64,000 nt of DNA from positions 1 to 64,000 of IMG/VR virus record IMGVR_UViG_3300046821_000134; one strand, written 5' to 3'. The stretch's first letter is position 1; every line of letters begins with the position of its first letter. The translations under genes and the position numbers were made by a program. The notes under the pieces were generated by a model. The model did not search any database. It saw only the letters and a list, made by a program, of their open reading frames with translations, and had not been told where the DNA came from. The DNA comes from a virus. This document shows, piece after piece, positions 1 to 64,000 of the stretch.

Positions 1-508
1 CGCTGCGTATAGCGTCGAAACTCCCCTCGACCCAACAGCGCAGAAACTGATCTCCGCAATCGGTTTTTAGCGAAAACTTAATCGCCGCAACGGGAGCTAT
101 CGAGCCGTCCCTTGACTGCGCCTCAGCAAGCTGCTTTGTCATGCGTGAAACAAGCCTGAACACGTCAGTCAAACTATCGCAGCCGATTCCGTTAGCCATC
201 TCCAAGAAGTGCTCTCGCCGATTTCTCTCTGCAAGAAGAGCTTCTTGAGTATCAGCAAGTTTCTTGCGCGTGGCGGCGAGTTCAGCCTCTGCAGCAATTA
301 TCTGCGGCCGATACTCTTCCTTTGCAGCCTCGTAGCCGCTCATAAAAGGTGAAGCAAGCTGCTCTTGCGCCTCTTCCAGATCAGCGATCAGGTCACGAAT
401 AATGTGTTTTGGCTTGCGCTCTACTGACCAATCAATCGGATGTCCATGTTCTATGGCGCGCTCGGCTGCGTCTTTCCACGCTTCGAGTAGTTCAGGTGTT
501 GTTTTCAT
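1..508 (-). CDS. hypothetical coiled-coil phage protein (runs off left edge)
   Basis: ATG at 508 after a GGAG RBS; frame stays open to position 1 (MKTTPELLEAWKDAA...FLRCWVEGSFDAIRS); absent from the ORF track because there is no stop in the window. Confidence 0.7.
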   Translation of the reverse strand, partial: MKTTPELLEAWKDAAERAIEHGHPIDWSVERKPKHIIRDLIADLEEAQEQLASPFMSGYEAAKEEYRPQIIAAEAELAATRKKLADTQEALLAERNRREHFLEMANGIGCDSLTDVFRLVSRMTKQLAEAQSRDGSIAPVAAIKFSLKTDCGDQFLRCWVEGSFDAIRS

Positions 509-509
509 T

Positions 510-671
510 TCAGGCTCCTGTTGCGGCGTGAATGAACGGCTTGATTACGCCCCACAGCCAAGGAACTCCAACTGCGAGTCCCCAGCCGACTACTACTCCG
601 AATATAACAAGCACGACAAGCATTGTCGCTGCGGTGTCTGCGTCAATAAACCCTTTTTGATCGTGTTTCAT
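510..671 (-). CDS. small membrane protein
   Basis: Probable start MKHDQKGF at 671; hydrophobic stretch MLVVLVIFGVVVGWGLAVGVPWLW. Confidence 0.65.
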   Translation of the reverse strand: MKHDQKGFIDADTAATMLVVLVIFGVVVGWGLAVGVPWLWGVIKPFIHAATGA

Positions 672-841
672 TTCTCTTCTCCCTTCTGCTGCCTCAGCAG
701 CTCCTCGCATTTCTGAGCGGCAAACATTCCAAGTTGTTTTACTACGGCGTACTGGCTCTCAAGTAGCTGAACTCTCTGTCGGAGAAATTCAATCTCTTTG
801 TTCGCTTTTGCAAGTGCGGACTTGTGGCGCGCTGAACTCAT
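668..841 (-). CDS. small hypothetical protein (57 aa)
   Basis: MSSARHKSALAKANKEIEFLRQRVQLLESQ...; ATGA-type overlaps with both neighbours. Confidence 0.55.
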   Translation of the reverse strand: MSSARHKSALAKANKEIEFLRQRVQLLESQYAVVKQLGMFAAQKCEELLRQQKGEEK

Positions 842-1179
842 TTCGCTTCTCCCTCGTCCAGAGCAAGTGCAGCTGCAGCGCGAACAATTGCACGGCGAGT
901 GGCTGCGAACGGATCACCATCAGCGGGCTGTTCTTCCTCGGCAATATTCCGCATGCAGTCGAAAGCCACCGCATAGGGGAAGGTAGTCAGGCACCCGTGC
1001 ATTTCCACATCGAGCCCTAGCTTCACAGCTAACCGCAGCGCATCGCCGTCGTCTTTAAGCGGATTCCAATAGATAGGCTGCCCGTCGATGTCTCGGCGTA
1101 CAACTTTTCCGTCATAAAAAGTTTCGATTTTGAACCCAGCAGCCTTCGCAGCAAGTTCCAACAGTTCACGGTCATTCAT
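838..1179 (-). CDS. hypothetical phage protein (MNDRELLELAAKAAG...WNPL..DGDALRLAV family)
   Basis: ORF with GAGGGG RBS; motif pattern recalled from proteobacterial phage proteins. Confidence 0.75.
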   Translation of the reverse strand: MNDRELLELAAKAAGFKIETFYDGKVVRRDIDGQPIYWNPLKDDGDALRLAVKLGLDVEMHGCLTTFPYAVAFDCMRNIAEEEQPADGDPFAATRRAIVRAAAALALDEGEAK

Positions 1180-1466
1180 CTCATTCCCCTCTCAACAATA
1201 ACATCCCAATTACGTTCAACAAGTTCTTCAATGATGTTAGTGTAGGATACATTCCCTTGCTTGTCAACACATTTTACGAACAAATGATCGAAACATTCTG
1301 TGACATCTGTTTCCCCAATCACCACTTGCTCTACATCAAATACGGCATCCCCTCGCTTTGTAGGATCATGCCCGTCTCCTGCTATGAATGTGCCGTACAG
1401 ATAGATGTCTGTGTCTCCGTACATCACTTTCACCTCAATTGGCTTCAGGATCATTATTGTCTCCAA
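1176..1466 (-). CDS. hypothetical protein
   Basis: ORF packed in the - strand operon. Confidence 0.6.
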   Translation of the reverse strand: METIMILKPIEVKVMYGDTDIYLYGTFIAGDGHDPTKRGDAVFDVEQVVIGETDVTECFDHLFVKCVDKQGNVSYTNIIEELVERNWDVIVERGMR

Positions 1467-1484
1467 AAATTTGAAATCTGGTTT

Positions 1485-2201
1485 TTATTTGACACTATCG
1501 CTTTGTTTTGTGAACTTTACGCCGCCTGAAATCATATCAAACTCTTGCTGAGTGATGCTACTAAAAGCCTTCACTGCTACAGGGTCTGTAAAGCGATTCC
1601 CATCTAGGAGGCTAATCAATGACACTTTGTTGACCTCAAATTGTGCCAAGATTTGAGGCCCATATACATCGCTGGCAAACCTGTCTCCAATCTGGTAGGT
1701 AACTTCTTTTTCTTCGTAGGGGAGGATGATACAGTAGATAGACTCTTTCATGTTGTAAGCCATAGTTCCACTCCTTGTTTTAATATTGAAACCCCCGTCC
1801 GGATGCTTTCCTACAATCTTACCACGAGCGCCATAGAGGAACAGGACAACATCCCCAACCTTAATCTCTGTCCACTCCTCAACAATAATCTTCCGCTCAG
1901 GGCGTGTTCCCTTGATGGGCTTAGGGCGAGGCTTACGTGGAGTGAATGCAGAACCGCCTTTGGAGAGGGGGCGGAGGTTGGATAGAGCTACATCAATAAT
2001 CACCCCATCGTTAGTTTCTGCTATCACAACTTTATCAACACCCCCGCTGTTGTCAGCCAGTGTGTCTTGGATATGCCATGCCAAGTCTTCATGTACCTTT
2101 TTTCCGTGAACTTTCCAATCAATAAACCCATACATCACATCCTCTTTCAGCGCCCCTGCTCGTTGTGCTTCTTCAACATCTTGAATTGTGGCATTTCTCA
2201 T
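1485..2201 (-). CDS. hypothetical protein with KOW/SH3-like segments
   Basis: AAGGAG RBS and own promoter; IKVGDVV and YQIGDRF segments. Confidence 0.7.
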   Translation of the reverse strand: MRNATIQDVEEAQRAGALKEDVMYGFIDWKVHGKKVHEDLAWHIQDTLADNSGGVDKVVIAETNDGVIIDVALSNLRPLSKGGSAFTPRKPRPKPIKGTRPERKIIVEEWTEIKVGDVVLFLYGARGKIVGKHPDGGFNIKTRSGTMAYNMKESIYCIILPYEEKEVTYQIGDRFASDVYGPQILAQFEVNKVSLISLLDGNRFTDPVAVKAFSSITQQEFDMISGGVKFTKQSDSVK

Positions 2202-2233
2202 GTTTATTCTCCTTGTGGCTAATGTGTGAATGT

Positions 2234-2262
2234 AATATAGCCCTCTTTCGAGGGCTTGTCAA
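2234..2262 (-). promoter_or_regulatory. sigma70 promoter whose spacer is a hairpin
   Basis: TTGACA-17-TATATT; spacer forms AGCCCTC-GAAA-GAGGGCT. Confidence 0.75.
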
Positions 2263-2265
2263 GAG

Positions 2266-2940
2266 TTATTTCAATGGGAAGGCTTTGTTAATCTGCTCTG
2301 CAATAAGAGTAGCAAGGATGACATGCTCCTTCTGCGTAACACCTGCTTCCATTCTTACTTCAAGATAATGAAGCCAGCTACGAATTGTCCCATTCACATA
2401 CAGACGAGACATAGTGAGCCCTTCTGGGAGAATTACACGAGCCACTTCCTTAGCTATCCCTGCTTTGATAGCCCACTTGTATCTCTCCTTCACAAGAGAC
2501 AAAATTTCTTCTTGAATACTCTTCCACTCAGCGTTGATAAAACGTTCTTCTTCGTTGTCAGGTTTGTCCAAGTCAATCTCTAAGCTATTCTGACGATTCT
2601 TCGTATCTTGGATACGACATTCACGAATACAGAAGGAATTCTCTAACGCAGAAACATCTTGATACCTTTGACTAAACTCTTGAAAGCTGAAGGAACGATG
2701 TCGCAAGAGCTGGCGGGCAATATCTCTTGGAGCTTCCACTTCAACAACCGCATTCGCCATCTCCAGCGGACTCCAGTGCTTATACTTGACGAGATAACTC
2801 AGGAGCTTGTCTGCTGTATCCATGTTCAATTGATTAGACGGATTGCTCACTCTTGCGCAATAGGCTACAAGTTCTTTAGCATCATCAATCCCCTCTACAA
2901 CAGGAGTTGTCACTGCAATTAGTTTTGCTTTAAATGTCAC
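2266..2940 (-). CDS. thyX: flavin-dependent thymidylate synthase
   Basis: AYCARVS, HWSPLE, RQLLRHRSFSFQEFSQRY (RHRx7SxR), ARVILP. Confidence 0.97.
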   Translation of the reverse strand: MTFKAKLIAVTTPVVEGIDDAKELVAYCARVSNPSNQLNMDTADKLLSYLVKYKHWSPLEMANAVVEVEAPRDIARQLLRHRSFSFQEFSQRYQDVSALENSFCIRECRIQDTKNRQNSLEIDLDKPDNEEERFINAEWKSIQEEILSLVKERYKWAIKAGIAKEVARVILPEGLTMSRLYVNGTIRSWLHYLEVRMEAGVTQKEHVILATLIAEQINKAFPLK

Positions 2941-2942
2941 GT

Positions 2943-3134
2943 CTAATCCTTTCCTTTATCCAATACATCAACATCTGATGCCAACACCGAGAACATATTA
3001 ACCACCTTCTTCTCATAGTGCTTCCCAGAGCTGCGCTCAATAGGCAGCAAATCCAACACTACACTCTTTGTGTAAGCTAGCTTGCTTCTGCCTATAATCT
3101 GACATGGCACCATGACAATATCCCCTATCTCCAT
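2943..3134 (-). CDS. hypothetical protein
   Basis: Probable start MEIGDIV within the 2943..3236 ORF. Confidence 0.5.
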   Translation of the reverse strand: MEIGDIVMVPCQIIGRSKLAYTKSVVLDLLPIERSSGKHYEKKVVNMFSVLASDVDVLDKGKD

Positions 3135-3135
3135 C

Positions 3136-3330
3136 TCAGCCCCCGTATCCGTCCCATTGAGGGGATAACTTACTAATCTTCCCTGTGCCCAATACACCCC
3201 ATTCACTGTAAGGTTTTGGCACTCTCTTCTGTGCATTCTGTATTGTATCAGAGATTACATACACAAATTCAACAGTGTATGGAACGTGATCTGAGCAGCG
3301 GAACTCAAATAGGAACATTGTAGCTCTCAT
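3136..3330 (-). CDS. hypothetical protein
   Basis: Packed ORF in operon. Confidence 0.5.
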   Translation of the reverse strand: MRATMFLFEFRCSDHVPYTVEFVYVISDTIQNAQKRVPKPYSEWGVLGTGKISKLSPQWDGYGG

Positions 3331-3682
3331 TCATTGTGTTCCAAGCAGCACACAACATACGTTCAATCCTATCAAACTCTGGTGCGTCTGTAAGCTGCTC
3401 TGGAGAAATTCCAGCTTGTACACGGGGCCAAAGATCACCAACAATCTGCCCACCCAACTCCACTTCACAATGAATAGCATCCACAGCGTGTGGAAATACA
3501 AGGCGCATATTGCTAAACCTTACCCAAAAAAGAGGCGGCTTATCGTTACACGTACAATCATAGTTGCTATACTTTGGTATACGGCAAACGTAGTATTTGT
3601 ATTTGTAGTCTAGCGCAAGGGGATCATTATACACCTTCCACCCCTGCCCTACAAGAATGTCTTTCAATTGGTCGAATCTCAT
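3305..3682 (-). CDS. hypothetical protein
   Basis: AGGAG RBS; packed ORF. Confidence 0.7.
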   Translation of the reverse strand: MRFDQLKDILVGQGWKVYNDPLALDYKYKYYVCRIPKYSNYDCTCNDKPPLFWVRFSNMRLVFPHAVDAIHCEVELGGQIVGDLWPRVQAGISPEQLTDAPEFDRIERMLCAAWNTMNESYNVPI

Positions 3683-3691
3683 CTTTCTCTC

Positions 3692-3925
3692 CTAAAACAG
3701 CCAATAAGCAATCTTGTTCGTAATCGTCTTTGCTACATTTGCACCAAACACTTTACGAATCAGTTTGTACAGCTTGCCCCCTTTAGAAGCATTCTGCCTT
3801 CCCTCAAACGATGCCATTTGCCAAGCATCCTTCGATGCACGATAGCAAGTAGCCTTGAGAAAAGGAGTGGGGCAGTCGCCAAGCATGTTGCTTCCTTTTG
3901 TTTTCCACCATTCATTGTATTTCAT
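3692..3925 (-). CDS. hypothetical protein
   Basis: Packed ORF. Confidence 0.6.
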   Translation of the reverse strand: MKYNEWWKTKGSNMLGDCPTPFLKATCYRASKDAWQMASFEGRQNASKGGKLYKLIRKVFGANVAKTITNKIAYWLF

Positions 3926-4272
3926 GGTTTCTTTCCTTTCTTTGGTAGTACAACACGCTCCACTTTGTCGTCAATGTAATGGAGGCGAGCTTCCTCGATA
4001 AAAAGGCTAGCCGCCATCTCGGAAAGAGGGATGCCTGCATATTGTGGCACATCCTTCCCATCCTCTATGCTTAAATAAGAGTACCACCGCTCTCCGCAAC
4101 ACTCACACCAATCCTCCCCTGATTCCTCTAAAATTGAGGCAGACCTTGCAATAGCGTCTTCTGCATTTTCGCCTTGTATAAATACAAGGTGTGCAACATT
4201 GTCATCGACAATAAAATAGCCACCACTATTGTTTTGATGGAAACAGAACCATTTCAAGTTGTTTTTGCTCAC
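3922..4272 (-). CDS. conserved phage protein (QNNSGG...CECCGERW family)
   Basis: FHQNNSGGYF and WCECCGERW motifs; GAGG RBS. Confidence 0.8.
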   Translation of the reverse strand: MSKNNLKWFCFHQNNSGGYFIVDDNVAHLVFIQGENAEDAIARSASILEESGEDWCECCGERWYSYLSIEDGKDVPQYAGIPLSEMAASLFIEEARLHYIDDKVERVVLPKKGKKP

Positions 4273-4281
4273 AATTTCCTC

Positions 4282-4467
4282 CTATTTCTCAACAATAAAA
4301 CAACGAACACATGACTGCCCTTGCCCTGCAAAAGCTGTCAACACATCCTTGATGATGAATTCATTCGTTAGATGGTCTTCAGCATCATATTCTACAAGGC
4401 TTGTTGCTGGCCTACCATTCTTTTTCTTCTTATCCTTGTATTGCACCACCACTTGTTTTGTAATCAT
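4282..4467 (-). CDS. hypothetical protein
   Basis: AAGGAGG RBS. Confidence 0.65.
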   Translation of the reverse strand: MITKQVVVQYKDKKKKNGRPATSLVEYDAEDHLTNEFIIKDVLTAFAGQGQSCVRCFIVEK

Positions 4468-4476
4468 ATTCCTCCT

Positions 4477-4932
4477 TTAGAAGCTCATCCCAAAGCCAAC
4501 AGAAACAAACCCACTGCTCTTGCCCACTGTAGGTACTACAATCACCTCTACGTGATGTGTCTTAGTGGCCTGCCAGAGAATGCTTCCAGCCCCAAGCAAC
4601 GGAGCCTTAGTGGGCATCTCCTTGCTGTTATATCCACTCACTAACCCAACCAAAGCCCCTGCAGAGACGTTCCCGATCTTCAATGGACGAGCTGTATAGC
4701 CCGCAAACGTTGATTGCTTGAAGTGGCTGTTCTTCATTGTGCCAAATGTGAGGCCATTGTCAAGAACAATCTTCACACAATTCGTCTCGGTGTTCCAATC
4801 ATGCCCATAGCGATTTTTCTCTTGGAAATGCTTCACTGTAGGGAAATATGTTACATCACCAAGGGTGATGTTTTCTGCAGCGAACGTCAGTGAACTACAG
4901 AGAACAAGCATGGAAGCGATAAGTGTTTTCAT
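4477..4932 (-). CDS. secreted outer-membrane beta-barrel protein, PagP-like
   Basis: Signal peptide ending TFA-A; HF...WN..N, G..KNS...S.FAGY, G.VSGY pattern; C-terminal alternating strand ending in Phe (VSVGFGMSF). Confidence 0.65.
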   Translation of the reverse strand: MKTLIASMLVLCSSLTFAAENITLGDVTYFPTVKHFQEKNRYGHDWNTETNCVKIVLDNGLTFGTMKNSHFKQSTFAGYTARPLKIGNVSAGALVGLVSGYNSKEMPTKAPLLGAGSILWQATKTHHVEVIVVPTVGKSSGFVSVGFGMSF

Positions 4933-4963
4933 GGAAGGCTCCTTAGAAAGAGTGTGTAATGTG

Positions 4964-4991
4964 ATTATACATACAATTCCTAAGGAGTCAA
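4964..4991 (-). promoter_or_regulatory. sigma70 promoter
   Basis: TTGACT-16-TATAAT upstream of the OMP gene. Confidence 0.7.
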
Positions 4992-5022
4992 GAAATACCT
5001 CAGAAATTTCAATTCAGCTTCT

Positions 5023-5889
5023 CTACAAATCAACAATCACAAAATTGGGATTAAAGTTTTCATATCCCACAGGATAGCACACCACCCTTGTCTTGTCAAT
5101 CTCGTAATCGCTAACATTGTGTGTATGCCCATGCACCCACAGAGGTAGATTATCCCTGTCAAACATCAATTCTGTTAGGTCTGACCAATAGTAGGCGCTG
5201 GAGGAGCTTGCCCTATAATGCTGCGAAATACTATTATAGCACGGAGCATGATGTGTTACAACCACGCATTTCTTATCTGCGGAGTTATCCAGCACATGCT
5301 TGATGTAATCCCGGCTACGTTGATGCTCTCGTAGCCACACGTTAGGCGTCAGCTTCTTGATGTACTGAAAATCATTCATTGCACGCGTGCTATCCATAAT
5401 AGCGAATGGGCTGTGCTTGTTCATGTCTGTCCACAGCGTAGCTCCTATGAAGCGTAAGCCTTCCAGATCAACGAAAGAGTTCTCAAGGATGTGCAGGTTG
5501 TACAGCCCTTGTTCCTGCTTCAAGCGTTCAGCCTTGGCGTGCCATGTGCCATAGAGGGTGTGCCATGACTCGTGATTTCCGATTACCACAACAGCGTGCT
5601 TGAACAAAGAGCAAACGTGCGTAATCCAAGAGCAGCTGTGAAAGCCAAACATCTTGTGCTCTGTCCAGAGGTCTCCTGCAAGAATAAGGATTCCTTCTGG
5701 ATCAGGCGGGGGAATGGACTTGAACATCCCTTGCAAGAATAGAGCATTGATGGCTCTCTGATGCCATACCCCTTCCTCCTTAGCTAGCTTGACAGCATTG
5801 CGAGTGGAAGGACGAGTGTATGTCCCTCCAAAGACGTGATGCACGATGGAATCAAGGTGTAGGTCAGAGGTGATGTATAGGCGTGGCAT
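5023..5889 (-). CDS. calcineurin-like metallophosphoesterase
   Basis: SDLH, AGD, GNHE, THHAP, HGHTH motifs. Confidence 0.92.
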   Translation of the reverse strand: MPRLYITSDLHLDSIVHHVFGGTYTRPSTRNAVKLAKEEGVWHQRAINALFLQGMFKSIPPPDPEGILILAGDLWTEHKMFGFHSCSWITHVCSLFKHAVVVIGNHESWHTLYGTWHAKAERLKQEQGLYNLHILENSFVDLEGLRFIGATLWTDMNKHSPFAIMDSTRAMNDFQYIKKLTPNVWLREHQRSRDYIKHVLDNSADKKCVVVTHHAPCYNSISQHYRASSSSAYYWSDLTELMFDRDNLPLWVHGHTHNVSDYEIDKTRVVCYPVGYENFNPNFVIVDL

Positions 5890-5919
5890 TAGGCTTCCTT
5901 TGTTGAGGACATGCTGCGG

Positions 5920-5948
5920 AGTGTATATGAGGAAATTGTGTGTGTCAA
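5920..5948 (-). promoter_or_regulatory. sigma70 promoter
   Basis: TTGACA-17-TACACT. Confidence 0.7.
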
Positions 5949-5970
5949 GTGGAATGTTGATGCAAGAGGG

Positions 5971-5997
5971 AAAAGCCCCGCCTAACGGCGGGGCTTG
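5971..5997 (-). terminator. intrinsic terminator after nrdJ
   Basis: AAGCCCCGCC/GGCGGGGCTT stem followed by T-run on the - strand. Confidence 0.8.
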
Positions 5998-6009
5998 GGT
6001 TAAATTATA

Positions 6010-7592
6010 TCATCCACACTTACTGGTGCCACAATTGGTGCATTTCTGGCAGCCTTCCTCGTACACCACCTTTCCCCCGCACTCTGAGCATGCAATACCT
6101 TTGGCTACCTCCCCGTTCTTGATGAACGTGCTCAAGTACTTACGAATAGCAAACAAGAAGCTACCAATGAACACATCTTCCACTTGCTCAAGGGTGGACA
6201 CTACGCTTGTCACCTTCACACCGTGCCGTAGGTTAAGGCTAATTGCTCTAGCAATCTTGCTTGGGTTATTGTCCCCAACAACTTTCTGCTCAATCTCCTG
6301 CACAAACTTCTCAGGAACTCCTTTTGTACGTGCCAGATTGAACAACAAGTCTACTGCGTTTTGTGTTGTCACCCCCTTCTCTGAGTGATTGGTGTGTACA
6401 AACAAGGCCACGGGTTTGCTGTTATCTTCCGTTAAGATGGCTGTAACGTACCACTTCTTACCTTCTGCTTTCAATCGCTTTACGACAGCAGGAAGGCTAT
6501 CAGGGAGCTTTACATCATCAAGGATAATTTCCTCATCTTCTTGTTGATCGTCCTTTGCCGATAGAACACTTGCCATAGTACCAGACCGATAAGTAGTGAA
6601 TCCCTTGATGAAGCCGGTGTTGTAGACATCAAGATACAAGTCCTTGAACTGTTCATAGCCATACTCATACGGCAGATTCACAGTTTTGCTACAAGCGGAG
6701 TCGGTGTATTTAGCAAACACCTTCAGGCTTTCAACGTGGTCAGAAACACCTAGTTGCGTTGTGGTTGCTGCCCACTCAGCACTTGCATCCCATTCTCCAC
6801 GCTCCTTCAGCCAGCGTACAGCGTAGTCCTCGCAAGGAACTTCTTTTAGTAGTCCTCGGTTCTTGTCTATCTTGTACGTCACACCATTAAATACACCCTT
6901 CAGGATTGGTTCATCCCCTTCCTTCGTCTCCTTGAAGATTTCTGTCTCATACCACTGCCCCTCAAACCAACGAGGACATGCGTGAGCAATCTCCTCCGGC
7001 ATCACTGGAACAATAACTGTACGGATGTATTCCGGCATGAAGACAGGTTCAATACCTCCAGACACAATGTTTGCAAGGATACTTGTATTTCCAGTTGGTT
7101 GCTGAGACAGCAAGCTTGAGTTACGGATGCCCGTTGTACGCAGCTTCTGCATGTAGTCCTCATTCAGTCCGAGATTCTGGATGAATGGGGCTTTAGCGTG
7201 TTCTTCAGGGTTACAATACTTGAACATCCCTTTCTCAATAGCCAAGTCAATAGATGCTTCGTAGGCTGCAATAGCGTAAGCCTTGGAAACTTCCTCACAC
7301 AGCCGGTTAGCCTCTTTAGAACCAAAGCGCACCTTGAGCATGAACAGGGCACTACCAACGCCCATCAAGCCAACTCCTACACGACGCTTATTGCGCATTG
7401 AATCAATGTACTGAGGCAGCGGGGCATTTGAGTATTCATTCACATTATCCAAGAACCTTACCATGTACTTCGTGTGCTTCTTGATGCCTTCGATATCGAA
7501 CTTACGAACGCCATTTTCCTCTGTCACAAATTGTGTGAGGTTGATACTACCCAAGCAGCATATACCGCCCGGGGCTAAAACCTGCTCTCCAC
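6010..7592 (-). CDS. nrdJ: class II (B12-dependent) ribonucleotide reductase, exon 2
   Basis: (C)GEQ...CCLGSINL, RRVGVGLMG, QPTGNTSILANIVSGGIEP, KGFTTYR, C-terminal CxxC...CxxC..SKC; no nrdB in window. Confidence 0.93.
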
Positions 7593-7867
7593 CGCTTATG
7601 TTACGGATACATCGTTTCCATGTACCCTCTGCATGTCCCCATGCAGGCCAGACTATATCACAACCCGCGAGGGGTTTCTCCCATTTCGAGGTCACTTGGC
7701 CCCTACGGCTTTCGCCTAGTCGTTGCACGTTCTCCACTGCCATTACTTTCGCATACAAACGGTACTCGTGTTTGTGGAGCTTCGCTCAGGATTGACTGTT
7801 CTAGTCTTCCCCTGAATTAGAGAGATTGTTCAAAAGCAATCGCTTGCTTAGGCCGCTAGTTTTGTTA
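7593..7867 (-). mobile_element. group I intron (275 nt, no ORF) splitting the catalytic Cys codon of nrdJ
   Basis: Removal joins AAC CCG T|GT GGA GAG CAG = NPCGEQ; 5' exon ends in U paired to G in P1 (CCGU|UA...UAGCGG); intron ends in G; P7 elements AACGACUA and GAUAUAGUC. Confidence 0.95.
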
Positions 7868-8813
7868 ACGGGTTTGTGGACTTTATATTTTCTTGGTACT
7901 TTGCAGGATTGTAGTAATTCGCCCGATCAAGGAACAACACTCCCGGTTCTGCACGATTGTATGTGGATTCCATCACAAGGTTCCACAGTTGAAGAACAGA
8001 AATTGTGTCATACACAACAACAGGATATCCTTTAGCTTTCCAATCCTTGATATTGCCATTCCATTTTGCTTTATACGACGGGTGCTCAGTATCCGGGAAC
8101 ACCAAATCCCATTTATCTAAGTCTGCAAACTTTACAGGGTCTTCTTTGAGTTTGTTCAATCGCTCCATAAACTCATCGGAGAAATTCACAGAGATGTTAA
8201 ACTTAGTTAGGCGCCCGTGTTGTTGCTTTGCAGTGATGAATTCTATGACATCCGGGTGCCAATCATCCAAGCAGCCCATCATGGCACCTTTGCGAATCTT
8301 ACCCTTGGCCTTGCTATTGCTCTTCGTTTTACCAGAGCCTGATGTGACAATCTCAGATGACTTATCAAATAACTCCATAAACTTCACAGCCCCCGGGGTA
8401 TCTACGCCGATCCCCTTGATATAAGCACCACGTGGGCGAATGTAAGAGAAGTTCTCGCCGTAGCCTCCTTCCGACGCCAGTGTTTTTGCCTGCCAGTCCA
8501 GCCGCTGCATAATGCCCTGCAGGGAGTCAATGTCGTCGACTGTGTCTGGTCCAACAAAACAGTTTGCAAGTGTTGTATTCTTGAAATCAGTGCCTGCGTT
8601 GCTATAGATACGCCCGCCTGTGGTAGATTTAAAATCTGCAAGCATGTCTCCAAACTTCTCAGTCCATTCTTGAACTTTCTCTGGTGTTTTCTCCACACTT
8701 GCAAGTGCTCTTGCTACACGAGACAGTGTATCATCGATAGTGACATCTTCATGAAACTTATACGTACTCTCCCAAACGTCTTTAGAAAAACTATCCTGAA
8801 ATTTTGTCATCAT
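7868..8813 (-). CDS. nrdJ: class II ribonucleotide reductase, exon 1
   Basis: GGRIYSNAG, NCFV, EGGYG.NFS.IRPRG, RKGAMM, HPDVIEFI, KFNISV, AEPGVLF, STNP. Confidence 0.93.
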
Positions 8814-8963
8814 TTCCCTTTTCTTGTTGTTGTAGGCCATCAATCAGCCCTTGTTGATAAATACGCTGCGAGACTTTGTACAAAGCTGTATCGAAGCTAT
8901 ACCTGACGTTCGATGTAGCAGCCATTTCCTCCGCAAACATCTTACGAATTTCATTCAAATCAA

Positions 8964-9152
8964 TCATCTCCCCTCCAATATCCTTAGCATCACTTCCGCT
9001 CTACCCTCTTTCAGTTTATCCCTTCCATTATCACAAACATGGAACGAAAGTTCCCCGCTTCTAGCAACCCTCTCAGCAAACGTCTCTGGATACAGCAAAT
9101 TGATGTTGAGAAGATTGATTGGATCAAGCCGCAGCAAATATGGGTTGAACAT
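8964..9152 (-). CDS. small hypothetical protein
   Basis: AAGGAG RBS; promoter TTGATA-17-TATAAT at 9182-9210. Confidence 0.55.
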   Translation of the reverse strand: MFNPYLLRLDPINLLNINLLYPETFAERVARSGELSFHVCDNGRDKLKEGRAEVMLRILEGR

Positions 9153-9229
9153 ATCTCTCCTTTTCTATTCGTTAGATATCTATTATACCACACGATTAGC
9201 GCATTATCAATTGCGGAATCCCCTAATTG

Positions 9230-9625
9230 CTATTCGTTAATCACAAGCTCGAAATTCTCGTTGAAATCGACAAGGAGTATATTCAAATTGTGACGCTTTG
9301 CATAGTTAATCTCGTAGGCCACCCCTTTAGACTTCTCCCATCCTGCCAGCTTCAGCACATATAGGGTGTGGCTATTATCAAGGAAAGCGTCACAGCTTCG
9401 CATCCAATTGCTCCAATCATCTGCCACTGTGGGGTCCATGTGATCCTCAAGGGCAGCCCCATGTGTGATTGGAGAATACACAGCAGACTCCACTTGAAAG
9501 AGCTGTGCAGCCGCAGCATCTACAAGAGCACGTCGACGCTGACGCAGAGCATAACGCTCTTTGTAGGAAAGACCTTCATCAATCCCTGTTGAATAGGGAC
9601 ATGCTAAATATGCAAGGTTTCTCAT
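9230..9625 (-). CDS. DUF1937 / nucleoside deoxyribosyltransferase-like protein
   Basis: YLACPYS, YSPITHG, GWEKSKGVAYEI motifs. Confidence 0.8.
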   Translation of the reverse strand: MRNLAYLACPYSTGIDEGLSYKERYALRQRRRALVDAAAAQLFQVESAVYSPITHGAALEDHMDPTVADDWSNWMRSCDAFLDNSHTLYVLKLAGWEKSKGVAYEINYAKRHNLNILLVDFNENFELVINE

Positions 9626-9984
9626 TTTACTCTCCGAATGTCAACAGACTCAGAATAATATCCGTTACTTGTGCCATACCAACGGATATCAACATACCCC
9701 TTGATTGTAGCAAGTTTATAGAATGTCCATGTCTCAGAGTCCCCGTGAGGCTTCTCGTTCTCGTTAGTCACCTCTTCTGCTAACAGAATAGGGCTTCCAA
9801 CAAGATCATTCAAATCTCCACAGATATCTTCAATAGATACATACTCACAACAATCCTGCCTGTGGAACATTTCATATTGTTCCAAGCTCTCTGCTGTAAA
9901 TACGATGTAGTCCTCCCCGTTACGATCTTCTCTCACTACACTAAGGAACGTCTTACCAAGAAATTCTTCAATTGATACCATCAT
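9622..9984 (-). CDS. conserved phage protein
   Basis: HRQDCCE.V.IEDI.GDL..L.G, TWTFYKLATIKG.V.IRWYG.SNGYYSE. Confidence 0.85.
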   Translation of the reverse strand: MMVSIEEFLGKTFLSVVREDRNGEDYIVFTAESLEQYEMFHRQDCCEYVSIEDICGDLNDLVGSPILLAEEVTNENEKPHGDSETWTFYKLATIKGYVDIRWYGTSNGYYSESVDIRRVK

Positions 9985-10283
9985 TGCCCCCCAAGTTCTT
10001 CATACGTGGATACGTCGCCATTCTCTTCCTTCTTCTCGTCTTCGTATCCTGCAGCAGCACGACGATACAGCTCCATCTTAACACAATCCAGCACGCCTAC
10101 AAGCATGTTAATCTTGCGGTAGGAGACGCCATTGCGTAGATGTGCCCCGAGAAGGGACGTGATGACGTAGTTGAGGTCACCAGCTTCCCCTTCTGTTCCT
10201 ACAGAATACAAATGGAGAGTGGTACGCAAGTTGCGTAGGCTGTCTTCAAGGTTGTTACGTTGTTCTTGCTTGATGTATGGCAT
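9981..10283 (-). CDS. conserved phage protein (MPYIK..R...GDLNY...ELYRR family)
   Basis: Motif pattern; ATGA overlap with next gene. Confidence 0.8.
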   Translation of the reverse strand: MPYIKQEQRNNLEDSLRNLRTTLHLYSVGTEGEAGDLNYVITSLLGAHLRNGVSYRKINMLVGVLDCVKMELYRRAAAGYEDEKKEENGDVSTYEELGGQ

Positions 10284-10287
10284 ATTA

Positions 10288-11010
10288 TTATCCTCTCTTC
10301 ATCTTTTCAATCTGAAGCTCACGTTGAGCAAAGAAGATAATCTTTTCAAGATCGTACACACTATCTTCGTACCCCTTCTTAGCTTTACCTTTCTTTGCTG
10401 CACAGATGCGCCAGATAGCCTTGAAAATATTTCCTTCACTGAACGACATATCCAAGGCTTCAATTACATCCTGACACTCTACAGTATATGGATCGCCAGC
10501 AGAGACAGGGTTTGATACATCCACTTTGTAGTAGCTTGATGACCCTCCTGTATATTCTGGAACAGGCTCCTCAACCACCTCTGGCACTGGTTTATGAGCC
10601 ATGTTTTTATCATACTCCCCATTATCTACGCTATCCCAGAAGGCGTAGCCATGCCTTGTTCCGTCCCATGTAAACGCATCTACCAAGTATTCTGCATCGC
10701 TGAAGTTGATACCCCTATGCTTCTCCGTATCAAGAATCACATTACGCAAGGCAGAGAGAGCCCCCTCATTAAGAACGTCCTTGTAGGCATTCCACAGCTC
10801 AGGGGCGATGTCTTCTGGAGAGGTGGGTTTTGTGGCCTCTTTCACGACACGATAAGCAACTATGTCTCCCCCAAGATTAATGTGATCCCATCGAAGGTCT
10901 CCTGCAATTCCTAAACCGGGACTCCCCGTTCGTGTTTCATATTCAACTCCAGTTTGTTTAGGAACAGGGCATTCCCCGCCTTCCCATTTGATCCATTCAC
11001 TCTTTTCCAT
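10288..11010 (-). CDS. DUF3310-like protein with N-terminal W.GGECPV module
   Basis: Start MEKSEW after AGGAG; C-terminal GGSSSYY...EC.DVIEAL.M.F.EGNIFKA..R...DLEK. Confidence 0.75.
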   Translation of the reverse strand: MEKSEWIKWEGGECPVPKQTGVEYETRTGSPGLGIAGDLRWDHINLGGDIVAYRVVKEATKPTSPEDIAPELWNAYKDVLNEGALSALRNVILDTEKHRGINFSDAEYLVDAFTWDGTRHGYAFWDSVDNGEYDKNMAHKPVPEVVEEPVPEYTGGSSSYYKVDVSNPVSAGDPYTVECQDVIEALDMSFSEGNIFKAIWRICAAKKGKAKKGYEDSVYDLEKIIFFAQRELQIEKMKRG

Positions 11011-11114
11011 GTTTCTTCTCCTTTCGTGCTGCAACCTTGGCAGCCATTTCATTGAGCCTGAGAGCAATACGCTCCCTGTTAATATTCATTGCATCCTGTG
11101 TAGGAGTGTAATCG

Positions 11115-11291
11115 TTAAGGAAGTGTTTCCATATAAGCCAGCACTTGTTGTAAGTGCTGCTCTGTAAGGACATCATAGGATAAGTAGCACCAACAGTCAA
11201 GCTCCAGAGAGATATAAATCTCTCCGATGCAGGTGTTGGAGTCAGCCGCCACTATCTCTATGTAATCTTGATTAGGGATGAATTGGAGCAT
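11115..11291 (-). CDS. small hypothetical protein
   Basis: GAGGAG RBS before MLQFIP. Confidence 0.55.
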   Translation of the reverse strand: MLQFIPNQDYIEIVAADSNTCIGEIYISLELDCWCYLSYDVLTEQHLQQVLAYMETLP

Positions 11292-11467
11292 GCTATTCTC
11301 CTCGCACAATTTCCAAAAACTGTCCGGGCTTTAAGGTGAATACAGATTGCCAATTATGAACACTTCCGTGTTCAGCGTATACGAAGAATACTCCTGCTTC
11401 AAAGCGAATCCCGGCACAGATTATATCTGTTACGACGATTCCGTTTTCGGTTATTTGGTAGTGCATG

Positions 11468-13207
11468 TTAGAACCCTTTATTGTTATTACTCATCCAATC
11501 ATCAAAATCATGAAGTCGGTGTGTAAGGTTATCGTAGAATAAACAGCCAGCAGGGCCAGTTTGTCCAGACCACCGGCATTTCAACAATAAAAGGTATGTT
11601 GTATTACGAACAATAGGGTCTTCATTAGCCTTATCTCGTCCAGCTACTAAAATCCAAGCAGCAGACTTCGAAAGAGTAGATGAGCCATGCAGGCCAGACT
11701 CGTTCCCTAGCGCGCCAGCACTCCCATCTTTCTCTCCTGTCCCGGTTTTACGCTGGTGAGATACGTTAATGATGCAGCAATCGTAACGATTTACAATACT
11801 CTTTTGCCATTTCATCAAAACAGCCTGTTCGTCTGTAGTTAGCCCATCAAACATGTCGGAGATAGTATCAACAACGACCACCTTACACCCACAAGCAATT
11901 ACCAGTTGCTCAATAGCTGACTTAAGGCTCTCTACGTCCCCGTCCCGGTCATCCACCACCATCCACCTATCTGTTCCATCCTCATTGAAGAATAGTTCCT
12001 TCTGTAACTCTACCGTTCGTTCAGATCGAAGAACAGTTAACTTGTCTGCTTGAGATAGATTTCCAAGTTTAATCTCAATATGACGGGATAACATAAGCTC
12101 TCCATATTGGCCTTTGTTCTGCTCCATGCTCACAACACCCATCTTATATGGAGAGCTGAATATCCAGTCATAGATGCACTCATTAACAATTGTACTCTTG
12201 GACTGCCCTGTAAAAGCACTTATCACGCCTACAGTGCCTAATGGAATTCCGTCGGCGGTCATCTGGTTCAGTGTCTTCATGAACGAAGGTAGGCGCAACT
12301 TTGGTCGCAGAGCTTCCTCAATAACCGCGTCGTATAGCTCCCCACTGCCTACAATTCCAGTAGGAAGATGTGGGCGGGCTTTCCAGAAATCATCAATAAA
12401 TTCGTGCTCTTTGCCAAGACGGATGTACTCATCAGCATCCTTATATCTCATCTTCATGATGTGCCCCTTACCTGCAGGCAGTACGTTACAAATGTCTTCA
12501 TTGGCCTTCTTTCCAGTCTCATCATTATCCATACATACAATGATCTTTGAAAACTGAGAGAAGAAATCATATTGAGCTTGAACTTGTTTGAACGCACCAT
12601 TTTCGCCAGTAGTGGGGCAAACTACAGCTACTGTCTCATACTCCTCCTTTCCACGTGCCCTTTGGTTATCAAGAAGCATTTGGTAAGCCGCTCGTTGTTT
12701 TATCTCTCCGCCTACAATAAGAACTGTACGAGAGTGACTACTGAAACGAAACTGCCCAATAAGGTCGCACTCTTTCCCTACAACACCTATCGGATGCTTG
12801 AAGTCTTTTGGGAACACCCTGGTCTTATATCCTACCAGCTTACCTCTAATTGTAGTCGGTACAAACTCCTTAATCGGCTCTCCTGTTTCTTCACTGTATT
12901 GATACCTAACACCAAAAAAGACATTTATATCCTTACGAATTCCTCTAAAGCCTTTTCCATCCGTGCCTGTATAGCTTTTAATATCTTCGTTCTGTTCCTC
13001 TGTAATTGGATCGCGTGTTGCCACTTCAACCTCCTTTTCTAATTTATTATCTCCGTTCTCGGCAAGCCACTGTTCAGACGGAATAGTGTACCCGCAAGAG
13101 AAACAGTATTTGGAGTTATCCTCATATACTACAAGATTGTCACCGCTCCTGTCTGCCCCCTTCCCTCTACACTTAGGGCATACCTCTTTCCTTATGAACT
13201 GTCCCAT
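11468..13207 (-). CDS. T7 gp4-like primase-helicase
   Basis: N-terminal Zn finger CPKC...CFSC; TOPRIM MDND..G, KDADE; SF4 helicase AFTGQSKS, VVVDTI, VSHQRK, KCRWSGQTGP. Confidence 0.95.
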   Translation of the reverse strand: MGQFIRKEVCPKCRGKGADRSGDNLVVYEDNSKYCFSCGYTIPSEQWLAENGDNKLEKEVEVATRDPITEEQNEDIKSYTGTDGKGFRGIRKDINVFFGVRYQYSEETGEPIKEFVPTTIRGKLVGYKTRVFPKDFKHPIGVVGKECDLIGQFRFSSHSRTVLIVGGEIKQRAAYQMLLDNQRARGKEEYETVAVVCPTTGENGAFKQVQAQYDFFSQFSKIIVCMDNDETGKKANEDICNVLPAGKGHIMKMRYKDADEYIRLGKEHEFIDDFWKARPHLPTGIVGSGELYDAVIEEALRPKLRLPSFMKTLNQMTADGIPLGTVGVISAFTGQSKSTIVNECIYDWIFSSPYKMGVVSMEQNKGQYGELMLSRHIEIKLGNLSQADKLTVLRSERTVELQKELFFNEDGTDRWMVVDDRDGDVESLKSAIEQLVIACGCKVVVVDTISDMFDGLTTDEQAVLMKWQKSIVNRYDCCIINVSHQRKTGTGEKDGSAGALGNESGLHGSSTLSKSAAWILVAGRDKANEDPIVRNTTYLLLLKCRWSGQTGPAGCLFYDNLTHRLHDFDDWMSNNNKGF

Positions 13208-13209
13208 AA

Positions 13210-13578
13210 TTATGAAGTTCCTCTACTCATAAACTTCAGCGCCTGCCTCAGCGAATGGATCATCTCGTCTTTCTTCTCAATAGTATCTGCAGCCTCCTTC
13301 ACAAAATGAAACATCGCCGCATCAAGGTTAATTGCCTTGAATTCATTAGCCCTTGCAATATCTAATGCCGCTGCTCTGTCACACCAGAAAGCCTTATACT
13401 TATCAGTAATAACAAGGTAATCCCCAAGAATATCATGAAGATTGTCGCCGAATCCCGGATTCCCTTTAACGTGCATGGGCAGTATTCCGTGGGATGATGC
13501 AATCTCCCAGAATAAGTTCTTAATACTGGGCTTAGAGCAGTATTTAGATGTTTTAATCATAATGTATGGCTTACTCAT
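13210..13578 (-). CDS. hypothetical protein
   Basis: Packed ORF. Confidence 0.6.
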   Translation of the reverse strand: MSKPYIMIKTSKYCSKPSIKNLFWEIASSHGILPMHVKGNPGFGDNLHDILGDYLVITDKYKAFWCDRAAALDIARANEFKAINLDAAMFHFVKEAADTIEKKDEMIHSLRQALKFMSRGTS

Positions 13579-13732
13579 CAACCCCACTCACTTTCCATCT
13601 GGGCTTCCGCACTAACCCCTTCCTCCCAAGCATCCTTGTACAGATTCTTAAGCCTGAACATAATATCTCGTTGCCTCTGTGTCTGTGCAAGAGATAGACA
13701 TTCTTGCCAATAGTCCTCAAATGATTGTCCCA

Positions 13733-14095
13733 TCATTGCTCCTTTTTCATTGAACGAATAGCTTCTCGTAGGTTATTAGCAACAACTCCAAATTGTCCGT
13801 CTGGCAGAACACATTCAAGAGTAGTCTTTCCACTACTCATCTTTCCAATCCAACAAGGGTGTTCTTGCAGAAAATCCAAAGCACTCCTAAGCCTTCCTGC
13901 CTCTAAAGTGAATTGCTGTAGCAAAGCTGTTTGCATTTCATACTTAGATTCAAGCATTTCAATTCTTCTAGCGGCCTCCTCCAACAAATCAGCCAGCCTA
14001 TCAGGCTTATTCTCCTGTACAGATTTCCGTGTAGGAATCTGCCTACGAATATAGGCTCGCACTCTGAGACGTTCCACTAAGGATTGTTCTTCCAT
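13733..14095 (-). CDS. hypothetical phage protein
   Basis: Start MEEQSL after GAGGAG; LVERLR.RA.IRRQI..RKSVQE..PDRLADLLEEAA motif. Confidence 0.7.
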   Translation of the reverse strand: MEEQSLVERLRVRAYIRRQIPTRKSVQENKPDRLADLLEEAARRIEMLESKYEMQTALLQQFTLEAGRLRSALDFLQEHPCWIGKMSSGKTTLECVLPDGQFGVVANNLREAIRSMKKEQ

Positions 14096-14289
14096 GTTAA
14101 GTCTCCTCTTCGTCAATAGGTAAGGGTAGGTCTTCCCACACAATACTATCATACTCCAGCCCATTAGACGCAGCATCACTTGATCCTGTAAACAAAATCT
14201 CTGCCCCGTTTTCCTGTATTAAGCGAATAATAGACTCCTGAGCTGGCCTAAAATGATCCCCTACAACAAGAACTCTCATATTTTCTCCT

Positions 14290-14568
14290 TTAAGTGGTCT
14301 TTTTAAATTGACGTAAGAGGAGAGTGGTAACCGCTTCTGTGAAATCAGCTTCTGTCGTCGGCAAGGGGGATTCCTCGATATTACACAGTGCCCACCTGTC
14401 AAAATCTTCGTAAGTGTCCCCGCACTGTAGCATTCCACGATTGTTGATACGCCACACCCTTCCTTGCCCCTTAAGATAAAACCAGTCGTGTTGCCGTCTT
14501 CCTCCGAAGTGTGGGCGGAGGTTGTTTTTCTTGCACCAGTGTTTCCATTGTTTAGGCAGTTTAATCAT
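14290..14568 (-). CDS. hypothetical protein
   Basis: GGAG RBS; ATGA overlap. Confidence 0.65.
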   Translation of the reverse strand: MIKLPKQWKHWCKKNNLRPHFGGRRQHDWFYLKGQGRVWRINNRGMLQCGDTYEDFDRWALCNIEESPLPTTEADFTEAVTTLLLRQFKKTT

Positions 14569-15038
14569 CGCTTCTCCCTTAAAAATTTATGGTTCCCTAT
14601 CACCGTCTCCACCATGAATGCCTTCATCCAAACTGTCTTCACTTTTACGTTGGTGTAATGTGTGATTCCCTTTAGAAAATCCTGTCTGTTTCCGTTGTAC
14701 TCATCTCGTAGCAGACGTACAGCTATTTCCTTCTGTTTGGCGTGGTATTTCCATTGGTAATTACGCGTGTAAAAGGAGAACTGGTAGGGATGTGCCACAA
14801 CGCTACAAACGTCGCTACTTCCTTGGCGCAATCTGTTCAGGATTACGTGTCCGACGGCCTCTTGTCCCTTCGTTGGTTCTCCCCTTGCTTCAGCCCATAT
14901 GGCCCCTGCGAGGCATTCAATCTCTGAGCTGGCTATCACTCTACCTCCATGTCCCTTTGGTCGCTCTGGAGAGCCTATAAAGGGTGGGTAGAGGGATAGC
15001 CAGAGAATACATCCTAAGACAACCAATCGCAAGCACAT
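14565..15038 (-). CDS. SleB/Hydrolase_2-family cell wall hydrolase
   Basis: CLA.AI..EARGE...GQ.AV..VILNR, QFS, IGNHKF; N-terminal hydrophobic anchor. Confidence 0.9.
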   Translation of the reverse strand: MCLRLVVLGCILWLSLYPPFIGSPERPKGHGGRVIASSEIECLAGAIWAEARGEPTKGQEAVGHVILNRLRQGSSDVCSVVAHPYQFSFYTRNYQWKYHAKQKEIAVRLLRDEYNGNRQDFLKGITHYTNVKVKTVWMKAFMVETVIGNHKFLREKR

Positions 15039-15189
15039 TCCTCCTCGTCATCGTATCGTCGTCGTGGAGAGACGTAGAAGCTGACGTCTGTCTCCTCGAA
15101 GCCTTCGGTGCAATGATAGCACACAACAACATTGTCCTCAAGCTCATCGAGCGAAAGAGGGGCACGGCAGCATGTACAGGATTTTTGCA

Positions 15190-15627
15190 TCAGACTGCCT
15201 TTTTCTTGGGGATGAGGAGTTGTGCTATAGCGTAATCTTCGGAAGGGAACCCTACTTCTTCCAACCAACTGTTCAGAGCCTTCTTGGCCTCTTTCTTTGT
15301 TTTAGCTACGAACGTATTTCCCCCGTACCCTCCGCCAATTATATCTCCGCAGGGTTGCATAGCATGCCAGTGCCAAACACAATACCGTACATCATGGCTA
15401 CATACAATCTCATAATCTTCTTGTTTGTTAGAAGCCCTTGTGTACGAGTCAGCTGCCCACTCAGTGCTACACAGATAATCAATCAACTTCTGTGCATCCT
15501 TCTTCTTGTAGAATACAGCATAGCCATCTTTGTCCTCCTTATCCTGATGGATGTAAGAGGGGTCAATGCACAGGGAGCCTTCTGGATACTCTGCACATGG
15601 CTTAAGGAACACTTGATACGTTTTCAT
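15190..15627 (-). CDS. hypothetical protein
   Basis: AAGGAG RBS. Confidence 0.7.
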   Translation of the reverse strand: MKTYQVFLKPCAEYPEGSLCIDPSYIHQDKEDKDGYAVFYKKKDAQKLIDYLCSTEWAADSYTRASNKQEDYEIVCSHDVRYCVWHWHAMQPCGDIIGGGYGGNTFVAKTKKEAKKALNSWLEEVGFPSEDYAIAQLLIPKKKAV

Positions 15628-15914
15628 TTGGGTTCTCCTTTATTCAGATATTGCCTCAAAGCATCACAAGCTTCTGTCAAGTAGTGCTCACGTTCGTCGT
15701 CCATAAAGATTCCATCACCTTTTGGACTAGCTTGATACACAGTGTAGCCTCCAGCATCAGGGCTGTCAACATAGAACCTTCCGTGCCGTAGCCGGAAGTA
15801 GCCTACTTGCCCTTCTCCGATGTAGGCATCGTATTGCTCGGGGCATGCGTAGCATGTTAGTACGAGGGTGAACTCCCCTATCTTGATGCAAGGCGCTTCG
15901 TATTCTTCAGACAT
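15624..15914 (-). CDS. conserved phage protein (ACPEQYD...GY.RLRHG family)
   Basis: Motif; first gene after the leftward promoter. Confidence 0.8.
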   Translation of the reverse strand: MSEEYEAPCIKIGEFTLVLTCYACPEQYDAYIGEGQVGYFRLRHGRFYVDSPDAGGYTVYQASPKGDGIFMDDEREHYLTEACDALRQYLNKGEPK

Positions 15915-15947
15915 TGTTATCCCTTTCTCTTTTAGTACAGTACATCC

Positions 15948-15976
15948 ATTCTATAACACGTATTCCAGTTTGTCAA
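15948..15976 (-). promoter_or_regulatory. leftward sigma70 promoter
   Basis: TTGACA-17-TAGAAT. Confidence 0.8.
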
Positions 15977-16016
15977 TCTCTTTGTAACTATTTCTGTGGT
16001 TTACTTTGATAGCCTA

Positions 16017-16044
16017 TTGACTTCTTGTGTTTTAGGGGTATAAT
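16017..16044 (+). promoter_or_regulatory. rightward sigma70 promoter driving a non-coding region
   Basis: TTGACT-16-TATAAT. Confidence 0.75.
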
Positions 16045-16050
16045 AGAGGT

Positions 16051-16428
16051 ATGGAGTGGAAGATGCCTTGTAGGCATTCCCCTTCTTCTTGATGTGTGTG
16101 TCGGATTGCTTACGCTTCGCACATCTCGTAGCCGTAAAGGAAACCTACATAGCGGCAAGGCTGGGTATCGGGATAAGTGGCTGAGTTTTCGGTGATGACT
16201 TTTTGTTAGTCTGATCTTCACAGTATATCGTGGGCTACGTCCTCTGCAATGAGCCTGTAGGAAGTGGATTGAGAGTTCCATAAACATTGCGGATTGTTGT
16301 TGATAGGTCTCAGCCTTGATATGACCACATTCTGGCTCCGGGGATGATACGGAAAAGGAAATGCAAAGACACTGCTCCTGCCCTCTGCCTATACGGCTTT
16401 GGGTAGGGGCATCTTTGCATTTCTTTCA
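16051..16428 (+). ncRNA. candidate structured ncRNA (~370 nt, two pseudoknot-type pairings)
   Basis: No credible ORF; promoter upstream; many nested and crossing helices; ends in a 12-bp stem plus TTTC. Confidence 0.55.
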
Positions 16429-16509
16429 CCAAAGATGATATGTAAAGTAATGATTATAAAGAACTATTAAGTATACTTAATAAGTAAACAATAAAGAGTT
16501 TCTTAAAGG

Positions 16510-16537
16510 TTGACAAACAAGAAAAAGAAGATAGAAT
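16510..16537 (+). promoter_or_regulatory. sigma70 promoter for the replication operon
   Basis: TTGACA-16-TAGAAT downstream of an AT-rich tract. Confidence 0.7.
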
Positions 16538-16570
16538 GGGTACATGCCTTAACGAAGAAGGGATTTCCCA

Positions 16571-16798
16571 ATGACCCTCCAACAACACCAAGCCTTACGT
16601 GCCTCTCTCCAGCAGAGAGGGTTTTCCTCATTACAATCCTATCGTGACAGCTTGTGTGCTCAGTACGGGCTGTCTGAAGACACAGCAGCATTCTATTTTA
16701 GTTGTTGCACAACGCCAGATGATGTGCTAACATGGATACATGAGATTATGATTCAGCACATGATTAACTGGAAAGTAAAGGAGAAGAATAATGGCTAA
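16571..16798 (+). CDS. hypothetical protein
   Basis: ORF after promoter, overlaps next gene. Confidence 0.55.
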   Translation: MTLQQHQALRASLQQRGFSSLQSYRDSLCAQYGLSEDTAAFYFSCCTTPDDVLTWIHEIMIQHMINWKVKEKNNG

Positions 16799-17381
16799 AT
16801 TCAAGGTCGGTGATAAGGTGAGGTGTGTTGAGGCAGAAGACTGCGACTACGAGATTGTCGAAGGAGAGGTTTACACTGTCACCGACACGCATGAAAAAGG
16901 CGTTGAAATTGGAGGAGAGTTTAAACGTTTGGGGTGTTTCTTCAAGCCAAATCGCTTCGAGCTTGTAGAAGAAGCCCCTGTCGATGCCAAGCCGCCAACA
17001 TTTGATCTTCGGAACACAAAGATCGATGTGAAAGCCTATTCTAAGAAGCACGGGATTACGCTGGAAAAGGCGCACGAAGAGATTCAAAGTTGGTTGCTTG
17101 AGAATGGTGCTAGCTGGGACGTGTACCCAGAGCATGGCATCCGTAATGACGAAGCTGAAGCCCTGTTTGTTAATAGATTTCTACATCTTAGTTATTACTA
17201 TGAAGTTGATCTTAACTTCTATGCAATGTACACAGAAAAAGAAATCACCCTCTCTCGCCAAGTGGTGCTCACCCCGTCTTATGTTGAAGAAGAGCTTGTA
17301 GAGTTTTGCGGGAAGATGTATAATAAGCGAGAGTTCTTGTCTGCTATTGCTAATGTGAAGGAGAAAACAAATGAGTGTTAA
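16791..17381 (+). CDS. hypothetical protein (MAKFKVGDKV N-terminal module)
   Basis: AAGGAG RBS. Confidence 0.75.
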   Translation: MAKFKVGDKVRCVEAEDCDYEIVEGEVYTVTDTHEKGVEIGGEFKRLGCFFKPNRFELVEEAPVDAKPPTFDLRNTKIDVKAYSKKHGITLEKAHEEIQSWLLENGASWDVYPEHGIRNDEAEALFVNRFLHLSYYYEVDLNFYAMYTEKEITLSRQVVLTPSYVEEELVEFCGKMYNKREFLSAIANVKEKTNEC

Positions 17382-17982
17382 CAAACAGAAGAAACTTGCT
17401 GACAAGATTCTTGATAAATTGTTTCTTATTGACCCCTACTCAATTGTAGCAGGCGGGGCACCCCGTGATTGGCATTTTGGAGAGATGGCTACCGATATCG
17501 ATGTGTTTTTCTGTGTTGGAAGAACCGCCACCCGCGGTACAGTAGAACAGATGTTATCTTGCTTCCTCCCCGAGCCAGATAGTTTTGTAAGTGAGGATGA
17601 TCTCCCGGTCTCGTACGAGAAAAACAGCGCGCTACGTTGCGTCAGGAGCTATACTGTTGAGGAAACAAGTGTTCAGTTGATTGAGCTGCACACCCCCTCT
17701 TTTGATATTGTTGGCACATTCCCAGTAAATATGTCTAAGGTTTGGTACAAAAATGGAAGAATAACTCTTGAAAGAGATTTTATGATCGGAGAGAAAACAA
17801 AGCTCCTGTATCTTACAAATCCTTTGTATGCAAAGGCGGATAAGTATGTGAAGAAAATTACTGAGAAGTTTGTAGTAGGCAAGGGGTATAGCTGGTGTCA
17901 AACCAGAGAGTTTGCTGAAGAGCGCCTGATCAAAGAAGCGCTAGGCTATAACATTACTGGTAACGAAGGAGAAAACAAATGA
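17371..17982 (+). CDS. Pol-beta-fold nucleotidyltransferase (CCA-adding/poly(A) polymerase head-like)
   Basis: VAGGAPRD...TDIDVF motif. Confidence 0.75.
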   Translation: MSVNKQKKLADKILDKLFLIDPYSIVAGGAPRDWHFGEMATDIDVFFCVGRTATRGTVEQMLSCFLPEPDSFVSEDDLPVSYEKNSALRCVRSYTVEETSVQLIELHTPSFDIVGTFPVNMSKVWYKNGRITLERDFMIGEKTKLLYLTNPLYAKADKYVKKITEKFVVGKGYSWCQTREFAEERLIKEALGYNITGNEGENK

Positions 17983-18356
17983 ATGAAACACTGCAAAAAA
18001 CGCTTGCCGTAATGATTGAGAAGGCCATCTCTGGGATTGACACAGCCACAAATTTCCTTGCTGCTGAGATTCCTGATGTGATTCATCAGTTGTTGATGTG
18101 GAATCTGACATATAGTTTTTTAAAAGCATCCCTCTGTTTTGCGATTGTTGTCGCTATTGTGTATTTTGCCTACCATGGCGAGAAGAAACTACACGCCGAG
18201 GGGGATCATGTATCAAAAGGATATCCTACATTTGTTGCAGCAGTTCTTATTGCAGGGCCTTTTTGTGGGTTGTGTTCTTCAGTTACAGAAGCATTGAAGA
18301 TTTGGATTGCCCCTAAAGTGTGGTTGATTGAATATGCAGTAGAGTTGGTGAAGTGA
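17979..18356 (+). CDS. membrane protein
   Basis: Two hydrophobic segments; EIPDVIHQLL.W and KIWIAPKVWLIEY motifs. Confidence 0.8.
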   Translation: MNETLQKTLAVMIEKAISGIDTATNFLAAEIPDVIHQLLMWNLTYSFLKASLCFAIVVAIVYFAYHGEKKLHAEGDHVSKGYPTFVAAVLIAGPFCGLCSSVTEALKIWIAPKVWLIEYAVELVK

Positions 18357-18357
18357 T

Positions 18358-18588
18358 ATGGAATACAGACTCCCTAACTGGGACACTACGTTTGATGTCA
18401 ACGACTTCTACGCAGCATGGGATGCCTTGAGTGTTCCATTTGAGAAAATGGGATTCAAACTGGTTTCTTACAGCCCGGGGCTTTGTTTCTCTTATGGACA
18501 GTATGGGAGAACGTTTGAGATTCCTGCTTGTGTGGCGGCTATTATTGTAGAAAGATTACAGGGTGTTGTGGATGTGAAGGAGGGGTGA
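18358..18588 (+). CDS. hypothetical protein
   Basis: Packed ORF. Confidence 0.6.
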   Translation: MEYRLPNWDTTFDVNDFYAAWDALSVPFEKMGFKLVSYSPGLCFSYGQYGRTFEIPACVAAIIVERLQGVVDVKEG

Positions 18589-19262
18589 TGGCAAAAGACT
18601 CTGGATTGCGTAAAGGCGACAGATTTGGAAGACTTGTGGTTGATTCATGGGTGAAAGAGAAGCAAGGATGGAGGTGCTTCTGTGATTGCGGTAGTGTTGT
18701 TTTTAAACCAGCCAGCCACCTAAAATGTGGGAGTGTCCTATCTTGTGGATGCTATCGCAAGGAGTGTGATACCTTTAATGGCGGAACAATGTCTTACGAG
18801 TTCTCCTCCTTTATAGCAATGCACTCCAGAGCTGGCGATAAGCTCCAAGAAGGAAGGGTTAAGAGACAATACTACGACCAAGGAATAAGAGTTTGTGAAA
18901 GGTGGAGTTACTCCCTTGAAGGCTTTCAGAATTTTATTACTGATCTTGGAGAAAGACCGGAAGACTACACACTGGAAAGGAAAAATACAAATCTTGGTTA
19001 CTGCCCTGAAAATTGTTGTTGGGAAACTAAAACAAACCAAGCATTTAACAGAACAAAATTCAGGAACAACAAGTCTGGAGTAACAGGTGTATCGTTCGAC
19101 AAGAGTAAAGATAAATGGGTTGCATATATCCATAAGAATAAGGTAAAGTATCTACTCGGGTGTTTCAATTCTTTTGAGGATGCAGTTTCAGCCAGAAAAT
19201 CTGCAGAACTTGAAATTTATCCTGAGAAGATTCAGGACTATATTAGCACACAGGGGGAATAA
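18588..19262 (+). CDS. free-standing HNH homing endonuclease with AP2 domain
   Basis: G.RFGRLVV...W.C.CDCG...SCGC, GIRVCERW...F..D.GERP..YTLER.N...GY.PENC.W; C-terminal N.SGVTGV...KW.A.I AP2 module. Confidence 0.88.
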   Translation: MAKDSGLRKGDRFGRLVVDSWVKEKQGWRCFCDCGSVVFKPASHLKCGSVLSCGCYRKECDTFNGGTMSYEFSSFIAMHSRAGDKLQEGRVKRQYYDQGIRVCERWSYSLEGFQNFITDLGERPEDYTLERKNTNLGYCPENCCWETKTNQAFNRTKFRNNKSGVTGVSFDKSKDKWVAYIHKNKVKYLLGCFNSFEDAVSARKSAELEIYPEKIQDYISTQGE

Positions 19263-21367
19263 TGGAAGGCTACGTGTTCGATCTAGAGGGGGACAATCTG
19301 TACTTGGGTTGTAAGAAGATTTGGTATGGGAATTTCAAATCATTAGACGGCACACGTTCCCTTTCAGTTCATCCGTTCCAAGAAGGAAACGAAGAAGCAC
19401 AAGGTAAGATTTTGGAGTGGATTCATAGCTTCTCTGACAAAGCCTTGTGTTGCTCCTTTAATGGTTTATCTTACGACCACTTTGTCTTGTGGAGACTTCT
19501 GGGCCTTAAACCAACTGTTGGTAAAGGTGGTAAGGATTATTTTGCAGATAAAGAAGTTATATTTTTTGATGCTTTCTACAATGCTCAGTTTCTTAATCCG
19601 AACTTGCCAGAGTTCTCTCTTGCTGCGTTGTCGCGTGGATCAAGTGCAGAGAAGATTGATTATCGTGAAAGGCTTGTTCAAGCAGGAGCAATGATTGGAA
19701 ATGAGGTCAAGGGTTTCGAATTTTCTTTCTACAATCCTTTAATGGATGAATACTGCGACGCAGACGTTGAAGCAACACGCGTACTTGTTTTGAAACAACT
19801 TGCTGAGCTTAAAGAGTTATATGGGGATGTTCGCCCCCCATCGCTGAGAATGGGTACAAAAGCCCAATTCCTCATGAAAGCCCAAGAACACACAGGGCAC
19901 GGCTTTGATGAAAAATTGGCAGCAGAGGTAATGATCAGTTTGAACAAGGACATGGAAGAACTTGAGTCAGAGGTTCTCCCTAAGCTTCCGCCACGCCCTT
20001 TGAAGAAAGGGGAGGAAGCAGAGTACTCAATGCCCGCAAAACCTTACAAGAAGGATGGGTCTTTTAGTAGTCATATGGAGAACTTCATTTCCAAGCACTC
20101 CGGTGTGGTTAAGTCTAAAGACACTGTTGAGTTCTTCGGTAAGGACTATAAGGTTGAGGCAAAGAAGATTTTAGATATAAAGCTTCCAATGGTTATTGGG
20201 GATCAACAGCATTTCAAAGAGTGGCTTCTCAGTCAAGGGTGGGTGCCTACTTTCTATAATTTTCAACGTGGCCCAGATGGTAAGCCTGTTAGGGACGACA
20301 AAGGTAACTACATCGAAACATCTCCGAAGTTGCAGGAACAAGGGGTGATCTGCCCAAATCTTCTTGAATTAGAGGGCGACGTAGTTAAGGAGGTTGTTAA
20401 GTTTTTATCTTTAAGGAATCGCAGGTCTGTGCTGCAAGGTTGGTTGGATAATCCCCGTCTAAAATACGATGGAAGACTGCCAACAGCTTCCTCAAAAATT
20501 GCCAACTCTCACAGGCAATGTCACGCAGTGGTTTGTAATGTTCCTCGTGCTGGGGGTCAGAGTCTGTATGGGGACGAGTTTAGGAGCCTGTTTTGTGCAG
20601 AGGGAGAGAACCTTATCGCTGCTGCTGATGCAAGTGGGCTAGAGCAGCGTGTTGCTGGACACATGACTTTTAAGTATGATGAAGGCAAGTACGCGGAGGA
20701 GTTGCTGAAAGGGGATGTACACTCCAAGGTTGCATTTGCAATGTTTGAAAGAGAACTGGCTGCCTTAGGGTTCTCCCCAGACAAGTTTGACAAAGAGGAC
20801 AGAAGATTTAAGCCATTTAGAAGCAAAGCTAAAACAGCAGGATATGCTATACTGTATGGTTGTTCCCCAGCAAAGCTAGCCAAAACCCTCAACAAACCAG
20901 ATAAGGACGGAAAACGCCTGCACAAAGCATTCTGGGACGCAAATCCCGCAATGGCGCAGTTGGTTGAGAATATTGGAAAGTATTGGGAAACAAAAGGTAA
21001 AAAGACATTTGTGCCTGCTGTGGACGGTAGGTTGCTGAGAACTCGTTCAAAGCATTCTCTTTTAAATAATATCCTACAGAGTTTGGGGGCAATCGTAATG
21101 GACTTAGCTTGTTGTTTCATGGATGCAAAACTTGGTGAAATGTTTATTGATGAACTTGGGAGACCATATTACCTGTACAAAGGCAAACAGGTCAGGCGTG
21201 TCGTCTACTATCACGACGAGTATTCTTTTGAGTGTGCCCCAGAGGTAGCGGAGGAAGTGAAGAAAATGGCAGAAAACAGCATTGCTGAAGCTGGAAGATT
21301 CTTTAAACTAAACGTAGAGTTGGCTGGAGAGGGGAAGGTGGGTAAATCATGGCAAGCGGTGCATTGA
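19262..21367 (+). CDS. family A DNA polymerase (T7-like, Tyr at motif-B position 762)
   Basis: Exonuclease DLE, FNG..YD, YC..DV; motif A ADASGLEQR; motif B KAKTAGYAILYG; motif C YYHDE. Confidence 0.96.
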   Translation: MEGYVFDLEGDNLYLGCKKIWYGNFKSLDGTRSLSVHPFQEGNEEAQGKILEWIHSFSDKALCCSFNGLSYDHFVLWRLLGLKPTVGKGGKDYFADKEVIFFDAFYNAQFLNPNLPEFSLAALSRGSSAEKIDYRERLVQAGAMIGNEVKGFEFSFYNPLMDEYCDADVEATRVLVLKQLAELKELYGDVRPPSLRMGTKAQFLMKAQEHTGHGFDEKLAAEVMISLNKDMEELESEVLPKLPPRPLKKGEEAEYSMPAKPYKKDGSFSSHMENFISKHSGVVKSKDTVEFFGKDYKVEAKKILDIKLPMVIGDQQHFKEWLLSQGWVPTFYNFQRGPDGKPVRDDKGNYIETSPKLQEQGVICPNLLELEGDVVKEVVKFLSLRNRRSVLQGWLDNPRLKYDGRLPTASSKIANSHRQCHAVVCNVPRAGGQSLYGDEFRSLFCAEGENLIAAADASGLEQRVAGHMTFKYDEGKYAEELLKGDVHSKVAFAMFERELAALGFSPDKFDKEDRRFKPFRSKAKTAGYAILYGCSPAKLAKTLNKPDKDGKRLHKAFWDANPAMAQLVENIGKYWETKGKKTFVPAVDGRLLRTRSKHSLLNNILQSLGAIVMDLACCFMDAKLGEMFIDELGRPYYLYKGKQVRRVVYYHDEYSFECAPEVAEEVKKMAENSIAEAGRFFKLNVELAGEGKVGKSWQAVH

Positions 21368-21449
21368 TTAATGAAGGGCAATAAAACGATGTTGTCAGCC
21401 AGCACCACAACACAAAATTATCCGCCTGCCCACTGATGAAAGGATAACC

Positions 21450-22130
21450 ATGACCGAAGAACTAACAGAACCCCCAGACATCCCCGCCCACTCAGCAGGA
21501 CAGTCTTTAGACAACTTCCCGCAGCCCTTCCTTGATAGCTTCCATGAGGAAGACTCAATATATCGTGGCCTGTCCATCCGGGAGCAACTAAGGCTTGGGA
21601 AGCTCCGCAGGGGCAACAAGAAACCCCCTGCAGCCATCCTGCAGCGGTTGAAGAAGGCTACAGACGTCGACTACGGCAGAATCCTTGCCCATTGCACCAA
21701 GGCAATCCTCATGGCTTTTGAACGCAGCGATGTGTATAGGATAGATCGTATCAACATCTACATTAGAGTGTATTTCAAGTACCGCCTGCTGTTCAACAAG
21801 GGATGGCCCAAGGGGCGTGTTGTGTCAGCAGATGATTGGAGTGTTACAATTCAATATAAGGCTGATGGGATTGTTGACTACCTGCACAAGATTGGAAAAT
21901 CCTATTACGATTCAAAATCTCTTAGGAAGGCTGTGCATGCAATCCGCAGGGAATCAGATCATCTTGATTGGCTGGAAGACTTCTCGATTGACTTGTGTTA
22001 CACTGAGGGCGTTAATGATGTTGTAACACGCTGGAAGCGTGAAGACGGGCGCAAAGGGAATGCAAAGAATTTCACTAAGAATGTTGACAAGATAGTGAAA
22101 AAAGAGGATAATGCTGTTTTGGAGATATAG
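21450..22130 (+). CDS. hypothetical basic protein
   Basis: AAGGA RBS; 226-aa ORF. Confidence 0.7.
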   Translation: MTEELTEPPDIPAHSAGQSLDNFPQPFLDSFHEEDSIYRGLSIREQLRLGKLRRGNKKPPAAILQRLKKATDVDYGRILAHCTKAILMAFERSDVYRIDRINIYIRVYFKYRLLFNKGWPKGRVVSADDWSVTIQYKADGIVDYLHKIGKSYYDSKSLRKAVHAIRRESDHLDWLEDFSIDLCYTEGVNDVVTRWKREDGRKGNAKNFTKNVDKIVKKEDNAVLEI

Positions 22131-22230
22131 GGTAGCACAATACCCTACAACAGAAGCAAGTGCATTGTGCAAGTTAATCTGGTGATGCGGCACCTTATCC
22201 GCTTAATTTCAACTTAGAAGGAGAAACATT
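22084..22230 (+). promoter_or_regulatory. promoter and pseudoknotted 5' leader of the SSB gene
   Basis: TTGACA-17-GATAAT (22084-22112); H-type pseudoknots at 22128-22170 and 22181-22202. Confidence 0.7.
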
Positions 22231-23232
22231 ATGGCATTTGATACTTATGGTGAAAAGCAAAACGATAACACTTCTGCGACCAAAATTGATTGGGATGCTC
22301 TGCAGATGTACACTGTGACAACAGCAAATCTACAGCAACGAGAAACCCTTGTAGGGTATATCGCCGGTATTGTAGATTTGGGCACACAAGCCTTGGAGGA
22401 TGCAGAAGTACAGTTTGATGGTTCTCCTGAGAAAGAAGCAGAAATCATTGCAGATAAGCCCAACACATATTTCAAGGATGGGATTGATCCTGTTTCCAAG
22501 AAACCTGTGCGGCTCAAATGTTGGCCTCAAGACCCTGCACAGTGTGTAACACTGGCGATTGATTTCCCAGATGTCATGTTGGACAAGGGGCAGTTCTTCG
22601 GAGATGAAGATGCTGAACCTAAGCCTCTTCGTTTGTGGCTTGGCGGTCAGTTCTACCTGAAGGATGTAGGTATGGTGGTAGGTCGTCCTATTCCACTTAA
22701 GTTTGGCAACATTGCTCCGAAAGGTAGTAAGGCTGTGTGGAGCTTTAAGCCTAATCACACACTCTACAAAATGGCTGTGGGTGCTAAACTGGTGGAAGCA
22801 GGTAAGCCGTTTATGCCGAAGGATATCGACAGTTTGATTGGAGTTGCTCTCCAGTTTGAAGCCCAAGTGTTCTTCAAGGAGAATAAAGGTAAGCAGTATT
22901 ACAATGAGTATGTAGCATACAAGACTGGCCTTGGTCGTGGTCAAGTGGCTCCTACCCCTGTTACTCCTGCGTTTATGATTCAGATGAACAAGACTAACGT
23001 GAAGGAAGCTGTTGCAGAGCTTCGCTCTCATGTTATCAATACAGTGAAGCGAGCAAGCAACTATCCGGGGTCTGTGTTGGAGAAGGAGCTGAATGAGCTT
23101 CGTCCTCCGAAGCAAGAAGATAATCCACAAGAGCAGGGTGAAGCTCCGAAGGCTGAGACTAAGAAGGTTGTTGCTCCAAAGAAAGTGGTAGCTCCTGTGG
23201 TAGATGATTTCGATGACCAAACTCCGTTTTAA
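22231..23232 (+). CDS. putative single-stranded DNA-binding protein
   Basis: Lies between polymerase and exonuclease; own promoter and terminator; flexible linker with acidic tail DDFDDQTPF resembling the SSB C-terminal tip. Confidence 0.7.
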   Translation: MAFDTYGEKQNDNTSATKIDWDALQMYTVTTANLQQRETLVGYIAGIVDLGTQALEDAEVQFDGSPEKEAEIIADKPNTYFKDGIDPVSKKPVRLKCWPQDPAQCVTLAIDFPDVMLDKGQFFGDEDAEPKPLRLWLGGQFYLKDVGMVVGRPIPLKFGNIAPKGSKAVWSFKPNHTLYKMAVGAKLVEAGKPFMPKDIDSLIGVALQFEAQVFFKENKGKQYYNEYVAYKTGLGRGQVAPTPVTPAFMIQMNKTNVKEAVAELRSHVINTVKRASNYPGSVLEKELNELRPPKQEDNPQEQGEAPKAETKKVVAPKKVVAPVVDDFDDQTPF

Positions 23233-23243
23233 GTAATTAACAA

Positions 23244-23272
23244 CGCCCTCCCCGGAAGGGGAGGGCTCTTTA
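23244..23272 (+). terminator. intrinsic terminator
   Basis: GCCCTCCCC-GGAA-GGGGAGGGC-TCTTT. Confidence 0.8.
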
Positions 23273-23285
23273 TCAGGAATCACCA

Positions 23286-23780
23286 ATGAAGAAATGTAAG
23301 CAATGTGGAGCACTACTCCCTTTATCAGAGTACTATGACACAAAGGCAGGGAAGTTCAGTAAGTGCAAAGAGTGTGTTAGAGAAAATGTTAAGAAAAACA
23401 GGGCAGATAAAGAAGAGTACTACAAAGCTTATGATAGAAATCGCCCTGACAAAGAAGAACGTAATAAAGCCACATTAGATCGACAAAAGACTCCAGAAGG
23501 AAAACAGGCACACAATAAGCGGAATAAAGAGTGGGCGGACAGGAATACTAAACAACGGGCAGCAAATTATGCCGTATCTAATGCAGTTCGCGACGGAGTG
23601 CTGAAGAAGCTCCCCTGCTTCGTATGTGGAGATCTAGAGGTTGAAGGGCACCACCCTGATTATGACACACCTCTCGATGTTGTCTGGCTATGTACTGCAC
23701 ACCATAAAGAGATTCACAGGAAATACGATGCAGACAAGGACGCTCGTATTTTGTTCGAGAAGGTAAGAAGGGAGGGATAA
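23286..23780 (+). CDS. HNH-type zinc-finger endonuclease
   Basis: CKQC...CKEC N-terminal finger; PCFVCG...EGHHPDY..PLDVVWLC..HH. Confidence 0.8.
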   Translation: MKKCKQCGALLPLSEYYDTKAGKFSKCKECVRENVKKNRADKEEYYKAYDRNRPDKEERNKATLDRQKTPEGKQAHNKRNKEWADRNTKQRAANYAVSNAVRDGVLKKLPCFVCGDLEVEGHHPDYDTPLDVVWLCTAHHKEIHRKYDADKDARILFEKVRREG

Positions 23781-24820
23781 TGCCACAACTTGTATTTGAT
23801 TATGACCCTCTACTGTATTCCTGCGGTCCTCTGGCAGAAGAGCGTTATGTTCTCGTAGAGAACAAATCAACAAAGGAGCAGTGGAAAGTAAAGAGCCGTA
23901 CTGAGTGGTACGGACACTGGAAGAAGAAACAAGGAGGAATGCTCGCAGAGATTAACAAGGGTGCTCTGAGCCCTCTTGACCCTGAGGGTGACTTCACCTA
24001 CACAGATGTGCAGGAGCCTACAAAATTCAAATGGGCAACAAACGGGGTAGATGCCTATATTGAGCGTATCTGTGCTCACCTTGGCTCGGCGGACTATTAC
24101 GGATACATTGGCAAGGGGAAAGTGTTTAGGCATGATATTGCTACATTGCATCCTTACAAGCATGGGCGAGATGATGCTATCAAACCATTGTTCATCAACG
24201 AGCTTCGGGAGTATCTGTTAAAGCGCCACAACGCAGAGTTGGCGTCTAAGTTGGAGTCGGACGACAGGGTTGTGATGGACTCACATATCGCTTTCAAGGA
24301 ATGGAAACAAGGGAAGAGAGAACCCTTAATTGTTGTAGGCGTTGACAAGGATTACAGATGCGGCCCAATCCACTTGTACAATCCCAACGAAGATACGCTT
24401 GATACAATTGATGGGTTTGGTAAGTTATGGGTGCAGACAAACGTATCAGCCTCGGGTGTTCAAACTCGCCAAGTGAAAGGTGAAGGACGTATCTGGCTGG
24501 TGCATCAAGTCCTCAGCTCTGATGATGCTGACACGTACTACGCTAACTCTGGATGCCTTGAGAAGAAGTGGGGAGAGATGTCATCGTATAAACTGCTGTG
24601 CGAGTGCAAGAACGATAAGGAGGCGTTTGAGGCACTAAAGCAAGGCTATGTTCATCTGTACCCAGAGCCTAAGCAATTCACAAACTGGAGAGAGGATACC
24701 TTTGAGATTGATTGGTTATACTGCGCCAATGAGAACTTCCAGCTGGCAAGAATGCGTCGTTTTGAAGAGGATGAGTTTCACTTAAGTGCTGTACTTGACA
24801 AACTCGGAATAACATACTAA
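23780..24820 (+). CDS. 5'-3' exonuclease / RNase H-like flap nuclease
   Basis: FDYD, FR..IA...YK.GR....KP, ESDD, VDKD, D.AD motifs. Confidence 0.88.
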   Translation: MPQLVFDYDPLLYSCGPLAEERYVLVENKSTKEQWKVKSRTEWYGHWKKKQGGMLAEINKGALSPLDPEGDFTYTDVQEPTKFKWATNGVDAYIERICAHLGSADYYGYIGKGKVFRHDIATLHPYKHGRDDAIKPLFINELREYLLKRHNAELASKLESDDRVVMDSHIAFKEWKQGKREPLIVVGVDKDYRCGPIHLYNPNEDTLDTIDGFGKLWVQTNVSASGVQTRQVKGEGRIWLVHQVLSSDDADTYYANSGCLEKKWGEMSSYKLLCECKNDKEAFEALKQGYVHLYPEPKQFTNWREDTFEIDWLYCANENFQLARMRRFEEDEFHLSAVLDKLGITY

Positions 24821-24830
24821 GGAGAAACAA

Positions 24831-25118
24831 ATGGAAAAACTAACACTCGTAATTGGTGCTTTGTTAGGCGCTGTCGCTCTCGGAGCGTTGTATGCTTTCA
24901 CAGGGACTCTTCTTTGGTGGTGGTTTATTTACCCGCTCATCGGAATCGGAGCTCCGTCTCTTGTTACAATGTATGGGCTGTTCATGTTTGTTAGCCTATT
25001 CAACGGGAGTACTCCTGATAACAAAGAGGGCACAGATATAAAATCCAAGGTAGTATACTCTGTAGTTAAACCCTGTATTCTTCTCTTATTTGGCTTCATT
25101 CTGAGAGGGTTTGTGTGA
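24831..25118 (+). CDS. membrane protein
   Basis: Three hydrophobic segments; AAGGAG RBS. Confidence 0.75.
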   Translation: MEKLTLVIGALLGAVALGALYAFTGTLLWWWFIYPLIGIGAPSLVTMYGLFMFVSLFNGSTPDNKEGTDIKSKVVYSVVKPCILLLFGFILRGFV

Positions 25119-25133
25119 GCAACAAGGACATCT

Positions 25134-25694
25134 ATGAGTAAACTGAAAGAGATGTTGGAGTGTGTTCCTTCTGTATGGAAAACTGAAGCAGCCTTCTGGG
25201 CATGGGTAAAGGGAGGCATTAGGAAATCCCTGTGGAACAGACACCCGGTAAAAATTTCCTTCACACGAGAACGGAGATTGAAAATCCCCAATCCTAATCC
25301 AAGGGGAAAGGCAAAGGAAGTGTGGGGTGGTAGGTGCGAGATATGTGGAGATCTTTTTGTTGAATCGCAGCTTCAATGTGACCACAAGAGCGAAGAAACT
25401 GCACACTTGACAAAGCAAGAACACTTGCAGGGATGCTTCGAGAAGCTGTGTATTATCGTACCAGACGATTTACGATGGGTTTGTAAGGGATGCCACTCTA
25501 TTCACAGCTACTCGCAGAAATCTGGATTATCTTTTGAACAAGCAGCCCTTGAAAAGCAAGTGATATCCTTCAAGAAGAATTCAGCTACCAAGCAAAAGGA
25601 AATATTGACAGAACTTGGAATTGAGGGTATAATGCTTACAACATCTGAGAAGCGAGCAAATGCTTATCGTGAGCATCTTAACCGTGCAATTTGA
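25134..25694 (+). CDS. HNH endonuclease (possible resolvase)
   Basis: CEICG...QCDH...LRWVCKGCH. Confidence 0.82.
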   Translation: MSKLKEMLECVPSVWKTEAAFWAWVKGGIRKSLWNRHPVKISFTRERRLKIPNPNPRGKAKEVWGGRCEICGDLFVESQLQCDHKSEETAHLTKQEHLQGCFEKLCIIVPDDLRWVCKGCHSIHSYSQKSGLSFEQAALEKQVISFKKNSATKQKEILTELGIEGIMLTTSEKRANAYREHLNRAI

Positions 25695-25706
25695 AAGGAG
25701 CCGCCA

Positions 25707-26672
25707 TTGAATAATTGGAAAGAACAAGCCCTGCAGCTATTCATGGCAGGCACGTCTAAACGGGAGATATCCCGTAAGCTGGATGTCCCTTATTCCAGCT
25801 TGTGGGAGTGGCTCGATAAGAATGTTGAAGGGAAGGAGGCTGTTATTGATGACTCGGCGCATGACTTGTTTGTAAGTGATGCTAAAATCAAACCTGTAAT
25901 CACTGATCCGACAAAGCAGGGGCCAACCATCATCTTTCTTCCAGATGCTCAAGTGAAGCCCGGTGTTGATCTGACATACCTACGATGCCAAGGTGAGTAC
26001 ATTGCGCACAAGAAGCCAGACGTGATTGTATGTGCAGGAGACTTTGCTGACATGGAGAGTTTGTCAAGCTACGACAAAGGGAAGAAGAGTGCTGAAGGGA
26101 AACGTGTAGCCAAGGACATTGAGGCTGCTATTGCAGGGATGAATGCACTTCTTAGTCCTGTCCGTAAGGCACAAGCACAAGACTCGGAATGGAAGCCTCG
26201 CATGGTGCTCACATTAGGGAACCACGAGGAAAGAGTACATCGTCATATAGAAGCTAATCCAGAGCTTCATGGGTTCCTTTCTTACGATAGCCTACGATAC
26301 AAGGAGTTTGGTTGGGAGGTGTATGACTATCTCGTTCCTGTCGTAATCGGTGGGGTTATGTTTATTCATTACTACCCAAACCCATTTACAGGAAAACCCC
26401 TTGGAGGGTCTGCTGCTAACATTCTTCAGAAGGTGGGGGCTTCAGTTGTGCAAGGGCATAAACAAACGCTTGACGTAGCCACAAGAACGTTGCATAATGG
26501 AGTACAGCAATGGAGCATTGTAGCAGGAGCTTCGTATGATTTTGATGAAGATTACAAAGGCTTCACTGGTAACAAGCATCACCGAGGAATTGTTGTAATG
26601 CACAATGTCGAGAATGGAGGATTTGACCCCTTATTCATCAACATTGAATATCTTAAAAAACGCTTTGCTTAA
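25707..26672 (+). CDS. metallophosphoesterase with N-terminal HTH
   Basis: SKREISRKLDVPYSSLWEWL HTH; PDAQ, GDFAD, GNHE, QGHKQ; promoter TTGACA-17-TATAAT at 25605-25633. Confidence 0.88.
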   Translation: MNNWKEQALQLFMAGTSKREISRKLDVPYSSLWEWLDKNVEGKEAVIDDSAHDLFVSDAKIKPVITDPTKQGPTIIFLPDAQVKPGVDLTYLRCQGEYIAHKKPDVIVCAGDFADMESLSSYDKGKKSAEGKRVAKDIEAAIAGMNALLSPVRKAQAQDSEWKPRMVLTLGNHEERVHRHIEANPELHGFLSYDSLRYKEFGWEVYDYLVPVVIGGVMFIHYYPNPFTGKPLGGSAANILQKVGASVVQGHKQTLDVATRTLHNGVQQWSIVAGASYDFDEDYKGFTGNKHHRGIVVMHNVENGGFDPLFINIEYLKKRFA

Positions 26673-26683
26673 AGGAGAAACAA

Positions 26684-26860
26684 ATGTATAAATTTTGGGC
26701 AATTGAAGTGAAGGATGTTGACGGTGTATATGCTCCGTCTGTTGTTGTAGCAAGCCGTGACGAAGCACGACGCACACAGCGGGCCTACAAGCTGCTTGGT
26801 CAAATCACTGCTCCAAGCCGTATTCGTCGTTATGAGCGTAATGACAATACGCGCGGATAA
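26684..26860 (+). CDS. small hypothetical protein (58 aa)
   Basis: AAGGAG RBS; MYKFWAIEVKD...; followed by terminator CCCCTCC-TTAAC-GGAGGGG-CTTTT. Confidence 0.65.
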   Translation: MYKFWAIEVKDVDGVYAPSVVVASRDEARRTQRAYKLLGQITAPSRIRRYERNDNTRG

Positions 26861-26907
26861 TGAACAACTCCCCTCCTTAACGGAGGGGCTTTTAGCATAG
26901 GGACAAA

Positions 26908-27183
26908 ATGATAGCTGAAGACGTATTGCCAGCTCTCGGAATACACATTGCTCTGCAGAACACTCCTAAGAGTTGTGCTTTCCTAAGAGAGAAAAGACTT
27001 CCTGCTTTAGTGGATGAAACAGAAGGAAATAGGGTTGTGTGGGATAAAGGGTTTCTACAGATTGGAGAGAAGCAATATTCGTATCAGCAATTCCATATTC
27101 TTGATGAGGGTGACCCTGTATTCTTCAATTACATTCGAGATTTGATTACAGCACACAGACAACAACCGCACTTTGGATTTTAA
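26908..27183 (+). CDS. hypothetical protein
   Basis: Packed ORF. Confidence 0.6.
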   Translation: MIAEDVLPALGIHIALQNTPKSCAFLREKRLPALVDETEGNRVVWDKGFLQIGEKQYSYQQFHILDEGDPVFFNYIRDLITAHRQQPHFGF

Positions 27184-27194
27184 TAGGAGGAACG

Positions 27195-27692
27195 ATGGAC
27201 TTAAACGCACGATTTGTAGAGGTGGTGGAATTCAACACAATGGCTGGATTTCTCACGGACGTTAGCAGCGAAAGCCTCTTGGCCCAAGCACGTAACGTAA
27301 GGGAGGAAGCCAATGAGCTGTTCGATGCAATCAACAACAATGAGCCTCCAGAGAATGTTCTGAAGGAGCTGTGTGACACCCTTGTAACGTCCTTTGGCAT
27401 GCTGGCAGCTCTGACGAAGAAAGGGTTTGATACAGATAAGGCATTCAAGTTGGTTAATGAGAACAACATGTCAAAGTTTTGTGATACGCCAATGAATGCT
27501 TATTACACGTCAGCAGGTTACAACGCCACAGAAGGGGTAAATACAGCAGTGAAGCCATTGGTTGGAGGGCTGTATGGTGTATTCGATGAGAATGGAAAGC
27601 TACGAAAACCTATTGGATATGAGCCTGTAGACAAGAAAGAGTTGTGTAAGTGCTGCCCGCCTAAAGATGGAATTTGCTGCAAGGAGGAATAA
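27195..27692 (+). CDS. MazG-like nucleoside triphosphate pyrophosphohydrolase
   Basis: EE..EL...KELCD; V.ENNMSKF; NGKLRKP. Confidence 0.82.
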   Translation: MDLNARFVEVVEFNTMAGFLTDVSSESLLAQARNVREEANELFDAINNNEPPENVLKELCDTLVTSFGMLAALTKKGFDTDKAFKLVNENNMSKFCDTPMNAYYTSAGYNATEGVNTAVKPLVGGLYGVFDENGKLRKPIGYEPVDKKELCKCCPPKDGICCKEE

Positions 27693-27693
27693 C

Positions 27694-27966
27694 ATGAAAT
27701 ACTACAAACTTTGTGGAAACTCTCTCGATTCTATTTATGCCCTTGATCGAGAGAATAATGTTTGCAGCGTTATTGAGTTCTGGAAGAACAACGGGACAGT
27801 GACAACAGTGAACATGGCCCTCTTCTCTGCCGCATTAGCAAGCTACGATGTACAAGCTGCAGGGGAGATTGAAACATACGAGAAGATTTACAAATCCGAA
27901 TGGGAGTTCTTCAAGCGTACAGCACGAGACTTCCTGAAGATCATGGGAGAAGTGGATGCGGAATAA
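27694..27966 (+). CDS. hypothetical protein
   Basis: AGGAGG RBS before MKYYK. Confidence 0.65.
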   Translation: MKYYKLCGNSLDSIYALDRENNVCSVIEFWKNNGTVTTVNMALFSAALASYDVQAAGEIETYEKIYKSEWEFFKRTARDFLKIMGEVDAE

Positions 27967-28486
27967 GGGTGTTGTACGCGTCTCTACGCGTGATTTGAAG
28001 CGGGTTGATAAGCTGGCCCACCTGAGTGAGTTTGAATTGATTTCTCCTGCGAACCAAGGGCTTGTAGAGGCATTCCTGTTCGTGATGGGCATTGATGTAG
28101 ACCGTGTTGTACACATTCAGGCATGTAACCATCGTGACCTGTCCAATAAAACTGGAATCGGCTATAGCTTTGTTGGGCATGAACGTACAGACAGACTGTG
28201 GCTGTCTCGAACACAATCAACACTGGAGGCGCGTATCGAGGCTGCACGAGACCCCGATCTGCAAGGGGATATGATTTACATGAGCACAGAAGGGATTCCT
28301 TGGAACAAATTCCGAGAGATGTGCGACAAGGCACGAGGGCAAGAAGGGACAACTAAGAATGTTGCCCCAATGGAGCCTGTAGAAGATTTTGCAGAGAGTC
28401 TGCAAATGATGAAGCTGCTACGAGATATTCAGATTGAAATTCGTGGTGGAATCAATACAATCGAAGAAGACATGTTGTTTGTCTAA
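27956..28486 (+). CDS. hypothetical protein
   Basis: 176-aa packed ORF. Confidence 0.7.
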   Translation: MRNKGVVRVSTRDLKRVDKLAHLSEFELISPANQGLVEAFLFVMGIDVDRVVHIQACNHRDLSNKTGIGYSFVGHERTDRLWLSRTQSTLEARIEAARDPDLQGDMIYMSTEGIPWNKFREMCDKARGQEGTTKNVAPMEPVEDFAESLQMMKLLRDIQIEIRGGINTIEEDMLFV

Positions 28487-28507
28487 ACATTAATTTAAGG
28501 AGAATCT

Positions 28508-28753
28508 ATGACTGTAAATATTACATCACAACAGCGCGACCTTTTGGCTGGCTACACAAAGGAAGCCTACGGCCTGTATACAGAGATTGAAGCTGCTAAC
28601 GAGAACATCAAGGATATTGTAGACGCTGCAGCAGAAGCCACAGGCTTGGATAAGGCTGTTGTGAAGAAGCATTTCGCCACACAATACAAGGATGATCTGG
28701 AGAAGCAAGAAGAACTTGTTGCCAAGCTGCGCTTCTTGAAGGGAGATGAATAA
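28508..28753 (+). CDS. small helical dsDNA-binding protein (T4 DsbA/GapR-like)
   Basis: E....E.IKDIV..A.E..GLDK..V.K pattern; AAGGAG RBS. Confidence 0.55.
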   Translation: MTVNITSQQRDLLAGYTKEAYGLYTEIEAANENIKDIVDAAAEATGLDKAVVKKHFATQYKDDLEKQEELVAKLRFLKGDE

Positions 28754-28912
28754 TGGATGAAGAAGTGATCCCCTCCTCTGATACGATCCCCATTCCTGTT
28801 GACCTTGTGCAAGCAATTGCTAACGTGCTTGGATCAGTACCGAGCAGTGTAGGTGCCGAGGTGTTCTTAGCTCTTCGAAACTACCTGCAGAGTATTAAAC
28901 GAGTATAACAAC

Positions 28913-28941
28913 AAAAGCCCTCCCTTGCGGGAGGGCTTATT
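28913..28941. terminator. bidirectional terminator between convergent modules
   Basis: AAAAGCCCTCCC-TTGC-GGGAGGGCTTATT. Confidence 0.85.
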
Positions 28942-28942
28942 G

Positions 28943-30604
28943 CTATTGTAGAACACCTTTAGTTTTTAGCTCATTCTGCAGGTGGCCGAATGATTGATAC
29001 AACGTTCTTAGTAGACCAAACAGTGTAGCATTATCATTCGGCCAACCTGACAAACTTGCATCGTAGCTTCCACCAGCAGCTGTGTTTGTTGCGGTTCCCC
29101 ATGAAGAATACCCAGAGCCAAACGTTATCTTCTGCCCGTACGCCAGCTTAATAGCTACGCCAGAATTAAAGGTAGCGCTATCAAAGTCAATGCCTATTGA
29201 AGTTTCTCCCACACTTCGTATAATAGCTGTGTCACCTGCTCCTGCCGCTGGAGTGCCTTGGTAATAAAGCACGCTATCAACAATCTTCGTTGAAGAATGC
29301 ACTTCCATGATTCTCCTGATACGAACACTCGTACCACAACTAATATAGAAGATTCTTCCCCACTCTGCATCTGCCGCTGCTTCGTTCTTCACTACCGCAA
29401 AGTGGATAGCATTACGGTTGTAGTAGATGTCATTGCCGTAACCTTCACAACCCATCTCCAAACCAATCTGTCCAACAGTTGGGTTAGGATTAGCGTCCGA
29501 GATAACAGCCCAAGATGCCCATGTAGCGGCTGTAGAGTGGTTATAAGCATGGTAGGCCAAGCCTACGTTCTGTGGACCCGCTGCAAGCGGACCTGTACCG
29601 TCTGTGTAGAGCGGTGTGTAGTTGTGCAACAGACACAGAACATTATACTCGGTTGTTTGACTGTTCACGCCCGTAGTTGTGCTAAACACTACGTTCTGGC
29701 CGACAGTGCTCTTCCCGCCTGCAGTGGATTCGGTACTCTTGTGCACCTGCATCGTCGCATAATCAGATGGTGCGGATATTGGTTTGGATATCATAAACCT
29801 GCCATCTGGAGGCACTGTTAAGAATCCAATACCGCTCCCTAGATCACCAAACTTAGGAATGTTCCCCGGAGCCACCTCTGTCGATGTAGGCACAGACAAC
29901 ACACTTCCTGCAGCGTAGTAGGGATATTCACTCTCGTTAGACCAAGTTACCTTGACGTTAGTGAACGAGATAGACCAAGCCCCAAGATTATCTGCAAGGA
30001 CATACCCAAATGTTATTCCCGTTTTAGTGGAATCAAAGTATGTGTTAGTATCCGCTACGTTGCCTGTGTCAAGCATCAGGTAATACTGGTTATCAGATGA
30101 GCTATACTTCCAAATAGCGTAACGAAGTTCTCTGTTCCCTGTTTGATTTACAATAGACTCCACCAGCACCCTATAAGTGGTTCCATCAGTTAGCAGGGTA
30201 TCCTGAGGGAGGGTAGTTGTTTTCCATACAAAATTATCTCTTGGTGGAATACCATTTTGCCAAGACTCTAGGGTAGATGTCGGGAAATGGTCGATGCCTA
30301 GAGCGGTGAATTTACCAAACACAAACCCTTGACCACGAACAGCAATCCCATCTAGTGCCGGATCAGAGCGTAGCACCACTGCTGTGTGTGATGTAGGACA
30401 GTTTGCAAAGTAGTTGGTAGGGAGCATGTCGAACATAATCGACAACGTTCCTGTGCCTGTGTTATACCCCCCAGCGTCAACAGCGTTGAAATTAACTCTC
30501 TGATTAGGGGTGGAGTTGTTCAAGCTAAAATTTGCTATCGTGGTTGTAACAGGGGTTGATGTAGTAAGCCCCTCAATCATTGAAACTGGTACTTTTGTTG
30601 TCAT
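28943..30604 (-). CDS. putative receptor-binding / tail spike protein
   Basis: Last gene of the tail operon; beta-rich and G/S/T/N-rich; helical C-terminus. Confidence 0.65.
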   Translation of the reverse strand: MTTKVPVSMIEGLTTSTPVTTTIANFSLNNSTPNQRVNFNAVDAGGYNTGTGTLSIMFDMLPTNYFANCPTSHTAVVLRSDPALDGIAVRGQGFVFGKFTALGIDHFPTSTLESWQNGIPPRDNFVWKTTTLPQDTLLTDGTTYRVLVESIVNQTGNRELRYAIWKYSSSDNQYYLMLDTGNVADTNTYFDSTKTGITFGYVLADNLGAWSISFTNVKVTWSNESEYPYYAAGSVLSVPTSTEVAPGNIPKFGDLGSGIGFLTVPPDGRFMISKPISAPSDYATMQVHKSTESTAGGKSTVGQNVVFSTTTGVNSQTTEYNVLCLLHNYTPLYTDGTGPLAAGPQNVGLAYHAYNHSTAATWASWAVISDANPNPTVGQIGLEMGCEGYGNDIYYNRNAIHFAVVKNEAAADAEWGRIFYISCGTSVRIRRIMEVHSSTKIVDSVLYYQGTPAAGAGDTAIIRSVGETSIGIDFDSATFNSGVAIKLAYGQKITFGSGYSSWGTATNTAAGGSYDASLSGWPNDNATLFGLLRTLYQSFGHLQNELKTKGVLQ

Positions 30605-30607
30605 TGG

Positions 30608-31084
30608 TTATCCTCTCACACGAAGCCTAACTCCTACTGGAGGAGGACTTGCGAACGTTATTTGCTTCAGGGTATTGTTATAAGTGAAATCTACAGTAGC
30701 AGCTTGCCCCACACCGCCGAGATTGACATCCAATGCGTCTATATCATTTGTTGTGACATTAGTGAGTTGATAGGTGGAGGCAGACGTTGTTGTAAGGTTG
30801 TCTGTCCCCACTTCAAACGTTGTATTGACGTTAGCTACAAAGGTGTTTGTTGAAGTGTTGAAGGTTCCAATAACAATGTCATCTGCGCCGTCGTAGTAGC
30901 ACAACTGATTCTCGTTGGTTCCAGTACCTGTCTTCACCCACAGCATGTGCTGTAGAACATAAGACGGTCTTGCTGTGGAGCTGTGAGAGCTGTGCAAGGC
31001 ATTACGCCATGTATTCAAATCAGCAGCAAGCCCAACTCCGTCTTTTACGTTCGGATCAATCGTTCCAAAATCAAACTGTGACAT
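30608..31084 (-). CDS. tail fibre adaptor-like protein
   Basis: N-terminus paralogous to 31085..31630; C-terminal LGGVGQ....DFT.......ITFASPPP.G module. Confidence 0.6.
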   Translation of the reverse strand: MSQFDFGTIDPNVKDGVGLAADLNTWRNALHSSHSSTARPSYVLQHMLWVKTGTGTNENQLCYYDGADDIVIGTFNTSTNTFVANVNTTFEVGTDNLTTTSASTYQLTNVTTNDIDALDVNLGGVGQAATVDFTYNNTLKQITFASPPPVGVRLRVRG

Positions 31085-31630
31085 TTAGATTCCCCTCGCA
31101 TGCCAATCAATACTGAAGGGCAAATAAATAGTTCCAGCCACAGTGATTGTGAATCCGGTTTGGCTGTACGCAGTAACTCCGTAGAAGATGTCTGGATTCA
31201 GACCGCCGAGATACGACAACGTGAACAAGATGCCCGTAGTTGAGTAACTTCCGTAAGGGAACGTCACAGTGACGGTGTGGCCGTTTCCAGCAGGAATAGC
31301 CGCACGACCAAACTGTTCTGTCAAACCGCTCGGATGTACAATCCTGCCGGGAACTGCCCCCTCGTAAACGCTACTCCCCGGGTATGCCTTATTATTCACT
31401 GTATCAACCTGTGCTTCAAGGATGTCTTGAGCCCCGTCGTATCTATACACCTTCCAGATGGGACCGCTTGTATCTATCCATTGCATCCCTGCTGTAACAT
31501 AGGATGGTCTGCTCCCCAAGGCACTACTGTGCCCTGAGTGAACAGCTTCCTGCCAATTAACCAAAAGGGTGCTAAGTTGCGTCCCTGATGTTGTACTTGG
31601 GGGTAGCGTCCCCAAACTTGCTTGACTCAT
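31085..31630 (-). CDS. short tail fibre protein
   Basis: C-terminal G....PSGL..QFG.......VTFP...W.A.G fibre-tip module. Confidence 0.7.
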   Translation of the reverse strand: MSQASLGTLPPSTTSGTQLSTLLVNWQEAVHSGHSSALGSRPSYVTAGMQWIDTSGPIWKVYRYDGAQDILEAQVDTVNNKAYPGSSVYEGAVPGRIVHPSGLTEQFGRAAIPAGNGHTVTVTFPYGSYSTTGILFTLSYLGGLNPDIFYGVTAYSQTGFTITVAGTIYLPFSIDWHARGI

Positions 31631-34600
31631 TACTCATACCCCCAAGCCGGTTTACCCGGTATATATTTAGTTCCGCCCGGCCCGTAAGAATAGCCGTACC
31701 CTTTTGCAATCCAATCAAATGTGCGCTGTACAGGTGTCCCAGAAGAATTCTTGAATATAATTGTAAACCCATTCAAGTCTTTATCCAGCACTTCGTAATA
31801 GTCACCCGTGCTCATATTCTGCGCAATAATTGCCACAGCAGGCTGCCTATAGAAACTACGAGCATACTCAATGACTGCAGTTCCTGTTAGGGAGTTAGTG
31901 ACAATATCCTCACTCCCCTCGACCCTGTTTCTTCCCTCGACAACGATAGACAGAGAAGAAACTACTGGAGTTACTCCAGCCCTTAGGCTTTTCAACACAA
32001 TCTTGAACTCAGCGTACTGAAGAGTGGCCTCCGTAGAAGACAAAGGAATCCACTCAGACCAAGGGTCTTCTGTTTTATTCCGCCACCTATAATATACAAT
32101 GGCGCTCCAATCAGCCGCTACCGCCCCGCCTATGTTAGCCACGTCGGACAGGTTGTCCCATTTTCCAATGTAGTTTAGGAAGTTTGACCCCTCTGCAACC
32201 ATGTTGGCAGTAAGTCGCACAGTGTTTGTCTCGGTAAGCCCTAGAGGGGTTAGATAATAAGTGCCCTCTGATAACTCCCCTATGCCTATGTTCAAAGGGA
32301 CGGCATCTGCCAACGGCGTCCAATCTGCCATAACCCCGGCTGCAATGAACAGCGTACCTCCGCCTACATTAACATGGTCCTTCGCACCAGAGTAGTATGG
32401 GTGCTCAGGAACAGCTCTTATTAGTGAATAATCATCTGATCCGTCTAGACTGTTAATTATCGCTGTGGCATTAACTGACTCAAGACCTGCTTTAGATACA
32501 GCCTTAATAAGATACGTCCCTCTACGGCACGTCAGATTAATGTGGTTGGTTGGATATGCAATCTTGTCAGCAACGACAACAGCACTTCCCCAATCAACAC
32601 TGCTTGACTCTGTGGTTGAGTGCTTGATTACAAAGTGACTGATATTCTTACTTGATGTGACGTTAGGCACTTCCCATGAGAAATACGCAGAGGCTCCTTG
32701 AATGCTAATCAAGAAGTTACTCACGTCAGGAGGAATGCCCGGATTACCAGTTATCGTTGCTGTAGCATAAGCCTTGTTGCTGTATATTCCATACTGGCTT
32801 ACATGCTGCACACTCACTTCAATATCGCCAACCTTCGCTAGATGAATATCCTTGAATGCATCCGTAAATGATCCAGCATCCTGCCATTGCTCTCCAGCAT
32901 ACCTCCACCACAGCACAGAGTGACTGAATGAAGAAAACGTAGGGCGTGTGAAGCTCACAAGGGCTGTGTAGCGAATGTTTCCAAGCTCGTCTAGGTAGGA
33001 CGCATCCGTTACAACAAGTCTCGCCGGAGAGGGTGTATACCACCTGTAAGGGGTGGAGATAGGGCGCTCAATAAATGCAGCATCTTCGTCTACAGCAGCG
33101 TACTTGGACTCATTATATTCAAGCCCTGTAATCTCGTACTGATTCACTTCCTTCTCAGAGATGGACACAACACGGAACAACTGAGATTGAATCGTATTCG
33201 ATTCCAGCATCCACATTGCCATTCTGGCAGGAGCTTGGCTGAGTGCTGTAACAAGATTAATGACAGTGAATGTGCTGCTAAGAACGTATGCACCAATGAC
33301 ATCACCAGAGGAGTCAACAATGGCCAAGTATTGTAGCCCCACATCTTTTTCCCCATCGCCTATTGCATTTAGTACAGGGGTGGATGTGAAGATAACTTCC
33401 CTCGTCTCCATCGTCCCGTTAGGCAGCAGAACACTGAGTGTGTAGGTGTCTCCAATATTCACTTCAATCGCACTATCAATTGTGACAGAGCTTGTTGTAG
33501 CAGACAGAATACGCCCGCCCCAACGCTTCCCTACACGATTTGAATCATGCACCTTGATAACACTGCCCGGAACCAATCCACTACCAGCCCCTTCAAGCCC
33601 TGTCGTGAAAGACACAAGCTCTGTGAGAGCACATGACGACAAAAGGATGTTCCTGCCAAAGCGTACGGCTTGTCCTCTTGACGAGCACCCAACAGCTATA
33701 GCAGATGTTTGCTTCACACCATACTTGACAATGTAGTCGGGCAGAGTGACGTACTCTGTCTTCTCTGTGAAGCGATCTTCTGCATCCACGTAAGTGATTA
33801 AGGCTGTTGTGTAACGCGTGTTCTTGCTTGATCCCTGATAGATGAATTCCCCATCAACAACGTTAGCGTTTGTGAATATCCAAGCAGGATCATCAGGCAT
33901 GTCTGCTGAAATAGCCAGAGCGCCATTCACCCAGTAAATCATCCCGTTGAAGATGGAAGCCATATCAGACAGCACTTTGTACGCGTCTTCTTTCCCTTGC
34001 ATGTACAGCGAGCACGTATAGCGAGGCTCAAATCCACCATATCCATTTGGAACAGGCTCATCACAATACTGAGCAATGCGGTAGAAGGAAACTAAATCAA
34101 CTTGCTCAATTGGAACGTACTTACCAAGCCCGTATCGGGCGTTAGTGATTAGATCAAGCAAACACCACACAGGGTTATCCGTGTAAGAGGTCTTGAACGT
34201 ATCAAAGTCCCACGTTCCACTGTAGATTCTTGACACTGCATCGTAGTTGACAGGGACCTTTACAATCCGCCCCTTAACATCGTATGCTCGCGCAGGAATC
34301 CCGTCGTACTGAGAGGAATCCACTGACATTGCAATATAGGCTGAATACGGATAGGACAGCTTCTGGTCAATAATCTCGGTGAATGTCTCCCACTGGATGT
34401 CGTTCTGGAGATATGTAGTTGTGCTGTCGTCTGTAATACGCCTAACCCTAACCTCATACTGCCCCGGCCCACTCAAAGGGAGAACGTATTCACGTACATA
34501 CTTGCTTGTACATTTTCCGTAGATACGATCTGTCAAGCTGTTGTCCCACATCTCCAGTCTGTCCAACTCAAAGCGGGGGGCGCGTGTGTTGATAGTGGAG

Positions 34601-35433
34601 ACGTATGCAATACGATAATCGTAGAGCGTCCAATTGGTATTGGTGTAGAAGAACAAGCGCTCTTCTGGAGCTTTGTAATAGCTGTTACCAGATTGATAAG
34701 GACCACTTCCCATCAATACTGTCGTGAGCTTGGCACGCCCCTCCATTACATGGCTTAGAACATGCTCAAAGTTATTTGCCCCCTTGATGGACCTTTCGAT
34801 GATGAACGTAACACGCTGCAAATCAGGGCTAGGAGTTCCTTGCCACCAGACGCTTAGGCCGACTTTGTAGCCAGCATGCAGCATAGACACGTTGTAGTCA
34901 TTGCTTTGTGTGAAATACGTGCTACCTTCACCAATCTTAATCTTGGAAAGAATCTGTGGGATAAATCCGCCACCGTCCTTCTGAATATCAATCCCCACTT
35001 CTACGTGTGTAGCTTCAGAGCTTCCTGTGTCTTGATGAATTACCTGAAGAGCTGGGATACCAAGGCTAACACGTACAGCGTTAAGGTTGGTTCCTTCCAG
35101 AGAGCGTACAATCGGAGTTGGCTTCGTGATCTTTACACCAACAGCCTTCTCTGACTCGGCAGCTTCAAACCCTGCTACAAACGTCTGGTCTACAGTGCCA
35201 TTACGTCCTTGCACAGCAAACCCGTCAACATTCATGCTCCCATCTGGGTTTTGTATCGGCGTGTCAGCAATGTAGATGGATTGGAGATTATTCACAAGCC
35301 CCTCCACCGGGCCTTCTGATATTAGATCAATAATCTTCAGGAATTGTTTTGATGTTAGTGTATCAGGAGCTTCTGTGGCTTTCTGACCTTCATCGTCATC
35401 TCCGCCACCACTACCCTTATATTTCAATAGCAT
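31630..35433 (-). CDS. tail tip / host specificity protein (lambda J-like)
   Basis: DLISEGPVEGL, YTDNPVWCLLDLITNARYGLG, YCDEPVP.G.GG.EPRY; FN3-like repeats. Confidence 0.95.
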   Translation of the reverse strand: MLLKYKGSGGGDDDEGQKATEAPDTLTSKQFLKIIDLISEGPVEGLVNNLQSIYIADTPIQNPDGSMNVDGFAVQGRNGTVDQTFVAGFEAAESEKAVGVKITKPTPIVRSLEGTNLNAVRVSLGIPALQVIHQDTGSSEATHVEVGIDIQKDGGGFIPQILSKIKIGEGSTYFTQSNDYNVSMLHAGYKVGLSVWWQGTPSPDLQRVTFIIERSIKGANNFEHVLSHVMEGRAKLTTVLMGSGPYQSGNSYYKAPEERLFFYTNTNWTLYDYRIAYVSTINTRAPRFELDRLEMWDNSLTDRIYGKCTSKYVREYVLPLSGPGQYEVRVRRITDDSTTTYLQNDIQWETFTEIIDQKLSYPYSAYIAMSVDSSQYDGIPARAYDVKGRIVKVPVNYDAVSRIYSGTWDFDTFKTSYTDNPVWCLLDLITNARYGLGKYVPIEQVDLVSFYRIAQYCDEPVPNGYGGFEPRYTCSLYMQGKEDAYKVLSDMASIFNGMIYWVNGALAISADMPDDPAWIFTNANVVDGEFIYQGSSKNTRYTTALITYVDAEDRFTEKTEYVTLPDYIVKYGVKQTSAIAVGCSSRGQAVRFGRNILLSSCALTELVSFTTGLEGAGSGLVPGSVIKVHDSNRVGKRWGGRILSATTSSVTIDSAIEVNIGDTYTLSVLLPNGTMETREVIFTSTPVLNAIGDGEKDVGLQYLAIVDSSGDVIGAYVLSSTFTVINLVTALSQAPARMAMWMLESNTIQSQLFRVVSISEKEVNQYEITGLEYNESKYAAVDEDAAFIERPISTPYRWYTPSPARLVVTDASYLDELGNIRYTALVSFTRPTFSSFSHSVLWWRYAGEQWQDAGSFTDAFKDIHLAKVGDIEVSVQHVSQYGIYSNKAYATATITGNPGIPPDVSNFLISIQGASAYFSWEVPNVTSSKNISHFVIKHSTTESSSVDWGSAVVVADKIAYPTNHINLTCRRGTYLIKAVSKAGLESVNATAIINSLDGSDDYSLIRAVPEHPYYSGAKDHVNVGGGTLFIAAGVMADWTPLADAVPLNIGIGELSEGTYYLTPLGLTETNTVRLTANMVAEGSNFLNYIGKWDNLSDVANIGGAVAADWSAIVYYRWRNKTEDPWSEWIPLSSTEATLQYAEFKIVLKSLRAGVTPVVSSLSIVVEGRNRVEGSEDIVTNSLTGTAVIEYARSFYRQPAVAIIAQNMSTGDYYEVLDKDLNGFTIIFKNSSGTPVQRTFDWIAKGYGYSYGPGGTKYIPGKPAWGYE

Positions 35434-35975
35434 TATAGCTCCCTTGTACTAATACCTGCACTCACCACCTGACTCCCAACTAAACGTCTTCCGTATAACA
35501 ATGGACGAGGATTCCCTTGCCCTGTTGTATTGAGAGTTCCTCCAAACAGGTAGGATGTTTTTCTAGCGTCATTGGCTTGCTCTGTTGCTGAAGGATTAAC
35601 TCCAAACATTATCCCGATCACACCACCGACAATGAGGCCGACCCCGAGCTGAACGGCGGTTGGTTGTTGATACACGACACCAATTATTGTGATAATTACG
35701 CCTGCTACAATCCTTGCGTAGTTACCGCTGCCCTCAAACTTAGGAAGAAACCTGATGCACTTACCTGCTGCGTTTATGTGATTCTTGATGTCTTCTTCAC
35801 ACGCTGTGTAATCATTAACAAGAATGCGCCAGTTATGCTGTTGAAAGTCTTTACGGAATCCTTTGAAGCAAGCACACAGCATTGCCACAGCATGTGCAGG
35901 ACTCTTCGCTGCCATCTTGTGCGTCTTGCCATATTTCTTGCCTAAAAAACCTCCAAGTTTGATGGTTGTAAGCAT
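35433..35975 (-). CDS. tail assembly protein (lambda I-like)
   Basis: L.G.LG.KYG; SYLF.G..NTT.QG.P.PLLYG...VGS.V.S. Confidence 0.92.
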   Translation of the reverse strand: MLTTIKLGGFLGKKYGKTHKMAAKSPAHAVAMLCACFKGFRKDFQQHNWRILVNDYTACEEDIKNHINAAGKCIRFLPKFEGSGNYARIVAGVIITIIGVVYQQPTAVQLGVGLIVGGVIGIMFGVNPSATEQANDARKTSYLFGGTLNTTGQGNPRPLLYGRRLVGSQVVSAGISTREL

Positions 35976-36688
35976 TCTTTATTCCTCAAAACATATACAG
36001 TGTTGTCTTTCCACATGCCCGCATAGATGTCGATGCTTGACAGCCTGTTGTAGCAGTGATGCAGGATACGGCTATTGCCAATGAATATAGCAAGATGGTT
36101 AAGGCGTGTGCTTCCGCTTTGCATCACAAGGATGTCCCCGGGCTGCATATCCTTCTTAGGCACACAGAAGAAGCCAGACTTCTCCCATGTGTTGCTTGTA
36201 ATCAAGTCAGCCTCTTTCCACCACTTGTCCCATCTGTATTCATCTTGTATCTCAAATCCGTAGGCAAGGTGATAATAATCTTTGACAAGGCCAAAGCAAT
36301 CGTTTGTGCCTGCTACGTATGCCCTGCCAAGCAGCCTTGGAATCTCATGTGACGGGGCGATACACTTAAAGGATTGAGACGACAAATGATACAAAATGTA
36401 TGGCGTATCTGTTTGGTTACATGCTCGCACATCAGCAGGGGTGAAGCTCATCTCGTGATTCACATGGGAATGAAATACGGCAATGATTGTCCCTTGCGCT
36501 TCTGCTTTCTCTACGTCTTCTTGGCTAATCTCAAAATCAAAAGCCTTGCCTGCAACATTCTTGCACGGGATGTACTTTGTTTTAGTCTTGAGCTTAACAA
36601 CAAGCCCACACACTTCCCTGTGCGGTGAGTCATGAGCTTGTTTGATGAACTCTTCTTTGTGCTTATCAACGATTGTTTGGATGTTCAT
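35942..36688 (-). CDS. tail tip assembly protein (lambda K-like, JAB + NlpC/P60)
   Basis: E.CGL, FHSH, DCFGLV.DYY, NH.AI..G...ILHH. Confidence 0.93.
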   Translation of the reverse strand: MNIQTIVDKHKEEFIKQAHDSPHREVCGLVVKLKTKTKYIPCKNVAGKAFDFEISQEDVEKAEAQGTIIAVFHSHVNHEMSFTPADVRACNQTDTPYILYHLSSQSFKCIAPSHEIPRLLGRAYVAGTNDCFGLVKDYYHLAYGFEIQDEYRWDKWWKEADLITSNTWEKSGFFCVPKKDMQPGDILVMQSGSTRLNHLAIFIGNSRILHHCYNRLSSIDIYAGMWKDNTVYVLRNKECLQPSNLEVF

Positions 36689-36696
36689 ATCAGAGC

Positions 36697-37401
36697 CTAT
36701 CGAATGATGCCGACAGCAGGGAATACGCCAATGGGGAGCACGCCTTGTTGTCCGTAACGAAGCTGGCAGCCTACTAATGTTTTACTGCACCGATCTGTTG
36801 CAAGAGATCCTGTTGGATCATTGTTGATGTCCGCCACAGGCCCTCCTGTGTATCCACATCCATCCCCCCTGTACTCCCACACACAATGTGAAGCAGAACA
36901 AGGGAGAGCAGGAAGCGTTACGCCTGTTAAATCCCAAGGGACACACAGCTCAAACTCTACAACAGCTTTGCTCTCAAGGCTCTTACGATCAATAAACCAC
37001 ACCTCATCAGAGAATGTGGCTTCATCGTCAGCATCTGGGTTGATGCCCCCATAATTATCTGGATCAAGGAACTTTGCAAATGTACGCTGTCGTGTAATCT
37101 TAGCCCCTACAAGATCATCCATATCTTGTAGCATTGCTGAGATGAGTCCTGTAACATTGGACACTCTAAGCGTAGGCCGGGGAGTTTGTTTGTTCCCGCT
37201 CATCTCGAAGCCTGTAGCTTCAATTGGCATAGGGAGGTATTCAATCCCCTTCCACCACACAGATTGCTGGCCTGTGATGTACATATTATGGAAATAGAAT
37301 AACTGAGAGACACCGATAACAGTGAGGTCAAGAACGTATAAATCAACCACACCGGATGTTGTCAGCTTCTGAGACTCCTGTGCGATTTTAGGATTCATCA
37401 T
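36697..37401 (-). CDS. minor tail protein (lambda L-like)
   Basis: PRPTL.VSN; C.W.YR...CGY.G...D.CSK.L.GC..R. Confidence 0.93.
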   Translation of the reverse strand: MMNPKIAQESQKLTTSGVVDLYVLDLTVIGVSQLFYFHNMYITGQQSVWWKGIEYLPMPIEATGFEMSGNKQTPRPTLRVSNVTGLISAMLQDMDDLVGAKITRQRTFAKFLDPDNYGGINPDADDEATFSDEVWFIDRKSLESKAVVEFELCVPWDLTGVTLPALPCSASHCVWEYRGDGCGYTGGPVADINNDPTGSLATDRCSKTLVGCQLRYGQQGVLPIGVFPAVGIIR

Positions 37402-37739
37402 TCAAACACCTCCTCAAATGTTACAGATAATTCTTCGTACCCCGGGTTAGCAATTGTTCTCGTCATCTGCCCATCTTTAACAATGAACAACCCTGTGGCG
37501 CCAACAGGAGGAGTCCATGTGAATGTGGCATAGCTTCCTGTTGCCTTAAGAAATGTGACAAGCTCTGTCATTTCTGCCGGGGAGTATTTGAATGTCAAGG
37601 GCCATACACGCTGCGTAGAATTGATTCCGTTAGCAGAGCGTTGCTCATAGCCATCCCCGAATTTTGTACGGAGAACATTCTGAATTGTTTGTTCTTGTGC
37701 TCCGTATTCTGGTTTAAACTTAGTTGGTAGAGTAGCCAT
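37398..37739 (-). CDS. distal tail protein (lambda M-like)
   Basis: FGDGYEQR...GIN; F.WTPP; FEEVF; own promoter TTGACT-17-TATAAT at 37761-37789. Confidence 0.92.
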   Translation of the reverse strand: MATLPTKFKPEYGAQEQTIQNVLRTKFGDGYEQRSANGINSTQRVWPLTFKYSPAEMTELVTFLKATGSYATFTWTPPVGATGLFIVKDGQMTRTIANPGYEELSVTFEEVFE

Positions 37740-37818
37740 AAAACACCTTTCTTTACTAACATTATATCATACAAAGAGGGGAAAGTCAATGTATCCCATG
37801 ACAATCCCCTCCCTTTAT

Positions 37819-40800
37819 TTATGCAGCTTTGGCAAGCATCCCGCCCGGGCGTTTCTCTTCAGCAATCTTCCTGACAATCATGGTGTTAATCATGTTGGCA
37901 AATTGCTTACCCTCAGTCCCATCAGAAGACGTTGAGGTTGTTGCAGAGTCTCCTACGATGTTAATAGTCGTATTCACTTGCACACCTCCACTGCTTTGCC
38001 CTGACACATTCACTCCTAAGTCACCTTGACGTGTTCTTGTCAAAGGCATTACAGCCTCTCCGGCACGATTAGAACGTTCTTCTCCCATCACACCGAGAGA
38101 AGAGAACCCGCCTCCAGAGGCAAACTGGAATGCTGTGGGCTTGCTGTAGATGCCGTTTGTGAAGGAACCTCCTTGGGCGAACTGAGATGCACCAGAGAAG
38201 GCGTTTCCTTGCGCAGATTGCACAGGGCCTACAAAGTCAGCACTCCCGGGAGTCCCAACGCTGCTCCCCATCCCCACCATAGCCTGTACAGCCTTGAGCA
38301 ACAGCAGCTTAGTGGTCATCTGCACAATTATCTTGAGCATTGACTTCCCAAACTCCTGCGCATCCATCTTCCCTGTCATGAAGAAATCAGACAGAGTGTT
38401 CTCCATCAAGGAGAAGCCAGAGGAGAAGGCGCCTGCGGACACATCTTGAGCTTTGCCTATTGACGTATAGAAGCTCTCCCATCCCTTTTGGATATCAGGC
38501 TTGATGGGGGCATTCTGTACAATCTTTGTCTGCTCAACACCAAACTGCTTAAGCATCTCGATTCTCTTTTCATACAGAGCAATCTCTTTTTCATGATTAA
38601 CGGTGCTATCCCCTCTGAGCACAGCAATCTTACCCTCTGCCTCTGCTACTTTTTCGGCAACCTCTGCACTCAGCTTCATAAGATCGTTGTGCCGCTTCTT
38701 GGCTTCAGAGTCCATGTTGGTTGCATCAGCGTCTTGGTGATACTCCCTCCTTAGAAGGGCCGATGCAGAGGTTTGTTGTGCAGCAAGCTCTATATTGTCA
38801 TTAGCAACTTTCTGACTATTAGCTTCTGCAGCCGCCAGCTTCTCTGAAGCATTCTTACGCTCAAGGGCAGCAATGGCCCATTCAGCGGCCATCTTCGTTC
38901 CGTAGTCTGTTGCCTTGTTGGATGCTTCCTGAGCTTCAGCCAGCTTCTTCTGCGTCTCTGTCATCCGGGAAGATTCAAGCCCGTTGGCAGCTATGACCTG
39001 AGTATTCCTGTCTATAGCATCGGCAGCTACATTGGCAGCATCTCCAATGTCAAGCCATCCTTGAGCTTCTTTAGTAGAGTCTTGAAGCCCCTTGCGCTTT
39101 GGTTCCTCAGCAACAATCAATTTAAGCCATTTAAGCTCTTCTTGAAGAACTGCAATGTTTGTGTCTTTCTTAGGATTAGCAAGCGCTTTCTCTACGGCAA
39201 GAAGACGCTTACCCTTCTCTGTCATCTTGTCGTACTCAGCCCCCTTTGTTGTATATCCTTCGATGTCTAGCAGGATGGCTTCATACTCAGCTTCAAGAGT
39301 GTTCTGACGTGTCACACCACCAGAGAGCTTTTTAGGCTCATTCTGCTCGTTGAGCTTCTTGATGCGGTCTTCAATACTCTTAATCGTCTCAAGAGTGGCT
39401 TTAGTCTGAGGTTGTGTCTTCAGGAAAGACATATCAGCAGAGAGCTTGTTTATTTCTGTCTGACGCTTCTTAATCTCGTCATAGCCCTCGGCCTGCTTTG
39501 TAATAGCCTTGACTTTCTCTTCCTGAATTTTATTAGAGGCAGAGGCTTTTTCAGCACTACGTTGAGCTTCCGATAACGTGATGATCTTAAGCGCAGATGC
39601 TATTTCTGCATCATAGCTTTTTAGGCGCTCTTGAGTACGCCGCTTTGTTTCTTCGTTAGCGGAAATGAGCTTCTTTTCTTCCGTTTGCCTATTTACAAGA
39701 AGGGTGTTATATTTTTCTGTAGCGGCAGAAAGAGCGTCTTGGTGATCAGTCCCTCCGCTAAGGCTATCCTTAACACTCTGCCAGAAGTTACCGAAAGAGG
39801 CCTTGGTATCAGCCCAACCGCGTGACATTAGACCCTGCCCTGCGACGATTCTGTTGGTCATAGAATCATGGGCATCAGCAAGCAGGGTCTCTGCCATTGC
39901 TGTAGCTTCGTACTCTTTCCCTTGCTTCTTAAGTTCTGCAAGGTTTTCTCTTTGAGTCGTTGTAAGAAATCTGTATTTGGTATCAAGCCTATCAAGAGCC
40001 TCAACGGGAGATTCTGCCAAAGAGGCATACTCCTCTACAACCTTGTCTATGTCTTGGCCTGTAGCTGCAGCAAACTTAGCAGAAGATGTAGCAATACGCT
40101 CTACGTTTTGTCCTGCAATCTTTGCAGAAGACGCAATTGCAAGCATAGCCTCCGAGGCAAGATCAGACCTGCCAGAAGCCTCTCCAGCAGCCTTAGACAT
40201 TGCGTTGAAAGAGTCAGTTGATAACCCAACGTAATTATTAGTTAAGATCAGGGCTTTCTGGATTTCCTCTTGAGCTGTTGCAGCCTTGTAGAAAGCAAAG
40301 GCTGTTGCGCCAACTGCTATAGCCAGCAACGTCCAAGGATTCAGCAAAGCACTGAGCAACGTAGAGCCAAGAGCCTTAGCTGCCCCTCCTACAGACCCAA
40401 ACACATCCCGCAACTGTCCGCCCTGCTGGAGCATAATCAGGAACGGATTCTGTCCGCCAGCAAGCTGTGTTGCAATGTCAGTGAGCTGTGCAGGCACTGT
40501 GTTCATGGCAGCACGATATGCCTTGGTGGACATTGTGCCTTGCTGTAGTGTTTTATCAACTCCTCGAAGGCTGGCTAAAAGAGGTGCGGCTTGGGCAGTT
40601 ACTCCCTCTCTTGCTGCTTTATATTCAAGCCACCCTATCTTTCCGCTCTCAGCGTAGATTACTTCACGTTTCAGCTCTTTTAGGACGTTCTGTTGTGAGC
40701 GGGTAAGGGCGTCTGAATCACTCCCACTGCCCCCACTCTTTCCGCCTCCACTGCTAGCAGACACTGTAGCATTTCCTGCAGAGCGCCCTACAGAAGACAA

Positions 40801-41187
40801 TACCCCGGCAGAGCCCTTCATCTCATTCAGGAGGTCACGCGTTACTGCTAGCTGTGCATTGAATGCTGCCATCCCTGCCACAGAGCTATTCAGTTTATCT
40901 ACGGCTGTAGCAAGGGCTGAGAATGATGTAGAAACGCCCTTATAGGATTGCCCTAAATTAGAGATTCCCTTAGTATTCGTCTTGATGTCACGAATAGCCC
41001 CTGACAGGCTCTTTACGCCAGATGTGGCTGCATCAAGGGTGATAGCTGCGAAGTCTTCCAAGGCTTGCTTGGCAGCGTTAATAGCTGGAGCCCCTTCTTG
41101 GGCTGTCTTGGAGAATTTCCCGAGGGCATTAGCAGCAGGAATTATCCCTTTTGCTTTCACCTCAACTGAGATAGATTTGATATCCAT
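37819..41187 (-). CDS. tape measure protein
   Basis: 1122-aa helical, Ala-rich; PAQLTDI.TQL.GGQNP....QQGGQL.D.FG; C-terminal FA.GG...MGE...EAVMPL. Confidence 0.95.
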   Translation of the reverse strand: MDIKSISVEVKAKGIIPAANALGKFSKTAQEGAPAINAAKQALEDFAAITLDAATSGVKSLSGAIRDIKTNTKGISNLGQSYKGVSTSFSALATAVDKLNSSVAGMAAFNAQLAVTRDLLNEMKGSAGVLSSVGRSAGNATVSASSGGGKSGGSGSDSDALTRSQQNVLKELKREVIYAESGKIGWLEYKAAREGVTAQAAPLLASLRGVDKTLQQGTMSTKAYRAAMNTVPAQLTDIATQLAGGQNPFLIMLQQGGQLRDVFGSVGGAAKALGSTLLSALLNPWTLLAIAVGATAFAFYKAATAQEEIQKALILTNNYVGLSTDSFNAMSKAAGEASGRSDLASEAMLAIASSAKIAGQNVERIATSSAKFAAATGQDIDKVVEEYASLAESPVEALDRLDTKYRFLTTTQRENLAELKKQGKEYEATAMAETLLADAHDSMTNRIVAGQGLMSRGWADTKASFGNFWQSVKDSLSGGTDHQDALSAATEKYNTLLVNRQTEEKKLISANEETKRRTQERLKSYDAEIASALKIITLSEAQRSAEKASASNKIQEEKVKAITKQAEGYDEIKKRQTEINKLSADMSFLKTQPQTKATLETIKSIEDRIKKLNEQNEPKKLSGGVTRQNTLEAEYEAILLDIEGYTTKGAEYDKMTEKGKRLLAVEKALANPKKDTNIAVLQEELKWLKLIVAEEPKRKGLQDSTKEAQGWLDIGDAANVAADAIDRNTQVIAANGLESSRMTETQKKLAEAQEASNKATDYGTKMAAEWAIAALERKNASEKLAAAEANSQKVANDNIELAAQQTSASALLRREYHQDADATNMDSEAKKRHNDLMKLSAEVAEKVAEAEGKIAVLRGDSTVNHEKEIALYEKRIEMLKQFGVEQTKIVQNAPIKPDIQKGWESFYTSIGKAQDVSAGAFSSGFSLMENTLSDFFMTGKMDAQEFGKSMLKIIVQMTTKLLLLKAVQAMVGMGSSVGTPGSADFVGPVQSAQGNAFSGASQFAQGGSFTNGIYSKPTAFQFASGGGFSSLGVMGEERSNRAGEAVMPLTRTRQGDLGVNVSGQSSGGVQVNTTINIVGDSATTSTSSDGTEGKQFANMINTMIVRKIAEEKRPGGMLAKAA

Positions 41188-41199
41188 GCTTCCCTCACA

Positions 41200-41231
41200 T
41201 AAAAATAAAAGCTACGCCCGAAGGCGTAGCA
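41200..41231 (-). terminator. intrinsic terminator
   Basis: GCTACGCC-TTCG-GGCGTAGC-TTTTATTTTT. Confidence 0.85.
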
Positions 41232-41233
41232 TG

Positions 41234-41641
41234 TCAGCGTCTTGCTGATTTAGGAGCCTTACTTCCTGTATTAACAGGGTGAAGTTTTCTCCAAGCATCA
41301 AGATAAATTTCATCACAACTTGTGAAAACTTGTAGTTCCACTGTGTTCAAATGTTTTCCAAGACAAGCACAATATCCACTCATGTCTTGCCACGTCAAAG
41401 GAAGCGGGCTTCCTGACATTGAATCAAACCCCCTGCGCCTGCTTAATTCCAGAAACTCATTCCAATAGTATTTCAGGCTAATAGGAACGGATGCCTTTCT
41501 ATATGCAATCAACTCTGGAACGATCTTCTCTTGCTTCTCAAGGGCAAGCATGTGTGTGTATTCATTAACACCACTCTTGCCCTTTGGAAGCATCATTGTG
41601 AAGAAAGAATCTGCATAACTCAGGAGGCTTGACAGTTTTTT
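41234..41641 (-). CDS. tail assembly chaperone extension (gpT-like), reached by -1 frameshift
   Basis: The -1 frame is open from slippery A AAA AAC into the 41234..41596 ORF; W..F..L...R......PL.W motif. Confidence 0.8.
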   Translation of the reverse strand, partial: KKLSSLLSYADSFFTMMLPKGKSGVNEYTHMLALEKQEKIVPELIAYRKASVPISLKYYWNEFLELSRRRGFDSMSGSPLPLTWQDMSGYCACLGKHLNTVELQVFTSCDEIYLDAWRKLHPVNTGSKAPKSARR

Positions 41642-42045
41642 TCCAGCATCGTATCAACGTCCATCACTGCTGCAGCCACTTGCCCTGCCAGCCATTCATG
41701 CTTGATGAACAAATCATATGCTTTGTCTTGGGAGAACTTAACGTCCTTGCCACCAACCTTGACGCCTTCCCATCCTTCACAGCACATGGAAAGCATCTTG
41801 GCAGTATTCTTACGCTTCTCTTCTTCGTCGGGGGTGGTGTCTTCCTTCTTACATTTCTCAAGGTATGCGTTGAACACAGCAATACCCTTCTTGAATGCTT
41901 CAGAGCCAACCCCCTTCACCTTAATCTTCATATCTGAGGGGTCACCAGCTTTAGTGCCTTTAGCCTTATTGTCAGCCGGGTAAACAATAACAATGTCCAT
42001 CCCGTCTTCTACGGCCTTCTGAAAATCAAATTCGTCCAATTCCAT
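41620..42045 (-). CDS. tail assembly chaperone (gpG-like)
   Basis: Lies between tail tube and TMP; start MELDEF after AAGGA. Confidence 0.85.
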   Translation of the reverse strand: MELDEFDFQKAVEDGMDIVIVYPADNKAKGTKAGDPSDMKIKVKGVGSEAFKKGIAVFNAYLEKCKKEDTTPDEEEKRKNTAKMLSMCCEGWEGVKVGGKDVKFSQDKAYDLFIKHEWLAGQVAAAVMDVDTMLEKNCQAS

Positions 42046-42063
42046 CTTATTATCCTTTATGTT

Positions 42064-42106
42064 AAAAAGCAGGCGTGTGAAGCCTTTGCGCAAACCTCAC
42101 ACGCCC
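42064..42106 (-). terminator. intrinsic terminator after major tail gene
   Basis: GGCGTGTGA...TCACACGCC stem followed by GCTTTTT. Confidence 0.7.
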
Positions 42107-42130
42107 TTAGAAGGAGAAAGCTATTTACAA

Positions 42131-43345
42131 TTAAGCAATCTCTTGGATGATGATAGAAGAATCATCATATGCAGTACCCGTAGCACCTTCGCGGTACAGA
42201 GCGTTAAAGCTGATTTCTTGAGTAAGACCGCCAGTGCTACCATCGTTAGGTGTTGCAGAACCGAGCTTCACACGACCCATCTTAAACACGATGTCCTTGC
42301 CGCCATCGCCCTTCATCCAGAATGCCAGAGTGATTTCATCTTCATCACGGAACTTCTCGAAGAGGGCGTCATTCTCGAAGTAGGCGGTAACAGTGCCAGA
42401 CACTTCAATACGACCTTGGAAGATAGCTGCCGAAGGACGCGTGCCATCAGGCTGCAAGTTACCAACAACAGATGATGCTTCCAGATTACCTTGTACTTCA
42501 AAGTCAAGACCTGTAACCAGAACAGCCGGGGCACCGTCCATCATCAGGAATGCCTTATTGCCAGCCATAACGCTTGAAGCATACGCAGCTTGCGGAGCTG
42601 TGAAGTAGCGTACTGCGGCTGTCTTCATGTCCTTAGCTTGCACGTCAAAATCTACAGTGCCCATTGCATCAGGCTGCAGAGAGAACGATGCAGAGCCAAA
42701 CTTACAGCCAGTAGCCAGTCGGCTAACACCAATGTCAGCGTAGAACTGCTCAACCGTGTAGCTATCATCTGTGCGGTTAGCCACTTCAGCAGGAACACCG
42801 AGCTTCTTACCAGCAACAGTGATAACAACGGAATCGCCAGCAGCCTTGGTAACGAGCGTCACGCCACTCAGCACCATCTTGCCAGCCGTGAGAGACATAA
42901 TCATTGCACGACCATTGTTAGCCGTTGCAGGGGCTGTGAATCCAGTGATATCTACGACATCACCAATCTTGTAGCCACCTGTAATGAACCCGTTGCCAGA
43001 GTCGTTCAGGGAGTTATCTACAGCGCTCGAAGCCACGGTAATCTTAGTGCTTGTAGCACCAGTGACAAACACGCCACGAAGCAAACATTCGTACATTGGA
43101 GTGTGACTGCCTGTGGCGATTTCATCAGCCAGCGTACCAGAAACAACGTCCGTACCACTACGAGATTCACCAACCTGAGCATGTGAGTTAATACGATCAG
43201 ACGAGAACGATTCACGAGAAAGAGCAAGGTCAAGATTAACCCGAGGGATGTAACGAGCTGAAGTGGAGCCTGCTGCTGGAGCTGTCCCCCACACCGTTTC
43301 CTTATGTATAACAACTACTTTGTTAATTCCTGATGCGAAGGCCAT
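42131..43345 (-). CDS. major tail tube protein with inserted domain
   Basis: MA.ASG......KE..WG..P N-terminus; G.....SG....YFE....F.KF; position in operon. Confidence 0.9.
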   Translation of the reverse strand: MAFASGINKVVVIHKETVWGTAPAAGSTSARYIPRVNLDLALSRESFSSDRINSHAQVGESRSGTDVVSGTLADEIATGSHTPMYECLLRGVFVTGATSTKITVASSAVDNSLNDSGNGFITGGYKIGDVVDITGFTAPATANNGRAMIMSLTAGKMVLSGVTLVTKAAGDSVVITVAGKKLGVPAEVANRTDDSYTVEQFYADIGVSRLATGCKFGSASFSLQPDAMGTVDFDVQAKDMKTAAVRYFTAPQAAYASSVMAGNKAFLMMDGAPAVLVTGLDFEVQGNLEASSVVGNLQPDGTRPSAAIFQGRIEVSGTVTAYFENDALFEKFRDEDEITLAFWMKGDGGKDIVFKMGRVKLGSATPNDGSTGGLTQEISFNALYREGATGTAYDDSSIIIQEIA

Positions 43346-43359
43346 TTAAGTTCCTTTAT

Positions 43360-43767
43360 TCAATATGTTTCACAACGATATGTCGTTTCAACGACAACAT
43401 ACACAAACTTTCCATCTTGATAGACGGGAGACTGACTTGGCGTATTTTCTATATTGATGAACACACCACTTTCTTCAATCGTCAGGCCGCGAGGAAACAG
43501 CTCTACAAGCTGTGCAGCCAACGTTTCAACTGCAAATGGCCCATCTATTTCTGTAGGGACGTATGCCTGTAACCTTAGCAATCCCCTGTAGCGCCTATGC
43601 TCAACACCCAGCGAGGGGTTTCCTGTAGGGCTTGGGAAGACAACCACTCTGATGTGCTTGTCTTCAAAGTCTCCCCCAACGTTCTCCCAAGCTACAGGAA
43701 TACTGTTAGTGGTGGCCCAAGCCATCACCCTTTCTTCTAACGCGTTTCTAATTTTGATTTGTGACAT
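43360..43767 (-). CDS. tail terminator (DUF4128-like)
   Basis: I..ALE.......PVAWENV; F.RG..I; position. Confidence 0.8.
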   Translation of the reverse strand: MSQIKIRNALEERVMAWATTNSIPVAWENVGGDFEDKHIRVVVFPSPTGNPSLGVEHRRYRGLLRLQAYVPTEIDGPFAVETLAAQLVELFPRGLTIEESGVFINIENTPSQSPVYQDGKFVYVVVETTYRCETY

Positions 43768-43775
43768 AGCCCTCC

Positions 43776-44183
43776 TTACAATTCAGCAGCAAGAGCCTTG
43801 GCTATTGGAGCGTAGGCAGGGGTTCTCTGCCACCCCTTGTATTCAATATCTGCGATGTATGATGTACTGTTCGTCATCGTCACAGCTTGATTAACCAAGA
43901 AGTAGTCATCGGGGATTTGAGCATCAATACGTTTAAACGTTTGTGCTGTGTCTTCGTTACCAGCAATCTCCCCCACTTGAGGCATAGGGCCAATCCTGAA
44001 GTTCTTCAGGAAATGCCCTTGTGAATATCCGCCCATATTGAATGAGGGAGAAGGCGAGAGAGCTACAATACGCTTGTAAAGGATTCTTGCTTTCTGAGCC
44101 ACTTCAGCAGATAGATGTTCTTGGCCTTCAGAGCAGAATGCACTAATCTCATTAGCCCAATCTTGAATTTCATTCTTAGCCAT
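43776..44183 (-). CDS. neck / tail completion protein (HK97 gp10-like)
   Basis: SP...G.F..NF; N...Y...IEY.GW; position. Confidence 0.7.
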   Translation of the reverse strand: MAKNEIQDWANEISAFCSEGQEHLSAEVAQKARILYKRIVALSPSPSFNMGGYSQGHFLKNFRIGPMPQVGEIAGNEDTAQTFKRIDAQIPDDYFLVNQAVTMTNSTSYIADIEYKGWQRTPAYAPIAKALAAEL

Positions 44184-44184
44184 A

Positions 44185-44568
44185 TTATTTCCTCATCAAT
44201 AGGAAATAACAGATTGGGGCTTCTCCTGAGGGGTTATTGTCACGCTTACCAATGATCTTCCAGCGAGCACCAGAGGCGTCTTCTACGAAGTCCTTGTCAG
44301 GCGTAGGATGTCTTGGGAATAAGCTGGAAGGCTCAAGGTAGAGAATCTTATCTCCACGTAGGATGAGGGTGCCATCGAATGTAGCTTCAGACCATTTCTC
44401 TTGGTGATCCATCCAAGCCCCACGGCCTGCAATCTTCGTCTCTGTGTTCGTAGTGGATACTCCGGGAACGTAGGTTCCCTTAGTGACGAACACAACAGAG
44501 AGTGGGCCGCCTGCTATGTTCATAATCTGCGCTGTAGCTTGCTTGAGTTGCTGTGTGAGATAGTTCAT
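44185..44568 (-). CDS. head closure protein
   Basis: G.Y.P...GTLI..GDK..Y pattern; position. Confidence 0.7.
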   Translation of the reverse strand: MNYLTQQLKQATAQIMNIAGGPLSVVFVTKGTYVPGVSTTNTETKIAGRGAWMDHQEKWSEATFDGTLILRGDKILYLEPSSLFPRHPTPDKDFVEDASGARWKIIGKRDNNPSGEAPICYFLLMRK

Positions 44569-44988
44569 TTAGAAATTCTCCCAAGGAACCCATTTTCCTT
44601 CTACATATCCATAAGGGTTTGTAGGAACACGATGCAGAACAGTGTCATCAAGGATATTAGCTTCGTAGTCATCTTTGTAGACTCCGCATGCGTAAATCCT
44701 GACGGCGTTTAGGGCGCTTGTGGGACTGTTGATGGTGTATTGCAAATACCTCATGTACTGTTCGAAGACACCAGAAGAAAGGGCCTGTATCCGGTCTAAG
44801 CGTACATCGCCACGCATACTGAGCGTAGCTAAAATATAGTGTGCGCATTGACGGGTGGCTTTTTCCTCGTTGTTATCAAACTGCTCCAATGTGTCGCTAA
44901 TCTGTTGGTCGCTCAAAACGGGTAGATCGGAAATATCGCCAATGGTGAGCCTGATACGCCCTACCGGGTCTGTTAGGTCAATTGCCAT
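44569..44988 (-). CDS. head-tail adaptor
   Basis: D....RIRL.IGD......LSD..I pattern; follows the capsid gene. Confidence 0.72.
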   Translation of the reverse strand: MAIDLTDPVGRIRLTIGDISDLPVLSDQQISDTLEQFDNNEEKATRQCAHYILATLSMRGDVRLDRIQALSSGVFEQYMRYLQYTINSPTSALNAVRIYACGVYKDDYEANILDDTVLHRVPTNPYGYVEGKWVPWENF

Positions 44989-46358
44989 TCAGGATTCTCC
45001 TTTAGGATGCTTTCTATAAATTCTTTAACTTGCTCAAAAGGAGCGTCCGTGGATTCTCGTTTGAATCCATCTATATCACATCCCAAACGGGACGTTTGTG
45101 GAAACTGTTTCTTCACGGCATTCTCTAACGCCAAAGCGGAGGAGCCTATTGGGAAATCCCATGTGTGTTGTTGTGTAATGACGAAGGCTGATTTTGAGAG
45201 ACTTCTGATGTGTTGACGCAACCTCTGTTCTGCGTTATTACTAATTCCGTAACCAGTGAAGCTACCAAAAGAAGACTCGCAGCACAGTAAATACAAGATT
45301 GCTTTATCGCCTGTCTGAAACCCGTATGATGCACAACAAGGACACCCTGCTCCAGCCATGTGGTGGGTAGGAGTTTGTTTAAAAAAGTTATTACACTTTG
45401 TGCAGTATATCTCAACAGGTAGGTTTGCCCGCTCATAGACTACTCGCTCATACGAATAAACGCCGCCGTGCACAGCTACGGCCCTTCCCACAAAGGCATC
45501 CCGACCAATTATCTTCTTGTTTGCGCAAGACTCGCTGCCACATTTCCAACAGCCTCTCCCTCGGAGCATCCCCTTGACTGTGCTTAAAAAGTCTCCGTGA
45601 TGCAGGCAAGTAACTCTTATTTTAGACCTTGCGTTTACGTAGCCACTAAAGTCATAGGAGTACTTGTCGCCGTGTACTCTAAGTAGTCCCTGCAATGCTT
45701 CATCTTTACTCTTAGTAATTGACTCAAAAAATGGCTTTGTGTTACATTTTCTGCACCCTTGACCATTCAAATGATTATTAGCTATTATTTCAAACACCCT
45801 TCCGCACTTCCTGCAGACAACAGGGATGAGGGTTTTTTGGTTAACGTATTTAGTAACCAATGAGTAGTCGTACTGTTCGCCATGGACGGCTTTTGCCTTT
45901 TCAACAAGATCTTCAATAGTGTGTCGTGTTTTTTCAACAGTCTTTTCAATACCACACTTTTTACACCCCCGGCCTGACAAGTGAGAATAAGGTATTTGCT
46001 CCCAAACACCGTGCTTCTTGCAGATAATCCTTACTTTGTTGCTTGATCCTGTATACACAACCTCAGAGTAGTCGTAGGTGGCTCCATGTACTTCTACTGC
46101 ACTGCGAATAAAATCTTCTCTAGAGAACCTTGTTTTGTGTGAAATTGCTTCTCTTCCACAAAGCGCACACTTTTGCCCGGCCAAATGTTTTGTAGGGGAC
46201 ATCCAAAACGGGCCGTGGTGTTTGCAAATAATCTTCACCTTCTCAAGTGCCCCGCCGTATTCAGTCTCCGAGTAATCGTATTTATCTCCGTGAACACTTA
46301 CTGCTTGTTCTATAAATTGTTCAGTTGTCTTTTTTAACACGGTTCTCCTCTTTATCAA
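44973..46358 (-). CDS. free-standing putative homing endonuclease with five zinc-ribbon repeats
   Basis: Five repeats of FI..A..VHG..YDYS...Y......V.I.C..HG.F...P..HL.G.GC..C; C-terminal LYLL...GYGISN....RL.QH (GIY-YIG/T5orf172-like); own promoter TTTACA-17-TATAAT at 46373-46401. Confidence 0.8.
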   Translation of the reverse strand: MIKRRTVLKKTTEQFIEQAVSVHGDKYDYSETEYGGALEKVKIICKHHGPFWMSPTKHLAGQKCALCGREAISHKTRFSREDFIRSAVEVHGATYDYSEVVYTGSSNKVRIICKKHGVWEQIPYSHLSGRGCKKCGIEKTVEKTRHTIEDLVEKAKAVHGEQYDYSLVTKYVNQKTLIPVVCRKCGRVFEIIANNHLNGQGCRKCNTKPFFESITKSKDEALQGLLRVHGDKYSYDFSGYVNARSKIRVTCLHHGDFLSTVKGMLRGRGCWKCGSESCANKKIIGRDAFVGRAVAVHGGVYSYERVVYERANLPVEIYCTKCNNFFKQTPTHHMAGAGCPCCASYGFQTGDKAILYLLCCESSFGSFTGYGISNNAEQRLRQHIRSLSKSAFVITQQHTWDFPIGSSALALENAVKKQFPQTSRLGCDIDGFKRESTDAPFEQVKEFIESILKENPEWQLT

Positions 46359-46419
46359 ATGCTCTGGAGAGCATTATACGCCCTCCAGAACACTTTGTAA
46401 AGCTACCTCAACTAAGAGA

Positions 46420-47430
46420 TTACGCCGTAGTGCACTTCACAACCATCGCCGGACGGCACAAGGCATTCAGGAAATTAGACTCAGATTCCAGAATGATCTT
46501 GTCGTCACGCTCACCTTGATACTCAAACGCGTAAGCAGGTTCTCCGGTTGTGCCCGCCAGCGAGAACTTGTTCGCACTTGCAAAATAAGTCTTGAAGGCA
46601 TCGGTGCCAACCGGAACCATGACGGCTTCGTTAGCCGGAATGAAAGCGTTACCTGCATAGTTGCCGCGAACTTCTACAAACAGAACGCCTGCATGGAAGA
46701 ACTCGCGGTACATCGTGGTGTTGCCACCAAGACGCTGACGCAGGGGTTCTTGCGTGCTGGTATAATATGTATAAGCGGTTTTAACGTTAGCGTGAGAAAT
46801 CAAGCTGAAGAAGAAGCCGCTGGAACAGTAGCAAACAATGCCTGATACATTTTGACCAGAGGCGTTATCTTGAATGTGGGCAATACCCTCTTCCACCTTG
46901 GATACAATGTCTGTGGTGTTCGTTCCGAAAGTAAAATTAACACTCTTCTGCGATACACCAAACTCGGTGAAGTAGTTCATCGAGACGGTACCATTCGGAG
47001 CATACACATCACCAGAAGTCAGAGCTTTCCAGCGTGCATGTTCCAGCGTCCACGCATGATTCTGACGAATGCGAGCAAGGCGACGAGCACGAACGAGAGC
47101 GAGCTGCTCTTCATCCGATGCCGTACCATATGCGCGCTTACCCTTGATGTCGCTAGGTGTAATGTAATCGTCATACGGAAAATGCGGTACACTCCACGCA
47201 CGAATCAAGGAACCTTGCTCCTTGTTCGCATCGGCACGCTCTCCGCGCACCTTGTCTACAATGATAGCGCCATCTTTAGTGGTCTGTTCAAACTGAACGG
47301 TGTAAGTTTCAATACCTTCTTCTTGGAAGAGGCCATCAGCAGCCAAACGTCCCCATTGATTCGGGACAAGAACAAGCTCCTCCGTCCAATCAGAAACCTC
47401 GAAATTCTTGCCAAAAGTACGAGTCAACAT
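46420..47430 (-). CDS. major capsid protein (lambda E-like)
   Basis: P..WG.L...GLF, PHF..DD.I.P.DI.G.R, T.E.....AL..G, ESN.L....RP. Confidence 0.92.
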   Translation of the reverse strand: MLTRTFGKNFEVSDWTEELVLVPNQWGRLAADGLFQEEGIETYTVQFEQTTKDGAIIVDKVRGERADANKEQGSLIRAWSVPHFPYDDYITPSDIKGKRAYGTASDEEQLALVRARRLARIRQNHAWTLEHARWKALTSGDVYAPNGTVSMNYFTEFGVSQKSVNFTFGTNTTDIVSKVEEGIAHIQDNASGQNVSGIVCYCSSGFFFSLISHANVKTAYTYYTSTQEPLRQRLGGNTTMYREFFHAGVLFVEVRGNYAGNAFIPANEAVMVPVGTDAFKTYFASANKFSLAGTTGEPAYAFEYQGERDDKIILESESNFLNALCRPAMVVKCTTA

Positions 47431-47453
47431 ATTTATTCTTTCCTTAATCTATA

Positions 47454-47873
47454 TTAGAGAGCGGTAACAGTGACGATACCCTTGGCAGCCAGCGCGTCAT
47501 ACACAGCCAGTTTTTCAGCATTCGTGTCGGTGCCAGCACCAAACGTCAGCTTGCCAACAACAACCTTTGCAGGGCCACGAGCCAGCATCAGAACCTTGGT
47601 GTCCGTAGTAGCAGCAACTGCCAGAACCGGAGTCAGTTCGTCCTTACCCAAGAACACGCCTGCAGCTTCCAAGCCTGCACCAGATGCAAGCGATGCGTCC
47701 TGAATAAGATACTTGCCAGTGGCAGTGACCTTAGCCAGAACAGCGCCTGCCGTCAGCGTGGTAGCACCAGCCAGATTAACAGTAACTACTTCACGAGTGA
47801 TGCCGCTGGACGGATCATATTCTTCTTTAACAACGTCGCTCAGAGTAAGCGTGCGAGTGTCGATAACAGCCAT
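47454..47873 (-). CDS. head decoration protein
   Basis: SDVVK.E......REVVT; GAVL.KVTA.GKY; LARGP..V. Confidence 0.85.
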   Translation of the reverse strand: MAVIDTRTLTLSDVVKEEYDPSSGITREVVTVNLAGATTLTAGAVLAKVTATGKYLIQDASLASGAGLEAAGVFLGKDELTPVLAVAATTDTKVLMLARGPAKVVVGKLTFGAGTDTNAEKLAVYDALAAKGIVTVTAL

Positions 47874-47909
47874 TTGTATTTCCTTTCTAAAATTGCGATA
47901 GTCTCAAGA

Positions 47910-48470
47910 TTACTTCTTGAGAGATTGCTTGATGATTTTCATCGTAAGGTTTTCTTCAGGGGCTTTATCAGCATCACCCGACACACCAACTTCTTTGAAC
48001 ATTGCGCTCTCTGCTTCCTTGGCAAAGGATGCCTTGAATCCAGATACGACAACGTCAAATGACTCACGCGGCAATTCACCGATAGCGGTAAAGGTAGTTT
48101 CGAAACCGGGATTATCCTTACCGATAACGTCCGCCAGCATCTCACGACGCTCGTTGAGTTCCTTCAGCTTGGCTTGCTCTTGGAGAGCGGCAGCTTCAGC
48201 TTCAGCCTTAGCAGCGAGGTCGGCATAGCCTTCCAGCTTGCTGTTCAGAGATGCCAGCAGGGCATCCTTTTCTGTTACTACACTGTTGAGCTGTTCCACT
48301 TGGGAAACCAGCTCAGCGAGTTGTTCTTGAAGGGGCTGCATCGCTGCAAGCTCCAACAGTTCTTCTTGTACTTCCTGTACAGCCTCAGCTACAACAGGAG
48401 CGTCCGCTACATTGATAGTGACATTGGTAGCTGATACGCCCTTGAGTGCCTTTTTCAGTGCATCAAGCAT
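47910..48470 (-). CDS. scaffolding protein
   Basis: Acidic coiled coil between protease and decoration genes. Confidence 0.75.
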   Translation of the reverse strand: MLDALKKALKGVSATNVTINVADAPVVAEAVQEVQEELLELAAMQPLQEQLAELVSQVEQLNSVVTEKDALLASLNSKLEGYADLAAKAEAEAAALQEQAKLKELNERREMLADVIGKDNPGFETTFTAIGELPRESFDVVVSGFKASFAKEAESAMFKEVGVSGDADKAPEENLTMKIIKQSLKK

Positions 48471-49302
48471 TGTTACTCCTTACATAGTCAAGAAATTCCC
48501 TTGGAGTCATAACCTTGTTTACAAGGCCAATCTCCAAAGCCTTTTCTGCGTGGAACGACTGAGCATCCAACGCTAAAATCGTTTCCACAGACAATCCTGT
48601 ATACATGGAAACATGCTCGGCAAACTGCATACCAAGACGGGATACGTCTTCTTGCACCTTAGCCAAAAACTTTTCTGAGAAGCTGCCATCTTCGTTGAAA
48701 GGAGACTTACCTGCCAGCGATGTAATCACCACCCGCTTGTACCCTTCCTTATCAAGAGCTTTGGAATCATCAAGTAGCGCAACAATACAGCCTACTGAGC
48801 CTGTAGTGCCGTCAGGAGAAGAAACAACTTCATCCATCATGCAAGCCCAAGCATACGCTGCAGAACAGGCCATCTCATCTACATATGCAACGAGCTTTAC
48901 GCCAGCTTCGTCTGCCATGCGCCTCACTTCATTAGCAGAAGTGAAACAGGCTTGTGCTGCACCGCCGGGGCTGCTGAACGAGAACACAATCTGTTTAGCA
49001 CCAGCATCAATTGCTTCGCCAACTTGTTCAATCAGCTCTGTGTAAGCCACGCCAACCTTGCCACACGCTGTGTATATTGGCTTGTACGAAAGGGCGCCTT
49101 CTACGTTGATGAAAGCTACCCCGTTAAGCACTTCCATATCTTCTTTGTCTGGCTTGTTCTCATCGTCTTCTACATCACGCATGAACGAAGGATCAGCCGT
49201 TCTATTCACAAGGTACTGTGCGATAGGGGCCAATGCTTCTGCTGTAATGAGTTGAGGATGAGCCAAGATTTGTTCAGTTAGCCTGAATAGTCTATGACTC
49301 AT
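48463..49302 (-). CDS. S49-family prohead protease
   Basis: SSPGG, ACSAAY, GSVG, A..A...GLV. Confidence 0.92.
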   Translation of the reverse strand: MSHRLFRLTEQILAHPQLITAEALAPIAQYLVNRTADPSFMRDVEDDENKPDKEDMEVLNGVAFINVEGALSYKPIYTACGKVGVAYTELIEQVGEAIDAGAKQIVFSFSSPGGAAQACFTSANEVRRMADEAGVKLVAYVDEMACSAAYAWACMMDEVVSSPDGTTGSVGCIVALLDDSKALDKEGYKRVVITSLAGKSPFNEDGSFSEKFLAKVQEDVSRLGMQFAEHVSMYTGLSVETILALDAQSFHAEKALEIGLVNKVMTPREFLDYVRSNNA

Positions 49303-49314
49303 TTATTCCCTTTC

Positions 49315-50802
49315 CTATGCTGCATTATCTGCGTTATTTGTAGAAGAGTCGCCAGAACCGCCAACGGCTTTTCCTGTACCGCCCGGCAAACCTTCCACAA
49401 GTCCATCGCCTGAGCGAGACGTAGCCTGCGGCATATACTTTTCTCTTGGCTCAATGTCCTCTGCCAATGTGTCAATGCCGATGTGCTCACGAATCTTGTT
49501 GAGGAATCTACGATCCATCTCGACAGCACCCACAGCAGATACACGCTGAATCAGCTTACCGAATTCATCAGCGGACATCTCAGAGACAACTCCCGGAACA
49601 GCCTTGCAATATTCCTTGTCATCCCATCCGTTGAATCTGTACAGATCAGGGATGAGTTGTTGGTTAATCACTTCAGACAGTTCCCGCAGCTTGTACGAGA
49701 CAGAAGCCTCCACCATGCCAAGTTTGCCATCTGCAAGGCTGAATGATCCTTGGCCGTTGTTACCAAGCTGGAGCATGTCGGCAAACATGCTGATAAGCAT
49801 TTGAGTCTGTAATTGCTGGATGATTGCTTGCGTATCGAAGGCTCTTGCGCCAGAAGAACTAAGCAGCTCGGCTGAGTAGTGCTCCTTGCCTTGGCCGTTA
49901 TCCCCTTGCGTTGTGCTTGGGAGAAGCAAGCCTTGCTGCTCACCTGTGCTAACGTTACGAAGAACGCGCTTTAGCTCTTCAAAGGAAGCCTTCTGTTCAG
50001 CAGAGGCGTTAGGGCTGAATACGTCTGCAGGGGCCTTCATTACAAGGATGCCTGCTAGGTCACGTGTCACCCCAATTGCTTGCGCTTCTTCCACAGCCCG
50101 CTTATAGCGGAATGGGACGTAAGCACTTTTAAGGATTGGCGTACCTTCTGGGTTATCGTTTTTAGGGCTGCTACGGAACAACATAAACTTCTCACGAGGA
50201 ATTTCAATCGTAGAAGCTATTGCATTGCTGAACCGATCTGCGTATACTATGTTCTTGAGTGATTGTTCTACCCCAAGTAGCTCTCGTCCATCGTCAGAGA
50301 ACAACCAGCCGGAGATTGTAGATTGACTACGCACAGCCAACTTAGAAATGCCTACAAGACCATCACTGTGCTTGCTGTTCTTCTTTGTTCTACGTTTGAA
50401 CACTTTCTCTACAACGCAGAAGCCGTAATCAAGATAGGAGAGGGCGCTTTGAACAAAGCTAAACCACGTTTGGTCATCCATGTCATCAAGGCAAGATTGG
50501 ATGAACTTGGCACGTTCCTTCTGTGTAGCAGAAGCGCCTACGGGTGGCTCGATTGTCCATTCAGGGCGGGCCATGAGCATCTTGTACATCTCAAGAGCTG
50601 CTGAGATAACTGGCTCTGAAAGCATTTCATCGATTGTCTCGATGCGCTTAGGCATGCGAAAGCGTTTGTCACGCTCCTCAAGAATCTGTTTTGCTGTGAA
50701 TTTGAGGCCAGTGTAACCTGCCTCTGAGAAACCTGCGATGCGAGGAACGCCGGGGGCTCCCTCATCTGGCTGTAGGAGGGATTCTTTGAGTTTTCTTGCC
50801 AC
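49315..50802 (-). CDS. portal protein
   Basis: YGF...EKV, NPEG...L...Y, G..RDL.G, GSFSL; follows terL; promoter TTGACA-17-TATAAT at 50852-50880. Confidence 0.9.
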   Translation of the reverse strand: MARKLKESLLQPDEGAPGVPRIAGFSEAGYTGLKFTAKQILEERDKRFRMPKRIETIDEMLSEPVISAALEMYKMLMARPEWTIEPPVGASATQKERAKFIQSCLDDMDDQTWFSFVQSALSYLDYGFCVVEKVFKRRTKKNSKHSDGLVGISKLAVRSQSTISGWLFSDDGRELLGVEQSLKNIVYADRFSNAIASTIEIPREKFMLFRSSPKNDNPEGTPILKSAYVPFRYKRAVEEAQAIGVTRDLAGILVMKAPADVFSPNASAEQKASFEELKRVLRNVSTGEQQGLLLPSTTQGDNGQGKEHYSAELLSSSGARAFDTQAIIQQLQTQMLISMFADMLQLGNNGQGSFSLADGKLGMVEASVSYKLRELSEVINQQLIPDLYRFNGWDDKEYCKAVPGVVSEMSADEFGKLIQRVSAVGAVEMDRRFLNKIREHIGIDTLAEDIEPREKYMPQATSRSGDGLVEGLPGGTGKAVGGSGDSSTNNADNAA

Positions 50803-50927
50803 CTATACCTCCTCGTTAAATTTAATGAGCATTCCTAATTCCTATACTAATATTATAACATAAGAACCTTGTTTTGTCAATGTTTTACAGCAAATATATT
50901 GACATATAAAGGCTCTTATGCTATTGG

Positions 50928-53465
50928 TTAAGACGGGATAGGCCCTTCTCTTGTTAAAGAGATGCCTGAGAGGGATACGTTAGGAGAGGATTGATACGCT
51001 TTAGCGAGAATCTTCAAGGCGCTTGATGTAGCATCAACCTCGTCATCGTGAATCTTTCGCATAGACTCAGGGGTGCCTTTGAACATCTCAAGCGTTTCAA
51101 GCCACTCATCATTCCATGCCCCGACCACGATCTTCACTTTACCTGCTTCTGCAAGCTGGCAGAATGGGAGGAACCTTTGTAGCTTACCGCTCCAGCCACT
51201 CATCTTATCAACTTTGACGATAAGCCCTTCCTCAGAGAGAACTGTTACCATGTGGTTTGCCACGTATTTACCTGCTGCACCAGCGTCCTGTGGTACAACA
51301 ATAGGAACGTGTAACCCATCTCTAGTTGCCTGAGTGATGATGCGCTCAAGCACTGCATGAGGCTTCGCATGGAACTTGACCATATCAATCACGTAATACG
51401 TCCCAAACCTGTCACGCCCCATTAGCATTCCAACCGTGGCATCAGGATTACGATTAACCTCAGACTTCTCTGTTGCTGCCAAGTCGTAGGCTCTAACAAG
51501 GTCGGTATCCACCGGTACCTGATCCATTGTTATCAGATCGCACCAAGACCGGTTAAACATGTTCTGTCCAACATCGATATTAAGCCATGAGCCATGCAGG
51601 TATTTCAGTTGGTTGCGCTTAGGCTGTGCAAGGAGGCTTGGAAGGTAGGTGTTGTTGCGTGGAGGGAGTAGGTAGGGGTTGTCGTAGACCGTAGAAGGGA
51701 TAAATCTGAATGACTTAGCAATAAAGAGCTTACCTTTTGGCACGTCGCGTATCTGTGCTGCAGTAAGCCCCTTCCCTCTAATCATGCCGCGTGGGGCGCC
51801 ATGAATCTCAAAACACTCCTCTTCTGAGTCTGCCCACAAAACCTTGCCATCAAGAACAACCATCCAGCGAACCTTGTCTTCTGTTCCCGGCTTTGGCACG
51901 CCATCTTCGTCTAGGCAGTAATCTACCCACTCCCTTAGAAAGCTATTATGATTTGGGTTAGCTGTTAGGATAACTTGTTCTTTGTATTTTGAGTGGGCAC
52001 TACGAACCCGAGACAACAAGAATAAAATTACATCCAAAGACCAATCATCGCCGGCTTCGTCCACGCATAAACGGCTAGCTTGGAGGCCCTGGAGGCTACC
52101 AAGCACACTTGCATCTGGGATACCAAGGAACTGTATCTCGGCCTGAGATGGGAACGTCCAGATCAGTCCAGTCTTATTAAAGTCACCGCCAAAAGGTTGG
52201 TAGAATTGTTTAGATTCATTCACAATGCCACCGGGGCGTGTAAGCTCAGGTCTTGATTTACGCGCAATCACGATGCGCTCATTTGGATCATCCAAGTATG
52301 CCAACATCTTCATCAAAATTGTTGACGTATTGTGTGTCACAATGTAGTTTGTTGTAATATACAGCTTTTCGTCTCCTGATATACTAATACAAGACGCTTC
52401 TCCTTTTCCTATTGGCTCTATGCACTCAACGCGTAACCCCACGTGTTTGGATATTGTTCTGTCTTTTTTCGCAGGAAGTCTGAAAAGACTCCCTTGGTTC
52501 ATTCCCCTCACATACAGTTTATAAACAATGGAGCAAATATGCTTTACACCATCTTTGACGTAACTTCCCTGCTTGGTGGAGAGCTTTGCAGTGTACCCAA
52601 GTGAGTGAAGGATTTCCTTAACCTGATGAGCCATTCGTTCGGAGGTTGTGTCATAATATACGTTACCTCTTTTACATACATAGCCGTCTGTATCAAACAA
52701 CCCCTGTAGTAAGTCAAAACGATTCTTGATAGAGCCTAACATATATTCTTCAGGAATGAATTTGGTCTGAGAAAGGGTTCCTCTCAGGCCAAGGCGTTCC
52801 ATTTCAGAAAATGTGCCAAGAAGAGTTTTTGTAACAGATGTTGGTCTGCCCTCATTAAGAGTAAAGGCGCCGGGAGTAATCCCTTCCCGCTTTAGTTCTT
52901 CCCACACAAATTCACTACTGTTAGTTACAGCCGGGCTTCCTGTTTTTGGTATATGGCCGTCACCTAGTATAACCCCCATCGCATAAGGGGAGATAACGTG
53001 TTCTTTGTGTTCGGAATGTTGTACTGGCTTTATAAGAGGTATGATCGGAAGTCTTTTACGAATTCCTTTTGTCCCTTCGTATTTAGAGGTTACTTTCAAC
53101 ATTTCAAGCGTATTTGTAATCTTACTGTTAACTTGCCCGTCACCTGCCTCATGCCATTTCCATAGATGTTCTCCACAACAGTCTATGATTCTTCCATCTT
53201 GAAAACGAACACGGTATAAGTCAACAACCCCCTGAGGAAATACGCCGGTAACAGTCTCAACCGTGTTATCAGGAGTAATTACTTTGTCGCCAACCTTAAT
53301 ATCTTCAATATTTACGAACCCGTTTACAGTTAAAACTTTCTCTCCATGTCGAAGAGCTTTCCCGCCGCCAGCACCACCACCCACAAGGATAATGTCTTCT
53401 TGTGCTTCTAGCATCATTCTTTGCTTTACTGACGCCGGGCCGAACACCTTATTCTCAGCCATCAC
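50928..53465 (-). CDS. terL: terminase large subunit with intein
   Basis: Walker A GGGAGGGK|T, Walker B CVDEA, TANP, DNPYL, RAYDLAA, HDDEVDA. Confidence 0.95.
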   Translation of the reverse strand: MMAENKVFGPASVKQRMMLEAQEDIILVGGGAGGGKALRHGEKVLTVNGFVNIEDIKVGDKVITPDNTVETVTGVFPQGVVDLYRVRFQDGRIIDCCGEHLWKWHEAGDGQVNSKITNTLEMLKVTSKYEGTKGIRKRLPIIPLIKPVQHSEHKEHVISPYAMGVILGDGHIPKTGSPAVTNSSEFVWEELKREGITPGAFTLNEGRPTSVTKTLLGTFSEMERLGLRGTLSQTKFIPEEYMLGSIKNRFDLLQGLFDTDGYVCKRGNVYYDTTSERMAHQVKEILHSLGYTAKLSTKQGSYVKDGVKHICSIVYKLYVRGMNQGSLFRLPAKKDRTISKHVGLRVECIEPIGKGEASCISISGDEKLYITTNYIVTHNTSTILMKMLAYLDDPNERIVIARKSRPELTRPGGIVNESKQFYQPFGGDFNKTGLIWTFPSQAEIQFLGIPDASVLGSLQGLQASRLCVDEAGDDWSLDVILFLLSRVRSAHSKYKEQVILTANPNHNSFLREWVDYCLDEDGVPKPGTEDKVRWMVVLDGKVLWADSEEECFEIHGAPRGMIRGKGLTAAQIRDVPKGKLFIAKSFRFIPSTVYDNPYLLPPRNNTYLPSLLAQPKRNQLKYLHGSWLNIDVGQNMFNRSWCDLITMDQVPVDTDLVRAYDLAATEKSEVNRNPDATVGMLMGRDRFGTYYVIDMVKFHAKPHAVLERIITQATRDGLHVPIVVPQDAGAAGKYVANHMVTVLSEEGLIVKVDKMSGWSGKLQRFLPFCQLAEAGKVKIVVGAWNDEWLETLEMFKGTPESMRKIHDDEVDATSSALKILAKAYQSSPNVSLSGISLTREGPIPS
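52329..53357 (-). mobile_element. 343-aa LAGLIDADG intein, class 3 signature
   Basis: Starts with Ala (ALRHGEKV); block B EHLW; block F ASCISI; ends IVTHN|T; LAGLIDADG motifs MGVILGDG and LQGLFDTDG. Confidence 0.92.
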
Positions 53466-53698
53466 CCTTCCTCCAAATCAAACTTAAAATACATCCCCTT
53501 ATTGCTACTATTCACAGCAATGATGGGCAACTTCCTCGCATTGGCAATCAATGCCAATAGCTCAATAAATTCCTTAGAACTCTTCCCCACAACATCTACG
53601 CAATCCAATGAGAGAGAATCTAGCTCGCCGTCCTCATCAAGATAGGCCCAACGCAGGGAGTATTTCCCACGATAAGAAACTACACGAATGTTCTTCAC
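53462..53698 (-). CDS. hypothetical protein
   Basis: AAGGA RBS; overlaps terL start. Confidence 0.65.
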   Translation of the reverse strand: MKNIRVVSYRGKYSLRWAYLDEDGELDSLSLDCVDVVGKSSKEFIELLALIANARKLPIIAVNSSNKGMYFKFDLEEG

Positions 53699-53725
53699 TT
53701 ACATTTCCTTTACGAATAAATGGAA

Positions 53726-53759
53726 CAAAAATAACGCCCAAAGGATTTCTCCTTGGGCG
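53726..53759 (-). terminator. intrinsic terminator closing the large ncRNA
   Basis: CGCCCAAGGA-GAAA-TCCTTTGGGCG-TTATTTTTG. Confidence 0.85.
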
Positions 53760-54294
53760 CATTGAAACACTATATCGGAAAGGATAAGTGAGAGGAGAAA
53801 CTTAGAGATTATCTGTCCCAACGCATCTCACGCCGGGAGGGTGTTTGCTTCAACACCTAAGCTCCACTGTAAGCAACAGCAGAGGAATACGCGTAACTCT
53901 TTAGGAGAAGGGTTTTACGCATTGGTTGTGGGTGACCGACTCGTCAGCGGGGTGCTTCCCCAGACAGGCGTATAGTCGATTAGCTCAGTCTCGCATACAC
54001 GCAGTGCGAAACATAGTTACAGCGTCCTGTAACGATCCTCTTTTACCCACAAGGAAGTAGTCTATCCGAGGATGTCTTAACACTTGTGGGCTAGGACTTC
54101 CTGTTCTGACTGCTTCCTTGTAGGTGCTGGTTACTAATCCAGCGATAGGCTTTCGGGCTACCAGCTCCACTGTCCCGCCTGTGTCTTATTACGCATTTCA
54201 GGTCTTTGCGTACAACATCCCCGGAGGTCAAAGGAGGTAACAAATCCCTCCGGGGAACACATCACAATGTGTCTTTTCTCATCTCTCACTGTAT
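53727..54294 (-). ncRNA. candidate large ornate ncRNA (~570 nt)
   Basis: Consensus promoter and terminator; no credible ORF; 5' and 3' ends pair; many long helices. Confidence 0.7.
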
Positions 54295-54300
54295 ATAGAC

Positions 54301-54329
54301 ATTATATACCCGGGATGTGTCTTTGTCAA
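54301..54329 (-). promoter_or_regulatory. perfect-consensus sigma70 promoter
   Basis: TTGACA-17-TATAAT facing a non-coding region. Confidence 0.9.
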
Positions 54330-54337
54330 GCTATTTA

Positions 54338-54739
54338 TTAAACATTTTTCAGATGGTCAATGTCCAACACACCATCTCCTGTGGTAGCATCTTCTCCGTC
54401 AATGTTTTGAATAACACTTGGAGAGAATGTTACACGAGGCTTCCCATCTTCCTCTTCTGGAGTTATTGTCTTCATGCCAATACGGACAAGCTGTTTCTCT
54501 TGCAGTTCTGCTCTGACATTGGCAATACTAGCTGCAAGGTTATTCTTTGCACTCCTATCAATATTCTCTGACTGCAACGTAAGCACCTTAGTAATCAAAT
54601 CAGCCTTTATCTTGATATCAGCCTCAGGGTCTTGCAGGATTGCAATAGCAGCATTATAGGCCATCTTGGAGAGCTTATCAAGGTTCTTGATCAGCTTTTT
54701 CTGCTCTGCTGTGATGGCTTTTGCGTCAATTTCCTTCAT
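54338..54739 (-). CDS. putative terminase small subunit
   Basis: Helical 133-aa protein upstream of terL; call is positional only. Confidence 0.45.
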   Translation of the reverse strand: MKEIDAKAITAEQKKLIKNLDKLSKMAYNAAIAILQDPEADIKIKADLITKVLTLQSENIDRSAKNNLAASIANVRAELQEKQLVRIGMKTITPEEEDGKPRVTFSPSVIQNIDGEDATTGDGVLDIDHLKNV

Positions 54740-55265
54740 TGTGTTCCTTCCTAAATCTTACAATATCTTCTGCGTAGCTCTTGCACGCATCTAGACGTGA
54801 TTTCATTTCGTCTGCGTCTCTGTACGTGGCAACAAGTGACTCTGTAAATTCTCCAGATAGCTTGCATACCCCTGAGGTGGCGTTGGGGATGCTTGCAGCA
54901 GGATCGCTGGAGGCTGTGGTGGCAGCACTACTGTTGCTGGAACAGGAAGAGGACTTGACATACAGCCCATCGTACTTAGCACGCAGCTTATTGATACTAT
55001 CTTGAGCACCACGGAGTTTTTCATTCGCTGATAGATACTTGGATTCAATCTCAGAAACTCTTTGTGCGCCTTCTCTTTCTGCTTTTGTTGCCTCCGAATT
55101 TGCCGCTGCAATCTCAGATATCTGCTTGTTCCGCTCTTCGACATACGTTTTCTCCATTCTTGTGATAATCACGTCATACTTGTTTGCCTGCCACTTCCAT
55201 ACAGCAGCTCCCGCTACGAGAGCACTGGCAATGGCAATTATAATGTACAACTGAGGGAATGTCAT
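54726..55265 (-). CDS. inner-membrane spanin (Rz-like)
   Basis: N-terminal TM, coiled coil, periplasmic Cys residues. Confidence 0.88.
   Translation of the reverse strand: MTFPQLYIIIAIASALVAGAAVWKWQANKYDVIITRMEKTYVEERNKQISEIAAANSEATKAEREGAQRVSEIESKYLSANEKLRGAQDSINKLRAKYDGLYVKSSSCSSNSSAATTASSDPAASIPNATSGVCKLSGEFTESLVATYRDADEMKSRLDACKSYAEDIVRFRKEHNEGN
54803..55024 (-). CDS. outer-membrane spanin lipoprotein (Rz1-like), embedded in Rz
   Basis: MKNSVVLKIVSISCVLSTMG-C lipobox-like site; Pro-rich mature part; alternative frame inside Rz. Confidence 0.82.
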   Translation of the reverse strand: MKNSVVLKIVSISCVLSTMGCMSSPLPVPATVVLPPQPPAILLQASPTPPQGYASYLENLQSHLLPRTETQTK

Positions 55266-55630
55266 TACTTGTTCCTTGTTAGCTTGATCCCAAAGTTACC
55301 TCGCTCACGCCATCCCATGTAGAACTTACACCAGCCGATGTACGAGATAAACGGGTAGTTTTTATTGTTATAAATTGAGTGATGATTCAGTCTATTCCAT
55401 CCACCTTTCGGACTGAACACATCAAAAGGGTAATCTCCTGTTGTGAGGAAAGGACGAGGAACGCCTATAACACTAAAGCACCAATTATGAAATGGATTTC
55501 GCAGCCACCACTTGATAGCCATCCACACAGACTCTTCTTGCTCAGGATTGAATGACTTGTCTCCGTAGATTCCGTCTTCGTCGTTCCCGAACATAGCCCA
55601 AATAAACCATTGAAATTTACTCAATCGCAT
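55265..55630 (-). CDS. conserved Trp-rich lysis-cassette protein
   Basis: FGNDEDG..G, WWLRNP.HN..F, Y.GWR..G.FG.K. Confidence 0.75.
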   Translation of the reverse strand: MRLSKFQWFIWAMFGNDEDGIYGDKSFNPEQEESVWMAIKWWLRNPFHNWCFSVIGVPRPFLTTGDYPFDVFSPKGGWNRLNHHSIYNNKNYPFISYIGWCKFYMGWRERGNFGIKLTRNK

Positions 55631-55654
55631 CCTCCTTCAAACATTGTAATAAAA

Positions 55655-56164
55655 TCATCTTGCGTCTTTTTTGTTGTATACATTACAAAGATCTCTTTCA
55701 AGAAGTCTACGCGTGTAAACCCCATAACAATTGTTTGAACGAATTGAGCAATCCTTCCCTGCCACGAACCTGTATTTAATAAGGGCGCTACAAGCAGATG
55801 GATCCTCTTTAGTGATAAGCATAGGTAGCCCGCTGTCAACGATTCTCTTAGGCCCGAGGTTGTACCCTGCTAAGACAGCGAGTATTTTATGTCCGTCCTT
55901 TGCGTTAGGGGGGAGATGCTTAAGACTTTTTTCTGCGTGTTCGATAATTACTGTTTCGTCAAGGGCTGCACACTCTTCTTTTGTGTATGTTTTTCCGACT
56001 ATAGGTTTCGGAAAAGTAACGCCGCTACATACTGTCAAAACCCCTCCTTTGTCGTAGTAAGGCACATACTTAGTGCCCTCTAGTCTTGGAATTTGTGTTG
56101 CAATAACTGTAGCTGCAACTGCGCCAACCAATACCGCAAGCCGTCCTTTTACATGGTTGCTCAT
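55655..56164 (-). CDS. GH24 endolysin with N-terminal SAR domain
   Basis: E-8aa-D-5aa-T triad (EGTKYVPYYDKGGVLT); Gly/Ala-rich N-terminal anchor; promoter at 56182-56209. Confidence 0.9.
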   Translation of the reverse strand: MSNHVKGRLAVLVGAVAATVIATQIPRLEGTKYVPYYDKGGVLTVCSGVTFPKPIVGKTYTKEECAALDETVIIEHAEKSLKHLPPNAKDGHKILAVLAGYNLGPKRIVDSGLPMLITKEDPSACSALIKYRFVAGKDCSIRSNNCYGVYTRRLLERDLCNVYNKKDAR

Positions 56165-56235
56165 TAATTACCCCTTCCTTTATTATAGCATATAAACATA
56201 CGAAGTCAAGCGAGCGTTTGAGTTTCCTTAACGTA

Positions 56236-56271
56236 GAAAAGGCTCCTTAACATTGTCAGTGTTAAGGAGCA
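56236..56271 (-). terminator. intrinsic terminator
   Basis: GCTCCTTAACA...TGTTAAGGAGC followed by CTTTT. Confidence 0.75.
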
Positions 56272-56296
56272 CATTTGATGTTAATAAAGGTGCATC

Positions 56297-57907
56297 TTAC
56301 ACAAGAGGTATTAGCTCCTGACACAATGTTGATAAATGATTCTGAAGAAGAATAACATCGTAGTTTTTATCAGTGTCCATTGCACAGTAGGTGGTCATTC
56401 TACCTCCTGTAGCAGCAGTGCCTGATTGGATGAAATCTGTTGGGGTGTATGAAGCCATAACCCTGTTCTGCACATCGTACCTGAATATCTGGTTCAATGC
56501 CCCAGATGCGTATATGTTGATGTAGAACATACGCCCTTCATTATCGTTTGGCGCAAGGCTTCCACAAGAACCTGTCGTGAGTGCTACAGAGCCGTCGTAG
56601 ACAATCGCACTTGTCCAAGTACCAGTGATAGACCCCGCTATATCAAATACGTCAATACTGGCAGACGATCCCCGGAAGAAGTGCTGGAAGGAGTGTCGTG
56701 AGTTTCTATCAACATCCGGCTGTATTGCATAAGAACTTGCCCACATACCACCCACGGCGTTAGCTGCACCAGCAGCTGCAAAGTAGGTGGTGCTCCACGA
56801 GTTTGCAGGGATGTTGTTTGTCCCGTTGTTGATCGTAGCGTCCATGTAGTTGTAGGTGTAAACGGTAGTAGTGCCGCTTGTTCTCAACAGTATCAGATTA
56901 GGAAGCTCAATAACATATTTAGCAGAGGATGATGGTGTGGTTGTCCATGCAGTGCCAAGTGTATAGACAGGGCTTGGGCCTGCAGTATGGCTCGCAATCA
57001 CCCTACGTTGTCCTACAGCAGCCGGTGTAACAGTGTCCTGAACAATTCGTATCTGGAAGTTACGATACTCATTTGCAGCTACAACAGCATCCCCGAGGGT
57101 GGCCTGCCCTGTGAGAGTACTTGCTGCTGCTGCGGTAGCAACTAAAGCATAGCGGCTAACATGCCCTGCGTCATACAGGAAAGCCCCCTTAATCATGCCC
57201 TCACCGGGCTTCATGTTGTACGGGGTGTATTGCTCATCAAGAACAAGCACTGCAGAGTCTGTTGCAACAGTTGCCGGGAGTCCTGTTGTGCTAAGGCCCG
57301 TGGAAAGAAAGTTGCTGGCAATCTCCAAAGAGCGCCATATGTTAGCTGCAGTGGTTCCAGCCCCAAGCATAAACACTCTACCAGCTACAATCTCATACCT
57401 TGCACCAGTGGCAGGGGTAAACGAGAAAGGGGAATGAATACGAATAGCAGGGGTTGTTCCTCCTGTGTTACCTGTAATGTATCTCTCTTCTGTTTTACCT
57501 GCAACAGTGTCAATGATTCTGATTTTAAAGCCGTAATCACCTGACCCACCACGATTGGCAAGCATATTCACACCAACTGCGGCAGGAAGGGCTGTGGTGA
57601 GTGTCACCTTGTCCGTTGTAGCCCCTGCTGCGATTGTACCAACAAGTCCAAATGATGGCACAAAATCCATTGCTGCTCCAGCGCCAAAGGTTCCAGCAAG
57701 AGCGGGAGATTGCACATAGTTCCAGCTCTTTGTTACGATGTTAAAACGATTCAGCACTGTTGCAGACACAAGCTGATACACCAGAGGGTGCCTCGAGATG
57801 TCTGAACGTTCATCAGAGCATAAACACATCCCTGCAGCATGTGCGTTGGGGGCAGGGGCTACTTGAACCCATTCGTTTCTGTCCAAGCATTTTTTAAACA
57901 AATTCAA
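56297..57907 (-). CDS. large beta-rich virion/fibre-like protein
   Basis: TTG start after GAGGAG; T/A/G-rich; two internal repeats (IRI....G..R.I...T.G). Confidence 0.7.
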   Translation of the reverse strand: MNLFKKCLDRNEWVQVAPAPNAHAAGMCLCSDERSDISRHPLVYQLVSATVLNRFNIVTKSWNYVQSPALAGTFGAGAAMDFVPSFGLVGTIAAGATTDKVTLTTALPAAVGVNMLANRGGSGDYGFKIRIIDTVAGKTEERYITGNTGGTTPAIRIHSPFSFTPATGARYEIVAGRVFMLGAGTTAANIWRSLEIASNFLSTGLSTTGLPATVATDSAVLVLDEQYTPYNMKPGEGMIKGAFLYDAGHVSRYALVATAAAASTLTGQATLGDAVVAANEYRNFQIRIVQDTVTPAAVGQRRVIASHTAGPSPVYTLGTAWTTTPSSSAKYVIELPNLILLRTSGTTTVYTYNYMDATINNGTNNIPANSWSTTYFAAAGAANAVGGMWASSYAIQPDVDRNSRHSFQHFFRGSSASIDVFDIAGSITGTWTSAIVYDGSVALTTGSCGSLAPNDNEGRMFYINIYASGALNQIFRYDVQNRVMASYTPTDFIQSGTAATGGRMTTYCAMDTDKNYDVILLQNHLSTLCQELIPLV

Positions 57908-58607
57908 GGTTACTCTCCTCTAACTTTTCAATGCGTTCAAAAACGTATCCATGAATGGATTTATCAGCCTTTCTGAATGCATAATATATACTCATCAGGT
58001 TTATGTTGAGGCTAATTGCCGCGTGTTTTACAGATTCGTAGAGCGTATTGTTTGTCAAACAAAGAACCTTGCATGTCGACCGGTTAGCTGCCATCTTGGA
58101 TTTACTCTCGTCGGAGTGTTTTTTACCTCTGTTCGCATCCCCTATCCTGCGCTTGTGTTCCTCAGACAACTTTACCCCTGTGTGTACCTCGCTCAACTTC
58201 TTTCTGGTTTCATCGCTGGCCTTTTTGCCTAAGTTTGCTTGCCTAAGCCGCTCTCGTGTCTCGTCGGAGATAACCCGCTCCTTAACGGCCTTACTTATTT
58301 TAGCTTTCGCCTCTTCACTCATTGAAACGCCAAGCCTGCTGCCCGCTACGCTACAAATATTATACTCAGGTTTTAGTGTGTCTATATAGAATTGCTCAAC
58401 TCTTATGAGGTCTTCCTCTTGCACATATTCCAAAACATTAAATACAAAATTTTCTATGCCGTATTTTCTCATGGCACACTGCATGTGAGGGTTACTTCTC
58501 CTCCCGCTAAAGTGATTAGCCATACGTGTTTTTAAATCCTTAGAACTTCCGACATATCTCTTATTGTTGATTAGGTTCACAATCTCGTAAACTCCACAAT
58601 TTCCCAT
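57894..58607 (-). CDS. free-standing GIY-YIG homing endonuclease with NUMOD3 repeats
   Basis: GVYEI.N..N.K.YVGSS....R...H, EQ..I....PEYN; repeated S.E.K.KIS/LS. Confidence 0.92.
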   Translation of the reverse strand: MGNCGVYEIVNLINNKRYVGSSKDLKTRMANHFSGRRSNPHMQCAMRKYGIENFVFNVLEYVQEEDLIRVEQFYIDTLKPEYNICSVAGSRLGVSMSEEAKAKISKAVKERVISDETRERLRQANLGKKASDETRKKLSEVHTGVKLSEEHKRRIGDANRGKKHSDESKSKMAANRSTCKVLCLTNNTLYESVKHAAISLNINLMSIYYAFRKADKSIHGYVFERIEKLEESNLEFV

Positions 58608-58906
58608 TACGAAATCCTCGCTCTACACGTAAGAGCCCACGATGTGCGGTTGATAGGGTTAATCCACATAGAGGCGTCACGCCCTGCAATCTGTCCGATA
58701 TTACCCACTGTGGTGACTGTTGTTACCGTTGTAACAGATGCCAATGTTGGAAGGTTTTCGATAGAGGCAGTGACCCGCTGCCGAGCTGATGTTTTATCGT
58801 ATCCCCTCGGAGACATCAGCAGGGCCACAATTCGCCGCAGAAGGCTCGTCTGCTCTATGGCAGTGTCTTCTGTCGCTATTTCTTCAAACGCGTTTCTCAG
58901 GGTCAT
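58607..58906 (-). CDS. small virion-associated protein
   Basis: TL..VTTVTTVTTV repeat; packed operon. Confidence 0.7.
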   Translation of the reverse strand: MTLRNAFEEIATEDTAIEQTSLLRRIVALLMSPRGYDKTSARQRVTASIENLPTLASVTTVTTVTTVGNIGQIAGRDASMWINPINRTSWALTCRARIS

Positions 58907-59121
58907 AGTCCGTCCTCAAACCAAAAGGTGAATCCATCATTGGGAAGTCCTGTCTGTATCCATATGTAAGGGGCTGCTGCAACAGGGGCACTAGCTTGCA
59001 CAAACACCTGTTGTGTCCCACCTCCCCCGCCAGCAGGTACCGTAGACGCATCAAGTGTGTCTCCTGCGGGGATTTCTTGCGTTGTCCCGTTGACAACTAC
59101 TAACGGCCTACGTGTAGCCAT
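58903..59121 (-). CDS. small virion-associated protein
   Basis: MATRRPLV...G...EIP.GDTL; Gly linker; P.IWIQT module. Confidence 0.7.
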   Translation of the reverse strand: MATRRPLVVVNGTTQEIPAGDTLDASTVPAGGGGGTQQVFVQASAPVAAAPYIWIQTGLPNDGFTFWFEDGL

Positions 59122-59124
59122 GTC

Positions 59125-59730
59125 TTAAGCCAGAATAACAGGGGGTTGCGACTGGAAGTTCATCGCTGTAGCACTGATGGCAAAGCCTACACGCTGCACT
59201 GAATTACCTGTTGAGCTGGGTGCTGTTGACGTGCAACGACCCGCTGTTGCGCTCAACCACTGAGGGCCGGGAGTGAGGCCAGACAGTTGAGTGTTTGTAC
59301 CTTCAAAATAAACAGTGCCGGATGCAGCAGAGGCAACACCAGCCAGTACAAAACCATGAGCTTCCTTGCCTGCTGTGGTGGCATCTGCCTTACGAATCTT
59401 TGCCACACCACCATCATTCCACACATTGACGAAATCCCCGGCAACGAGGTTCTCCGAGGCTACGATGGATGCTGTATCTGCACCAATACCTACAGGCATG
59501 AACGTCACATCCAGCTTACCTGCAGCGTCAAGCATTGCCAACTTGCCTGCATCGCCAGCCCCTGCGGAGGTGTTCTTTGCGTTAGTGATAGTTGCATCAA
59601 GAACCCCCGATGCGTTCAGGGCAGGAACTTTCTGAGCATCCCCTGCTCCTGCAGATGTTGTAAGAGCGGCTTCCTCAGTAAGAGTGCCTGCGTTGTTCTT
59701 GATAAATTTTGTCGTAGAAGCCGTACCCAT
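59125..59730 (-). CDS. capsid-fibre/cement-like protein
   Basis: Duplicated TSAGAGDA.K...L.A.G.LD; C-terminal ASE.L.AGD.V...LTPG...VG.A.SAT. Confidence 0.65.
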   Translation of the reverse strand: MGTASTTKFIKNNAGTLTEEAALTTSAGAGDAQKVPALNASGVLDATITNAKNTSAGAGDAGKLAMLDAAGKLDVTFMPVGIGADTASIVASENLVAGDFVNVWNDGGVAKIRKADATTAGKEAHGFVLAGVASAASGTVYFEGTNTQLSGLTPGPQWLSATAGRCTSTAPSSTGNSVQRVGFAISATAMNFQSQPPVILA

Positions 59731-59739
59731 GATAATCCT

Positions 59740-60234
59740 TTAACTTAAGATAAGCGGTGGTTGTATATTCACTCTGATGCTTGTTGCCGTAAGGGCACAG
59801 CCAATGACAACGAGAAATGCTGGTGCTGCTGGAGGAACTTGCGTCAGAAGCCCGTTTGCCCCTAAGAATACAAGCCCGTCTGGTGTAAAGCTCCAAGAGG
59901 GCTCTGTGATGGTGCCTTGGCGAACAAACTGGATGTTAGCTCCGTTAATGGCTGCGCCTGTTGTCACACCAAGAACTGAATTGGCTTTAGAAAGCGCTGT
60001 ATTATCTGCATAGATTGCACCAGACAACCCTTGTTGGCAAACCACCCTATGTCCACCAATATCTTCAAGGGCTGTTGCGTTTCCTGTGGCCCCTGCTCCG
60101 GGTGGCCCCTGCATAGCTGGCACGCTGAGGATAAGAGGAGCTTGGGTTGATGTGTTTATTGTGATGTTTGGTGCTGCAGGAATCGTTACTTGATATACCC
60201 CTGCATCCACTGGTGTGACGATGTAATCCGCCAT
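59740..60234 (-). CDS. capsid-fibre/cement-like protein, paralogue of 59125..59730
   Basis: QGPPG collagen-like motif; A.E.IGGHRVV; W.FTP...VFLG..G.LTQ.PP. Confidence 0.65.
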   Translation of the reverse strand: MADYIVTPVDAGVYQVTIPAAPNITINTSTQAPLILSVPAMQGPPGAGATGNATALEDIGGHRVVCQQGLSGAIYADNTALSKANSVLGVTTGAAINGANIQFVRQGTITEPSWSFTPDGLVFLGANGLLTQVPPAAPAFLVVIGCALTATSIRVNIQPPLILS

Positions 60235-60235
60235 G

Positions 60236-60601
60236 TTAAGCCCCGAACGAAACTGTTACAGCCCCGTTAAATACCCGCCATGTGTCCCCATTAGCCCACG
60301 TCACCTTGATTGTGTAGAATCCTGTCTTCCAAACGATAGGGGAGGTGTTCTCGTCTGTGATTTTCACTTCCACCCACCCATCTGCAAGCAACGTAGCTGT
60401 TGCTGTAGGAGAAGCACCCTTAGTAGTGATTAGCACGCTTGCAGTGGGAGACTGTTTATCTGTGATAGAGAATTCAGCGCTACAGCCAGTGAAGTCAACA
60501 GGTGTTCCGGGAGCTGTGCCTGTAAGCATTTGAAACTTGAACGTCCAGCTTTGTCCAGTGTAAATCACCACGTTCTGTGTTGCGGGGGATGGTTCATTCA
60601 T
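60236..60601 (-). CDS. BppU-N-like Ig-fold adaptor protein
   Basis: I..G.SW...F......PVDFTG.SA...I; G.V.V.IT...T......G.Y.I.V...G...R...G.V.V. Confidence 0.65.
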   Translation of the reverse strand: MNEPSPATQNVVIYTGQSWTFKFQMLTGTAPGTPVDFTGCSAEFSITDKQSPTASVLITTKGASPTATATLLADGWVEVKITDENTSPIVWKTGFYTIKVTWANGDTWRVFNGAVTVSFGA

Positions 60602-60866
60602 CTGATAATCCTCTAATCCGTGCTTCAGCTTCCATCAGGGCAATACGCTCAACTTCCTGATTGTGACGTTTTAGCTCTCGCAGGGAAGCTGCGTCTTGTT
60701 TTCGTCTATCTGCTTGCGATTGCTTATCTCGCCAGACGCTCCATACAAAGCCGCCTATCGTAATCAATAAGCCAACAATTGCAACCATCATCTCGGGGGA
60801 GACAAGGGCTATGCCTGCTCCTGTGATGGTTACGCTATTCTCCGCTAATCTTTCTCTGACGTTCAT
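60594..60866 (-). CDS. putative holin
   Basis: Small protein with TM segment and highly charged C-terminus; GAGGA RBS before MNVRER. Confidence 0.6.
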   Translation of the reverse strand: MNVRERLAENSVTITGAGIALVSPEMMVAIVGLLITIGGFVWSVWRDKQSQADRRKQDAASLRELKRHNQEVERIALMEAEARIRGLSDE

Positions 60867-60992
60867 GGCTTTCCTCAAGACATTAAATGGGTTGTGTAAA
60901 AATTGTTCAAGGGCGTTCTTCCCATTCAAGTCGGAAGATTCCAGTGGCAGTGCAGTTTCATAGCACTTCCTTAGTATTTGTCTATATGTACT

Positions 60993-61062
60993 ATTATACC
61001 ATGAGAATTGTTGAAAGTCAATAGTGTTTGTTGTTGATTTTTGTATGGGTGGATGTTATACT
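60993..61062. promoter_or_regulatory. divergent sigma70 promoter pair
   Basis: - strand TTGACT-17-TATAAT (61021-60993); + strand TTGATT-17-TATACT (61034-61062); both have an extended TGn. Confidence 0.75.
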
Positions 61063-61288
61063 ATAAAAGTAGATACCAAGATTCCGAGAATCTATGCCAG
61101 ATTGTTAGCATGTCTTAAGCATAAAAAAGAGGAGAATATCTCGTCTAAATTCCTCTGTAAGCCTTGGTGGGCAAGGGAAGTGTTCCTTTTCACGGTTCAC
61201 TATCCTTGTATAGGGTATAGTAGTGTAGTCTATAAGGTATGGTAGTATCTATAAGTATCTCTATAATAATTAAGAGAAGGAGAGGGAA

Positions 61289-62590
61289 TTGATTAAAGAT
61301 TTGTTGGCTATGGAGGAGGGTGAAAGACAAGATGTGTCTATGTCTACAACCCACTTCAATCTGCACTACCACAAAGCAAGAGCGTATACGCACATACACA
61401 GCACTCTCTCTTCTTTGTCTGCAGGATGTAATGAATTATGGTGTTTGATAACTAACACAGCCCGAGCGTTGAAGTACGGAGCTAAGGGTATGAAGATACC
61501 AAGACACTTCAGCCCATACAAAGGCAATCCTCGCCAGCTTAGTCATAAAAGAATGGTGTTGCTTTTAGATAAGATGGTGGAGAATGGATACCTTGTCTTC
61601 TATCGTGGTGGGCTGTTGAAGATGAGTGAAGAACAAAGGCTTCTCTCTATCTACATGTTCACGGATAAATACCTATCGCTCTGGCAAGACGTGGACGTAA
61701 GCAAAGAAAAGAATGAATATAACTTCATTCAGGTGAGGGATAGACTTACACAGGAGCACAAGACCACAAAAGGTATTAAAGGTGCAGAGCAGATGCGTAT
61801 GTTTATGGAGCAGTACAACACGCTGCTTGAGAACACCAGTCTAGCTGTGGATGGTAAAGCACTCCCTATTCAACAATACGCAAGAATCTTCACGGACAGT
61901 GTTGACAAAGGGGGTCGCTACTACAACACAACAGGCGGGATTCAAGTTGTGCCAAGCCGATTACGGAGCTACGTGGAGATCAACAAGGAGAGAGTGGTTG
62001 AGCTTGACTTCTGCGCGCTTCATCCTAACATTTTGTATGAACGTGTTGAAAGAGAAACAGGGATTGTGGTTGATATTGATGACCCTTACAGTGTTGACAT
62101 CTCGTCGCTGTTCGCTGAAGACAGTACCATCTGTACAGGAAAACATAACCCGGCCAGAGTGCTCGTCAAACAAGTGTTCCTAAAAGGGCTTAACGCCAAG
62201 GATATACGCAGCGCAGCAGGCTCTGTTACAGAGAGTTGGTACGAGGAGTACAAGAAAGGAAAAGACGGAGCATTCTATGGCCTGTCTCCGCAGGGGACAT
62301 CAGGCACGTTTCCTGCTAAAGCATTGTGCGAACTTGTTGCTAATGCACACCCATTAATCAAAGATGCTTTCTTTTCTGACTGTGGGCTATTGCTTCAAAG
62401 GATAGATAGTGATATAATAACACTTGTGTTGAAAAACTTTATGGACATCGGTGTGTGTGCATTAAGCTGGCACGACAGCGTAGTTGTTCCAGCGAAGTAT
62501 AAAGAAATGTTACACGCACAGATGGTGTTGGCCTACACAACCGTTATTGGAAGTGGTGGTAGGTGCAAGATTGATACGAAGGAGAGCTAA
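61289..62590 (+). CDS. Pol A / T7-RNAP-fold polymerase-like protein of unknown function
   Basis: KGGRYY, VELDFCALHP.ILY (motif A-like), R..VK (motif B-like), LQ..DS.I, WHDSVVV (motif C-like). Confidence 0.65.
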   Translation: MIKDLLAMEEGERQDVSMSTTHFNLHYHKARAYTHIHSTLSSLSAGCNELWCLITNTARALKYGAKGMKIPRHFSPYKGNPRQLSHKRMVLLLDKMVENGYLVFYRGGLLKMSEEQRLLSIYMFTDKYLSLWQDVDVSKEKNEYNFIQVRDRLTQEHKTTKGIKGAEQMRMFMEQYNTLLENTSLAVDGKALPIQQYARIFTDSVDKGGRYYNTTGGIQVVPSRLRSYVEINKERVVELDFCALHPNILYERVERETGIVVDIDDPYSVDISSLFAEDSTICTGKHNPARVLVKQVFLKGLNAKDIRSAAGSVTESWYEEYKKGKDGAFYGLSPQGTSGTFPAKALCELVANAHPLIKDAFFSDCGLLLQRIDSDIITLVLKNFMDIGVCALSWHDSVVVPAKYKEMLHAQMVLAYTTVIGSGGRCKIDTKES

Positions 62591-62591
62591 G

Positions 62592-62816
62592 ATGGTGTAT
62601 GCCAGAGAAGACGGGTGGACGCTCGTTGCACAATCCCACACTTGGGACGATGGCTTCCGTGAAATTGAGATGAAAGGAAAGGAGCTTCGCATAACAAAGA
62701 TACAAAGTATTGAGGAAGGGGAAATGGAGTTGGATTACCAAGGAAACATTCTCCACATCCCCGTTGAAAAACTAATGTTCGACAACAGGGATTTAGTCAG
62801 CTCAAGTAAATATTAA
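62592..62816 (+). CDS. hypothetical protein
   Basis: GGAG RBS before MVYARED. Confidence 0.6.
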   Translation: MVYAREDGWTLVAQSHTWDDGFREIEMKGKELRITKIQSIEEGEMELDYQGNILHIPVEKLMFDNRDLVSSSKY

Positions 62817-62956
62817 ACAAACAGCTTTATCCCCGTCTACAATCGATTTAAATCATTTCAAGGTAGGGGTATAGCCACACCTCTAATTAAATCGCTAATT
62901 GCCAATGATTACATGGCTTCTTGCCCTATCCACACACATGAAAGGAACCCTCCTAA

Positions 62957-63274
62957 ATGAAACTTCTGCTTTCTGCTCTAATTTCTCTCTTTTCCCTCTC
63001 TGCCAATGCCCTCACATTCCAAGATGTTGAGATTGGTGATGTGAAGCTGGTGGCCTTCCTTGGTGACACATCTCTGTTCATTTCCAATGAAGAATGTTCC
63101 CTTGCTGATAAGGTTGTTAGTGATGCTTCCCTGTACATCTTCCACAAAGAGCAGCACAAGAAGGGTTGTGTAGTGCTGAAAGAAGATGTCCCCTACGCCG
63201 TGTTCTATGAACAAGAGCAATACTCTGTGTTCAAGATTAACATGGAGATTTTCACACGCTTTGTAGAGCTTTAG
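62957..63274 (+). CDS. secreted hypothetical protein
   Basis: Signal peptide MKLLLSALISLFSLSANA. Confidence 0.7.
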   Translation: MKLLLSALISLFSLSANALTFQDVEIGDVKLVAFLGDTSLFISNEECSLADKVVSDASLYIFHKEQHKKGCVVLKEDVPYAVFYEQEQYSVFKINMEIFTRFVEL

Positions 63275-63328
63275 GATTGACTTATCAAGCGTTCTGATGT
63301 ATAATGTTGTTATGGAAGTGAGGAAACT

Positions 63329-63511
63329 ATGAACTATGTAATTAACGCTGTAGAAGGGTTTTTCCTGTTTGTGCTAGTGCTGCTCTCAGGGATTGTGTTT
63401 GCTGTACAGGCAGCGATTGCCATTGTGTTCTACGCCATCTCTGTTGGAATTGCCTATCTGGCGTTTGGTGTAGCGTTTGGTTGTCACAAGCTGAAGAGTT
63501 TGTTTAGCTAA
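63329..63511 (+). CDS. small membrane protein
   Basis: Hydrophobic; promoter TTGACT-17-TATAAT at 63277-63305. Confidence 0.65.
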   Translation: MNYVINAVEGFFLFVLVLLSGIVFAVQAAIAIVFYAISVGIAYLAFGVAFGCHKLKSLFS

Positions 63512-63520
63512 GGAGAATGT

Positions 63521-64000
63521 ATGGAAGACATTTCTAAAGAAATGCCAACAGAAGAGCAGCGTAATGAAGCTGTAGAAGAATTCATCTCTGAGGATGAGCT
63601 TCTAAAGACAGAGAACAAGGAACCCACAATTACAGAGCGTAAGCGTTGGGCTGACATCCAAGAAAAGAAGGAGATGATGAAAGGGGTGAGGGGGCCTCTT
63701 GGATTCTCTGAGATTCAATTCAAGGAACAGAAGGATATGCTCATCCCTTGGCTTGGGCGGGATATCCGTGCAAAGCTGTGTGATAGTGTAGAAGCCAAGA
63801 ATGTGTTACGTGAGTGGTGGGTGAAAGATTGCATCCTTATTGCAGAGCCTGACATCGTGCGTTTCACACATGCCTTGATGCACAGCTTCGCCCGTGGCTA
63901 CTACTACTGTGGAAACTGGCGCAATGAATTGCCGTTCATGCACGGCCCATTGATGTGCTGCACGTTGTTCTCATTCGAGCGTCGTCCTCCTAAGCTCTCC
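63521..64000 (+). CDS. hypothetical protein (runs off right edge)
   Basis: AAGGAG RBS; MEDISKEMPTEEQRN...; open to window end. Confidence 0.7.
   Translation, partial: MEDISKEMPTEEQRNEAVEEFISEDELLKTENKEPTITERKRWADIQEKKEMMKGVRGPLGFSEIQFKEQKDMLIPWLGRDIRAKLCDSVEAKNVLREWWVKDCILIAEPDIVRFTHALMHSFARGYYYCGNWRNELPFMHGPLMCCTLFSFERRPPKLS

Follow-up and report, generated by a model that had tools for sequence, protein, structure and literature searches.

A gene-free gap between the helicase and polymerase arms

The window, by which we mean the whole 64-kb stretch of DNA that was analysed, covers the opening 64 kb of an IMG/VR phage record that is 80,152 bp long and whose ends overlap by 115 bp. The closest named phages are Pseudomonas syringae phages of ~99 kb, with a helicase identity of only 47%. 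The unit of interest here is non-coding and sits inside a 650-bp gap without genes (15915-16570). The left arm, on the minus strand, encodes a 96-aa PHROG 21607 protein, a cell-wall hydrolase and a T7 gp4-like primase/helicase (11468-13207). The right arm, on the plus strand, encodes a 75-aa protein, a putative DNA-binding protein, a nucleotidyltransferase, an HNH endonuclease and Pol A (19262-21367). An earlier sequence-only reading of this DNA had placed the site between a helicase arm and a polymerase arm, and the positions of these two genes on opposite strands bear this out.

Three sigma70 promoters, each with 11/12 consensus matches, are found inside the gap. These are a leftward promoter (P_left), the promoter of the RNA, and a rightward promoter (P_right). 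Together with the parts of the predicted RNA and the tract that follows it, they make up the features listed here.

15948-15976, minus strand: P_left, promoter of the leftward helicase-arm operon (TTGACA-17-TAGAAT, 11/12), back-to-back with the RNA promoter
16017-16044, plus strand: promoter of the non-coding unit (TTGACT-16-TATAAT, 11/12 sigma70), predicted start ~16051
16051-16427, plus strand: predicted non-coding transcript of ~377 nt, with promoter and terminator, and with no ORF or protein family
16051-16087, plus strand: 5'-terminal stem-loop with the core AUGCCU/AGGCAU, hypervariable in sequence and conserved in structure
16091-16125, plus strand: second hairpin, GAUGUGUG/CGCACAUC, predicted by both the MFE and the centroid fold; z -2.3 for its 90-nt window
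16126-16352, plus strand: RNA body, conserved in sequence in relatives, with no detectable structure (z +0.77)
16355-16426, plus strand: long hairpin resembling a bidirectional intrinsic terminator, with an AAGGAAA A-tract, a 22-bp interrupted G+C-rich stem and a U-tract
16429-16509, no strand: AT-rich tract with a perfect 18-bp palindrome (16465-16482) that is unique in the genome
16510-16537, plus strand: P_right, promoter of the rightward Pol A-arm operon (TTGACA-16-TAGAAT, 11/12)

The promoter TTGACT-16-TATAAT that had been claimed for the RNA is present. Near-consensus sigma70 sites are enriched ~20-fold in the 80-kb genome, which has 21 of them against 1.07 +/- 1.0 expected from dinucleotide shuffles, and most of the 21 are located 15-75 nt ahead of a gene on the same strand. 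The DNA 3' of the RNA promoter is free of genes for 527 nt.

The outer two promoters are related to each other. P_left and P_right can be aligned from the -35 box through the leader and the Shine-Dalgarno region to the start codon, and are therefore inverted paralogues, the control regions concerned being 15912-16000 (minus strand) and 16486-16574 (plus strand). They have in common TTGACAAAC...ATAGAATGG, the GGGAT Shine-Dalgarno region and a CAATG start. The RNA promoter is different in make from both. A third promoter, at genome position 70863, likewise ends in TAGAATGG, and the sharing of this end by P_left, P_right and the 70863 promoter suggests a promoter class.

In every helicase relative that was fetched (L014-L019), Pol A lies 3' of the helicase and on the same strand, whereas here the two genes are in divergent arms. 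The genome therefore carries an inversion, one end of which is near 16 kb. Elsewhere in the window, a group I intron is found at 7629-7877 on the minus strand (Rfam RF00028, 64 bits, E 6e-14), between the ORFs 7848-8843 and 6010-7758.

The AT-rich tract that the sequence-only reading had described directly after the RNA is confirmed, with 16428-16507 (80% AT) being the AT-richest 80-bp window in the 80-kb genome. The tract 16429-16509 may be an operator, an UP region or a DNA-unwinding element. It contains AAGTA four times against 0.47 expected, this motif having been picked post hoc. In three phages that otherwise cannot be aligned, the replication operon is headed by an AT-rich tract in which AAGTA is enriched; the counts of AAGTA/TAAGTA, again post hoc, are 4 in the window, 7 in L017 (1900-2250) and 3 in L019 (5040-5125), against 0.5, 1.9 and 0.4 expected. 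In L017, a relative at 46% identity, 1900-2250 contains 330 bp with a GC content of 16-24%, several direct and inverted repeats and a (GCAAA)n run, and a promoter-like site points directly into this tract, which is a plausible origin.

Conservation of the control block in relatives

Relatives of the unit are known as contigs of public runs, X5 from wastewater and X8 from groundwater, and these were aligned to the stretch. The X5 contigs match 15998-16517 with 14 substitutions and 3 gaps, and the X8 contigs match 15942-16538 with 20 substitutions and 4 gaps, the identity being ~96-97% in both. On the left flank of both relatives the 96-aa gene is deleted, with joints from 15631 or 15642 to 15942, which is exactly the predicted start of P_left; on the right flank the first gene is replaced from 16556-16562. 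The block 15942-16538 is thus retained and its flanks are mosaic, and the conclusion is that a control block containing the RNA unit is kept while neighbouring genes are exchanged. Judged from these alignments, early genes seem to be exchanged as cassettes around a fixed control block.

Within the block, 7 of the 13 listed X5 substitutions fall in 16066-16086, as do both listed indels, and the other 6 are spread over the remaining ~430 nt; the body (16126-16352) has 4 listed X5 substitutions. Because several strains are present per run and about half of the X8 differences are listed, greater conservation of the body than of its flanks is no more than likely. Instead of constraint, a recent recombination event involving the block could account for this lower divergence. 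Fourteen DNA runs have a share of ~0.3 of the sampled words, which would fit a conserved core of ~400 nt (X5 and X8 were the runs aligned). Neither these shares nor the small word shares of the unaligned RNA runs among X20-X24 were counted as evidence.

Searches for more distant counterparts gave little. A blastn search of phage and plasmid collections returned no match to the unit, exact-pattern scans returned none in IMG/VR, none in GTDB genomes and two chance matches only in metagenomes, and the full records of five related phages held nothing below E 0.13. The nearest relatives that could be retrieved, L014 and L015 (83-84% helicase identity), have no homologue of the RNA, and the body has no counterpart in L014-L019, which have replisome genes in common with this phage. 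No relative was found for the 196-aa right-hand protein. Two sets of loci were considered as comparators and set aside: those of the 96-aa protein (L003-L013), which are not syntenic, and the helicase loci L014-L020 as positional homologues, which have another gene order, with Pol A 3' of the helicase.

Coding potential, transcription and folding of the RNA

The absence of a credible ORF, as had been proposed, holds up well. All six frames either resemble a random translation or are stop-ridden. Neither the 99-aa frame on the minus strand nor the 56-aa frame on the plus strand matches a Pfam or PHROG family; the former has no homologue among 5.8 billion proteins, and in relatives it contains a net -1 indel. 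The sole frame with a Shine-Dalgarno sequence ahead of it encodes 9 aa and has disappeared from the relatives, no ORF of at least 10 aa being found behind such a sequence. Coding by the 99-aa, 56-aa, 30-aa or 9-aa frames was rejected on these grounds, namely random-like translation, the lack of families for the 99-aa and 56-aa frames, and loss of the AUG for the 9-aa frame. Identity as a tRNA or tmRNA was also tested and dropped.

Two RNA runs contain contigs from the unit, without ends or strand: X19 has a contig at 16065-16293 and X22 one at 16334-16469. On a 2.6-kb stretch X19 has only two contigs, this one and 15764-15900, which lie directly 3' of the RNA promoter and of P_left, respectively. 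These contigs hint at transcription of the unit, an RNA library being able to hold DNA as well. The X22 contig passes through the terminal hairpin into the AT tract, as far as 16469, and termination at 16355-16426 may accordingly be leaky.

The terminal hairpin, GAAAUGCAAAGA/UCUUUGCAUUUC, is the strongest structural element of the RNA and exists as proposed, well beyond chance (-45 kcal/mol, z -8.28, with none of 200 shuffles as good). It is 72 nt long, and its upper 58 nt (16362-16419) alone give -35.4 kcal/mol and z -7.2. The U-tract UUUCUUUC is at 16420-16427, directly 3' of the hairpin stem. Two changes in relatives fall within it: 16357 G>A, in X5, replaces a G.U pair by A-U, and 16391 A>C affects the loop. 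The hairpin has the appearance of an intrinsic terminator.

The sequence-only reading had gone further and described a compact RNA, with nested helices and two pairings that cross them. Folding of the plus-strand RNA was compared with that of shuffles and with that of 850 native windows taken from this genome. For the full 379 nt, z is -2.79 on the plus strand and -2.22 on the minus strand, and among the native windows the plus strand is in the best-folding 1.6%, the minus strand being ordinary. The value of -2.79 for the whole RNA is due to the terminal hairpin. Without it, z is +0.68 for the body (16050-16352), where 74 of 100 shuffles do as well or better, and +0.77 for the core 16126-16352, and all 90-nt windows in 16085-16394 have z about 0 or above (-0.07 to +1.39). 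Since the body folds no better than shuffled controls, the compact pseudoknotted fold does not pass the test that the sequence-only reading had itself set, and is unsupported.

The individual helices were treated in the same way. Every complementary segment that had been listed is present where it was said to be, but helices of 6-8 nt are no commoner than expected by chance. Perfect complementary 6-, 7- and 8-mers number 15, 4 and 1 in the body, against 8.3, 2.2 and 0.5 in dinucleotide shuffles (p 0.06, 0.20 and 0.32). The two crossing pairings show chance-level complementarity, and they also cross one another (16127<16144<16239<16261). The predicted hairpin at 16091-16125 has no listed variation in the relatives. 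Rfam covariance models gave nothing at gathering score, and a permissive search gave best matches of E 0.24-7.5, all to unrelated eukaryotic families. Covariation among homologues gave a divided answer: compensatory changes are found in the 5' stem-loop, whereas the proposed main long-range helix, CAAGGCUG/CAGCCUUG, is broken in both X5 and X8, where 16313 G>A turns a central C-G pair into C.A.

The changes in the 5' stem-loop are of several kinds. At 16066:16074 the window has a C-G pair, whereas X8 has U.G and X5 has U-A. A 2-nt deletion in X8, together with 16078 T>C, gives an unbroken 9-bp stem, with the lower stem re-registered, and in both X5 and X8 the change 16086 T>G lengthens the stem to the predicted +1. 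The MFE of the stem-loop (window and two relatives) is -14.5/-14.1/-20.6 kcal/mol on the plus strand, against -11.8/-9.7/-11.2 on the minus strand. Random mutants carrying an equal load of changes have means of -9 to -12 kcal/mol and are less stable than the stem-loops of the relatives (p 0.005-0.009 for X8 and 0.08-0.09 for X5, these being two non-independent tests). The compensatory changes, the re-registering indels and the plus-strand stability together support selection of the 5'-terminal stem-loop at the RNA level, on the plus strand only. This stem-loop and the 3' hairpin are the only parts of the RNA fold that have support. In the description of the locus as a folded non-coding RNA, therefore, the part that survives is a non-coding and probably discrete plus-strand transcript; the compact pseudoknotted fold does not, its body being no better than shuffles.

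A promoter-to-terminator RNA and the competing readings

The best reading is that this is a phage non-coding RNA or terminated leader, which is a known kind of element, and not a new class of structured RNA. The uncultivated 80-kb phage probably makes a non-coding RNA of ~377 bases, which would begin at a strong promoter of the host type and end at a strong terminator hairpin. Specifically, we give a probability of roughly one half to a self-contained early phage transcription unit that yields this RNA. Host sigma70 RNA polymerase would initiate at ~16051 from the near-consensus promoter and would halt at ~16427, at the very stable hairpin and UUUCUUUC. The 5'-terminal stem-loop would be of the kind that protects a 5' end against RNase E-type decay, and the terminator hairpin would protect the 3' end. 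Between them, the ~230-nt body, with its conserved sequence and no compact fold, would be left accessible. If the RNA is active, its most likely mode of action would be for this accessible sequence to pair with a host or phage partner or to titrate one, and not for the RNA to work as a ribozyme-like structure. In silico, the reading is supported by the quality of the promoter, the terminator, the absence of coding, the compensation in the 5' stem-loop and the conservation of the block among relatives; we infer accumulation of the RNA, efficient termination and any trans-acting role.

Promoter-to-terminator non-coding RNA candidates are common in virulent phages and mostly of no known role, according to an ONT-cappable-seq study (PMC10914365). 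The Pseudomonas phage RNAs described in that study resemble the present unit in having their own start and a terminator before the next gene, in being conserved in close relatives, and in having no ORF of at least 10 aa behind a canonical Shine-Dalgarno sequence. Here, the own start is a predicted 11/12 sigma70 promoter. One of the RNAs in the same study, that of PAK_P3 upstream of a primase/helicase gene, is also close to replication genes. Four of the examples there are 89-210 nt long, against ~377 nt for the RNA predicted here, and unlike those examples, this one has a second full promoter between its terminator and the operon. Long phage non-coding RNAs with a strong promoter of their own remain poorly understood, and since this unit sits in a control hub between replication arms and is kept in wastewater, groundwater and freshwater phages whose neighbouring genes are exchanged, it may reasonably be proposed as a functional early RNA. 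Neither a new family of structured RNAs nor a primer of the RNA II type would be an appropriate label for it.

The main rival is that the RNA promoter is a tandem early promoter and the RNA a non-coding leader of the rightward operon, the hairpin being a conditional terminator or an RNase III site and the RNA a by-product. In the T7 early leader, transcription runs from promoters A1-A3 to the RNase III site R0.3, and the lambda unit consists of PR', 6S RNA and tR'. The present unit is like T7 A1-R0.3 and lambda PR'-6S in its strong host-type promoter, its hundreds of non-coding nucleotides, the long hairpin before the first gene of an operon and the discrete small RNA that would result. The unit is co-directional with the right operon and 130 nt from its first gene, the hairpin has a near-continuous duplex of ~29 bp, which is long enough for RNase III, and the X22 contig spans the hairpin into the AT tract. 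Another such non-coding unit, at 54329-53726, lies directly 5' of large late genes, and RNAs derived from 5'UTRs by premature termination are frequent in phages (PMC10914365). However, the right operon keeps an 11/12 promoter of its own between the hairpin and its first gene, so that read-through is unneeded, and it is this full promoter that weakens the rival. The lambda arrangement has no promoter between terminator and operon, and here P_right (16510-16537) occupies that place. The hairpin, unlike those of the T7 and lambda leaders, carries a U-tract, the whole layout of A-tract, stem and U-tract being that of a terminator, and no antiterminator gene was identified. We therefore regard a leader as rather unlikely, although it is the alternative that survives best.

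It is quite improbable that the transcript is linked to an origin, with transcription from the promoter at 16017 opening or priming replication, either by activation of the T7 or T4 type or through an R-loop like that of ColE1 RNA II, which is a role that the sequence-only reading had proposed alongside that of a regulatory RNA. The T7 primary origin and T4 oriF and oriG combine a promoter with an AT-rich unwinding element. This phage is like them in having a promoter 5' of the most AT-rich tract in its genome (16428-16507, 80% AT), and it encodes a gp4-like primase-helicase and a Pol A. The tract carries its unique 18-bp palindrome 3' of the RNA, the site heads both replication arms, and AAGTA is enriched here as well as in the AT-rich replication-operon gaps of L017 and L019, although the motif was picked after the sequences had been inspected. 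The promoter-like site of L017 fires into a repeat-bearing 330-bp tract of 16-24% GC, and an A/T-rich cluster is present in the T7 origin (PMC12839067). Nevertheless, the promoter here is 385 nt away from the tract, unlike in T7 and T4, and a terminator-like hairpin stands between them, so that the RNA would come free instead of staying hybridised; the X22 contig does cross this hairpin. The gene order of the relatives differs, so that the gaps in their genomes do not correspond to this one by position. In L014-L019 no counterpart of the 300-nt body exists, despite the common replisome genes. Finally, the cumulative GC-skew minimum at ~16 kb follows the switch in gene direction, and there is a deeper minimum at 60.9 kb.

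The resemblance to ColE1 RNA II is in a promoter-driven RNA of hundreds of nucleotides, directed towards an AT-rich tract and with a G-rich segment in its 3' hairpin. The differences are more telling. ColE1 RNA II runs unterminated into its origin, where a persistent RNA-DNA hybrid can form and where RNase H cleaves the RNA and a polymerase extends it, whereas here a predicted hairpin of -45 kcal/mol and UUUCUUUC precede the AT tract. It has a defined pre-primer fold, whereas the body here is not detectably folded (z +0.68, core +0.77, and helices at chance level). An antisense promoter like that of RNA I is lacking, with no minus-strand site of at least 9/12 in 16050-16430, and there is no Rfam match or sequence similarity to RNA II. 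A pre-primer of this type is accordingly unlikely, and the idea of an origin attaches to the neighbouring AT tract, not to the RNA.

A more speculative possibility, and one to which we give little weight, is that replication at the AT tract is licensed by the RNA or by its transcription as such, or that the conserved, unstructured body is a decoy or antisense RNA directed against a host factor or defence system. If licensing were true, the unit would be a host-RNA-polymerase counterpart of the transcription-activated origins of T7 and T4, with a conserved RNA of ~377 nt, shielded at both ends, delivering or anchoring the opening event.

It is also very doubtful that the unit is leftover DNA without function, either a decayed 'moron' cassette (promoter, dead gene and terminator) or filler where an inversion has joined two inverted copies of the operon control region. 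The stretch is flanked by P_left and P_right, which together with their leaders are inverted paralogues, the genome carries an inversion (the helicase and Pol A of relatives being on one strand), and the body is unstructured and without a homologue in any collection searched. Against this, no frame is protein-like, the promoter remains near-consensus, the changes in the 5' stem-loop are compensatory, and the block is ~96-97% identical in relatives whose flanking genes have been deleted or replaced. The last alternative, a small protein encoded by the 30-aa frame at 16092-16184 or by the 9-aa frame at 16063, is extremely improbable. In its favour, a GGAG at 16053-56 is 6 nt 5' of the AUG at 16063, and 16087-16192 has no listed difference in X5 or X8; against it, the AUG of the 9-aa frame is gone in both relatives, the 30-aa frame has no Shine-Dalgarno sequence, and the larger 99-aa minus-strand and 56-aa plus-strand frames match no family.

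Possible partners of the RNA were also sought under the preferred reading, that of a self-contained unit yielding a non-coding RNA, which may be regulatory, the other role offered by the sequence-only reading. Against 119 phage translation-initiation regions, the top duplex was -41.0 compared with a shuffle mean of -44.7, and none stands out; an antisense role towards the phage's own genes was therefore rejected, the duplex energies over these 119 regions being no better than those of shuffled RNA. Pairing of CCCUUCUUC (16080-88) with the ribosome-binding site GAAGAAGGG (16554-62) was rejected because the RNA side is changed at 3 positions in X5 and the target is the same. A sponge for CsrA of the CsrB/RsmZ type was likewise rejected: the RNA has 11 GGA against 6.0 +/- 3.1 in native windows, 8% of which have at least 11, and its GGA motifs are mostly predicted to be paired. 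The hexamer GGATTG occurs three times in the RNA, a post hoc observation that is about as likely as not for some 6-mer.

It is worth adding that 16066-16080 is a perfect 15-nt direct repeat of 10779-10793 (E 0.023), inside a 259-aa gene on the minus strand, so that the RNA would be complementary to the mRNA of that gene. This part of the RNA belongs to the hypervariable hairpin and varies in relatives, and the repeat is probably due to chance.

The other promoter-to-terminator non-coding unit of this genome (54329-53726, minus strand, within 53551-54380) has a 12/12 promoter at 54329, and no further promoter of at least 11/12 lies between the unit and the large gene downstream. No part of the genome folds better than this region, 53551-54380, where the residual z reaches -3.2 in the set of 850 native windows.

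Follow-up and report, generated by a model that had tools for sequence, protein, structure and literature searches.

What does a phage encode in the segment directly upstream of its packaging genes, where no evident protein-coding gene is found? The question arises for positions 53727-54329 (minus strand) of a 64,000-nt stretch of viral DNA, hereafter the window, for which an initial annotation made from the sequence proposed an independently transcribed, highly structured non-coding RNA of about 570 nt. Our analysis confirms that this interval is a real gene for a folded non-coding RNA of ~570 nt, belonging to an uncatalogued family. The description of the RNA as non-coding, structured, self-contained and undescribed is supported by its boundaries, by covariation, by the lack of a shared ORF and by the lack of an Rfam match. 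The notion of the entire ~570 nt as the unit needs revision, given that the signature of the family is a 3′ core of ~130 nt together with a few architectural elements.

Genomic setting of the RNA gene

The window belongs to a phage record of 80,152 bp in IMG/VR that carries direct terminal repeats. Its large terminase (TerL) is only ~33-35% identical to the TerLs of cultured phages, and the phage is therefore without a close cultured relative. The genes upstream of the RNA gene, all on the same strand, encode an endolysin, a spanin and a 133-aa ORF, and a 78-aa ORF lies immediately downstream (Table 1). The RNA had been placed between candidate small and large terminase genes. Its position next to TerL is borne out by the Terminase_6C domain of the latter, but the small terminase is a guess. 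The 133-aa ORF has no match in family searches; its structure model consists of two short helices, one long helix and a disordered tail, a layout that might suit a small terminase, but the sole terminase match in a fold search with the model is not significant. The 78-aa ORF adjoins the RNA and is conserved in all lineages described below; it too has no family match, and the fold search with its model returned nothing significant.

The TerL gene of the window phage contains an intein (Hint and LAGLIDADG domains) that sits right after the P-loop lysine. In relatives, a group I intron is found a few codons upstream of this site, in the same P-loop motif, and the region is a homing hot spot across the window phage and its relatives. 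Further mobile elements in the window are a free-standing GIY-YIG/NUMOD3 homing endonuclease gene at 57894-58607 (−) and a group I intron (RF00028, 64 bits) at 7629-7877 (−), between the ORFs 6010-7758 and 7848-8843.

Table 1. Positions of the RNA gene, its parts and its neighbours (window numbering unless a contig is named)
Feature	Position	Strand	Remark
133-aa ORF, possible small terminase	54338-54739	−	Upstream of the RNA; context only
Sigma-70 consensus promoter of the RNA gene	54301-54329	−	TTGACA-17-TATAAT, 12/12 matches
Terminal helix P1, 5′ strand	54275-54290	−	Pairs with 53800-53787 in the MFE fold
H1 hairpin	54256-54273	−	L004: other sequence, same hairpin, three pairs changed on both sides
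H2 hairpin	54219-54255	−	Loop CCUCCUUU at 54237-54230, copies the 16S rRNA 3′ tail (anti-Shine-Dalgarno)
H3 hairpin	54190-54212	−	Identical in window and L004; comparable hairpin at the same position in L005, by eye
11-nt direct repeat	54173-54163; 53870-53860	−	Two copies
Long arm, 80 nt	54045-54124	−	Closed by ACAAG/CUUGUG
Variable linker domain	53941-54044	−	Local hairpins; not alignable between lineages, length differs in each
Conserved 3′ core, ~130 nt	53810-53940	−	Four hairpins; model R1, pair counts, identity
Ha	53920-53891	−	First core hairpin, loop CCUUCUCC
Hb	53884-53862	−	Core hairpin
Hc	53857-53840	−	Core hairpin
Hd	53837-53817	−	Core hairpin
Cargo slot, empty (14 nt)	53801-53814	−	Between the last core hairpin and the terminator region
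Terminal helix P1, 3′ strand	53787-53800	−	Conserved in L003, L004 and L061
Pyrimidine-rich conserved tail and intrinsic terminator	53724-53786	−	Stem 53760-53734, then T-run
78-aa ORF	53462-53698	−	Downstream of the RNA, overlaps TerL start; context
Large terminase with intein	50928-53465	−	Terminase_6C, Hint and LAGLIDADG domains
117-aa cargo ORF	L003 176-529; L061 6033-6386
TerL group I introns	L003 942-1163; L004 2618-2853; L061 6787-7013		Rfam matches
TerL group I intron, L063	~3500-3700	−	Read by eye

Relatives of the locus

A unit of promoter, RNA and terminator was found at the same place in three further lineages (L004, L005 and L063) and in the near-identical variants L003 and L061; the independent lineages are hence four, namely the window, L004, L005 and L063. 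L003 and L004 were reached via the 78-aa protein, L005 and L063 via exact-pattern scans of IMG/VR, and L061, found by a further scan, is a 44.9-kb contig binned in a Uliginosibacterium metagenome-assembled genome (MAG). The contigs stem from wastewater and freshwater. The gene order is the same in all of them: a 133-aa-type ORF (where the contig reaches it), the RNA unit, a 78-aa-type ORF and the terminase. A blastn search (distant mode) of GenBank phages with the RNA gave no match, and IMG/VR protein searches with the TerL, 78-aa and 133-aa families gave one useless fragment or nothing. All 46 loci retrieved with a 16-mer pattern (L006-L051) were chance matches and were rejected on context; L062, a chance match inside a coding region, was also discarded. 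Positions 1-9 of L003 resemble a sequencing-adapter remnant, and the 5′ end of that contig is not phage sequence.

Boundaries of the transcription unit

At one end of the RNA gene stands the perfect promoter that had been described for it, and at the other the intrinsic terminator, a 10-bp G+C-rich hairpin followed by a T-run. Wherever the contig of a relative includes the ends of the unit, promoter and terminator are retained. Both promoter hexamers are retained in L004 and L061, with a different spacer, and L005 carries TTGACT-17-TAGAAT; the contig of L063 is cut at the −35 element and keeps the −10 element and a terminator of its own. The tail and terminator are nearly invariant in L003, L004 and L061, and the terminators of L005 and L063, likewise their own, occupy the same place as that of the window. 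As had been stated, the interval holds no credible ORF, the longest in any frame being 61 aa; nor do the RNA regions of the relatives have an ORF in common, and at the protein level the region resists alignment across lineages.

The RNA gene is not alone in having a perfect promoter. The window has 13 sites with at most one mismatch to the sigma-70 consensus, against 0.39 expected, and three of these are perfect; examples of near-consensus sites are 25605-25633 (+) and 50852-50880 (−). The window phage thus appears, from its promoters, to rely on host RNA polymerase throughout. Judged by its consensus promoter, the RNA would be strongly expressed, as had been proposed, and abundant.

Fold of the window RNA

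The 568-nt transcript has a minimum free energy (MFE) of −209.7 kcal/mol (z = −7.2), and none of 100 shuffled sequences folds as well. The opposite strand is equally stable (z = −7.4), so that folding energy cannot pick the strand, which is fixed instead by the G-U pairs that conserved helices contain and by the promoter and terminator. Among 112 windows of the same size taken from the phage, the RNA region has the lowest MFE, but it ranks second after correction for GC content, and fold energy alone is therefore not decisive. The sole other 568-nt window with an equally unusual GC-corrected energy (residual z = −2.5) lies between tail genes, at 41231-41798 (−).

The long helix, the long-range helix and the local hairpins read from the sequence by the initial annotation are all present in the MFE fold, and the 11-nt direct repeat was found where it had been reported. 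Both copies of the repeat can pair with the 5′ strand of the core hairpin Hb, which suggests an alternative pairing; L004 has the same G-to-A change in both copies. The helix said to close the whole molecule, P1, forms in the MFE fold of the window RNA but is not a family-wide trait. It is confined to the window's own sub-group, which consists of the window, L004 (where a G-C pair has become G-U), L061 and, by its 3′ strand only, the 5′-truncated L003. L005 and L063 are without P1 because their 5′ leader is too short, only ~10 nt preceding H2.

Conservation and covariation of the 3′ core

A strongly conserved part of the RNA is a core of four hairpins, Ha to Hd. In five sequences, 99% of its pair cells are paired, and no lineage deviates in the loop of Ha, CCUUCUCC. 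These five sequences, without L063, gave a covariance model (R1) that detects the much more diverged L063 with 47 bits (E = 2.6e-11). With L063 included, 98.3% of the cells are paired and 9 of the 28 pairs show double changes; none of 500 shuffled controls reaches these values, and slid controls reach 36-53%. The alignment was fitted to the model, and with only four independent lineages known the covariation counts are small. A comparison of the syntenic intervals of related phages had been suggested as a check, and it yields compensatory changes not only in the core but also in H1 and H2.

Several conserved core pairs are G-U, and these fit the minus strand only. The window and L005 share 79% identity in the core, compared with 51-55% (DNA) and 31-35% (protein) for the flanking ORFs. 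Conserved beyond its neighbouring genes and marked by compensatory changes, the core is under selection as RNA.

The 5′ region and its anti-Shine-Dalgarno-like loop

Upstream of the core, the picture is one of shared architecture. The 5′ ~350 nt are at near-random identity between distant lineages (44-49%) and cannot be aligned, while 170 nt at the 5′ end are conserved between the window and L004. All four lineages have H2 followed by the long arm, in that order; the arm measures 80-104 nt and keeps the same closing base around unrelated interiors, and a comparison of the window with L063 shows covariation in the stem of H2. At its 3′ end, the arm might also pair with the linker just before the core, a pairing that shows one compensatory change in L005 and competes with the base of the arm.

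The loop motif of H2, CCUCCUUU, is common to the window, L005 and L063 and is not present in L004. It is predicted to be unpaired with a probability of 0.89-0.99, and it occurs a single time on the sense strand of the minus-strand genes in the whole window. The 16S rRNA tail of the MAG that carries the near-identical phage contig L061 ends in ...CACCUCCUUUCU; with one neighbouring base, the motif equals nine bases of this tail. A switch formed by the anti-Shine-Dalgarno-like loops and an arm of the terminator was considered and rejected, since the complementarity present in the window and L004 is missing from L005 and L063.

L061 provides a natural rearrangement of the 5′ region. Here a TnpB element replaces RNA positions ~32-352, and the promoter, the first 31 nt, the core, an ORF cargo (see below) and the terminator are retained. 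Since the core is kept where the 5′ two-thirds are replaced, the 5′ part is dispensable or at least separable in one or more wild genomes. The TnpB gene encodes an OrfB_IS605 protein with Cas12f1-like TNB and HTH domains and brings along its own guide-RNA-like segment (HgcC match). The sequence right after the 3′ end of the element is the start of the conserved core region, and so the guide may target intact alleles. The element itself (IS605 OrfB, L061 4558-5894) takes the place of ~320 nt, and its junctions are unlike those of a simple insertion.

A cargo slot and the link to tRNAs

One position, after core hairpin Hd and ahead of the terminator region, is filled differently among the phages. 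It is empty in the window phage. In L005, it holds genes for tRNA-Thr, tRNA-Leu and tRNA-Tyr; in L004, a tRNA-Met(CAT)-like element that ends in CCA and is called at a relaxed threshold only; in L063, a tRNA-Ile(GAU)-like cloverleaf without CCA; and in L003 and L061, an ORF of 117 aa that has a strong ribosome-binding site and matches no family. This ribosome-binding site and the H2 loop motif of the window RNA are exact complements of each other.

The link to tRNAs is visible in the relatives only, not from the sequence of the window, and no tRNA gene was found in the whole window phage. Even without an intact tRNA cargo, the scaffold is maintained, with compensatory changes, in the window and L004; hence, it is not merely a tRNA leader.

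Absence of the RNA from catalogued families

A scan of the region against Rfam 15, as had been recommended, returned nothing at gathering thresholds, nor at E ≤ 10. The statement that the RNA is neither ROOL nor GOLLD was examined with both models directly: ROOL (RF03087, threshold 99.1 bits) and GOLLD (RF02032, threshold 150 bits) have no match at E ≤ 10 in the window phage record or in that of L005. The exclusion of tmRNA, RNase P and introns also stands. Neither ARAGORN nor Rfam finds a tRNA or tmRNA in the window RNA (at the 70% threshold, ARAGORN gives only implausible calls), and Rfam finds no RNase P RNA in the region. An intron was rejected on two counts: no group I or group II model matches the region, in a scan that detects true group I introns elsewhere, and the ORFs that flank the RNA are both complete, each with its own stop or start. 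Finally, no TnpB or IscB nuclease gene adjoins the window RNA, and a guide (omega) RNA signal was not detected in it.

Proposed explanation

The locus is conserved, covaries, is non-coding, has a cargo slot and is absent from Rfam. The best explanation, to which we lean without great assurance, is a stable, multi-domain non-coding RNA of ~570 nt that represents an uncatalogued family and serves as an accessory RNA of the GOLLD/ROOL kind. Host RNA polymerase would transcribe it from its own consensus promoter and stop at its own terminator. The order of parts, common to all members of the family, is a 5′ hairpin, a lineage-specific region, the long arm, the variable linker, the 3′ core, the cargo slot and the terminator; in the window phage, with the slot empty, the two ends of the RNA would pair and thereby close the molecule. 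By analogy with GOLLD and ROOL, we picture an abundant, rigid scaffold that is made together with phage tRNAs.

As to what such a scaffold might do, the mechanism we favour is an effect on the translation apparatus in trans, in which the exposed, pyrimidine-rich, anti-Shine-Dalgarno-like loops would bind purine-rich sequences of the Shine-Dalgarno type, or proteins that recognize the 16S tail. This mechanism we put forward tentatively, as one possibility among several. The points against the proposed explanation as a whole are the small number of lineages (four), the near-random 5′ ~350 nt, the restriction of P1 to one sub-group, the replacement of the 5′ part in L061, the rank of the GC-corrected energy (second of 112), the lack of the 16S-tail motif in L004 and the lack of tRNAs in the window phage.

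Alternative explanations

The main rival holds that the functional unit is the ~130-nt four-hairpin core only, acting as a small RNA or as a processing or stability element for the cargo, with the 5′ ~350 nt as co-transcribed, lineage-specific leaders in a modular island. The low identity of the 5′ half between distant lineages is what one would expect of such an island, as are the persistence of core and cargo in L061 without the 5′ two-thirds and the position of the core, which is always directly 5′ of the cargo. However, each lineage has just one promoter and one terminator, all four show H2 followed by the long arm, P1 joins both ends of the RNA in the window's sub-group, and without its cargo the scaffold keeps to a size of about 500-620 nt. 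We regard this rival as possible but unlikely.

A second alternative assigns the locus a role in cis, in which promoter, leader and terminator set the transcription into the 78-aa ORF and TerL, comparable to lambda PR′-6S-tR′ or to RNA-based antitermination. The unit does lie directly upstream of these genes on the same strand, and the promoter scan found no strong promoter between the RNA terminator (53734) and the start of TerL, the next perfect one being located only before the portal gene. Nevertheless, no lineage has lost the strong terminator, and the unit encloses tRNAs or an ORF; near-consensus promoters are plentiful in the phage; the analysis identified no antiterminator gene; and the conservation of the core is far above the needs of a spacer. 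As the principal function of the RNA, a leader or attenuator is thus quite improbable. A secondary cis role is nonetheless probable within the accessory-RNA explanation: the RNA terminator would gate transcription into the terminase genes, and read-through probably supplies a low-level transcript for the 78-aa ORF and TerL as well.

It is very improbable that the locus is a functionless relic, in decay, of a tRNA array or mobile element (an intron, an IS end or an omega-RNA). The locus evidently attracts mobile DNA, with TnpB inside it in L061 and group I introns and an intein next door, and the tRNA-like elements of L004 and L063 are degenerate; but the compensatory changes, the conservation of the core above that of neighbouring genes and the purifying selection speak against decay, as do the intact promoter and terminator and the lack of any tRNA, tmRNA, intron or omega-RNA signal in the window RNA. 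A missed protein-coding gene is a negligible prospect, for the region offers nothing beyond short chance ORFs, the longest of which falls in a part that relatives replace, and no frame is conserved.

Returning to the accessory RNA, its most far-reaching form would join GOLLD and ROOL as a third class among the large ornate phage RNAs: a rigid, possibly self-assembling scaffold that carries tRNAs as covalent cargo and, through its mimics of the 16S 3′ tail, engages Shine-Dalgarno sequences, 30S subunits or 16S-tail-binding proteins during infection. We offer this version as a speculation, doubtful in its full extent. The two invariant or near-invariant pyrimidine-rich loops provide a concrete and mutable hypothesis that would connect the RNA with translation.

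Comparison with known systems

RNAIII of Staphylococcus aureus is a regulatory RNA of ~500 nt with multiple hairpins, closed by long-range helices; it also encodes a peptide, and its pyrimidine-rich hairpin loops pair with the Shine-Dalgarno regions of target mRNAs. The window RNA is similar in size, hairpins, long-range closure and pyrimidine-rich loops, without homology, and a pairing with targets is hypothetical in its case. The tRNA operon of phage T4 yields stable, structured non-tRNA species that are co-transcribed with the tRNAs and released by processing. These are much smaller than the window RNA, and T4 belongs to another phage group. In the lambda PR′-6S RNA-tR′ arrangement, a constitutive promoter produces a short terminated RNA, with the late genes behind the terminator, and the protein Q is needed. 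The lambda leader is shorter than the window RNA and unstructured by comparison, and no Q-like protein was found in the window phage.

GOLLD and ROOL are phage-borne RNAs that lie near tRNAs or contain them, and their function is open; in GOLLD the 3′ region is conserved and the 5′ region varies; ROOL averages 581 nt, has many junctions, occurs near tRNAs in phages and prophages and is non-essential in one studied strain (bioRxiv 10.1101/2024.12.08.627333; PMC5737381). The pattern of conservation in the new family recalls that of GOLLD (RF02032), a large RNA of phages and prophages with tRNAs in or next to it, as a resemblance and not as homology. The window RNA is shorter, at ~570 nt without cargo, and the tRNAs of GOLLD reside in the linker between domains, unlike those of the new family, which are 3′ of the core. 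ROOL is similar in size (about 580 nt versus 568 nt for the window RNA) and shares the many junctions, the phage context and the association with tRNAs: L005, L004 and L063 carry tRNAs or tRNA-like elements inside the unit, although the window phage has none. The conserved motifs differ from those of ROOL, and the ROOL model does not match. A further mark of GOLLD and ROOL is the homo-oligomeric, RNA-only nanocage.

The new family goes beyond the known ones in having a cargo slot with natural empty, tRNA and ORF states, a natural truncation and the pair of pyrimidine-rich loops. Its sequence and structure do not fit GOLLD or ROOL, but its genomic logic fits them closely: the RNA has a strong promoter to itself, its core is conserved and its periphery varies, and the transcript includes tRNAs. 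That an unrelated family follows this logic suggests convergent solutions to one problem.

What the first reader, a model, noticed from the sequence alone, without database searches (positions are those of the whole stretch)
53770..54257. Anti-Shine-Dalgarno sequences displayed in loops of the large RNA
Seen: hairpin UCCCCGGAGG...CCUCCGGGGA (54256-54218) presents UUACCUCCUUUG, resembling the 16S rRNA 3' tail. Hairpin GCGUAA...UUACGC (53920-53891) presents CCCUUCUCCUAAAG. A third tract, UUAUCCUUUCC, precedes the terminator. The three tracts are complementary to the AGGAGG, AGGAGA and AAGGAU ribosome-binding-site variants. The first matches the scaffold-gene RBS (AAGGAG-UAACAA near 48470-48482) with one bulge; the third matches GAAAGGAUAA upstream of 21450. 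Inference: a multi-armed RNA that pairs with host or phage translation initiation regions, by analogy with C-rich-loop sRNAs. Such short matches can arise by chance.
Basis: partly seen in the sequence, partly recalled or inferred. Interest (0 to 1): 0.72.

Follow-up and report, generated by a model that had tools for sequence, protein, structure and literature searches.

The report
Conserved anti-Shine-Dalgarno loop in phage RNA
A roughly 560-base non-coding RNA of an uncultured freshwater phage displays, on a stable hairpin, the same eight bases (CCUCCUUU) that ribosomes use to recognise mRNAs; this loop is kept unchanged in four related phage RNAs, so it is a real functional element that probably pairs with ribosome-binding sites, although its targets are unknown.

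Summary
All three pyrimidine tracts are at the stated coordinates, inside a promoter-to-terminator RNA (54294-53725, minus strand) with no Rfam match.

- **Loop 1:** CCUCCUUU (54237-54230) is invariant in five related RNAs (window, L003, L063, L068, L004). Their stems all differ but still pair, so the loop is clearly under selection.
- **Loop 2:** the CCUUCNCC motif is kept in four RNAs, but it is probably half paired.
- **Tract 3:** it is not conserved.

The RNA occupies a conserved "RNA island" between a 133-aa gene and the terminase genes. In sister phages this slot holds tRNAs and a 65-75-nt hairpin with a CCCUCCU apical loop. In five of those loci the loop is complementary (8-13 bp, with co-varying flanks) to the ribosome-binding site just downstream, ahead of homing-endonuclease-like genes. 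Such loops therefore do pair with Shine-Dalgarno sequences.

In the window no cis partner co-varies. The best reading, at about 0.4, is a trans-acting SD-pairing RNA similar to RNAIII. The rivals are a tertiary contact, a 16S-tail decoy, and cis control on read-through transcripts.

Earlier notes in this scan flagged this same stretch only; nothing like it was noted on other DNA.

The parts
54301..54329 (-). Sigma-70-type promoter of the RNA (TTGACA, 17 nt, TATAAT). It starts a few bases after the stop codon of the upstream 133-aa gene.
   Evidence: 12 of 12 consensus matches. A homologous promoter sits at the same place, directly after the GTTAATAA stop context, in L003, L004, L007, L015, L017 and L048.
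53725..54294 (-). Non-coding RNA of about 560-570 nt, from the inferred start to the terminator U-tail.
   Evidence: MFE -210 kcal/mol, z = -5.67 against shuffles. No Rfam family at gathering score or at E<=10. Homologues are L003:1640-2276, L063:4703-4235(-) and L068:2950-2280(-). Relatives in other samples change stems only in pair-preserving ways. The start is inferred from the promoter and was not mapped.
54218..54256 (-). Hairpin 1: a 10-bp G+C-rich stem with a 19-nt loop.
   Evidence: The stem sequence differs in each of the five homologues but pairing is kept. A relative carries C to U at 54227, changing G-C to G-U.
54230..54237 (-). Anti-Shine-Dalgarno core CCUCCUUU in the loop of hairpin 1.
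   Evidence: P(unpaired) 0.96. Invariant in the window, L003, L063, L068 and L004. No listed difference falls in the loop; one record each from two runs covers it.
53891..53920 (-). Hairpin 2 (GCGUAA/UUACGC stem) with the C/U-rich loop CCCUUCUCCU (53912-53903).
   Evidence: CCUUCNCC is kept in L003, L063 and L068. The L068 stem is AUGCAA/UUGCAU, 2 bp shorter on both strands. RNAalifold pairs CUUC with GAAG, so exposure is partial; P(unpaired) is 0.65.
53777..53787 (-). Tract 3, UUAUCCUUUCC: a single-stranded linker between the closing helix and the terminator.
   Evidence: P(unpaired) 0.80. No counterpart in L003, L063 or L068. It is probably not a conserved functional site.
53788..53805 (-). 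3' strand of the predicted closing helix (CUAAGUUUCUCCUCUCAC). It pairs with the purine-rich 5' end at 54273-54289.
   Evidence: MFE and centroid structures. This is another pyrimidine tract, but it is paired (P(unpaired) 0.04).
54273..54289 (-). 5' strand of the predicted closing helix (GUGAGAGAUGAGAAAAG).
   Evidence: In L068 the analogous 5' purine tract is a real-looking RBS (CUCAGGAGAA) that is the exact complement of that RNA's loop 2.
53725..53760 (-). Intrinsic terminator (10-bp stem, 7-nt loop, U-rich tail) that ends the RNA before the 78-aa ORF and terL.

Best explanation
Loop 1 of the large RNA is a genuine, selected, single-stranded copy of the ribosomal anti-Shine-Dalgarno sequence (CCUCCUUU), held on a stable 5'-proximal hairpin. 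The RNA belongs to a previously undescribed family of about 470-650 nt found in phages whose large terminase is distantly FelixO1-like. It is made from a strong host-type promoter in the RNA/tRNA island just upstream of the terminase genes.

The loop most likely works by base-pairing with GGAGG-type purine tracts, that is, with ribosome-binding sites. The C-rich tip of hairpin 2 probably does so to a lesser extent. In the window the RNA ends at its own terminator and no neighbouring RBS co-varies with the loop. The pairing is therefore most likely in trans: the RNA competes with 30S subunits for strong SD sequences and so damps or times translation, as the C-rich loops of S. aureus RNAIII, RsaE and RoxS do.

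Shown here: the RNA is a discrete gene with homologues. The loop is exposed in the predicted fold and is invariant while the stems co-vary. Sister hairpins pair with adjacent RBSs according to covariation.

Inferred: expression, action in trans, the identity of the targets and the effect on translation.
For: 1. Discrete RNA gene: consensus promoter and terminator, z = -5.67, no Rfam match.
2. The five homologous RNAs keep CCUCCUUU in the loop. The stems are UCCCCGGAGG/CCUCCGGGGA (window), UUUCAGCCGG/CCGGCUGAGA (L003), CACCCGAGG/CCUCGGGUG (L063), CAUCCGG/CCAGAUG (L068) and UACAAGUA/UACUUGUA (L004).
3. The loop is unpaired with P = 0.96. L063 contains no GGAG at all and L004 only one, so no internal partner exists there.
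4. In loci recovered through the large terminase, hairpins presenting CCUCC in a loop occur 30 times on the gene strand and 3 times on the other strand. The 75-nt type has 92.6% paired cells and 9 of 13 pairs with compensatory change.
5. In L022, L046, L049, L031 and L018 the loop is complementary over 8-13 bp to the RBS 33-45 nt downstream, with co-varying flanks (for example AUCAACCCUCCAA with UUGGAGGGUUGAU in L018). Cognate pairs average -22.5 kcal/mol and non-cognate pairs -18.9; 6 of 120 permutations do as well.
6. The phage relies on strong SD sequences: 67 of 80 genes of at least 100 aa carry a GGAG, GAGG or AGGA core (start sites were chosen partly by SD score, so this count is biased upward).
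7. Relatives from wastewater and bioreactor samples show pair-preserving changes in stems and no listed difference in loop 1.
Against: - No target can be named. Complementarity of the real loops to the phage's 130 RBS windows is no better than that of flank-shuffled loops.
- Loop 1 does not co-vary with the RBS of the small ORF or of terL in the window, L003, L063, L004 or L068.
- The phage's own genes use the SD sequences that a general SD-binder would also block, so the benefit is unclear.
- Only five family members are known, and L003, L063 and L068 are close to one another in parts.
- Expression is not shown. The RNA-library evidence consists of contigs only.
- The host, and therefore its 16S 3' tail, is unknown.
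Confidence: 0.4

Rival explanations
1. The pyrimidine loops are tertiary or quaternary contacts of a large, ornate, self-assembling phage RNA of the ROOL/GOLLD kind. They are conserved because they dock onto another part of the same RNA, or onto a neighbouring copy, and not onto mRNAs.
For: The RNA has the size (about 560 nt), the strong fold and the phage tRNA-island location that characterise ROOL and GOLLD (PMC12286853, read). It includes a long 17-bp helix with a variable tip that is replaced in one relative and a conserved GNRA-type CGAAAG hairpin. In L068, loop 2 is the exact 10-nt complement of the RNA's own 5' segment.
Against: There is no match to the ROOL or GOLLD models even at E<=10. 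L063 has no GGAG anywhere, so loop 1 cannot find a Watson-Crick partner inside that RNA or in a second copy of it. C/U-rich loops cannot kiss each other. The same motif also occurs on simple 65-75-nt hairpins that have no large RNA around them.
Confidence: 0.17
2. Loop 1 is a decoy copy of the 16S rRNA 3' tail. It titrates a protein that recognises or cleaves that tail, such as an anti-SD-cutting toxin or defence nuclease, or a ribosome factor. The neighbouring phage tRNAs are thought to back up tRNAs attacked by host defences, and the loop would be a parallel case.
For: The invariant 8-mer is CCUCCUUU, which from general knowledge is the 16S tail sequence of many bacteria; the window version, ACCUCCUUU, extends the match. 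The partner seems to be constant, because the loop does not co-vary with anything phage-specific. In sister phages the element sits among tRNA genes. It is driven by a strong host-type promoter.
Against: This is purely inferential, since no candidate protein was identified here. The sister 75-nt hairpins carry CCCUCCUC, which departs from the 16S tail after CCUCCU. Bases upstream of the core match the 16S tail poorly. The host is unknown.
Confidence: 0.12
3. The loops act in cis on transcripts that read through the terminator. They sequester the RBS of the 78-aa ORF or of terL, so that transcripts from the early promoter do not yield terminase. This would resemble the T4 scheme for late genes and homing endonucleases.
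For: The sister hairpins do exactly this for the ORF immediately downstream. The scheme is established for T4 I-TevI, segB, mobE, soc and e (PMC2988022, read). In the window, loop 2 can form 13 pairs with one mismatch with the terL RBS (-16.8 kcal/mol, third best of 130 genes). The L003 loop 1 pairs with its terL RBS GGGAGGGG at -22.7 kcal/mol.
Against: A strong terminator separates the RNA from these genes. Which loop matches best differs between genomes, and there is no consistent covariation. Window loop 1 shares only the 5-bp core with the terL RBS. The flank-shuffle control shows that such energies are expected by chance.
Confidence: 0.13
4. The resemblance to the anti-SD is incidental. 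The loops are simply pyrimidine-rich unpaired regions of a structured RNA, or binding sites for a pyrimidine-binding protein such as ribosomal protein S1, with no base-pairing role.
For: Within the window alone the enrichment is modest (CCUCC P = 0.037). Tract 3 is not conserved. Weaker hairpins with CU-rich loops arise about 10 times per strand in 80 kb.
Against: An 8-mer stays invariant across five RNAs whose stems have all changed. There is a 30-to-3 strand bias among related loci. Covariation supports SD pairing in five sister loci.
Confidence: 0.08

Closest known systems
S. aureus RNAIII and the C-rich-loop sRNAs of Firmicutes (RsaE/RoxS, FsrA)
   Same: A multi-hairpin RNA (RNAIII is 514 nt) that exposes C-rich sequences in hairpin loops. 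Those loops pair with the Shine-Dalgarno regions of several mRNAs and block initiation (general knowledge). The window RNA is of similar size and exposes CCUCCUUU and a C-rich second loop.
   Different: There is no sequence or covariance-model similarity. The RNA is phage-encoded. The loop is a full 8-nt copy of the ribosomal anti-SD rather than a UCCC motif. No target could be identified.
RBS-sequestering hairpins of T4-type phages (I-TevI, I-TevII/III, segB, mobE, soc, e; also the seg43(25) hairpin of Aeromonas phage 25)
   Same: A cis RNA structure occludes the RBS of homing-endonuclease and late genes (PMC2988022). The sister loci L022, L046, L049, L031 and L018 have a stable hairpin directly upstream of the RBS of homing-endonuclease-like ORFs. 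This is the arrangement noted, without an explanation, for seg43(25).
   Different: In the sister loci the RBS pairs with the loop of the hairpin (a pseudoknot) and is not buried in the stem. In the window there is no adjacent complementary RBS, and the RNA has its own terminator.
ROOL and GOLLD large ornate RNAs
   Same: Large (about 580 to over 800 nt), highly structured, of unknown function, and encoded in phages and prophages, often near tRNA islands (PMC12286853). The window RNA occupies the tRNA-island slot of its phage group, and in L003 and L068 tRNA genes follow it directly, after a tRNA-like element.
   Different: There is no hit to RF03087 or RF01998, even with permissive thresholds. 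The sequence and helices are different. Multimerisation was not tested.
3' tail of 16S rRNA (anti-SD)
   Same: The core is identical: CCUCCUUU, and ACCUCCUUU in the window.
   Different: It is presented in a closed hairpin loop rather than as a free 3' end. The flanking bases differ. It is not part of a ribosome.

Membership tests
ROOL (RF03087) / GOLLD (RF01998) | Match to the family covariance model | tested here: not met
   cmscan of the whole window at gathering score and of 53600-54450 at E<=10 with permissive filters lists neither family.
ROOL (RF03087) / GOLLD (RF01998) | Phage or prophage location near tRNA genes, and a length of about 500-800 nt | tested here: met
   The genome is a phage genome. 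The same slot holds tRNA arrays in sister phages, and tRNA genes follow the RNA in L003 (ARAGORN) and in L068 (by reading). The RNA is about 560 nt.
ROOL (RF03087) / GOLLD (RF01998) | Homo-oligomeric nanocage | not testable with these tools
   This needs cryo-EM or biophysics.
RNAIII-like / C-rich-loop SD-targeting sRNAs | C-rich sequence exposed in hairpin loops | tested here: met
   P(unpaired) is 0.96 for CCUCCUUU and 0.65 for loop 2. The loop is conserved while the stems co-vary.
RNAIII-like / C-rich-loop SD-targeting sRNAs | Homology to a described family (RNAIII, RsaE and others in Rfam) | tested here: not met
   No Rfam match.
RNAIII-like / C-rich-loop SD-targeting sRNAs | Specific pairing with the SD regions of target mRNAs | tested here: inconclusive
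   Every strong SD is complementary to the core. Extended complementarity is not above the flank-shuffled controls. Host mRNAs are unknown.
Cis RBS-sequestering hairpin (T4 I-TevI/segB/mobE type) | Complementarity to the RBS of the gene immediately downstream on the same transcript | tested here: not met
   In the window a terminator intervenes, and the small-ORF RBS pairs at only -8.5 kcal/mol with loop 1. The feature is met in the sister loci L022, L046, L049, L031 and L018.
Cis RBS-sequestering hairpin (T4 I-TevI/segB/mobE type) | A late promoter placed so that late transcripts lack the inhibitory sequence | not tested
   The late-promoter consensus of this phage group is unknown.
75-nt anti-SD hairpin of sister phages (model R1, built here) | Match to the covariance model built from 8 hairpins | tested here: not met
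   cmsearch with R1 finds the 8 seeds plus L018 (E = 0.003) and L030 (E = 0.005), but nothing in the window. The relationship to window hairpin 1 rests on position and motif only.

The most novel reading that the evidence does not exclude
The RNA/tRNA island of this phage group is a translation-apparatus counter-measure cassette. Besides tRNAs, it supplies an abundant, nuclease-resistant copy of the 16S rRNA anti-SD tail, carried either on a 65-75-nt hairpin or on a new 470-650-nt ornate RNA. This copy acts as a decoy for host factors or defence toxins that bind or cut the anti-SD, or as a global competitor that re-programmes which SD-led mRNAs are translated. On this reading the large RNA would be a third class of large phage tRNA-island RNA, beside ROOL and GOLLD, and the first with a readable functional site.
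Probability: 0.15. Interest if true: 0.9.

Novelty: new variant of a known kind. Interest (0 to 1): 0.66.

Why it matters
Large structured phage RNAs near tRNA islands (ROOL, GOLLD) have no known function. This RNA sits in the same kind of place, belongs to no described family, and carries one feature whose chemistry can be read directly: an invariant, exposed anti-Shine-Dalgarno octamer. That gives a directly testable hypothesis, competition for or mimicry of the SD/anti-SD interaction, for at least one such RNA.

The sister loci also supply a natural series. The same kind of loop is either free next to tRNAs, or locked in a pseudoknot with the RBS of a homing-endonuclease-like gene. This extends the T4 RBS-sequestration scheme to a loop-RBS pseudoknot and may explain hairpins of the seg43(25) type. 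If the trans or decoy role holds, it would be a new way for a phage to interfere with translation initiation.

Tried and rejected
- **Rfam.** Searched at gathering score on the window and on 11 loci, and at E<=10 on the region. The only hits were a group I intron, tRNAs and sub-threshold noise (ylbH, VrrA).
- **BLASTN against 50,697 phage records.** Neither the RNA nor an L017 hairpin-tRNA segment gave a match.
- **The search for related loci with the two flanking small proteins.** No relatives.
- **Pattern scans.** GATAGANTNCTTNCTTGTGGG found only the L003 contig. AATGCGTAAANNCCTTCNCC added L063 plus two coding-region chance hits, L060 and L062. The single metagenome scan returned L063 again plus three unrelated hits, L064-L066.
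- **Cis-target hypothesis for loop 1.** No covariation with the small-ORF or terL RBS in five genomes.
Not above flank-shuffled controls.
- **A small ORF spanning the 75-nt hairpins.** This was considered because several end at the UGA of the conserved GUUGAG. It was rejected because the reading frame relative to the CCUCC motif differs between L015/L017 and L035, and L017 has upstream stops (by reading the sequences).
- **An intramolecular partner for loop 1.** None is conserved, and L063 lacks GGAG.
- **Model R1 against the window.** No hit.
- **Read laying.** The RNA-library runs are contigs only, so they show neither transcription nor ends. Parts without cover are not interpreted.

Full report
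**1. What is at the coordinates**

Read on the minus strand, the region between the 133-aa ORF (54739-54338) and the 78-aa ORF (53698-53462) is non-coding. It begins with a perfect sigma-70-type promoter, TTGACA-17-TATAAT, at 54329-54301. It ends with an intrinsic terminator at 53760-53734 followed by a U-tail. The RNA between them, about 560 nt, folds to -210 kcal/mol, with z = -5.67 against dinucleotide shuffles.

Rfam 15 has no match for it, either at gathering score or at E<=10 with permissive filters. It is therefore not ROOL, GOLLD, a group I or II intron, RNase P RNA, tmRNA or 6S RNA.

The genome is an 80-kb IMG/VR phage record with direct terminal repeats. The large terminase lies just downstream. 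It carries an intein and is 33-35% identical to the terminases of FelixO1-like phages.

**2. The observation**

- Hairpin 1 spans 54256-54218, a 10-bp stem with a 19-nt loop containing UUACCUCCUUUG.
- Hairpin 2 spans 53920-53891 and carries CCCUUCUCCU.
- Tract 3, UUAUCCUUUCC, lies at 53787-53777.

Their mean probabilities of being unpaired are 0.96, 0.65 and 0.80. CCUCC occurs 3 times against 0.71 expected (P = 0.037), and pyrimidine runs of 7 or more occur 7 times against 2.3 expected. Hairpin 1 is the only hairpin on its own strand, and one of the two most stable local folds in the whole genome, that shows CCUCC in a loop. This would be suggestive at best if the window were the only evidence.

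**3. Homologues**

I therefore aligned terminase relatives and fetched 57 viral loci.
- nhmmer found a full-length homologue of the RNA in L003 (E = 1e-6).
- Pattern scans added L063 (identical to L067) and L068.
- L004, whose terL is 59% identical, has a shorter, A+U-rich RNA in the same slot.

All five start at a homologous promoter placed directly after the stop codon of the upstream gene.

| RNA | Hairpin 1 stem | Loop |
|---|---|---|
| window | UCCCCGGAGG / CCUCCGGGGA | GAUUUGUUACCUCCUUUGA |
| L003 | UUUCAGCCGG / CCGGCUGAGA | GAGUUUCCCCUCCUUUCGA |
| L063 | CACCCGAGG / CCUCGGGUG | AAGUUUCCCUCCUUUCGG |
| L068 | CAUCCGG / CCAGAUG | GAGUUUCCUCCUUUCGA |
| L004 | UACAAGUA / UACUUGUA | CCCCUCCUU |

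Counting outward from the loop, stem positions 3 to 6 each show several different Watson-Crick pairs, while CCUCCUUU never changes. This is the signature of a loop sequence under selection on a stem that only needs to pair.

Hairpin 2 is kept in four RNAs with CCUUCNCC. In L068 the stem is AUGCAA/UUGCAU, two pairs shorter on both strands. RNAalifold pairs CUUC with GAAG inside this loop, so only a short and variable C-rich tip is exposed. Tract 3 has no counterpart in the other RNAs.

Near-identical relatives in wastewater and bioreactor runs carry substitutions that keep the pairs:
- RNA G to A at 53865, changing U-G to U-A.
- RNA A to G at 53868, changing U-A to U-G.
- RNA C to U at 54227, changing G-C to G-U.

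No listed difference falls in loop 1; one record each from two runs covers it. The tip of the long helix (54056-54116) is replaced in one relative.

**4. The wider context**

The slot between the upstream gene and the small ORF plus terL is an RNA island. In sister phages it holds 1 to 9 tRNA genes. In L003 and L068 tRNA genes follow the large RNA, after a tRNA-like element.

Across the loci, stable hairpins presenting CCUCC in a loop occur 30 times on the gene strand and 3 times on the other strand. There are three types.

- **Type 1** (L007, L015, L017, L035, L043, L048, L052, L054 and L030). This is a 65-75-nt hairpin with apical loop C(C)CCUCCU, lying 4-46 nt (mostly under 20 nt) before a tRNA, or 10 nt after one in L030. 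Its lower stem has 92.6% paired cells against 35-53% when the partners are slid, and 9 of 13 pairs show compensatory change. A conserved U-G pair shows that the structure is read on the RNA strand.
- **Type 2** (L022, L046, L049, L031, L018). This is a similar hairpin whose loop is complementary to the RBS lying 33-45 nt downstream, just past the 3' arm:
  - L022: 8 bp.
  - L046 and L049: 12 bp plus one bulged C.
  - L031: 10 bp, where a U-to-C change in the loop is matched by an A-to-G change in the RBS.
  - L018: 13 perfect pairs, with entirely different flanks on both sides.

  Cognate pairs average -22.5 kcal/mol against -18.9 for non-cognate pairs, and 6 of 120 permutations do as well. 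L022, L046 and L049 are nearly the same sequence, so the independent evidence rests on L018 and L031. The ORFs that follow look like free-standing homing endonucleases (AP2, DUF723 and DUF4379 zinc-finger repeats; weak Pfam hits). This resembles the T4 scheme of RBS sequestration for endonuclease and late genes (PMC2988022), except that the RBS pairs with the loop and forms a pseudoknot.
- **Type 3** (L032, L033, L038). One hairpin displays three unpaired CU-rich tracts: UUUCUCCUU, UUCCUCCUCCU and UUCUCCU.

These comparisons support SD-type pairing for such loops, by covariation in L018 and L031.

**5. Does the window loop have a partner?**

The phage uses strong SD sequences: 67 of 80 larger genes have a GGAG, GAGG or AGGA core. 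My start calls favoured SD sequences, so the count is biased upward.

I paired each loop with 130 RBS windows. As controls I kept the core and shuffled the flanks. The real loops are not better than the controls:
- Loop 1: minimum -17.5 against a control mean of -19.0 (P = 0.80).
- Loop 2: P = 0.31.
- Tract 3: P = 0.96.

The scaffold-gene and 21450 matches are therefore what chance provides once a CU-rich core faces purine-rich RBSs. Loop 1 does not co-vary with the RBS of the small ORF or of terL in any of the five genomes. Loop 2 can form 13 pairs with the window terL RBS, the third best of 130 genes, but the equivalent pairing is not kept in L003.

No conserved internal partner exists either, because L063 has no GGAG at all. 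The invariance of the octamer, together with the absence of any co-varying phage sequence, points to a constant partner. That partner would be either the SD consensus itself or something that recognises the 16S tail.

**6. Most likely mechanism and rivals**

I rate a trans-acting SD-pairing role as the most likely explanation (about 0.4). Strong early transcription would yield a stable RNA whose loop competes with 30S subunits for AAAGGAGG-type sites, as the C-rich loops of RNAIII, RsaE and RoxS do (general knowledge).

The rivals are:
- A tertiary or quaternary contact in a ROOL/GOLLD-like ornate RNA (0.17). The location and size fit (PMC12286853), but there is no model match and no complementary partner.
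- Cis control of the small ORF or terL on read-through transcripts (0.13).
- A 16S-tail decoy for a host protein or nuclease (0.12).
- Coincidence, or protein binding to pyrimidine-rich RNA (0.08).

Nothing here shows expression. The RNA-library hits are contigs.

**7. Novelty**

The mechanism class is known: C-rich loops against SD sequences, and RBS sequestration in phages. Three things are new:
- A large phage RNA family absent from Rfam that sits in the tRNA-island slot.
- An exact, invariant anti-SD octamer as its most conserved exposed element.
- The family of anti-SD hairpins in sister phages, including the loop-RBS pseudoknot before homing-endonuclease-like genes.

I file the finding as a new variant of a known kind, with interest 0.66. 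The scan's earlier notes cover only this same stretch.

Noticed in passing
window 7629-7877 (-): Group I intron (Rfam RF00028, 64 bits, E = 6e-14). Group I introns also lie in or near the terL genes of L003, L004, L043 and L048.
   Followed up: no
window 50928-53465 (-): The large terminase carries an intein with Hint and LAGLIDADG homing-endonuclease domains (Pfam). Intein-containing and intein-free relatives both occur.
   Followed up: partly
L068 2927-2918 and 2320-2311 (-): Near the 5' end of the L068 RNA there is a 28-codon ORF with a good RBS, CUCAGGAGAA. This RBS is the exact 10-nt complement of that RNA's loop 2 (UUCUCCUGAG). Apart from the long helix, it is the only other exact complement of 10 nt or more in the 670-nt RNA. 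Loop 2 may close the RNA or sequester this RBS.
   Followed up: partly
L003 2277-2350; L063 about 4232-4160 (-); L068 about 2300-2230 (-): A tRNA-like element follows the large RNA. It has a 7-bp acceptor-like stem and a T-arm-like hairpin, but ARAGORN did not call it in L003, the only one of the three scanned. In L003 and L068 genuine tRNA genes come next. It could direct RNase P processing of the 3' end of the large RNA.
   Followed up: no
L003 2523-2550; L004 3288-3310; L047 1905-1930; L063 about 4140-4115 (-); L068 downstream of the tRNAs: A conserved motif, ACAGAAGCCUG-N-CAGGACA, followed by a terminator-like hairpin, lies just upstream of the small ORF that precedes terL. It is absent from the window.
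   Followed up: no
L018 5037-5060: The RBS that is sequestered by the hairpin loop serves a 7-codon mini-ORF (MQQLNLF). Its stop overlaps the RBS of the 190-aa homing-endonuclease-like ORF, which suggests translational coupling.
   Followed up: no
L033 about 5405-5480; L032 about 1020-1100; L038 about 4320-4400: A long hairpin displays three unpaired CU-rich tracts, two in internal loops and one in the apical loop (UUCCUCCUCCU). This is a third architecture that shows SD-complementary sequences upstream of terL.
   Followed up: no
L066 240-420: An unrelated, G+C-rich metagenome contig has a terminator-ended non-coding stretch. It contains the hairpin GCGUAAAAGUCUUCCCCCGACUGUUACGC and a CUCCUCCC tract, and may be a bacterial C-rich-loop sRNA.
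   Followed up: no
window 54056-54116 (-): In one wastewater relative, the tip of the long 17-bp helix of the RNA is replaced by 65 other bases. Several contigs also break inside the RNA at 53801-53815 and 53931. The RNA island appears to be mosaic among close relatives.
   Followed up: partly
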